A stretch of 64,000 bases of DNA, from positions 59,363 to 123,362 of IMG/VR virus record IMGVR_UViG_3300037336_000053, one strand, 5' to 3'. Position 1 is the first letter of the stretch. Each line of letters begins with the position of its first letter. The notes below the pieces were generated by a model, which was not told the origin of the DNA, made no database searches, and was given only the letters and a program-made list of their open reading frames with translations. The position numbers were made by a program, and so were the translations under genes. Of the stretch, positions 1 to 64,000 are shown piece after piece. The stretch is from a virus.

Positions 1-37638: not shown

Positions 37639-37939
37639 TTCTAATACTTTTCACTTCTTGAGTAATGGCTTTTACTTCTTGATTAACTTCTTGTAGGTTT
37701 TTACTAGCTCTATTTAGTGTGGTTATCAAGTACTTGATAGTGAATATTGCCCACCACCACCATACTACAGCAGTTATTGCAAATCCAACCAACCCTACGT
37801 AGAATGCAGTTTCAAAATCAATAATATCAAATAGTATTAGTATTATACTACTCAGCAGAAATACTGTGGGAGTTAACCGTGCGTATAAGTCCCAGCGTTC
37901 TACCTGTTCAGTAATAATTTGATTCTTTTTATCGTCCAT
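37628..37939 (-). CDS. Two-TM protein with C-terminal coiled coil
   Basis: Hydrophobic segments. Confidence 0.6.
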   Translation of the reverse strand: MDDKKNQIITEQVERWDLYARLTPTVFLLSSIILILFDIIDFETAFYVGLVGFAITAVVWWWWAIFTIKYLITTLNRASKNLQEVNQEVKAITQEVKSIRNES

Positions 37940-37984
37940 AAAGTATTTATAGACGCTACACTGTGTGTAATAATGTGCTTTTAA

Positions 37985-39091
37985 TCAAGCACTTATTTGG
38001 CCGAAGGGCTTCCATTCGCCTGGGGTACCTTCTCTAATACAAATCCATCCTACGTATCCTGTTGGTTTTGGACTACTATTCCAAACAACATCACCCAATG
38101 CGTATGAACCTGAAGTTGGTGTGCTTGTACCTACTTCAAATTTCTTACCCTGCATGCGTATTGGTCCAGCAGTAGTAATGTCGGCGTCACTTGCAAAGTT
38201 TTTAACACCTACACCAATCTTACCATTAAACACTGCTTTAGATGCAAATATAACATCGCCACTTGGTTCAATACTAATGCGTTTAGTATCGTCAGTAACA
38301 ATGTCTAATCCACTAGTAGTCCAAGTACCAATTTTAAATCGGTAGTCATCAGTTGCATCAATTAAAAATTCGTGGTCTAAACTAGCAATACTAAATGCAC
38401 CATTTGGGCTACTGATTCCTAATCCTAAACGCATACTATCAGCATCATAGAAGATATGTTCGTCGATGGTGACTGCGCCAGCAACACGTAACGAATCTAA
38501 TGTACCTACACGTTGTAGGTTACTGTTAACAATTCCTAACCCAATACTGTCTTCGCTTATTACAGTTTGATTAGCAATACGATATTCCTTACCTTTAGAA
38601 ACATCAATTGTTTCACTACTAAACAATCTGTCCGGACTGCCTTGCATAGTTAACTGTCTAGTATTTCCAGCACCTGTCCAAATTAATCCTTTGCTATAGA
38701 TGTTACCACCTTCTGCTTTGAATTCTAAAGGACCTGTTCTTTCGTTTCTTACATCAGCACTAATCTCATCTACGTGTAATTTAGTTGCAGTAATTTCACC
38801 CTTAACAGTTAAACTACCTTCAATGGTTAGTGGGTTAACAATAGTGTTAACACGCAATACTGTAACAGTAACGCCATCGTTACCAACAAGTAACGTTGGT
38901 GCAGTTGCAGTATCTTTAATACCAGTACTTGCAAAATTAGTAATTGTTCCACCGTTAATCTTATTACCTGATAATTGTCTATCAAGTATTTCAGGCTTTG
39001 GTGCAGGCTGTTTAGATATTGCTTCTACCGCTGCACTTACGGCAGCAAAGCCATTTCTCATTTCTATTAGTTTATTTTCCATATCGCTCAT
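37985..39091 (-). CDS. Probable virion/tail fiber-like protein
   Basis: SNLQRVGTL, GDVVWNSSP...GWIC motifs; TAAATA upstream. Confidence 0.6.
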   Translation of the reverse strand: MSDMENKLIEMRNGFAAVSAAVEAISKQPAPKPEILDRQLSGNKINGGTITNFASTGIKDTATAPTLLVGNDGVTVTVLRVNTIVNPLTIEGSLTVKGEITATKLHVDEISADVRNERTGPLEFKAEGGNIYSKGLIWTGAGNTRQLTMQGSPDRLFSSETIDVSKGKEYRIANQTVISEDSIGLGIVNSNLQRVGTLDSLRVAGAVTIDEHIFYDADSMRLGLGISSPNGAFSIASLDHEFLIDATDDYRFKIGTWTTSGLDIVTDDTKRISIEPSGDVIFASKAVFNGKIGVGVKNFASDADITTAGPIRMQGKKFEVGTSTPTSGSYALGDVVWNSSPKPTGYVGWICIREGTPGEWKPFGQISA

Positions 39092-39138
39092 TGTGATAAA
39101 TCCCTGCTGTTACAGTATTTATCACAATGAGTTATAGA

Positions 39139-40440
39139 TTATGATACTTTAAGCAAGATAGTATCGATGTTAATACGTCCATTCATCCTAGTATCTACTG
39201 CACTAATGTTATCAAGGAATGTACGCAACGCTACTTTGCCAGCTGCCTTGAACGCTTTAAGTTGTTCATCTGGCTTGCGCAATGTCTTTTGAATACTAAG
39301 TTCTTCGTTAAACCCTGTAATAGTAGTGCCTTTAACCTGCAAGCCACTGGTACCGCGTCCCATTCCAGTTGGATCAATGTTAGTTGCAACATACTTGCCC
39401 AGCTTGCGAGTCTTAACATTAAATGTCCAAAGTTCGTTTGCTCCTACAACGTCTGTAGGATTAACACTTGCAAGTTTATACTTGTCGTCCAACTTCAAAA
39501 ACTTCAGCTTACTAACAAGTTTATCAGCACTCTTAGGGTTGGCAATACGCGGAGCACGAGTTGCTTTGGCTGCATCAATGATATACTCAAGTGCTTGCAT
39601 TAAATTTTCAATAGCACTAGTATACTTTGCAATATCTGATTTCTTAAGATGTGCGTAGCCTTCTTTAAGCTGTGCCCACATGTCTGTTTCTAGCTCATCC
39701 ATCTTTTTCAACTGGCCAGCTGTGGGCATACGATCCAGTTCTTCAAAATCTAACAGTTCTTTTTCAAAGAATGTTTTCATCTTACGAGCATGTGCTTGCG
39801 TAGTACCAGCTTTGCTAAAATGTGTTTTAAAGTTAAACCCTGTTGGATCAAAGCCTGGTTTGTTTGTAATAAAGCCTTCTAACCATTCTTCAATTGGCTC
39901 AGCAGTTGCTCGCGCTTGGTCTGTAATACGCTCTTGGATAGTGGGAACATATACTTTAGAACTTGCTTTTTCGTCTAGCTTTGCTTTAGCAACTTCTTTA
40001 GCACCGCCTACGATTGTTTTTTCTAGCACTCTTTTAATATACTCACTTACAGGCGTCATTTGGCCTATTGTGCCTGCCAAACTATCCCAGTGTACAGCAT
40101 GCTTTGGATTAAGATCCATCATTCCAGTGCGCAACAATTTACACAAGATAGCAGTATTAACACTAATGCTGTCTGCACCTTTAGCTGCACGAGCACATTT
40201 AATCTGTTCAGCAGTGTAATCGTTTTCTTTCATCCACGCCCAGCAATCAGGTTCTAAATCAGCGGACTTATAGTTGTCATAGTAAAACGATTTAGAATGA
40301 CGCTGGAAAACATGATAATCATACCCGCTCCAATTTTCGCAACCTTCCCAGCTTGGACCCGTGACTTTTGCACCACGTCTAACTACTGGTGCCGAACGGG
40401 CCTTTTTCTTTGGAATTTTAATACCAACGCTTTTTGCCAT
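39139..40440 (-). CDS. Large early hypothetical protein
   Basis: Start MAKSVG at 40440 with SD GGAG, downstream of a consensus promoter. Confidence 0.75.
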   Translation of the reverse strand: MAKSVGIKIPKKKARSAPVVRRGAKVTGPSWEGCENWSGYDYHVFQRHSKSFYYDNYKSADLEPDCWAWMKENDYTAEQIKCARAAKGADSISVNTAILCKLLRTGMMDLNPKHAVHWDSLAGTIGQMTPVSEYIKRVLEKTIVGGAKEVAKAKLDEKASSKVYVPTIQERITDQARATAEPIEEWLEGFITNKPGFDPTGFNFKTHFSKAGTTQAHARKMKTFFEKELLDFEELDRMPTAGQLKKMDELETDMWAQLKEGYAHLKKSDIAKYTSAIENLMQALEYIIDAAKATRAPRIANPKSADKLVSKLKFLKLDDKYKLASVNPTDVVGANELWTFNVKTRKLGKYVATNIDPTGMGRGTSGLQVKGTTITGFNEELSIQKTLRKPDEQLKAFKAAGKVALRTFLDNISAVDTRMNGRINIDTILLKVS

Positions 40441-40470
40441 GCTAACTCTCCTATTGCTGTTTATGTTACT

Positions 40471-40499
40471 ATTATATAGCCGAGAGGCTACAATGTCAA
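40471..40499 (-). promoter_or_regulatory. sigma70 consensus promoter
   Basis: TTGACA-N17-TATAAT. Confidence 0.85.
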
Positions 40500-40771
40500 C
40501 TCTTTTTAAGAGCCCAGAACGTGGCTTGTTTGCCACTGAGATATCCTGTGATAACCACACGGTTTGTGTATGTGGGCAGATCCAACCATGTGTGGTGGGT
40601 TATTTCTGTGGCGTTTTCCATACAGAATTTGCCTGCAGGTGTTTGCTGCCATTCATAAATTGGTTGTGCCATATAGACCTCAACATCCTCTACATCACCC
40701 ATAGTAAATTCGTGTAGCTTATATTTTTCTCTAACTTCGCCGTTGACTAGTTTATATTTCATGAGCTCCAT
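40496..40771 (-). CDS. Small protein, ...F.L(R/K)W family
   Basis: Ends QATFWALKKS. Confidence 0.6.
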   Translation of the reverse strand: MELMKYKLVNGEVREKYKLHEFTMGDVEDVEVYMAQPIYEWQQTPAGKFCMENATEITHHTWLDLPTYTNRVVITGYLSGKQATFWALKKS

Positions 40772-40962
40772 CTTAGAGTGTACAACATGTGATCTTTTTC
40801 GTGTTCGAAGCGAATTTCAAATATAGGTTTAGGAAACCATCTTGAGTGACTCATAGGTCCAAAAGTCTGTACGCACCATGCAACACGTTCGTCCCATTGT
40901 TGCTGTGACATGCCACCACACTTGCCTTTATACTTCATGAACTCCACCTCAACAGGAACCAT
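40759..40962 (-). CDS. Small protein, ...F.L(R/K)W family
   Basis: Ends FEHEKDHMLYTLRWSS. Confidence 0.6.
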   Translation of the reverse strand: MVPVEVEFMKYKGKCGGMSQQQWDERVAWCVQTFGPMSHSRWFPKPIFEIRFEHEKDHMLYTLRWSS

Positions 40963-41174
40963 ACATAATCCTGTTCATACACAAAACAAAATCTATACTG
41001 ATCAAAATGATCTCTCCCAGCCCAGAATACACACCAGATGCCGGCTCTATTGCCCACCGCCTGCCACCGTGTGTCAAATTGTTCCTCGCACCACTTCATA
41101 GCATCTTGGTGCTGATCCTTGTGAATCAACACTTCGTAGTTGAACTGACTGTGAGTAGGGACCTTGATTATCAT
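40935..41174 (-). CDS. Small protein, ...F.L(R/K)W family
   Basis: Ends FVYEQDYVWFLLRWSS; start 41174. Confidence 0.6.
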   Translation of the reverse strand: MIIKVPTHSQFNYEVLIHKDQHQDAMKWCEEQFDTRWQAVGNRAGIWCVFWAGRDHFDQYRFCFVYEQDYVWFLLRWSS

Positions 41175-41272
41175 GTCCCGCTCCATCGTAGAGTAAACCA
41201 AGTGGCATCTCTATCTTCACTGAAGAAATAATCAATCTGAACCGGATAGTTGCTGCGTTCTATAACTTTCAT
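41171..41272 (-). CDS. 33-aa member of ...F.L(R/K)W family (unannotated)
   Basis: MKVIERSNYPVQIDYFFSEDRDATWFTLRWSGT; ATGA overlaps on both sides. Confidence 0.6.
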   Translation of the reverse strand: MKVIERSNYPVQIDYFFSEDRDATWFTLRWSGT

Positions 41273-41451
41273 GCCCACCTTAATGTAAACATAGTAACGT
41301 CCCGCTCATCACTAAAATAATAAACAATACTATAACAGTCTCCCGCATGGTCATTAGTAGTAAGTACCGTATTCGTGGTATAACTTGTGCAGTGTTTTTT
41401 AGCCCATTCCAGAGCTTTCCACTCCGGATCATAAGGCAATGTCACTGTCAT
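41269..41451 (-). CDS. Small protein, ...F.L(R/K)W family
   Basis: Ends YFSDERDVTMFTLRWA. Confidence 0.6.
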   Translation of the reverse strand: MTVTLPYDPEWKALEWAKKHCTSYTTNTVLTTNDHAGDCYSIVYYFSDERDVTMFTLRWA

Positions 41452-41672
41452 GACGAGAACTTCAATGCAAACAAGGTAGCATCTCTGCCTTCTTTAAAAT
41501 AAAAGTCAGTGCTGTTATGATGATAGACAGCATTCCACTGATCCTTAAATGACCCTAAGTGTTTGCCTAACCATATTTCAACATTGTCAATTTTCATTCC
41601 TGTGTCATCTACACCAAGATTCACACAGTGTGGCCACAGTTCTTTTTTCAGTATTCTCACGATCCACTCCAC
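41448..41672 (-). CDS. Small protein, ...F.L(R/K)W family
   Basis: Ends FKEGRDATLFALKFSS. Confidence 0.6.
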   Translation of the reverse strand: MEWIVRILKKELWPHCVNLGVDDTGMKIDNVEIWLGKHLGSFKDQWNAVYHHNSTDFYFKEGRDATLFALKFSS

Positions 41673-41941
41673 CTCAATGCAAACAGAGTAGCCAGCTTGG
41701 GATCTTTCACAGTGATTGTGGGAATGTAATCACCAGCAGTGTCATGAACCTGTTTATCATCAACCCGTTTATCATAGGGCACAAACCTACGCTCATAGTA
41801 CCACGCACACTCATCAAAGCCAACTCCGTTAGCATTATCCACACCTGAGCCTACATGCTCCTTTAACCATTCTGTACACCCATCAGGCACGCCTTGAGGG
41901 AAATCTACTCTCATGGACTCCTGATGTAGGTTAGCGTTCAT
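41657..41941 (-). CDS. Small protein, ...F.L(R/K)W family
   Basis: Ends KDPKLATLFALRWSGS. Confidence 0.6.
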   Translation of the reverse strand: MNANLHQESMRVDFPQGVPDGCTEWLKEHVGSGVDNANGVGFDECAWYYERRFVPYDKRVDDKQVHDTAGDYIPTITVKDPKLATLFALRWSGS

Positions 41942-42356
41942 ATACTTTGCTTAACTCTTGATCTGCAATAGCTCTTGCATCGTGCAGTGCATTGTGTGGA
42001 ACTTTGCTGTCTGCACTGCTTAGATCTCTGCGTATCTCCATAGTAATCGGAGGATAGTTTAAACACATGCCTGGCCCTGTAATCAAAGCATCACAGAAGT
42101 GTTTGATATCTTCTGACCAGTCGGAGATTAAATGTATGCTGTGATATTGGAATAAGAACTGTTGAAGTTTAGTTTGAAACACGTCTAGTTCGATAGGTTC
42201 TTTTTCTAGGAACGGCATAACATGTTCAGCGACCCAATCTTTTGGACCAGCACAGTGCAACACTTCGTAGAACTCGTTGCCATCTTCACCAACCAGTGCC
42301 ATACTGATAAGCTCGCCTTTGAACTCGTTAAATTCTGTATCTATATAAATTTTCAT
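41931..42356 (-). CDS. DEDDh 3'-5' exonuclease
   Basis: IDTEF...HNALHDA. Confidence 0.8.
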   Translation of the reverse strand: MKIYIDTEFNEFKGELISMALVGEDGNEFYEVLHCAGPKDWVAEHVMPFLEKEPIELDVFQTKLQQFLFQYHSIHLISDWSEDIKHFCDALITGPGMCLNYPPITMEIRRDLSSADSKVPHNALHDARAIADQELSKVYER

Positions 42357-42682
42357 TCTATTATTGCTTTCTGTTTTGGACTATTGTACAGGCAGTTGCC
42401 TCGCTCTCGAATCAAATTAACAAGTTGTTGAGGATCAACTTTTGCAATTTCTTTAAGTTCAATTTCAGTAATACTGTCAACTGTAGTAAACGACCAAATT
42501 TCAGGACTACGCTGAGGATTATATCGAGCTCTCATTGTCATTGCGTGTAGGCTAACCGGAGCAGGCTTTAGCTCTTTGCCTGCAATTACGTTCAGCAGAG
42601 AATTACGTTCCCAACTAGTACAGTCTACAATGCACTCAAATCCTAGGCAGTCCCAGGATGCAATAAATTTACGTTCTTTCAT
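42353..42682 (-). CDS. Hypothetical protein
   Basis: Coupled ORF. Confidence 0.6.
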   Translation of the reverse strand: MKERKFIASWDCLGFECIVDCTSWERNSLLNVIAGKELKPAPVSLHAMTMRARYNPQRSPEIWSFTTVDSITEIELKEIAKVDPQQLVNLIRERGNCLYNSPKQKAIIE

Positions 42683-43053
42683 CTGTAATGAATATCAACT
42701 AATCTTAAAATATTTTGATACTTATCGTATGCAATCTTTGCCGCGGGATTTTCATGTCTAATTCGAGTTTCGCGATCATGCTGTTCTACAATATAGACTG
42801 CCTCGTTTCCTATAATGTAGTTGCTCGTCCGTGCGTCGTATAGCCATTTGTCATGTTCTAATAGAGCACGGAAGCGATCCTCTGGCATGTGTACTTCTAC
42901 ACATTTAACTTCGGTGATGGGCATAGTTTCAAATATTTCAGGATCACTGTCACTGCATACAGCATATGACACTGGTTTAAGTCTGCGATGCATACGACTA
43001 CTTTCACGCACATAAGCATCGTACTTTTGGCAAAACTTGTCAACTTCTTTCAT
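42679..43053 (-). CDS. Hypothetical protein
   Basis: Coupled ORF. Confidence 0.6.
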   Translation of the reverse strand: MKEVDKFCQKYDAYVRESSRMHRRLKPVSYAVCSDSDPEIFETMPITEVKCVEVHMPEDRFRALLEHDKWLYDARTSNYIIGNEAVYIVEQHDRETRIRHENPAAKIAYDKYQNILRLVDIHYR

Positions 43054-44372
43054 AGTTTTTCGCCAGGTTCAAATCCGCGGAATGTTTTAAAACGCGGAAA
43101 ACGCAAACTGTAGGTGCCGTCTTGGTTCTGTGTTACAGCATCTGCCCTAACTTCAACAAGCTGACCAATAAGAGAATCCCGAGTATGCCAAAAAGTGGAT
43201 CTCTGCTCATCCGCAAAACCACTGCCCACATTAACACGTATATCCTTGCCGTCATCCTGCCCAGCACATACAAAAGCCCCAAGTCTTCCTTCATTGCGTC
43301 CAGTTCCTTCTTCTAAATTGGTAATACTTAATGTTACTTCAATGAATGGTTTGGCTTTGAGCCAAGCATGACTGCGTTTGCACTCATATCCTGCGTCCAC
43401 ATCTTTGATCATAACACCCTCATATCCTCCGTCTACAGCCGCTTTATTCAGCTCTACAAAGCGTTGTTCACCTTCTACAGTGTCTAAGTCAACATCTTCC
43501 CACTCAAGCGCTTGTACGTGCTGTAAGAACGCCTGGTGTTTTGCAACCCAATGTACTACAAGTTGACTACGGACGTTCTGTGGCTTATTCCATACACCTT
43601 TTTGGAATTCATCTAACGGAACACAGTCAAACAAATGTAGTACAGCATCGCTTGCTGTTACATTGTCCTTGCGATGTACCTGTTTCATTAGGTCTTGGAA
43701 GTTAGCACTCATTACTTCTCCGTCCAAAACCAAATCATATGGCGGTGGATCAAATTTAGCTACAGTTTCAATTTCTTTAATAATGTGTCCAAAGTTGTGA
43801 AATTCTTTGCCATTGCGACTAAACATATTAATACGTCCGTCTACACGGACAATAGTAATAACTCGAACACCATCTAGTTTGACTTCGATCTGTTTCTTGC
43901 CAGTCATCTTCTTTTCGTGATTGGCGCTGTCGTGTGCAAGTTGGCAAGTGAACACAGGAACTGCATATTGCGGGAAGTCTTTAGCAACCTTGTTTACAGT
44001 CTTTTCACTTACACCGCATCGCAAGTCTTTGATAAGGATACGACGATAAAAGCCGTTCCACTGTGCTGTGGTAGCAACACTCATTGCAAGTTCAATTGCA
44101 TCACGAGCAGCATGTCCGGTAAGCTCACGGTTGATCAATTGATCGGCAAGTACTTTAAATGTAGGCCAATCAAGCCCCTGTCCTGTAAGTACATCTGAAC
44201 GTTCTGGAACTGCTTTAACACCGAATGTGATCATAGCATCTAGTGCCATACGCACACCTTCAAAGAACTCGTCTAGTCCTTCTTGCATTGCAGATTCAAG
44301 AATGCCTTCTTTGTTAAGACGACTAGGATGATCCTCTAGCGATGAAATAATACTTTGTGGCTGTGTTCGCAT
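43050..44372 (-). CDS. ATP-dependent DNA ligase
   Basis: EVKLDGVR, LDGEV, GYEGVMIK, WLKAK, VGSGF, LRFPRF. Confidence 0.95.
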   Translation of the reverse strand: MRTQPQSIISSLEDHPSRLNKEGILESAMQEGLDEFFEGVRMALDAMITFGVKAVPERSDVLTGQGLDWPTFKVLADQLINRELTGHAARDAIELAMSVATTAQWNGFYRRILIKDLRCGVSEKTVNKVAKDFPQYAVPVFTCQLAHDSANHEKKMTGKKQIEVKLDGVRVITIVRVDGRINMFSRNGKEFHNFGHIIKEIETVAKFDPPPYDLVLDGEVMSANFQDLMKQVHRKDNVTASDAVLHLFDCVPLDEFQKGVWNKPQNVRSQLVVHWVAKHQAFLQHVQALEWEDVDLDTVEGEQRFVELNKAAVDGGYEGVMIKDVDAGYECKRSHAWLKAKPFIEVTLSITNLEEGTGRNEGRLGAFVCAGQDDGKDIRVNVGSGFADEQRSTFWHTRDSLIGQLVEVRADAVTQNQDGTYSLRFPRFKTFRGFEPGEKL

Positions 44373-44533
44373 AATTGTTCCGGTTCCATTTCTAGTGATT
44401 GGTGAAAGTCAAAAACTTCGTGCCCTTGTAATGCATATATTGTAGCACACTTAGGAGTACAGAGCAAGATCTTTTGTTCTACAATCTTGCCCTGTTCCCA
44501 TTTTTCAATGTCATACAGCCTATGTTCTATCAA
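44336..44533 (-). CDS. Hypothetical protein
   Basis: Short ORF filling the gap. Confidence 0.4.
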   Translation of the reverse strand: MIEHRLYDIEKWEQGKIVEQKILLCTPKCATIYALQGHEVFDFHQSLEMEPEQLCEHSHKVLFHR

Positions 44534-45056
44534 TTCTTAACTCCTCAATATTGATAGGTATGTAGTTGATTTGCTCTACACTTACGCATCTGTGGCTAGG
44601 CGACGGTGGAGGATTTTGGTGAATGTGTCCGTGTACATTTAACATACTGCCTTCACCAAATCTGTGGCTTTCACCCAACGTGCTGTTGTGTACAGGTACG
44701 TGGGTTAACAACAACCCAAACTCTGGGAACATTCTCCACATCATCACTTCGCTGAAGTAGTTGCCCAACAATTTGATGTTGTCGTGGTTACCAACAACCA
44801 AACGTTTCTTACCGTTCAATCTGTTGAAGTTAGCATCCAACCACGCTGGCTTGTCCATTCCAAACAACACATCGCCCAAGTGGTAGACTTTGTCACCGGG
44901 CTTAACAACACTGTTCCAGTTGGCAATCATTTGCTCGTCCATATCTGTAACGTCCGTAAAACGGTCGCCACGAGTTGGAGCACCATCTGCATCTTTAAAA
45001 TTTAAGATACCTGCGTGGTTAAAGTGTGTATCGCTGATTACCCAAATATCTGACAT
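44520..45056 (-). CDS. Calcineurin-like metallophosphoesterase
   Basis: SDTHF, HLGDV, GNHD, HGHIH motifs. Confidence 0.9.
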   Translation of the reverse strand: MSDIWVISDTHFNHAGILNFKDADGAPTRGDRFTDVTDMDEQMIANWNSVVKPGDKVYHLGDVLFGMDKPAWLDANFNRLNGKKRLVVGNHDNIKLLGNYFSEVMMWRMFPEFGLLLTHVPVHNSTLGESHRFGEGSMLNVHGHIHQNPPPSPSHRCVSVEQINYIPINIEELRIDRT

Positions 45057-45116
45057 TGTGAGCCTCTTTTTGTTTATACATACATTATAACATATTATAG
45101 GCTTTTGTCAACCTAT

Positions 45117-45284
45117 TTAATGTACTGATGCTTTTGCATCTACTTTGCACTCAACTACCCAATCGTTGAATTGAGTAAACTTGTTAACTTCAACACCAAG
45201 CCCAACTGCTTCATTTACAAAGTGCTGTAGTAATGCGTTGTACAGTGCATCGGGCATTGTTTGTTTATCAAATTTAATTTTCAT
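45117..45284 (-). CDS. 55-aa hypothetical protein (unannotated)
   Basis: MKIKFDKQTMPDALYNALLQHFVNEAVG..; ATG overlaps the upstream stop. Confidence 0.55.
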   Translation of the reverse strand: MKIKFDKQTMPDALYNALLQHFVNEAVGLGVEVNKFTQFNDWVVECKVDAKASVH

Positions 45285-45490
45285 TACCAATTCTCCACGC
45301 CTGCAATTTCTACACTAAACTTACAGTCTAACTCATTTACTTGCGTTCGAATAGTAAGGGTAATTACACTGCCAATACCTGAACTAGCTTCATGTGCTAG
45401 CGCAAAAGATTCTGCATTTGGAAACTTGTTCATAACTTCTAAAATCTTTTCTACATCTCGTTTATTAATATACATCATGCTATCATCCAA
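45284..45490 (-). CDS. Hypothetical protein
   Basis: Coupled ORF. Confidence 0.55.
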   Translation of the reverse strand: MDDSMMYINKRDVEKILEVMNKFPNAESFALAHEASSGIGSVITLTIRTQVNELDCKFSVEIAGVENW

Positions 45491-45789
45491 TCCATTTCTT
45501 CTTTTACTTCAATACTTTCACTACCATCATATTCATTTATACGGAACAATGTACCTTCTGGAAGCCAAGCAATTTCCAAACTGTCCATGCCGCCTGTGTA
45601 CATATCTGGATACCAAAGAGTCATGTAAGTGTTCAACTTATCAAAGTCTCCTGTTTCAACACACTGTACTACCATAGGATCAAACAGCGCTTTGTTGCCA
45701 TAGTCGCCGTGGCCCCAAGAGCTCCAACCAGCGCCGAACCCTGGACTGTATAGTACAGCAACTTTTCCGTCTCTAATTACTTTGTCCAT
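45475..45789 (-). CDS. Conserved-looking phage hypothetical protein
   Basis: VAVLYSPGFGAGWSSW...EYDGSE pattern. Confidence 0.65.
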   Translation of the reverse strand: MDKVIRDGKVAVLYSPGFGAGWSSWGHGDYGNKALFDPMVVQCVETGDFDKLNTYMTLWYPDMYTGGMDSLEIAWLPEGTLFRINEYDGSESIEVKEEMDWMIA

Positions 45790-45790
45790 A

Positions 45791-46807
45791 TTAATTACCG
45801 CCTTTCAATAAGAACTTATTAGAAATTGCTTTGAACGAACATTGCATATCTAGAATCTTAAACACAAGTCCTTCTCGTTCACAACCAACCATTCCCATAA
45901 CTGACTTACCTTCTGCAGACATTAGCAGATCAGCAATGGTAGTTGACTCATCCATTGTGAGGGTTCCAAGAACAGGCACATGTTTAATATCAAACTCATC
46001 AACGAATGCTTTTCGTTCTGCAGGAGTAAAGTACTTGTTGGTATCAATATTGTAGATGTCAAACAAGAAAAAATCTTGTCCTTTGCTCTTATATGGATTA
46101 CCTTGAATACCTTCTCCAATCAGTTCACCTTGCAATGCAATATTACGATTAGCACGACGAAGTTTTAATTCTAGATCATTGGCAACTGCAACTTTCCACA
46201 GGCTGTTAGTTTCGCTTGGCTTGAGATCAAGATTACGTGAACAAACTCCAAACTCTCCATCACGCAAGTAAGCTGTCATTGACGCACCGTCTAGCTTTTC
46301 AGTAATTTCCCAAGCATGCTGTTCTTTAGCCCAGTATGCAAGTTCTTCCTTTAGATTCTGAATACGTTCTTGATCAGTCTTTTGAAGCCAACTTGGAAAC
46401 ATACCTTTAACTTCACCAGCAAGACATGCAGGAATAGGAGCTTCATACTTAGTGATACTAAGGATAGCAGAAACATCCATTCCTACTTCAAGACCAAGAA
46501 CACAAATACCGCCGATGTTTGCTGGCAGCAACAATCCTTGCGATAGTTGTCCACGCAGTCTAATAGTACGCAAGCGTTCGCCTGCAACACCGTCATACAC
46601 TCGCGGCTCGTTGCCTTTGCTGAGGAATGGTGCTAGTGCATGCGGGATCCATGAATCAATTTCACAGTAGACTGCATGGTCGCCAGTAGTATACTTATCG
46701 ATGGTGTCGACTACCCACCAACCATTCACCCGATATGCACAAATTTTATCAGCACCGTTGATAGGTTTAATTTCTTCAATTTTACGGATAGAAGCTAGAT
46801 TACGCAT
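45791..46807 (-). CDS. RNA ligase (Rnl2/DRB0094-like, N-terminal OB domain)
   Basis: EKLDG motif I, QGELIG, FFLFD, REGLV, KAISN. Confidence 0.88.
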   Translation of the reverse strand: MRNLASIRKIEEIKPINGADKICAYRVNGWWVVDTIDKYTTGDHAVYCEIDSWIPHALAPFLSKGNEPRVYDGVAGERLRTIRLRGQLSQGLLLPANIGGICVLGLEVGMDVSAILSITKYEAPIPACLAGEVKGMFPSWLQKTDQERIQNLKEELAYWAKEQHAWEITEKLDGASMTAYLRDGEFGVCSRNLDLKPSETNSLWKVAVANDLELKLRRANRNIALQGELIGEGIQGNPYKSKGQDFFLFDIYNIDTNKYFTPAERKAFVDEFDIKHVPVLGTLTMDESTTIADLLMSAEGKSVMGMVGCEREGLVFKILDMQCSFKAISNKFLLKGGN

Positions 46808-46833
46808 GGTATTCCTTTAAACATTATATTTAT

Positions 46834-46861
46834 ATTATAGCACCTTTTGTACTATTGTCAA
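46834..46861 (-). promoter_or_regulatory. sigma70 promoter for RNA ligase operon
   Basis: TTGACA-N16-TATAAT immediately after tRNA-Phe. Confidence 0.7.
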
Positions 46862-46871
46862 GACTAAAAAT

Positions 46872-46947
46872 TGGTGCTGCCTACAGGAATCGAACCTGTT
46901 TCACCGGGACTTCAATCCGGAGCTATAACCATATCAGCTAAAGCAGC
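46872..46947 (-). tRNA. tRNA-Phe(GAA)
   Basis: Cloverleaf, loop TT-GAA-GT, encoded CCA. Confidence 0.88.
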
Positions 46948-46953
46948 ATATAC

Positions 46954-47029
46954 TGGGGAGAAGTATGGGAATCGAACCCATATTAACGGAATCACAATCC
47001 GTGGTGTTAACCTTTACACTAACGACTCC
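46954..47029 (-). tRNA. tRNA-His(GTG)
   Basis: Loop TT-GTG-AT, G-1:C73, CCA. Confidence 0.9.
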
Positions 47030-47036
47030 ATAAAAC

Positions 47037-47113
47037 TGGTGCGCCTGGAGAGACTCGAACTCCCAACCTGCGGTTTCGAAGACCGACGCTCTAATCCATT
47101 GAGCTACAGGCGC
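47037..47113 (-). tRNA. tRNA-Arg(TCG)
   Basis: Loop CT-TCG-AA, CCA. Confidence 0.92.
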
Positions 47114-47114
47114 T

Positions 47115-47189
47115 TGGTGGTAATGACTGGACTTGAACCAGTAACAGCTTCCTTATGAGGGAAGTGGACTACCATTGTCCTACATTACC
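47115..47189 (-). tRNA. tRNA-Met(CAT), elongator-like (Ile2 not excluded)
   Basis: Loop CT-CAT-AA, acceptor GGTAATG/CATTACC, CCA. Confidence 0.85.
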
Positions 47190-47199
47190 ATACTAAAAC

Positions 47200-47276
47200 T
47201 GGAGTGCGTGACAAGACTTGAACTTGCATAAACGAGATTTGCAATCTCGGGCCTAACCATTCGGCTACACACGCAC
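47200..47276 (-). tRNA. tRNA-Cys(GCA)
   Basis: Loop TT-GCA-AA, U73, CCA; 5' end uncertain by 2 nt. Confidence 0.9.
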
Positions 47277-47283
47277 ATAAAAC

Positions 47284-47357
47284 TGGCAGAGGGTACAAGA
47301 ATCGAACTTGTGACAACGGAATCAAAATCCGCGGTTATACCATTTAACTAACCCCCA
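47284..47357 (-). tRNA. tRNA-Gln(TTG)
   Basis: Loop TT-TTG-AT, U1, CCA. Confidence 0.92.
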
Positions 47358-47361
47358 ACAA

Positions 47362-47435
47362 ACCATATATAAACGTTTTCATTCTGGCCGTTCCAGGGCC
47401 TGCGTTATACGTCTTTGAAAACGTTTATATATGGT
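47362..47435 (-). repeat. 20-bp perfect inverted repeat including the tRNA-Lys ACCA end
   Basis: ACCATATATAAACGTTTTCA / TGAAAACGTTTATATATGGT, 34-nt loop. Confidence 0.9.
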
Positions 47436-47505
47436 AGGACTGCTCGGTAACGATCCGAGTTCTACTGGTTAAAAGCCAGTTGCTTCACCTTAAAGCTTCA
47501 ATCCC
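47432..47505 (-). tRNA. tRNA-Lys(TTT), atypical A8/A54
   Basis: Loop CT-TTT-AA; T-loop ATCGTTA; CCA. Confidence 0.88.
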
Positions 47506-47533
47506 CTATCTTGCCACTCTTGTCACTATTCAT
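47498..47533 (-). CDS. 11-aa micro-ORF MNSDKSGKIGD overlapping the tRNA-Lys 5' end
   Basis: Strong SD AAAGGAG 7 nt before ATG; stop TGA inside the tRNA. Confidence 0.45.
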   Translation of the reverse strand: MNSDKSGKIGD

Positions 47534-47555
47534 GACAGATCTCCTTTAATTAACA

Positions 47556-47632
47556 TGGTACCCGGTGCAAGATTTGAACTTGCGACCCCAACCTTATCAA
47601 GATTGTGCTACTACCAACTGAGCTAACCGGGT
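47556..47632 (-). tRNA. tRNA-Ile(GAT)
   Basis: Loop TT-GAT-AA, CCA. Confidence 0.93.
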
Positions 47633-47637
47633 AAAAT

Positions 47638-47711
47638 TGGCATAGGTGCAGGGATTTGAACCCCGATCGACGGTTTTGGAGACCGCTGTGTTGCCATTAC
47701 ACTACACCCAT
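47638..47711 (-). tRNA. tRNA-Trp(CCA)
   Basis: Loop CT-CCA-AA, G73, CCA. Confidence 0.93.
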
Positions 47712-47733
47712 ATAAAACTTTTCACTTATCCAT

Positions 47734-47770
47734 AAAAAAACCCCTGCTTGTATTTCTACTAAGCAGGGGT
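47734..47770 (-). terminator. Intrinsic terminator (attenuator A)
   Basis: ACCCCTGCTT-11 nt-AAGCAGGGGT followed by a U tract, about 22 nt before tRNA-Trp. Confidence 0.9.
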
Positions 47771-47796
47771 GTATTAATCTTTAACTGACTGTTATG

Positions 47797-47868
47797 TCAA
47801 GATACACTCCTGCCTTCGCTAAACCAGCGAATGCAATGTTGTTTAATCTGTTTCATCATTGTAGTCAT
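47797..47868 (-). CDS. Leader peptide A, MTTMMKQIKQHCIRWFSEGRSVS
   Basis: Manual translation; sits between a consensus promoter and the terminator; 3' codons form an antiterminator strand. Confidence 0.8.
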   Translation of the reverse strand: MTTMMKQIKQHCIRWFSEGRSVS

Positions 47869-47902
47869 TTTTAAATCTCTTTTAATTTCGTTGTATGTGT
47901 TT

Positions 47903-47931
47903 ATTATACACAGTTATTTATCATTTGTCAA
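47903..47931 (-). promoter_or_regulatory. sigma70 consensus promoter of leader A / tRNA block A
   Basis: TTGACA-N17-TATAAT; spacer contains a GATAAATA late-type motif. Confidence 0.88.
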
Positions 47932-47949
47932 CCACTATTAACAATTTAG

Positions 47950-48262
47950 ATAGACTTTTTTAAATAAAAACGGAAGCGAAAAAGCAAGTAATGAACTGTG
48001 CAAAGTGCAGTCGAGATAGCCGTTAGCGTTTCTCACAAGCAAAATACAAAAATCAATATGCACAAGACTCGTATATTTCCAGTTTCAAAGTGCAAACGTT
48101 CTATTAACACTGGAGCATACAAGTACAGACACGTTTCAGGTGTGAGCCAGATTAGTTTATCGTTTAAACTTCAGACGAAGTTGTCAGTAACGACACTGGG
48201 GTCCATCCTCTCTCAATTTCTCTTCCGGGCAGCTTACGCTTCCAACGCATAGCCGCCAAAAC
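47950..48262 (-). ncRNA. Candidate structured RNA / long 3' UTR
   Basis: No minus-strand ORF; several hairpins (GGCGGCT/AGCTGCC, TCCAGT/ACTGGA) and repeated TTGC/TGCAC motifs. Confidence 0.35.
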
Positions 48263-48265
48263 TTT

Positions 48266-48832
48266 TTAAAGGATGTCTGCTTGCGTTAGAAACGACGCAG
48301 TAGTTTCATCCAATTTGATTTCTGCTTTTACATTTAGCTCTAGCAGTGAATCCTGTAATTTTTGTTTCTTACGTTTTAGTCCTGCAACTTCACGTTTGAA
48401 TTCATTGATTTCAGCAGTATCAAAGATGCCGGTATCAATTGTATCGAGTCGACCGTATAGCCGACTCTCGTCTTTGCTGTTGCGAACTTTGTCCAGCTTG
48501 CCTTCAATAACTGCATCACTTACACGAGCTGTCTTGGTTGCCAAACTGTTGACATGTTGAATGTTTTTCTCTAACATTGCAACTTCTGCCAGCATGTCAT
48601 TGATGCCTTGCGCTGCATTTACACTTGCAACTGCTTTGCGGATTTCAAACAATGCTCCCACTAGTTTGGTACGAGTCGTGTTGTTAGAAACAAAACGAGC
48701 ATGAACAGCATTGATTTGATCTTTGCTGTCTTCGTATTCGTTCAACGAAACACTGGCTTGAAAATCAAGTCCTTTGATTGCTTCATTGATTGATAGCTGT
48801 ATAGCATTTGCCTTACGTAGTGTGATTTGCAT
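48266..48832 (-). CDS. Hypothetical coiled-coil protein
   Basis: 188-aa ORF with SD and its own promoter. Confidence 0.75.
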   Translation of the reverse strand: MQITLRKANAIQLSINEAIKGLDFQASVSLNEYEDSKDQINAVHARFVSNNTTRTKLVGALFEIRKAVASVNAAQGINDMLAEVAMLEKNIQHVNSLATKTARVSDAVIEGKLDKVRNSKDESRLYGRLDTIDTGIFDTAEINEFKREVAGLKRKKQKLQDSLLELNVKAEIKLDETTASFLTQADIL

Positions 48833-48858
48833 TTTGATTCCTTTTACCTTATGTATTA

Positions 48859-48887
48859 ATTATAATGTCTTTTCTTGATCTTGTCAA
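48859..48887 (-). promoter_or_regulatory. sigma70 consensus promoter
   Basis: TTGACA-N17-TATAAT. Confidence 0.85.
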
Positions 48888-48899
48888 GCACTTTTTAAT

Positions 48900-48986
48900 T
48901 GGTGGAAGATGATGGTAACGCTCCACGTGCCTTGACTTCACTACCTTTAGGAACGGTTTTACAGACCGCCGTAGTGGGTATCTTCC
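48900..48986 (-). tRNA. Atypical tRNA-Tyr(GTA)-like RNA lacking a D arm
   Basis: Perfect 7-bp acceptor, A73, CCA, loop CT-GTA-AA; only 10 nt between acceptor and anticodon stems. Confidence 0.6.
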
Positions 48987-49012
48987 TTATTTCTTATAAT
49001 CCTATATAAACT

Positions 49013-49086
49013 TGGTACATCGTGACAGGATCGAACTGCCGTCTCTGCCGTGTAAAAGCAGGGCCCTACCATTAGACGAACGATGC
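49013..49086 (-). tRNA. tRNA-Val(TAC)
   Basis: Loop TT-TAC-AC, CCA. Confidence 0.92.
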
Positions 49087-49094
49087 ATTAATTG

Positions 49095-49185
49095 TGGCGG
49101 AAGGCTAGAGAGTCGAACTCTAAAGGCGCTATTAACGCTCGACGCATTTCAAGTGCGGTCCCATCGCCAATTGGGTTGGCCTTCC
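49095..49185 (-). tRNA. tRNA-Ser(TGA)
   Basis: Loop CT-TGA-AA, long variable arm, G73, CCA. Confidence 0.9.
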
Positions 49186-49206
49186 TAAGACAAACAAGAT
49201 ACTCTG

Positions 49207-49282
49207 AAGCGGGGGATGGATTTGAACCAACGATCTCTAGCTTATGAGACTAGTGAGGACGACCAGACTCCTCTACCCCGCA
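49207..49282 (-). tRNA. tRNA-Met(CAT), initiator-like scaffold, CCA not encoded
   Basis: TGCGGGG/CCCCGCT with 1:72 mismatch, loop CT-CAT-AA. Confidence 0.8.
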
Positions 49283-49312
49283 TCAGAATACCCTACTCGC
49301 AATAACTTATAC

Positions 49313-49524
49313 TTACCATTAGTTGTATTGTCTTGTTATGGACAACAATCGCCCTGTTGTCGTTTGCTTTTAACTTGGTAACTAGTATAGAAGCATCGGC
49401 CGATGCCAACTCTACTTTTGTTACTTCAAACTGGATATTCGATGCCTGCAGGACAGAGCGAACATTGCCAGTGCATTAGGCTAGTGGACACAGCCTTTTT
49501 CCAAAACAATACAACTAATGGTAA
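49313..49524 (-). repeat. 19-bp inverted repeat enclosing 174 nt, including the tRNA-Glu 3' end
   Basis: TTACCATTAGTTGTATTGT (49313-49331) / ACAATACAACTAATGGTAA (49506-49524). Confidence 0.88.
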
Positions 49525-49593
49525 CGCTACGGGGAGTCGAACCCCGCTCTTCAGGATGAAAACCTGATGACCTAACCGATAGTCGATAGCGTC
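49519..49593 (-). tRNA. tRNA-Glu(TTC)
   Basis: Loop TT-TTC-AT, CCA. Confidence 0.9.
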
Positions 49594-49603
49594 ATATTAA
49601 AAC

Positions 49604-49678
49604 TGGTGGAGGTTAAGGGGATCGAACCCTTAACTCTGCCTTGCAAAGGCAGCGTGTTCCCATTAGCACTAAACCCCC
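49604..49678 (-). tRNA. tRNA-Ala(TGC)
   Basis: Loop TT-TGC-AA, G3:U70, CCA. Confidence 0.95.
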
Positions 49679-49683
49679 AATTT

Positions 49684-49757
49684 TGGTCTCCGATGCAAGA
49701 ATCGAACTTGCGCTCCTTGGTCCCAAACCAAGAGTGATACCATTTCACCAATCGGAG
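49684..49757 (-). tRNA. tRNA-Pro(TGG)
   Basis: Loop TT-TGG-GA, CCA. Confidence 0.92.
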
Positions 49758-49985
49758 TTATCTAATCTTTCGAATATACTCTAAGCCAATTTCACCGTTT
49801 TGGACTTCAAGTAATGCTGAAATAGGAGCATTAAATTGAGTACCATCATCTTTGTATCTATGTTGCCTTGCAAGCTCTCTTGCTCTTTGCGAAGCAATAA
49901 CTACCATAGTAAACCTATTTCCGATGTTGTCAACAATTTTCTCGTTGTCAAGAAGTCCTATTCGGCTATGTGTCTTGTCATTCAT
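49758..49985 (-). CDS. rpoZ: RNA polymerase omega subunit homolog
   Basis: NRFTMVVIASQRAREL...ALLEVQNGEI matches the RpoZ pattern. Confidence 0.8.
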   Translation of the reverse strand: MNDKTHSRIGLLDNEKIVDNIGNRFTMVVIASQRARELARQHRYKDDGTQFNAPISALLEVQNGEIGLEYIRKIR

Positions 49986-50010
49986 ATGTTCCTTTTGTTG
50001 TTAAAAATAT

Positions 50011-50084
50011 TGGTGCCCCTTGACAGAATCGAACTGCCGTAGCCTGATTACAAAACAGGTGTAATACCATTATACTAAAGGGGC
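50011..50084 (-). tRNA. tRNA-Thr(TGT)
   Basis: Loop TT-TGT-AA, CCA. Confidence 0.92.
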
Positions 50085-50357
50085 GTTAATCTACTTATCT
50101 TCGTCTACTAAGCCCGTTTCCGGATTTGAACGTTTTGTTTCATACTGCTGCATCATCAATTCTTGTAACTCAGCAACATCGACTTCAGGTAATCGAGACC
50201 TCGTTTGATGTAATATGTTTCAATATGCAAACTCATTGTAGGTTGGATTTTGCAACCAACATGCAAGCCGAATATTGGCTCTGTCTTGTCTGTTAGACCA
50301 CTACGAGTTTTTGAGGTAATTACTCCCCAATCTGATTCAAGGTAAATTACTCCTTGC

Positions 50358-50447
50358 TACCATATAGAAACATCCTAAGTTATCGACTGTTCTTGCGAAC
50401 TCCCTGTGAATAACAATTGGGGGAAATAAAGATGTTTCTATATGGTA
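50358..50447 (-). repeat. 17-bp inverted repeat including the tRNA-Glu 3' end
   Basis: TACCATATAGAAACATC / GATGTTTCTATATGGTA, 56-nt loop. Confidence 0.88.
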
Positions 50448-50518
50448 CTCGGTAGGGGATTTGAACCCCTGTAGCCACCGTGAAAGGGTGATGTCCTAGA
50501 CCACTAGACGAACCGAGT
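50443..50518 (-). tRNA. tRNA-Glu(TTC)
   Basis: Loop CT-TTC-AC, CCA. Confidence 0.93.
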
Positions 50519-50627
50519 ACAGTACAATATTAAAGAACATTTACAGAGTTACGATCAACTCTTTTTTAACCTATACGTTTATATACAACATATTTTTCAA
50601 ATAAAGTACACTACTTTTTAATAATGT

Positions 50628-50668
50628 TGGTGAGTAGTTACGGACTCGAACTCTCAATCTTTTCGGCA
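50628..50668 (-). pseudogene. tRNA 3'-half remnant
   Basis: T-arm-like GAGAGTTCGAGTCC plus ACCA, no 5' half; shares GACTCGAACTCTCA with the adjacent tRNA-Leu. Confidence 0.55.
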
Positions 50669-50669
50669 T

Positions 50670-50746
50670 TGGTGCCCTGGGAGAGACTCGAACTCTCAGC
50701 TTACGGCTTCTAAGACCGCTGTGTTTACCAATTTCACCACCGGGGC
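50670..50746 (-). tRNA. tRNA-Leu(TAG) with short variable loop
   Basis: Loop CT-TAG-AA, 5-nt variable loop, A73, CCA. Confidence 0.85.
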
Positions 50747-50837
50747 ATTTTACTCTACTGGCACACTCGTGCTCGTCAAATGTCCGGTGAGCTAACCGGT
50801 TCCTTTACTATGTAGAGTCTTTGAGTGTGCTTTTATA

Positions 50838-50911
50838 TGGTGCCCCGTGACAGAATCGAACTGCCGACCGCTGATTACAAAACAGCAGTTATACCATTTA
50901 ACTAACGGGGC
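50838..50911 (-). tRNA. tRNA-Thr(TGT)
   Basis: Loop TT-TGT-AA, CCA. Confidence 0.92.
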
Positions 50912-50953
50912 CATATTTTACTTATCATACAGACTGTGCTGTATACTTAAAAC

Positions 50954-51027
50954 TGGAGCGGGATAGGAGAATCGAACTCCTGACATTAGATTGGAAATCT
51001 AAGGTAATACCATTTTACGAATCCCGC
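50954..51027 (-). tRNA. tRNA-Gly(TCC)
   Basis: Loop TT-TCC-AA, U73, CCA. Confidence 0.93.
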
Positions 51028-51034
51028 ATAAACT

Positions 51035-51109
51035 TGGCGGTCTCAAGGGGTAACGATCCCCTTCTTCGACAGTGACAGTGTCGTGTGCGTCCATGAACAC
51101 TTTGAGACC
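51035..51109 (-). tRNA. tRNA-Asp(GTC), atypical A8/A54
   Basis: Loop CT-GTC-AC, G73, T-loop ATCGTTA, CCA. Confidence 0.9.
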
Positions 51110-51116
51110 TAATTAT

Positions 51117-51200
51117 TGGTGGAGCGTAATGGAATCGAACCATTCGTGGCTTTCGCCGGAGGATTTACAGTCCCCTGCCACACCTTGTAGCATACACTCC
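51117..51200 (-). tRNA. tRNA-Tyr(GTA)
   Basis: Loop CT-GTA-AA, long variable arm, CCA. Confidence 0.9.
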
Positions 51201-51210
51201 ATCAAATTCT

Positions 51211-51289
51211 TGGCTCCACATCTGGGTGACGATCCCAGCTAACCACGGATTAACAGTCCGGCCCATGCACCACGCTCGGGTTCTGTGGA
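51211..51289 (-). tRNA. tRNA-Asn(GTT), atypical A8/A54
   Basis: Loop CT-GTT-AA, G73, T-loop ATCGTCA, CCA. Confidence 0.88.
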
Positions 51290-51300
51290 ATAAACTTTGC

Positions 51301-51469
51301 TTACAAATACACACTCACAGGAATTGAACCTGCCCACTGAACTTTGAGCCCAGCTGTAATCCGCTACATCTGCCTGGCCTAAGCATTTGTGTGTATGTGT
51401 AAGCAGAGTTTAGTGGTGTATGTTGGTGCATACATCACTCTACTTACAGTGTTAGCCTTGCGACTAACA
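51301..51469 (-). ncRNA. Structured RNA with a tRNA-like T arm
   Basis: Outer stem 51301-14/51389-402, T arm GCAGG-TTCAATT-CCTGT, 10-bp stem 51399-408/51438-47, GCAA-tetraloop hairpin 51450-69. Confidence 0.5.
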
Positions 51470-51522
51470 TATTGTATCTAAATTGTTAAAGAACGTGCAA
51501 GCATTGCTGCTTACTAGTGTTT

Positions 51523-51551
51523 AGTATAACATGTTACGATGAACATGTCAA
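51523..51551 (-). promoter_or_regulatory. sigma70 promoter with palindromic spacer
   Basis: TTGACA-N17-TATACT. Confidence 0.8.
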
Positions 51552-51609
51552 CTGTTATTTTTAATCTTCTTAGCAACTCTAAACTACTGTTCTTTGTTGC
51601 TATGTATTG

Positions 51610-51638
51610 ATTATAACAAGTTACGATGAACTTGTCAA
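51610..51638 (-). promoter_or_regulatory. sigma70 promoter with palindromic spacer
   Basis: TTGACA-N17-TATAAT. Confidence 0.82.
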
Positions 51639-51716
51639 CTAATTTCCTAACTTTTTTGTTGTATTTTTACAACACTTTTTAACCTATTGCCTGCTGTATT
51701 GCTACAGTATGTCACT

Positions 51717-51745
51717 AGTATATGCGAACTTTCTCACTCTGTCAA
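51717..51745 (-). promoter_or_regulatory. sigma70 promoter
   Basis: TTGACA-N17-TATACT. Confidence 0.78.
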
Positions 51746-51759
51746 CTGTTTTTTTGCCT

Positions 51760-51807
51760 TTATTGAACGTTTGCATGTATCCACTTCCAGTATTCTTCTG
51801 CTGTCAT
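51760..51807 (-). CDS. 15-aa micropeptide MTAEEYWKWIHANVQ
   Basis: SD GGAGG right after terminator B; paralog at 5895-5942. Confidence 0.7.
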   Translation of the reverse strand: MTAEEYWKWIHANVQ

Positions 51808-51820
51808 AGTGTGCCTCCAT

Positions 51821-51853
51821 AAAAAAAGCCCCTAACATTTCTGCTAAGGGCTT
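51821..51853 (-). terminator. Intrinsic terminator (attenuator B)
   Basis: AAGCCCTTAGC-AGAAAT-GTTAGGGGCTT plus U tract. Confidence 0.88.
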
Positions 51854-51877
51854 GTAAAATTTAGTAGTACGTTCTAC

Positions 51878-51964
51878 TTAACTTTGCAAACCCCTGCAGG
51901 TATCCGCACCCGGATTACTTGATCCTAGTGTTGAATATTCTACTGTTGTTAGCGTTAGTTTCAT
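51878..51964 (-). CDS. Leader peptide B, MKLTLTTVEYSTLGSSNPGADTCRGLQS
   Basis: Manual translation; AAAGGA upstream; last codons form an antiterminator strand. Confidence 0.75.
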   Translation of the reverse strand: MKLTLTTVEYSTLGSSNPGADTCRGLQS

Positions 51965-52029
51965 TGAACTTACTTTTCCTTTGTTATGCATTTATTTATC
52001 ATCTTAACAAAATATACGCATATAAATGG

Positions 52030-64000: not shown

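Follow-up and report, generated by a model that had tools for sequence, protein, structure and literature searches.

Why a phage should place a short reading frame between a consensus promoter and an intrinsic terminator, and why the codons of that frame should name the amino acids of the nine tRNA genes that follow, is the question raised by this locus. It lies on the minus strand of the genome of an uncultured salt-lake phage, within a window of 64,000 nucleotides (the whole stretch of DNA that was analysed). The locus also touches on a 50-year-old question, namely why phages carry tRNAs, and the regulation of these genes is almost unexplored. A preliminary description of this DNA had listed a promoter, a 23-amino-acid ORF, a terminator and nine tRNAs, and every one of these elements was found to be present (Table 1). 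We consider it likely that ribosome-mediated transcription attenuation gates the nine-tRNA cluster and, in doing so, feeds back on tRNA supply.

Table 1. Positions in the window of the parts of the leader and of the tRNA cluster.
Feature	Coordinates	Strand	Basis or remark
Sigma-70-type promoter	47903..47931	-	12/12 consensus match by scan
Shine-Dalgarno-like AAGAG, 8 nt 5' of ATG	47877..47881	-	sequence reading
Leader ORF, 23 codons and TGA stop	47797..47868	-	ORF translation
Codon list, codons 4-16 of the leader ORF	47821..47859	-	M, K, Q, I, H, C, R, W and F only, each present
Hairpin P1 (TTCGCT, 5-nt loop, AGCGAA)	47815..47831	-	folding
Region 2, antiterminator 5' arm, within codons 19-23	47802..47814	-	folding and alignment
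Region 3, antiterminator 3' arm, overlapping terminator 5' arm	47762..47774	-	folding and alignment
Intrinsic terminator and U7	47734..47769	-	folding, compensatory changes in relatives
Nine tRNA genes	46872..47711	-	ARAGORN and Rfam

The promoter reads TTGACA-17-TATAAT, with the -35 hexamer at 47931-47926 and the -10 hexamer at 47908-47903, and transcription would be expected to start near position 47896. The -35 hexamer was observed to be invariant and the -10 hexamer near-consensus in all 14 of the 14 distinct relatives. The promoter scan found no strong promoter between the terminator and tRNA-Trp and none within the nine-tRNA cluster, and the leader may also receive transcripts from an upstream gene coding for 188 amino acids. 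The tRNA genes are arranged in the order Trp(CCA), Ile(GAU), Lys(UUU), Gln(UUG), Cys(GCA), Met(CAU), Arg(UCG), His(GUG) and Phe(GAA), where the tRNA with the CAU anticodon may be either Met or Ile2. These nine genes have Rfam tRNA scores of 49-70 bits and ARAGORN finds the same nine. The tRNA array holds all 21 tRNAs that were detected in the 123-kb record.

Codons 4-16 of the leader had been said to cover all nine amino acids of the tRNAs and nothing else. This was borne out, and in the six frames of the 123-kb record the list was found to be the sole maximal run that is made of only these nine amino acids and contains all nine. Such a run is expected by chance 0.03 times per genome and about 2.5e-5 times in a 200-nt leader region read in three frames, the latter being close to the figure of about 3e-5 given previously. 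Each amino acid is used once or twice in the list. The Arg codon, CGC, is not the standard match for the tRNA-Arg(UCG) of the window and fits the ACG anticodon that is found in some relatives. In addition, a second, independent leader in the same window was observed to match the complementary block of tRNAs.

For clade 1 we compared about 30 loci, drawn from IMG/VR and from metagenomes, in which six leader variants occur. The relatives were found using the conserved hairpin or the tail as the query, and the invariance of hairpin P1 among them therefore carries no weight since it follows from the search pattern. Twelve of the 13 amino-acid replacements in the list were observed to stay within the current tRNA set (null 0.45-0.5, P ~5e-4 to 2e-3). 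The order of the residues is scrambled between variants and the composition is kept. For example, the variant found in L002 and L007 differs at at least seven positions of the list and again contains all nine amino acids and only these nine. The variant in the window has His where relatives carry Tyr or Ile. All loci with tRNA-Tyr(GUA) between Ile and Lys have a Tyr codon in the leader, and no other locus has one save L033, where a clean deletion has removed tRNA-Tyr and the codon is still found. In the loci that have no Tyr codon (the window and L066), tRNA-Tyr sits in the other cluster. Furthermore, the two loci that have lost tRNA-Lys (L031 and L035) show a replacement of their single Lys codon; the Ile, Gln, His and Arg codons are kept there and these form exceptions to the co-variation. 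The Arg and His codons are likewise kept without matching tRNAs in L028 and L077, where the array is Trp-Ile-Tyr-Lys-Gln-Cys-Met-Phe. A comparison of leader codons with the tRNA set across relatives had been proposed as a check, and it shows co-variation with the exceptions named here.

About 20 distinct variants were found to retain the open reading frame, and the indels that fall within the list preserve it. Every clade-1 leader carries AAAGAGA, and in L028 and L002 the tail of the leader has been frameshifted or replaced. The preliminary description had held that an unconserved leader ORF would speak against it; we observed that the start, the Shine-Dalgarno sequence, the frame and the position of the stop codon (clade 1 has TGA there, clade 2 TAA) are kept in two clades.

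Clade 2 was reached through the 193-aa neighbour, which occurs at 80 loci, mostly without tRNAs, a few of which led to this clade. The clade is diverged and has the same design of promoter, leader, terminator and tRNA-Trp, where the clusters are led by Trp (e.g. W-P-S-C or W-K-P-S-Q-C) and AAGGAAT precedes a GTG start. Q, S, C, W and P abound in its leaders. For Ser, each of the 34 codons is TCA or TCG, and for Pro, 19 of 20 are CCA or CCG; leaders of loci that have an AUA-reading tRNA contain ATA-ATA. Just 42% of the sensing residues in this clade fall in the tRNA set. When the tRNA sets were shuffled among the leaders, the match gave p = 0.002 (clade 2), 0.008 (clade 1) and <5e-5 (pooled loci), in a permutation that ignores the kinship of the loci.

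The terminator contains a G+C-rich stem of 9 bp (47769-47761 with 47749-47741) followed by a 1x1 internal loop, three further pairs and a GAAA loop. Its energy is -14.9 kcal/mol, the U7 tract is located at 47740-47734 and its end lies 22 nt 5' of tRNA-Trp, and across the loci tRNA-Trp begins 1-25 nt after the U-run. A pattern scanner with a loop limit of 8 misses this terminator because of that limit. With the terminator 3' arm left out, the minimum-energy fold is the antiterminator, formed by 47814-47802 with 47774-47762. An antiterminator that excludes the terminator had been proposed together with the folding of both conformers, and our results agree: each was recovered as an alternative to the other, their arms overlap and both show compensatory changes.

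The earlier suggestion that the TTCGCT/AGCGAA hairpin is the 1:2 protector holds in part. Hairpin P1 (-6.1 kcal/mol) leaves the antiterminator arm uncovered when it stands alone, and the protector seen in the folds joins the front half of the ORF to the ORF tail over a greater length (47850-47800, -15.1 kcal/mol); P1 is the tip of this pairing and possibly also acts as a pause hairpin. The window variant has an antiterminator (-18.0) of greater stability than this protector (-15.1), and therefore termination without translation would depend on folding kinetics. Without a ribosome, the transcript of the Y-type relatives favours the 1:2 protector (-31 to -32 kcal/mol), and the fold changes to 2:3 when a ribosome is stalled on the leader. 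Automatic antiterminator detection returned zero for L028 and L031, where the ribosome-free fold is 1:2 and the 2:3 helix appears with a ribosome on codon 10. On folding, the leaders of the clade 2 loci show the antiterminator and terminator alternatives of clade 1. The full-leader equilibrium fold is uninformative as it keeps the terminator under every ribosome mask; the informative fold test is that of a transcript cut before region 4.

Regions 2, 3 and 4 keep both alternative pairings via compensatory changes. In the antiterminator 2:3 helix (alignment A3), 98% of the cells are paired and three pairs are changed on both sides, and the terminator helix has two pairs with a compensatory change in relatives. 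Column 147 of region 3, which changes from U to C, does so jointly with its partners in region 2 (column 94) and region 4 (column 167).

The effect of the ribosome was modelled as a 28-nt footprint, with its position given as the A-site codon and the antiterminator scored over 11 pairs. In this model, 10-11 of the 11 pairs are left when the A site is on codons 2-15, seven are left at codon 16 and none at codons 18-24. The list ends at codon 16, which is just where a stall in the model ceases to favour the antiterminator. Region 2 is thus predicted to be masked by a ribosome that has come to the end of the ORF, but not by one stalled on the codons of the list. At the stop codon, the ribosome reaches about 13 nt downstream, and a gap of about 15 nt is left between it and the terminator stem. 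The trp-type attenuation geometry proposed previously is supported in silico by the folds and the footprint model, and the relatives strengthen it.

We propose that host RNA polymerase would start at the consensus promoter and that a ribosome would translate the 23-codon leader behind it. A fast ribosome that has reached the tail or the stop would cover region 2, and regions 3 and 4 would then pair and terminate transcription 22 nt before tRNA-Trp. A ribosome slowed on any of codons 4-16 would open the 1:2 pairing and free region 2, which would pair with region 3 to form the antiterminator and let the polymerase enter the tRNA genes. The new tRNAs would speed the reading of the same codons, giving a negative feedback that matches the tRNA supply of the phage to the decoding demand. 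What we observe comprises the parts and their conservation, leader codons that vary with the tRNA set and compensatory changes in both helices; translation of the leader, and the direction in which a stall leads to read-through, are inferred. As for the physiological trigger, we favour a loss or cleavage of host tRNAs in infection over amino-acid starvation because extra tRNA cannot cure starvation.

The phage probably makes these tRNAs mainly when the codons of the list are read slowly. The preliminary description had gone further, with replacement tRNAs transcribed only when one fails, and this is too strong since, where an amino acid is listed just once or twice, the response is predicted to be graded with the overall decoding speed. 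Modelling ties the sensitivity of an attenuator to the number of its regulatory codons (PMC1183508), and as no amino acid has more than two codons here, against the runs of the classical leaders, the response to a single tRNA is possibly weak. On a wider scale, the chances are about even that the tRNA arrays of large phages from several lineages are divided into blocks, with a translated checklist leader that gates each block by measuring the speed at which the cell decodes exactly those codons. Such an arrangement would provide a homeostatic, block-wise tRNA supply and would also let the phage sense a loss of host tRNAs (for instance, when defences cleave them), where the list is rewritten by selection when a tRNA gene moves between blocks.

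The codon list could also be translated and yet have its output in the processing or stability of the pre-tRNA, or act with reversed polarity, in which ribosome-polymerase coupling suppresses the terminator as in pyrBI. With tRNA-Trp beginning so soon after the U-run, the hairpin could serve as a 5' processing or stability element, and the terminator is always held in the full-leader equilibrium fold. However, a ribosome at the stop codon stays too far from the terminator stem to melt it directly, compensatory changes preserve the 2:3 helix, for which a signal that acts in processing alone would have no use, and a positive feedback on tRNA supply would have no evident use; we therefore regard this explanation as unlikely. 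It is less probable still that the leader RNA senses the tRNAs directly in a T-box-like manner, without a ribosome and with the in-frame codons as specifiers pairing with the anticodons. T-boxes do control termination by tRNA identity and the codons here match the anticodons, but an Rfam scan that covered 45500-53000 with E values of up to 1 matched no T-box or other family and no Stem I or T-box sequence is visible. The codons are also contiguous in one frame with a Shine-Dalgarno sequence and a start before them and a positionally conserved stop after them, and 13 adjacent specifiers would be without precedent.

Common descent of the relatives from one ancestor, together with the loci that keep codons of lost tRNAs, would suit a constitutive or leaky terminator with an incidental ORF, where the match arises from chance and the shared ancestry of the sampled loci. 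Set against this are the chance expectation of ~2.5e-5 at this leader, the independent second leader that matches the complementary block, the replacements that stay in the set and the Tyr codon that tracks tRNA-Tyr. The choice of codons at the level of UCA/UCG and CCA/CCG, as well as the conservation of frame, start and stop across two clades, makes an incidental ORF very unlikely. Some leader peptides act in trans, as in the case of peTrpL (PMC7298713), and the ORF might encode a small peptide of this kind with the terminator merely ending its transcript. This we consider the most improbable of the alternatives, as the order of the list is scrambled with its composition kept, the tail is frameshifted or replaced in two loci and the nine tRNA genes would be left without a promoter of their own.

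Several searches around the locus returned little. Among 50,697 phage records, neither megablast nor blastn found relatives, with just scattered tRNA matches, and the upstream 188-aa neighbour has distant homologues only, with no tRNAs close by. About 20 of 52 pattern matches in metagenomes were dropped as chance since they had no leader ORF and no downstream tRNA. A boxA-like 13-mer located 3' of a block-B promoter was found to be no commoner in the window than expected by chance. Metatranscriptome contigs (Logan) about 90% identical to the window were found in three marine runs, belonging to two studies, and extend over the leader, the terminator and tRNA-Trp. They may come from carried-over DNA, strand and ends are not readable in them, and we give them no weight.

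Literature searches found no publication of a leader-peptide attenuator controlling phage tRNA genes, in agreement with the earlier remark that no multi-amino-acid attenuator had been described for phage tRNAs. New here are the leader variant series, the tracking of tRNA-Tyr between clusters, the second clade and the three-way compensatory change. If attenuation is indeed at work, the phage treats its tRNA supply as a measured and corrected quantity, and leader-peptide attenuation extends from amino-acid biosynthesis to the tRNA pool itself. The leader would also be a compact natural sensor of decoding speed for chosen codons, of use to synthetic biology or for reporting immunity that targets tRNAs. 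The series of relatives, in which the Tyr codon follows tRNA-Tyr between clusters and a separate clade has Pro and Ser, renders the idea directly testable.

For the tRNA clusters of T4 and T5, we know of no leader ORF or attenuator, and neither was present in the literature found. These clusters are likewise phage tRNA arrays which are transcribed by the host polymerase from early promoters (general knowledge; for context, PMC10264068). T-box riboswitches resemble the phage leader in that they read tRNA status through a competition between antiterminator and terminator, but they use no ribosome and a single specifier codon, and have a conserved Stem I and T-box motifs, whereas the phage element has an ORF with a start, a Shine-Dalgarno sequence and a stop (PMC2879506). 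With the trpL, hisL, pheL and leuL leaders of enterobacterial amino-acid operons, the phage leader shares a promoter-proximal short ORF and codons that are matched to what the operon supplies (PMC1183508 and general knowledge). It also shares with them the 1:2, 2:3 and 3:4 alternatives, a terminator before the first gene and a stop codon placed so that the ribosome covers region 2. Leaders of the trpL type control biosynthetic enzymes and sense one amino acid by a run of codons, whereas the phage leader would control tRNAs and sense nine or ten amino acids, and its products, unlike theirs, would feed straight back on the decoding of the leader. Multivalent attenuators are found in bacterial operons, where the thr leader senses Thr and Ile and the ilvGMEDA and ilvBN leaders sense Ile, Leu and Val. 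Like the phage leader, these sense more than one amino acid by a single leader. In their case the amino acids are related, two or three in number and each represented by many repeats of its codons, whereas the nine amino acids in the phage leader are unrelated and correspond to the list of genes downstream.

Codons 4-16 of the 23-codon leader name each amino acid served by the nine downstream tRNAs and no other. When every maximal run of residues from this nine-set was scored in six frames of the whole 123-kb IMG/VR virus record, the leader was the sole run containing all nine, where 0.03 such runs are expected per genome and about 2.5e-5 per 200-nt region in three frames (six-frame residue frequencies). 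The preliminary description had stated that the leader codons correspond to exactly the nine downstream tRNA identities; this run is unique in the record and the composition of the list is not due to chance. By standard rules, the window Arg codon (CGC) is a mismatch to the tRNA-Arg anticodon UCG, and the CAU tRNA of the cluster could be Met or Ile2. The promoter scan found no strong promoter between the terminator and the tRNA cluster or within the cluster, so the nine tRNAs can be obtained only from transcription that reads through the terminator.

Features of the leader locus and of the second leader in the window
Feature	Position	Strand	Basis or remark
Sigma-70 promoter	47931-47903	minus	12/12 consensus match, promoter scan
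Shine-Dalgarno AAGAG	8 nt upstream of leader ATG	minus	sequence
Leader ORF, 23 codons, ATG start	47868-47797	minus	ORF calling
Intrinsic terminator	stem 47769-47761 with 47749-47741, U7 47740-47734	minus	fold, -14.9 kcal/mol
Nine tRNA genes (Trp, Ile, Lys, Gln, Cys, Met, Arg, His, Phe)	start 22 nt past terminator	minus	
RNA ligase gene	45791-46807	minus	directly after tRNA-Phe; own consensus promoter 46861-46834
Second small ORF	51964-51878	minus	look-alike terminator follows
Attenuator B (leader and terminator)	51821-51964	minus	

The window forms the final 64 kb of the record (completeness about 35%, CheckV), and the public sequencing runs containing its DNA are salt-lake metagenomes. A single array holds all 21 ARAGORN-detected tRNAs of the record. 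A long-arm Ser(UGA) tRNA with anticodon loop CUUGAAA (49099-49185, minus) was detected solely by the Rfam tRNA-Sec model (39.9 bits) and an Asn(GUU)-like tRNA (~51211-51289, minus) solely under relaxed ARAGORN settings; with these two added, the array spans all 20 amino acids. A perfect inverted repeat of ~18 bp (47358-47431, minus) fills the 75 nt separating tRNA-Lys from tRNA-Gln and includes the tRNA-Lys 3' end. The RNA ligase shares 52% identity with the enzymes of Limnohabitans phage DC31 and Synechococcus phage S-CREM1.

The antiterminator predicted earlier from the last codons of the leader was recovered by folding the window transcript without the terminator 3' arm, where 47814-47802 (region 2, the last five codons) pairs with 47774-47762 (region 3), which overlaps the terminator 5' arm. 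This 2:3 pairing also folds in clade 2, a set of diverged loci, and in the related locus L002, where both arms differ in sequence. In an alignment of 14 distinct leaders of clade 1 (the window and its close relatives), 98% of antiterminator cells were paired and three pairs were changed on both sides; two pairs of the terminator were also changed on both sides, and slid pairing registers gave only 36-58% paired cells. In one region 3 column, a U to C change is accompanied by A to G at both paired positions, in region 2 and in region 4, and G-U intermediates of this three-way change are present in other loci, which is the pattern expected if region 3 must alternate between both partners. In the growing transcript the front half of the ORF pairs first with the tail (the 1:2 protector), and the minimum-energy fold then moves to 2:3 once all of region 3 has been made, and to 1:2 together with the 3:4 terminator once region 4 has followed. 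In relatives with a leader Tyr codon, the protector (-31 to -32 kcal/mol) is the favoured fold at the decision point when no ribosome is present, and a ribosome placed on codon 10 turns 1:2 into 2:3; the window's own protector is weak.

A 28-nt mask moved along the window leader as a model footprint allowed 10-11 of the 11 antiterminator pairs to form with the A site on codons 2-15, seven on codon 16, five on codon 17 and none on codons 18-24. Similar boundaries were observed in four other leader variants. The list therefore ends where stalling ceases to be productive, and the tail outside the list (Ser, Glu, Gly, Arg, Ser, Val, Ser) occupies positions where, in this model, a ribosome would favour termination.

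Cultured phages yielded no relative. Conserved parts of the element, used as query, retrieved ~30 clade-1 loci with a recognisable leader from IMG/VR and metagenome contigs, and their leaders form six variants. In L002 and L007 the leader departs from that of the window at seven or more list positions and has one extra codon, and its list again contains all nine amino acids and no others, with the same nine tRNAs downstream and a nearly identical promoter, 5' UTR and hairpin around the list. Over all variants, 12 of the 13 amino-acid replacements lead to a residue for which the same locus has a tRNA; random single-base changes would do so in 45-50% of cases (P ~5e-4 to 2e-3). The sole out-of-set replacement, Lys to Thr, occurs in loci without tRNA-Lys (L031, L035). 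These two loci retain Ile, Gln, His and Arg codons as exceptions to the codon-tRNA match, and L028 and L077 keep Arg and His codons though the corresponding tRNAs are absent. In L007-L010 and L044, tRNA-Trp is rearranged past the leader terminator (a 5' fragment, then a different Trp gene) and an insert of 772 nt lies between it and tRNA-Ile, with no change to the leader. Of the nine tRNAs, L003 and L004 have only tRNA-Phe at this place, before the RNA ligase; the other eight, the leader and the 188-aa gene are absent, and a tRNA-Trp is located in the other block.

Tyrosine offers the clearest natural experiment on codon-tRNA co-variation. The window CAT codon is TAT in many clade-1 relatives, and every TAT locus with a visible Ile-Lys interval, except L033, carries tRNA-Tyr(GUA) there, either as a canonical gene or as an unusual one with anticodon loop CUGUAAA which is missed by ARAGORN. 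No clade-1 leader lacking a Tyr codon has tRNA-Tyr in its cluster. L033 shows a clean tRNA-Tyr deletion with TAT still present; L032 and L066 share this gap but have ATT at that codon, and would represent a later stage two base changes on. In the window and L066, tRNA-Tyr belongs to the other tRNA block, and the Tyr codon is found in the leader of that block. An 85-nt Tyr(GUA)-like gene between tRNA-Ile and tRNA-Lys was noticed in L029, L046, L049, L058, L062, L068 and L078; its acceptor stem and anticodon arm are normal, its T-loop (AGCGUAA) and D region are non-standard, and ARAGORN did not report it.

Clade 2 was reached by a neighbour-gene search without the leader in the query, and a tail-derived pattern extended it to 23 contigs, which represent 13 different pairs of leader and cluster. 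The clade-1 layout of promoter, short ORF, terminator and tRNA-Trp was observed again, with a GTG start preceded by AAGGAAT. The Trp-led cluster contains Pro(UGG), Ser(UGA), Gln and Cys, joined in some loci by Lys, Ile, Arg or a CAU tRNA, and Q, S, C, W and P are abundant in the leaders, unlike in clade 1. Within the sensing part, Ser is encoded by TCA/TCG in all 34 cases and Pro by CCA/CCG in 19 of 20, the codons read by the UGA and UGG anticodons; ATA-ATA is found in leaders of loci with tRNA-Ile(UAU) or a CAU tRNA. Leader and cluster agree less closely than in clade 1 (in-set fraction 0.42), and a cluster of only Trp and Cys still has a full leader. Shuffling tRNA sets among leaders, with phylogeny ignored, gave p = 0.002 for clade 2, 0.008 (Jaccard) for clade 1 and <5e-5 pooled. 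The stop codon position is common to both clades (TGA in clade 1, TAA in clade 2), and length differences are in frame. Co-variation of leader codon content with the downstream tRNA set is borne out in relatives by tyrosine, clade 2 and the shuffling, with the exceptions noted. The design is not universal in the wider family, as a TTGACA-17-TATATA promoter in a more distant relative (L109 and L111, ~12020-12065) directly drives a Trp-Cys pair without leader or terminator.

The second small ORF, a separate finding of the preliminary description, is an independent replicate of the list pattern within the same window, its 20-residue run containing exactly the eleven amino acids outside the nine-set. 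The list part of attenuator B, which precedes the other tRNA block (block B), is kept in L003, L007, L029 and L066, where a 1-nt indel puts the tail out of frame. Strong promoters at 51745, 51638 and 51551 all lie between terminator B and the block B tRNAs in the promoter scan, so block B is not controlled by attenuation or read-through alone. Immediately past terminator B begins an ORF of 15 codons (51760-51807, minus), which has a strong Shine-Dalgarno (GGAGG) and is kept in L003 and L007. A boxA-like 13-mer (51483-51495, minus; two mismatches to E. coli rrn boxA) lies ~30 nt past the -10 of the 51551 promoter; such 13-mers are within chance in the window (8 matches, 3.9 expected).

The most likely mode of action for the nine-tRNA leader is as follows. 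A fast ribosome would get to the tail or stop and cover region 2, so that the terminator forms and the tRNAs are not transcribed. If slowed at any listed codon, the ribosome would open 1:2 and leave region 2 free, allowing the antiterminator to form and the nine tRNAs to be transcribed; the new tRNAs would quicken decoding of these codons, which makes the circuit a negative feedback. Since each amino acid has only one or two codons, the leader should respond best to general slowing on the listed codons, as would arise if host tRNAs were lost or cleaved during infection. We favour this as the putative physiological trigger, and the RNA ligase gene right after the array fits a phage that meets damaged tRNAs. 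RNA-library contigs spanning the terminator were given no evidential weight.

Full-text literature searches turned up no paper on leader-peptide control of tRNA genes, in phage or otherwise. A T-box identity was rejected for the leader element as an Rfam scan of 45500-53000 at E up to 1 gave no T-box match. Apart from the 1:2 protector, which is weak in the window variant and strong in relatives with a leader Tyr codon, the defining features of leader-peptide attenuators that can be read from sequence are present, and the element is assigned to the classical leader-peptide attenuators.

Follow-up and report, generated by a model that had tools for sequence, protein, structure and literature searches.

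The window analysed here is a stretch of 64,000 nucleotides (positions 59,363 to 123,362) of the IMG/VR virus record IMGVR_UViG_3300037336_000053, which belongs to a salt-lake phage. Block B, the larger of the tRNA clusters of this phage, and the elements lying in front of it are all located on the minus strand. In the direction of transcription, they are:

51993..52000, minus strand: GATAAATA, a promoter-type motif (putative, probably late) upstream of leader B
51977..51981, minus strand: AAGGA Shine-Dalgarno-like element, 12 nt upstream of the leader B ATG, read from the sequence
51878..51964, minus strand: leader ORF B, 28 codons plus stop, ATG at 51964, read from the sequence
51899..51958, minus strand: putative sensor core of leader B (codons 3-22), from composition and codon tests
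51902..51915, minus strand: small conserved hairpin of 4 bp (stem UCCG/CGGA) within codons N-P-G-A-D, predicted in most type I and type II variants
51841..51899, minus strand: antiterminator hairpin, predicted in the MFE structure of the 176-nt leader RNA, -34.3 kcal/mol
51821..51853, minus strand: intrinsic terminator, 12-bp stem 51853-51826, AAAU loop, T/U-run to 51821, -17.3 kcal/mol
51760..51807, minus strand: 15-codon ORF preceded by a GGAGG ribosome site, immediately past the terminator and reachable through read-through only
51523..51745, minus strand: three consensus sigma70 promoters (51745-51717, 51638-51610, 51551-51523) behind the terminator, bypassing the attenuator
48900..51394, minus strand: tRNA block B, from ARAGORN (default and relaxed) and Rfam

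Block B begins with a tRNA-like element followed by Asn, Tyr, Asp, Gly, Thr, Leu, Glu and Thr, continues with a small ORF, Pro, Ala, Glu, Met(CAU), Ser and Val, and closes with a tRNA-like end element. The tRNAs listed in the initial annotation were recovered by ARAGORN with default settings (Tyr, Asp, Gly, Thr twice, Leu, Glu twice, Pro, Ala, Met(CAU) and Val), save for Asn(GUU) at 51289-51211 and Ser(UGA) at 49185-49095, which were called only at the relaxed threshold. Ser(UGA) also matches the Rfam tRNA-Sec model with 39.9 bits, under the gathering score of that family. In a cmscan search of 46500-52400 (E up to 0.1), all matches were of the tRNA type apart from two at chance level (mascRNA-menRNA and Plastid-ycf2); neither a T-box nor a match to the curated Rfam leader families (Thr, His, Leu, Trp and similar) was obtained in this interval. 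An Rnl-type RNA ligase gene is located near block B, at 46807-45791.

The 28-aa frame was found at 51964-51878, exactly where it had first been placed. Among the 22 distinct variants retrieved from relatives, the frame is open in every case, with a length of 28-31 codons, and the two other frames are closed by stops in 21/22 and 22/22 variants. The AAGGA element is kept in all of them, with the caveat that it belonged to the search pattern, and its spacing of 11-12 nt is long with respect to the 7-10 nt observed for the genes of this phage. The short leader frame on which ribosome-mediated attenuators depend, equipped with a start codon and a ribosome site, is thus present and kept open, and it is presumably translated.

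Codons 3-22 of leader B specify only L, T, V, E, Y, S, G, N, P, A and D and include all eleven, which are all and only the amino acids of block B, as had been claimed. With standard wobble, the block-B tRNAs can read 17 codons of this 20-codon core, against 10.2 expected from the codon usage of the phage (p about 4e-4); the remark that codon choice tracks the block-B anticodons is therefore upheld. AGT indeed has no matching tRNA, and GGT is unmatched as well. Both are orphans owing solely to the loss, in this lineage, of tRNA-Ser(GCU) and tRNA-Gly(GCC), which are present in relatives.

A second leader of the same design, leader A, precedes the other tRNA block, block A, and uses a set of nine residues. 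The real 9/11 division of the amino acids is the sole one among 167,960 possible that fits both leaders, and each leader is top-ranked among 743 small ORFs for coverage of the tRNA species of its own block. In the six frames of the 123-kb contig, a single set-A run covers all nine residues, and this run is leader A; set-B runs of 15-23 residues containing all eleven amino acids occur five times, leader B being one of them. The naive chance of 6e-6 initially attached to the composition of leader B does not stand, as it ignores multiple testing: 29 six-frame runs of at least 20 set-B residues exist in this contig, and the chance of finding such a run within the upstream gap of ~190 nt is about 3e-3 for B alone. 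Chance is nevertheless untenable for the leader-block match when the partition, ORF-rank and codon-match tests are considered jointly.

Conservation in relatives, which the initial annotation had named as a check, was found for the leader frame, the terminator, the antiterminator and the tracking of tRNA content, and the correspondence between leader codons and the cargo of the block holds in these genomes as well, as judged from their sequences. In L196, block B reads 18-19 of the 20 core codons and the leader contains a codon for 13/14 tRNA species, while block A reads 1/20. In incomplete contigs, the detected tRNA species with a leader codon amount to 9/9 (L210), 5/5 (L206) and 7/7 (L170); L210 displays a Trp codon in the leader and a tRNA-Trp in the block. 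Tyr occurs in leader A in 3/3 lineages having tRNA-Tyr in block A versus 0/4 lineages lacking it, and in the G2 lineage Tyr has moved to block A and leader B is devoid of Tyr. Mismatches also exist. Ile is found within the core in two lineages and Arg in one; leader B of G2 carries two Phe and one Trp codon, for which block B has no tRNAs; leader B of L014 and L220 retains a Tyr codon while the block lacks the Tyr tRNA; leader A of L109 retains His, Ile, Gln and Arg with a block restricted to Trp, Cys, Met and Phe. In most relatives codon 3 reads CTC, which Leu(UAG) could decode only with a modified U34. As one ancestral module lies behind all lineages, these comparisons represent few independent events.

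The terminator at 51821-51853 and the pairing of the 14-nt segment 51895-51882 with 51859-51846, which overlaps the terminator 5' arm, were both reproduced. This intrinsic terminator separates the leader ORF from the tRNAs, the sigma70 promoters intervening further downstream. In the predicted antiterminator, the 5' arm consists of the last seven codons of leader B and its stop codon (51880-51878) and the 3' arm is the 5' arm of the terminator, positions 51853-51841 being common to both hairpins, which makes the two structures mutually exclusive according to the folding model. Compared with shuffled versions of its upstream arm, the antiterminator scores z = -6.0. A counterpart of this hairpin was predicted for 21/21 variants, at z values between -2.1 and -6.0; these variants display three unrelated terminator sequences, each with a complementary arm in the ORF tail and the stop codon within the hairpin.

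Upstream of the leader, a late-type motif had been placed at 51973-51980 and no clear sigma70 promoter had been recognized. The motif GATAAATA actually sits at 52000-51993. It has 12 copies in the contig, 10 of which lie 5-30 nt before ORFs of at least 95 aa, three of these ten being virion or tail-fibre-like; the remaining two copies precede leaders A and B. GATAAATA is thus a gene-upstream motif of this phage that probably feeds leader B, with a putative promoter role, probably late, and the initial caveat about a missing promoter is thereby partly resolved.

We consider it likely that leader B is a ribosome-mediated transcription attenuator reporting the decoding capacity for the codons served by block B, as the initial annotation proposed; the phage would probably enter the tRNA genes only upon slow ribosomal decoding of the leader codons. 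Built on the parts described above, their conservation and the link in content between leader and tRNAs, a scheme of leader translation, stalling, regulated read-through and timing can be summarized as follows. Transcription would begin at the phage's own putative GATAAATA promoter, probably in the late phase. The nascent RNA would fold first into the antiterminator, and the default state would therefore be read-through. An undelayed ribosome would cross the 20-codon core, reach the stop and melt the antiterminator 5' arm, allowing the terminator to fold and transcription to end at 51821. A ribosome stalled anywhere in the core because the cognate tRNA, whether of host or phage origin, is scarce, cleaved or uncharged would leave the antiterminator intact and permit read-through into the small ORF and block B. 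The new phage tRNAs would then speed up leader translation and shut the switch, which amounts to negative feedback. An unconditional supply, presumably early, would come from the sigma70 promoters past the terminator, and the attenuator would add a demand-driven one.

The three sigma70 promoters between terminator and tRNAs were correctly reported at the outset and are conserved: relatives keep one or two each in this position, for a range of one to three across all lineages. Since they bypass the switch, the attenuator cannot be the sole control of block B; much of the tRNA synthesis may follow this route, and attenuator control is partial and perhaps limited to the late phase. The presence of strong promoters behind the terminator in all lineages also speaks for another function, in which leader and terminator mainly end or insulate upstream transcripts or control the 15-codon ORF at 51807-51760, the tRNAs being essentially sigma70-made and the effect of the attenuator on their levels small. 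The gene upstream of leader B is on the same strand and without its own terminator, and in the window the terminator is immediately followed by an ORF that has a GGAGG site, both in keeping with such a role. The block-B composition, the codons and the co-variation of the leader are however left unexplained. The small ORF, kept in some relatives (L146, L164, L191), is missing from others, many of which retain the leader, and leader A has the same design with its first tRNA ~25 nt past the terminator and no promoter between. We regard this explanation as unlikely.

The switch could also be real and respond to general translation capacity (amino-acid starvation, charging, abortive-infection shutdown) instead of block-B tRNA supply. 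No clear 1:2 protector hairpin of the trp kind was seen in the predicted folds of leader B, only the 4-bp hairpin at 51915-51902; in leader A a 1:2-like hairpin is seen. The logic of leader B therefore differs from the textbook trp case: absence of translation should give read-through, whereas amino-acid operon leaders would undergo super-attenuation. Without a ribosome the antiterminator, the MFE state of the naked RNA, is the default, so any loss of translation would turn the switch on, and classical attenuators (trp, his) respond to charged tRNA, not to tRNA abundance. A sensor of this general kind, on the other hand, has no need for a codon-level listing of every tRNA species of the block that follows tRNA gains and losses, nor for two leaders dividing the 20 amino acids exactly like the two blocks. 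We regard this possibility as improbable too.

That the ORF encodes a functional micropeptide, its likeness to the tRNA set being incidental, is very improbable. Its 14-residue centre is nearly invariant in 17 type-I variants and a G-S-x-N-P-G/A motif is common to types I and II, a degree of core conservation that would fit a functional peptide too. The conserved centre however coincides with the predicted RNA hairpin at 51902..51915, for which a role in RNA polymerase pausing is speculative. In types II and III the peptide sequences are different but the composition rule is the same, and leader A is reshuffled inside its own residue set, L014 displaying six substitutions and one inserted codon, all within the nine residues. 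A 1-nt indel between lineages shifts the reading frame of the tail and preserves the pairing; the tail is thus constrained as RNA and not as peptide. A chance ORF before an ordinary terminator, for which it can be said that an open 28-codon frame is ~17% likely in this composition (6.1% stop frequency) and that set B makes up 57% of the six-frame residues of the 123-kb contig, is contradicted by the partition, run, codon, ORF-rank, hairpin, co-variation and frame-conservation results and can be dismissed.

Leader-peptide attenuation is a textbook mechanism for amino-acid operons and a few synthetases; no published account of its control of tRNA genes was found in the literature. To our knowledge, the regulation of phage tRNA genes and the reason for near-complete phage tRNA sets are largely unknown. 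The leaders of amino-acid operons (thr with Thr/Ile, ilvGMEDA with Ile/Val/Leu, trp, his, leu and pheA) likewise combine a short translated leader containing product-related codons with a terminator and a competing antiterminator chosen by ribosome position. Their cargo consists of biosynthetic enzymes instead of tRNA genes, and they repeat one to three residues, whereas leader B lists 11 (leader A: 9) with about one codon per tRNA species; leader B is moreover found in a phage behind a phage-type promoter, with no Rfam leader family match. In Escherichia coli, pheST is controlled by the Phe-rich pheM leader attenuator and encodes phenylalanyl-tRNA synthetase. It similarly tunes a translation component by decoding of its own codons, but the gene is cellular, its product is a synthetase and only one amino acid is concerned. 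T-box riboswitches also make read-through dependent on the state of particular tRNAs, but bind the uncharged tRNA directly via a specifier codon and the T-box loop, without translation, in place of the conserved ORF seen here.

Tentatively, and with somewhat more doubt than conviction, leaders of this type could be viewed as an undescribed regulatory class in large-array phages. Such 'roll-call' leaders would contain about one codon per tRNA species and an antiterminator/terminator switch for on-demand transcription. Each array may be transcribed whenever any single tRNA becomes limiting, and the two leaders of this phage divide the 20 amino acids between two arrays, both probably under the late-type promoter. 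Together they could act as a late-infection homeostat, or could work with the neighbouring RNA ligase as a tripwire for anticodon nucleases of the host. If the attenuator reading is true, the phage monitors the tRNA pool codon by codon and tops it up on demand, and phage tRNAs become connected, in a directly testable manner, with codon-usage mismatch, with the degradation of host tRNAs and with anticodon-nuclease defences. Leader-peptide attenuation would be extended to stable-RNA genes, with 11 amino acids sensed at once, and the parts are small enough (about 180 nt) to be moved into reporter constructs as a tRNA-supply sensor.

The trn operon of Anabaena, a long array of tRNAs whose expression is induced by translational stress, is controlled at its promoter, where the repressor TrcR binds direct repeats (PMC8421152, PMC10272220). 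It resembles the present system as an accessory tRNA array turned on when translation is impaired (proposed here) with an RNA ligase gene nearby (rtcB there, Rnl-type here); the words attenuator, leader peptide and terminator do not occur in the Anabaena trn operon paper. The tRNA region of phage T5 likewise displays dense arrays with interspersed small ORFs and strong sigma70 promoters, but its small ORFs are of mixed composition and its annotation shows no terminator separating promoters from tRNAs. Phage phiCbK, which is unrelated, twice displays the succession of a small ORF, a terminator and a matching tRNA block, as judged by eye; this arrangement speaks for the attenuator reading and tentatively suggests that the design is widespread or convergent.

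The source viral contig measures 123 kb with 38% G+C and is about one third complete by estimate; near-identical DNA is present in many salt-lake metagenomes. Leader B, the small ORF located ahead of the larger tRNA cluster (block B), is embedded in the arrangement listed below.

Features of the leader-B locus, from upstream to downstream (window coordinates)
52611-52030, minus strand: phosphatase-like gene, upstream of leader B
52000-51993, minus strand: GATAAATA motif, between the phosphatase-like gene and leader B
After the GATAAATA motif and before the leader ORF, minus strand: AAGGA ribosome site
51964-51878, minus strand: leader B ORF, 28 codons
51853-51821, minus strand: intrinsic terminator B
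51807-51760, minus strand: 15-codon ORF with a strong GGAGG site, between terminator B and the sigma70 promoters
Behind the 15-codon ORF, including 51638-51610 and 51551-51523, minus strand: three consensus sigma70 promoters
51394-51308, minus strand: tRNA-like element at the head of block B
After the tRNA-like element, minus strand: tRNA block B

Twelve tRNAs of block B are recovered by ARAGORN with default settings, Asn(GUU) and Ser(UGA) being detected only at a relaxed threshold. An Rfam search returned tRNA-type matches and two chance-level hits, with no match to a known leader family or T-box. The tRNA-like element, called Cys(ACA) by relaxed ARAGORN and found at the same position in three relatives (L014, L007 and L194), could represent a decayed tRNA or a signal for processing. 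The smaller cluster, block A, consists of nine tRNAs preceded by their own promoter, 23-codon ORF (leader A) and terminator. Directly beside the final block-A tRNA is an Rnl-type RNA ligase gene (46807-45791; PHROG 968, E = 2e-80), which has a consensus promoter of its own.

Codons 3-22 of leader B (the core) contain all eleven amino acids of the block-B tRNAs (set B: L, T, V, E, Y, S, G, N, P, A and D) and no others, which confirms the observation made in the initial annotation. The chance of about 6e-6 attached to it there is nevertheless too optimistic for leader B alone: set B represents 57% of the residues in the six frames, the contig contains 29 runs of at least 20 set-B residues, five runs (15-23 residues) cover all eleven amino acids, and the chance of such an all-eleven run within the leader-B gap is about 3e-3. 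Joint tests on both leaders are much stronger evidence. Among the 167,960 splits of the 20 amino acids into nine and eleven, only the real one accounts for the runs observed in the two leaders; the runner-up reaches 30 versus 33. All nine remaining amino acids, those of block A (set A), are covered by a single run in the contig, which is leader A. When the 743 small ATG ORFs (20-40 codons) are ranked by the number of block-B tRNA species covered, leader B comes first with 11 versus 9 for the second, and leader A is likewise first of the same ORFs for block A. The codon choice is also biased: given the peptide and standard wobble, 17 of the 20 core codons are readable by block-B tRNAs versus 10.2 from phage codon usage (p about 4e-4). 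The 15-codon ORF that follows terminator B contains residues from both sets.

The 176-nt leader RNA folds well below its shuffles (z = -4.75). Its minimum-energy structure includes a long hairpin spanning 51899-51841, in which the last seven leader codons and the stop codon form the 5' arm and the terminator's own 5' arm serves as the 3' arm; the terminator and this antiterminator are of similar energy. The antiterminator, being transcribed before the terminator, would be the default state. A ribosome reaching the leader stop codon would unwind the antiterminator 5' arm and free the terminator, and a ribosome held within the core would leave the antiterminator intact. Fast decoding would therefore result in termination and slow decoding in read-through, a logic that would amount to negative feedback on the tRNA supply.

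Relatives were collected through protein-anchored searches, degenerate-codon patterns and a single metagenome scan that used the promoter and ribosome site as its anchor, yielding 22 distinct full-length leader-B variants and seven leader-A lineages. Conservation of leader B was borne out, the frame being open over 28-31 codons in all 22 variants; the other two frames are closed by stops in 21/22 and 22/22. The variants carry one of three unrelated terminator sequences, and for each of these the ORF tail has a G-rich arm to match (for example AGGGGTTTG with CAAGCCCTT, and GGAGGGTT with AACCTTCC). An antiterminator is predicted in 21 of 21 variants (z from -2.1 to -6.0 versus shuffled upstream arms), with the leader stop codon inside it in every case. 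A 1-nt indel between the window and most relatives shifts the reading frame of the tail and keeps the pairing, which argues that the tail is selected as RNA. In the type-I variants, 13 of the 15 replacement residues in the core fall within set B versus roughly 65% expected, a difference that is not significant alone. This comparative sequence evidence supports the attenuator proposed in the initial annotation, and leader B is quite probably a functional one, tuned to the tRNAs downstream. The 15-codon ORF is kept in some relatives (L146, L164 and L191) and absent from others; as terminator B precedes it and the sigma70 promoters come after it, it would be expressible only from read-through transcripts.

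The leaders are limited to one clade. A near-identity search of the 'phages' database gave nothing beyond short tRNA matches. The same database contains no relative of the 188-aa gene that separates the blocks, and the three relatives of that gene in IMG/VR are devoid of tRNAs. Most of 80 loci carrying the phosphatase-like gene have no tRNAs or short leaderless arrays, and phage C48C1, the best match to that gene, was discarded as it carries no tRNA block at that place. Short contigs of relatives covering 51821/51834-51976 were found in two marine metatranscriptome runs from one study; being contigs, they indicate presence in an RNA library only, not starts, ends or levels, and their gaps in coverage, which include the upstream gene, carry no weight.

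Leader content follows tRNA content across lineages. In L196, a relative with complete blocks, block B reads 18-19 of the 20 core codons and block A only one, and 13 of 14 block-B tRNA species have a leader codon, the fourteenth being Met(CAU). In both L196 and L220, leader A has codons for 9/9 block-A species. The AGT and GGT codons of the window's leader B fit tRNA-Ser(GCU) and tRNA-Gly(GCC), both present in block B of relatives and lost from the window lineage (51200-51035 compared with L007 5063-5154 and with L196); the leader thus appears to list tRNA species, beyond amino acids. The relatives G001, G002 and L220 have a tRNA-Tyr(GUA) in block A, placed between Ile and Lys, and their leader A reads ...QQYCIRWF; the four lineages without it have His or Ile at the Tyr position. 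In G002, Tyr is missing from both leader B and block B. Trp is found in the leader of L210 and tRNA-Trp in its block. The very different type-III leader of L206, in which Thr, Leu, Ser and Asn abound, has a codon for each of the five tRNA species behind it (Ser, Thr, Leu, Ser and Asn). Relative to the window's leader A, that of L014 has one inserted codon and six substitutions, and every change stays within the nine-residue set (chance about 0.34^7).

Exceptions are Ile or Arg within the leader-B core of three variants, Phe and Trp in leader B of G002, and a Tyr codon retained in leader B of L014 and L220, whose block B is devoid of tRNA-Tyr. In L109 (11210-11700), leader A is kept with a Lys-to-Thr change ahead of Trp, Cys, Met and Phe tRNAs only, an instance of a leader surviving most of its array; a second terminator-like hairpin follows the first. 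The G001 contig stops short of leader B and presents instead an HNH-type endonuclease ORF (L123/L124 21773-22386), inserted directly upstream of tRNA-Asn and adjoining tRNA-like fragments, which is consistent with tRNA arrays being turned over rapidly by homing endonucleases. Given such turnover, with HNH endonuclease genes among the arrays, leaders can be expected to trail their arrays somewhat. Since every lineage derives from a single ancestral module, the independent events are few.

The initial annotation was concerned that no promoter preceded leader B, a worry answered by the predicted GATAAATA promoter at 52000-51993. The motif has 12 copies in the contig, those at window positions 39123, 21976, 19161, 8948, 47922 and 52000 among them. 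Ten lie 5-30 nt upstream of ORFs of at least 95 aa, three of these being virion-structural or tail-fibre-like; leaders A and B each have one of the other two copies in front of them. In G002, an ORF begins within 60 nt downstream of 13 of the 17 copies, versus a 4.5% background. The motif looks like a promoter class of the phage group's own, probably late. In leader A, the motif is embedded in a perfect sigma70 promoter, within its spacer. A sigma70 promoter is located behind the terminator in every lineage, and the attenuator may consequently govern only a share of block-B expression. Plausibly, host polymerase would make block-B tRNAs unconditionally from these promoters early, and transcription through the attenuator would be demand-driven later. 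The spacers of the promoters at 51638-51610 and 51551-51523 each contain a perfect inverted repeat of 7 bp (ACAAGTT-N6-AACTTGT and ACATGTT-N6-AACATGT), the copies differing by a compensatory change. The repeats look like a putative operator for a dimeric DNA-binding protein, in which case the bypass promoters may themselves be regulated.

Leader B would be a variation on a known attenuator mechanism. In mechanism it comes closest to the pheST attenuator and to multivalent leader-peptide attenuators such as thr and ilvGMEDA, from which it differs by its tRNA gene cargo, its breadth (eleven amino acids, about one codon per tRNA species), its predicted default-on logic and its phage setting. The nearest published accessory tRNA array induced by translational stress is the Anabaena trn array, which is promoter-controlled by the repressor TrcR (PMC8421152, PMC10272220). 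An RNA ligase is common to both: rtcB belongs to the Anabaena array regulon and the Rnl-type gene lies beside block A. No leader-peptide or attenuator control of phage tRNA genes was found in full-text literature searches, and an earlier description may exist in older subscription work (e.g. on T5 tRNA in the 1980s). The T5 tRNA region, inspected by eye, contains no comparable leaders. In phiCbK (JX100813), an unrelated Caulobacter phage whose genome paper annotates terminators and never mentions attenuation, two units made of a small ORF and an annotated terminator precede tRNA blocks (L236 2741-2970 and 4542-4703). In one, the ORF is gp083, with S, T, A, L, P or K making up 40 of its 45 residues, and the block behind the terminator is Pro, Lys, Leu, Ala, Ser; in the other, a small ORF with QFVRQIQVVRNI and its terminator are followed by a Phe, Val, Ile, Gln block. 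In each unit the amino acids of the block dominate the ORF, as judged by eye. An unannotated phiCbK tRNA-Ala was also detected by ARAGORN at L236 3884-3954.
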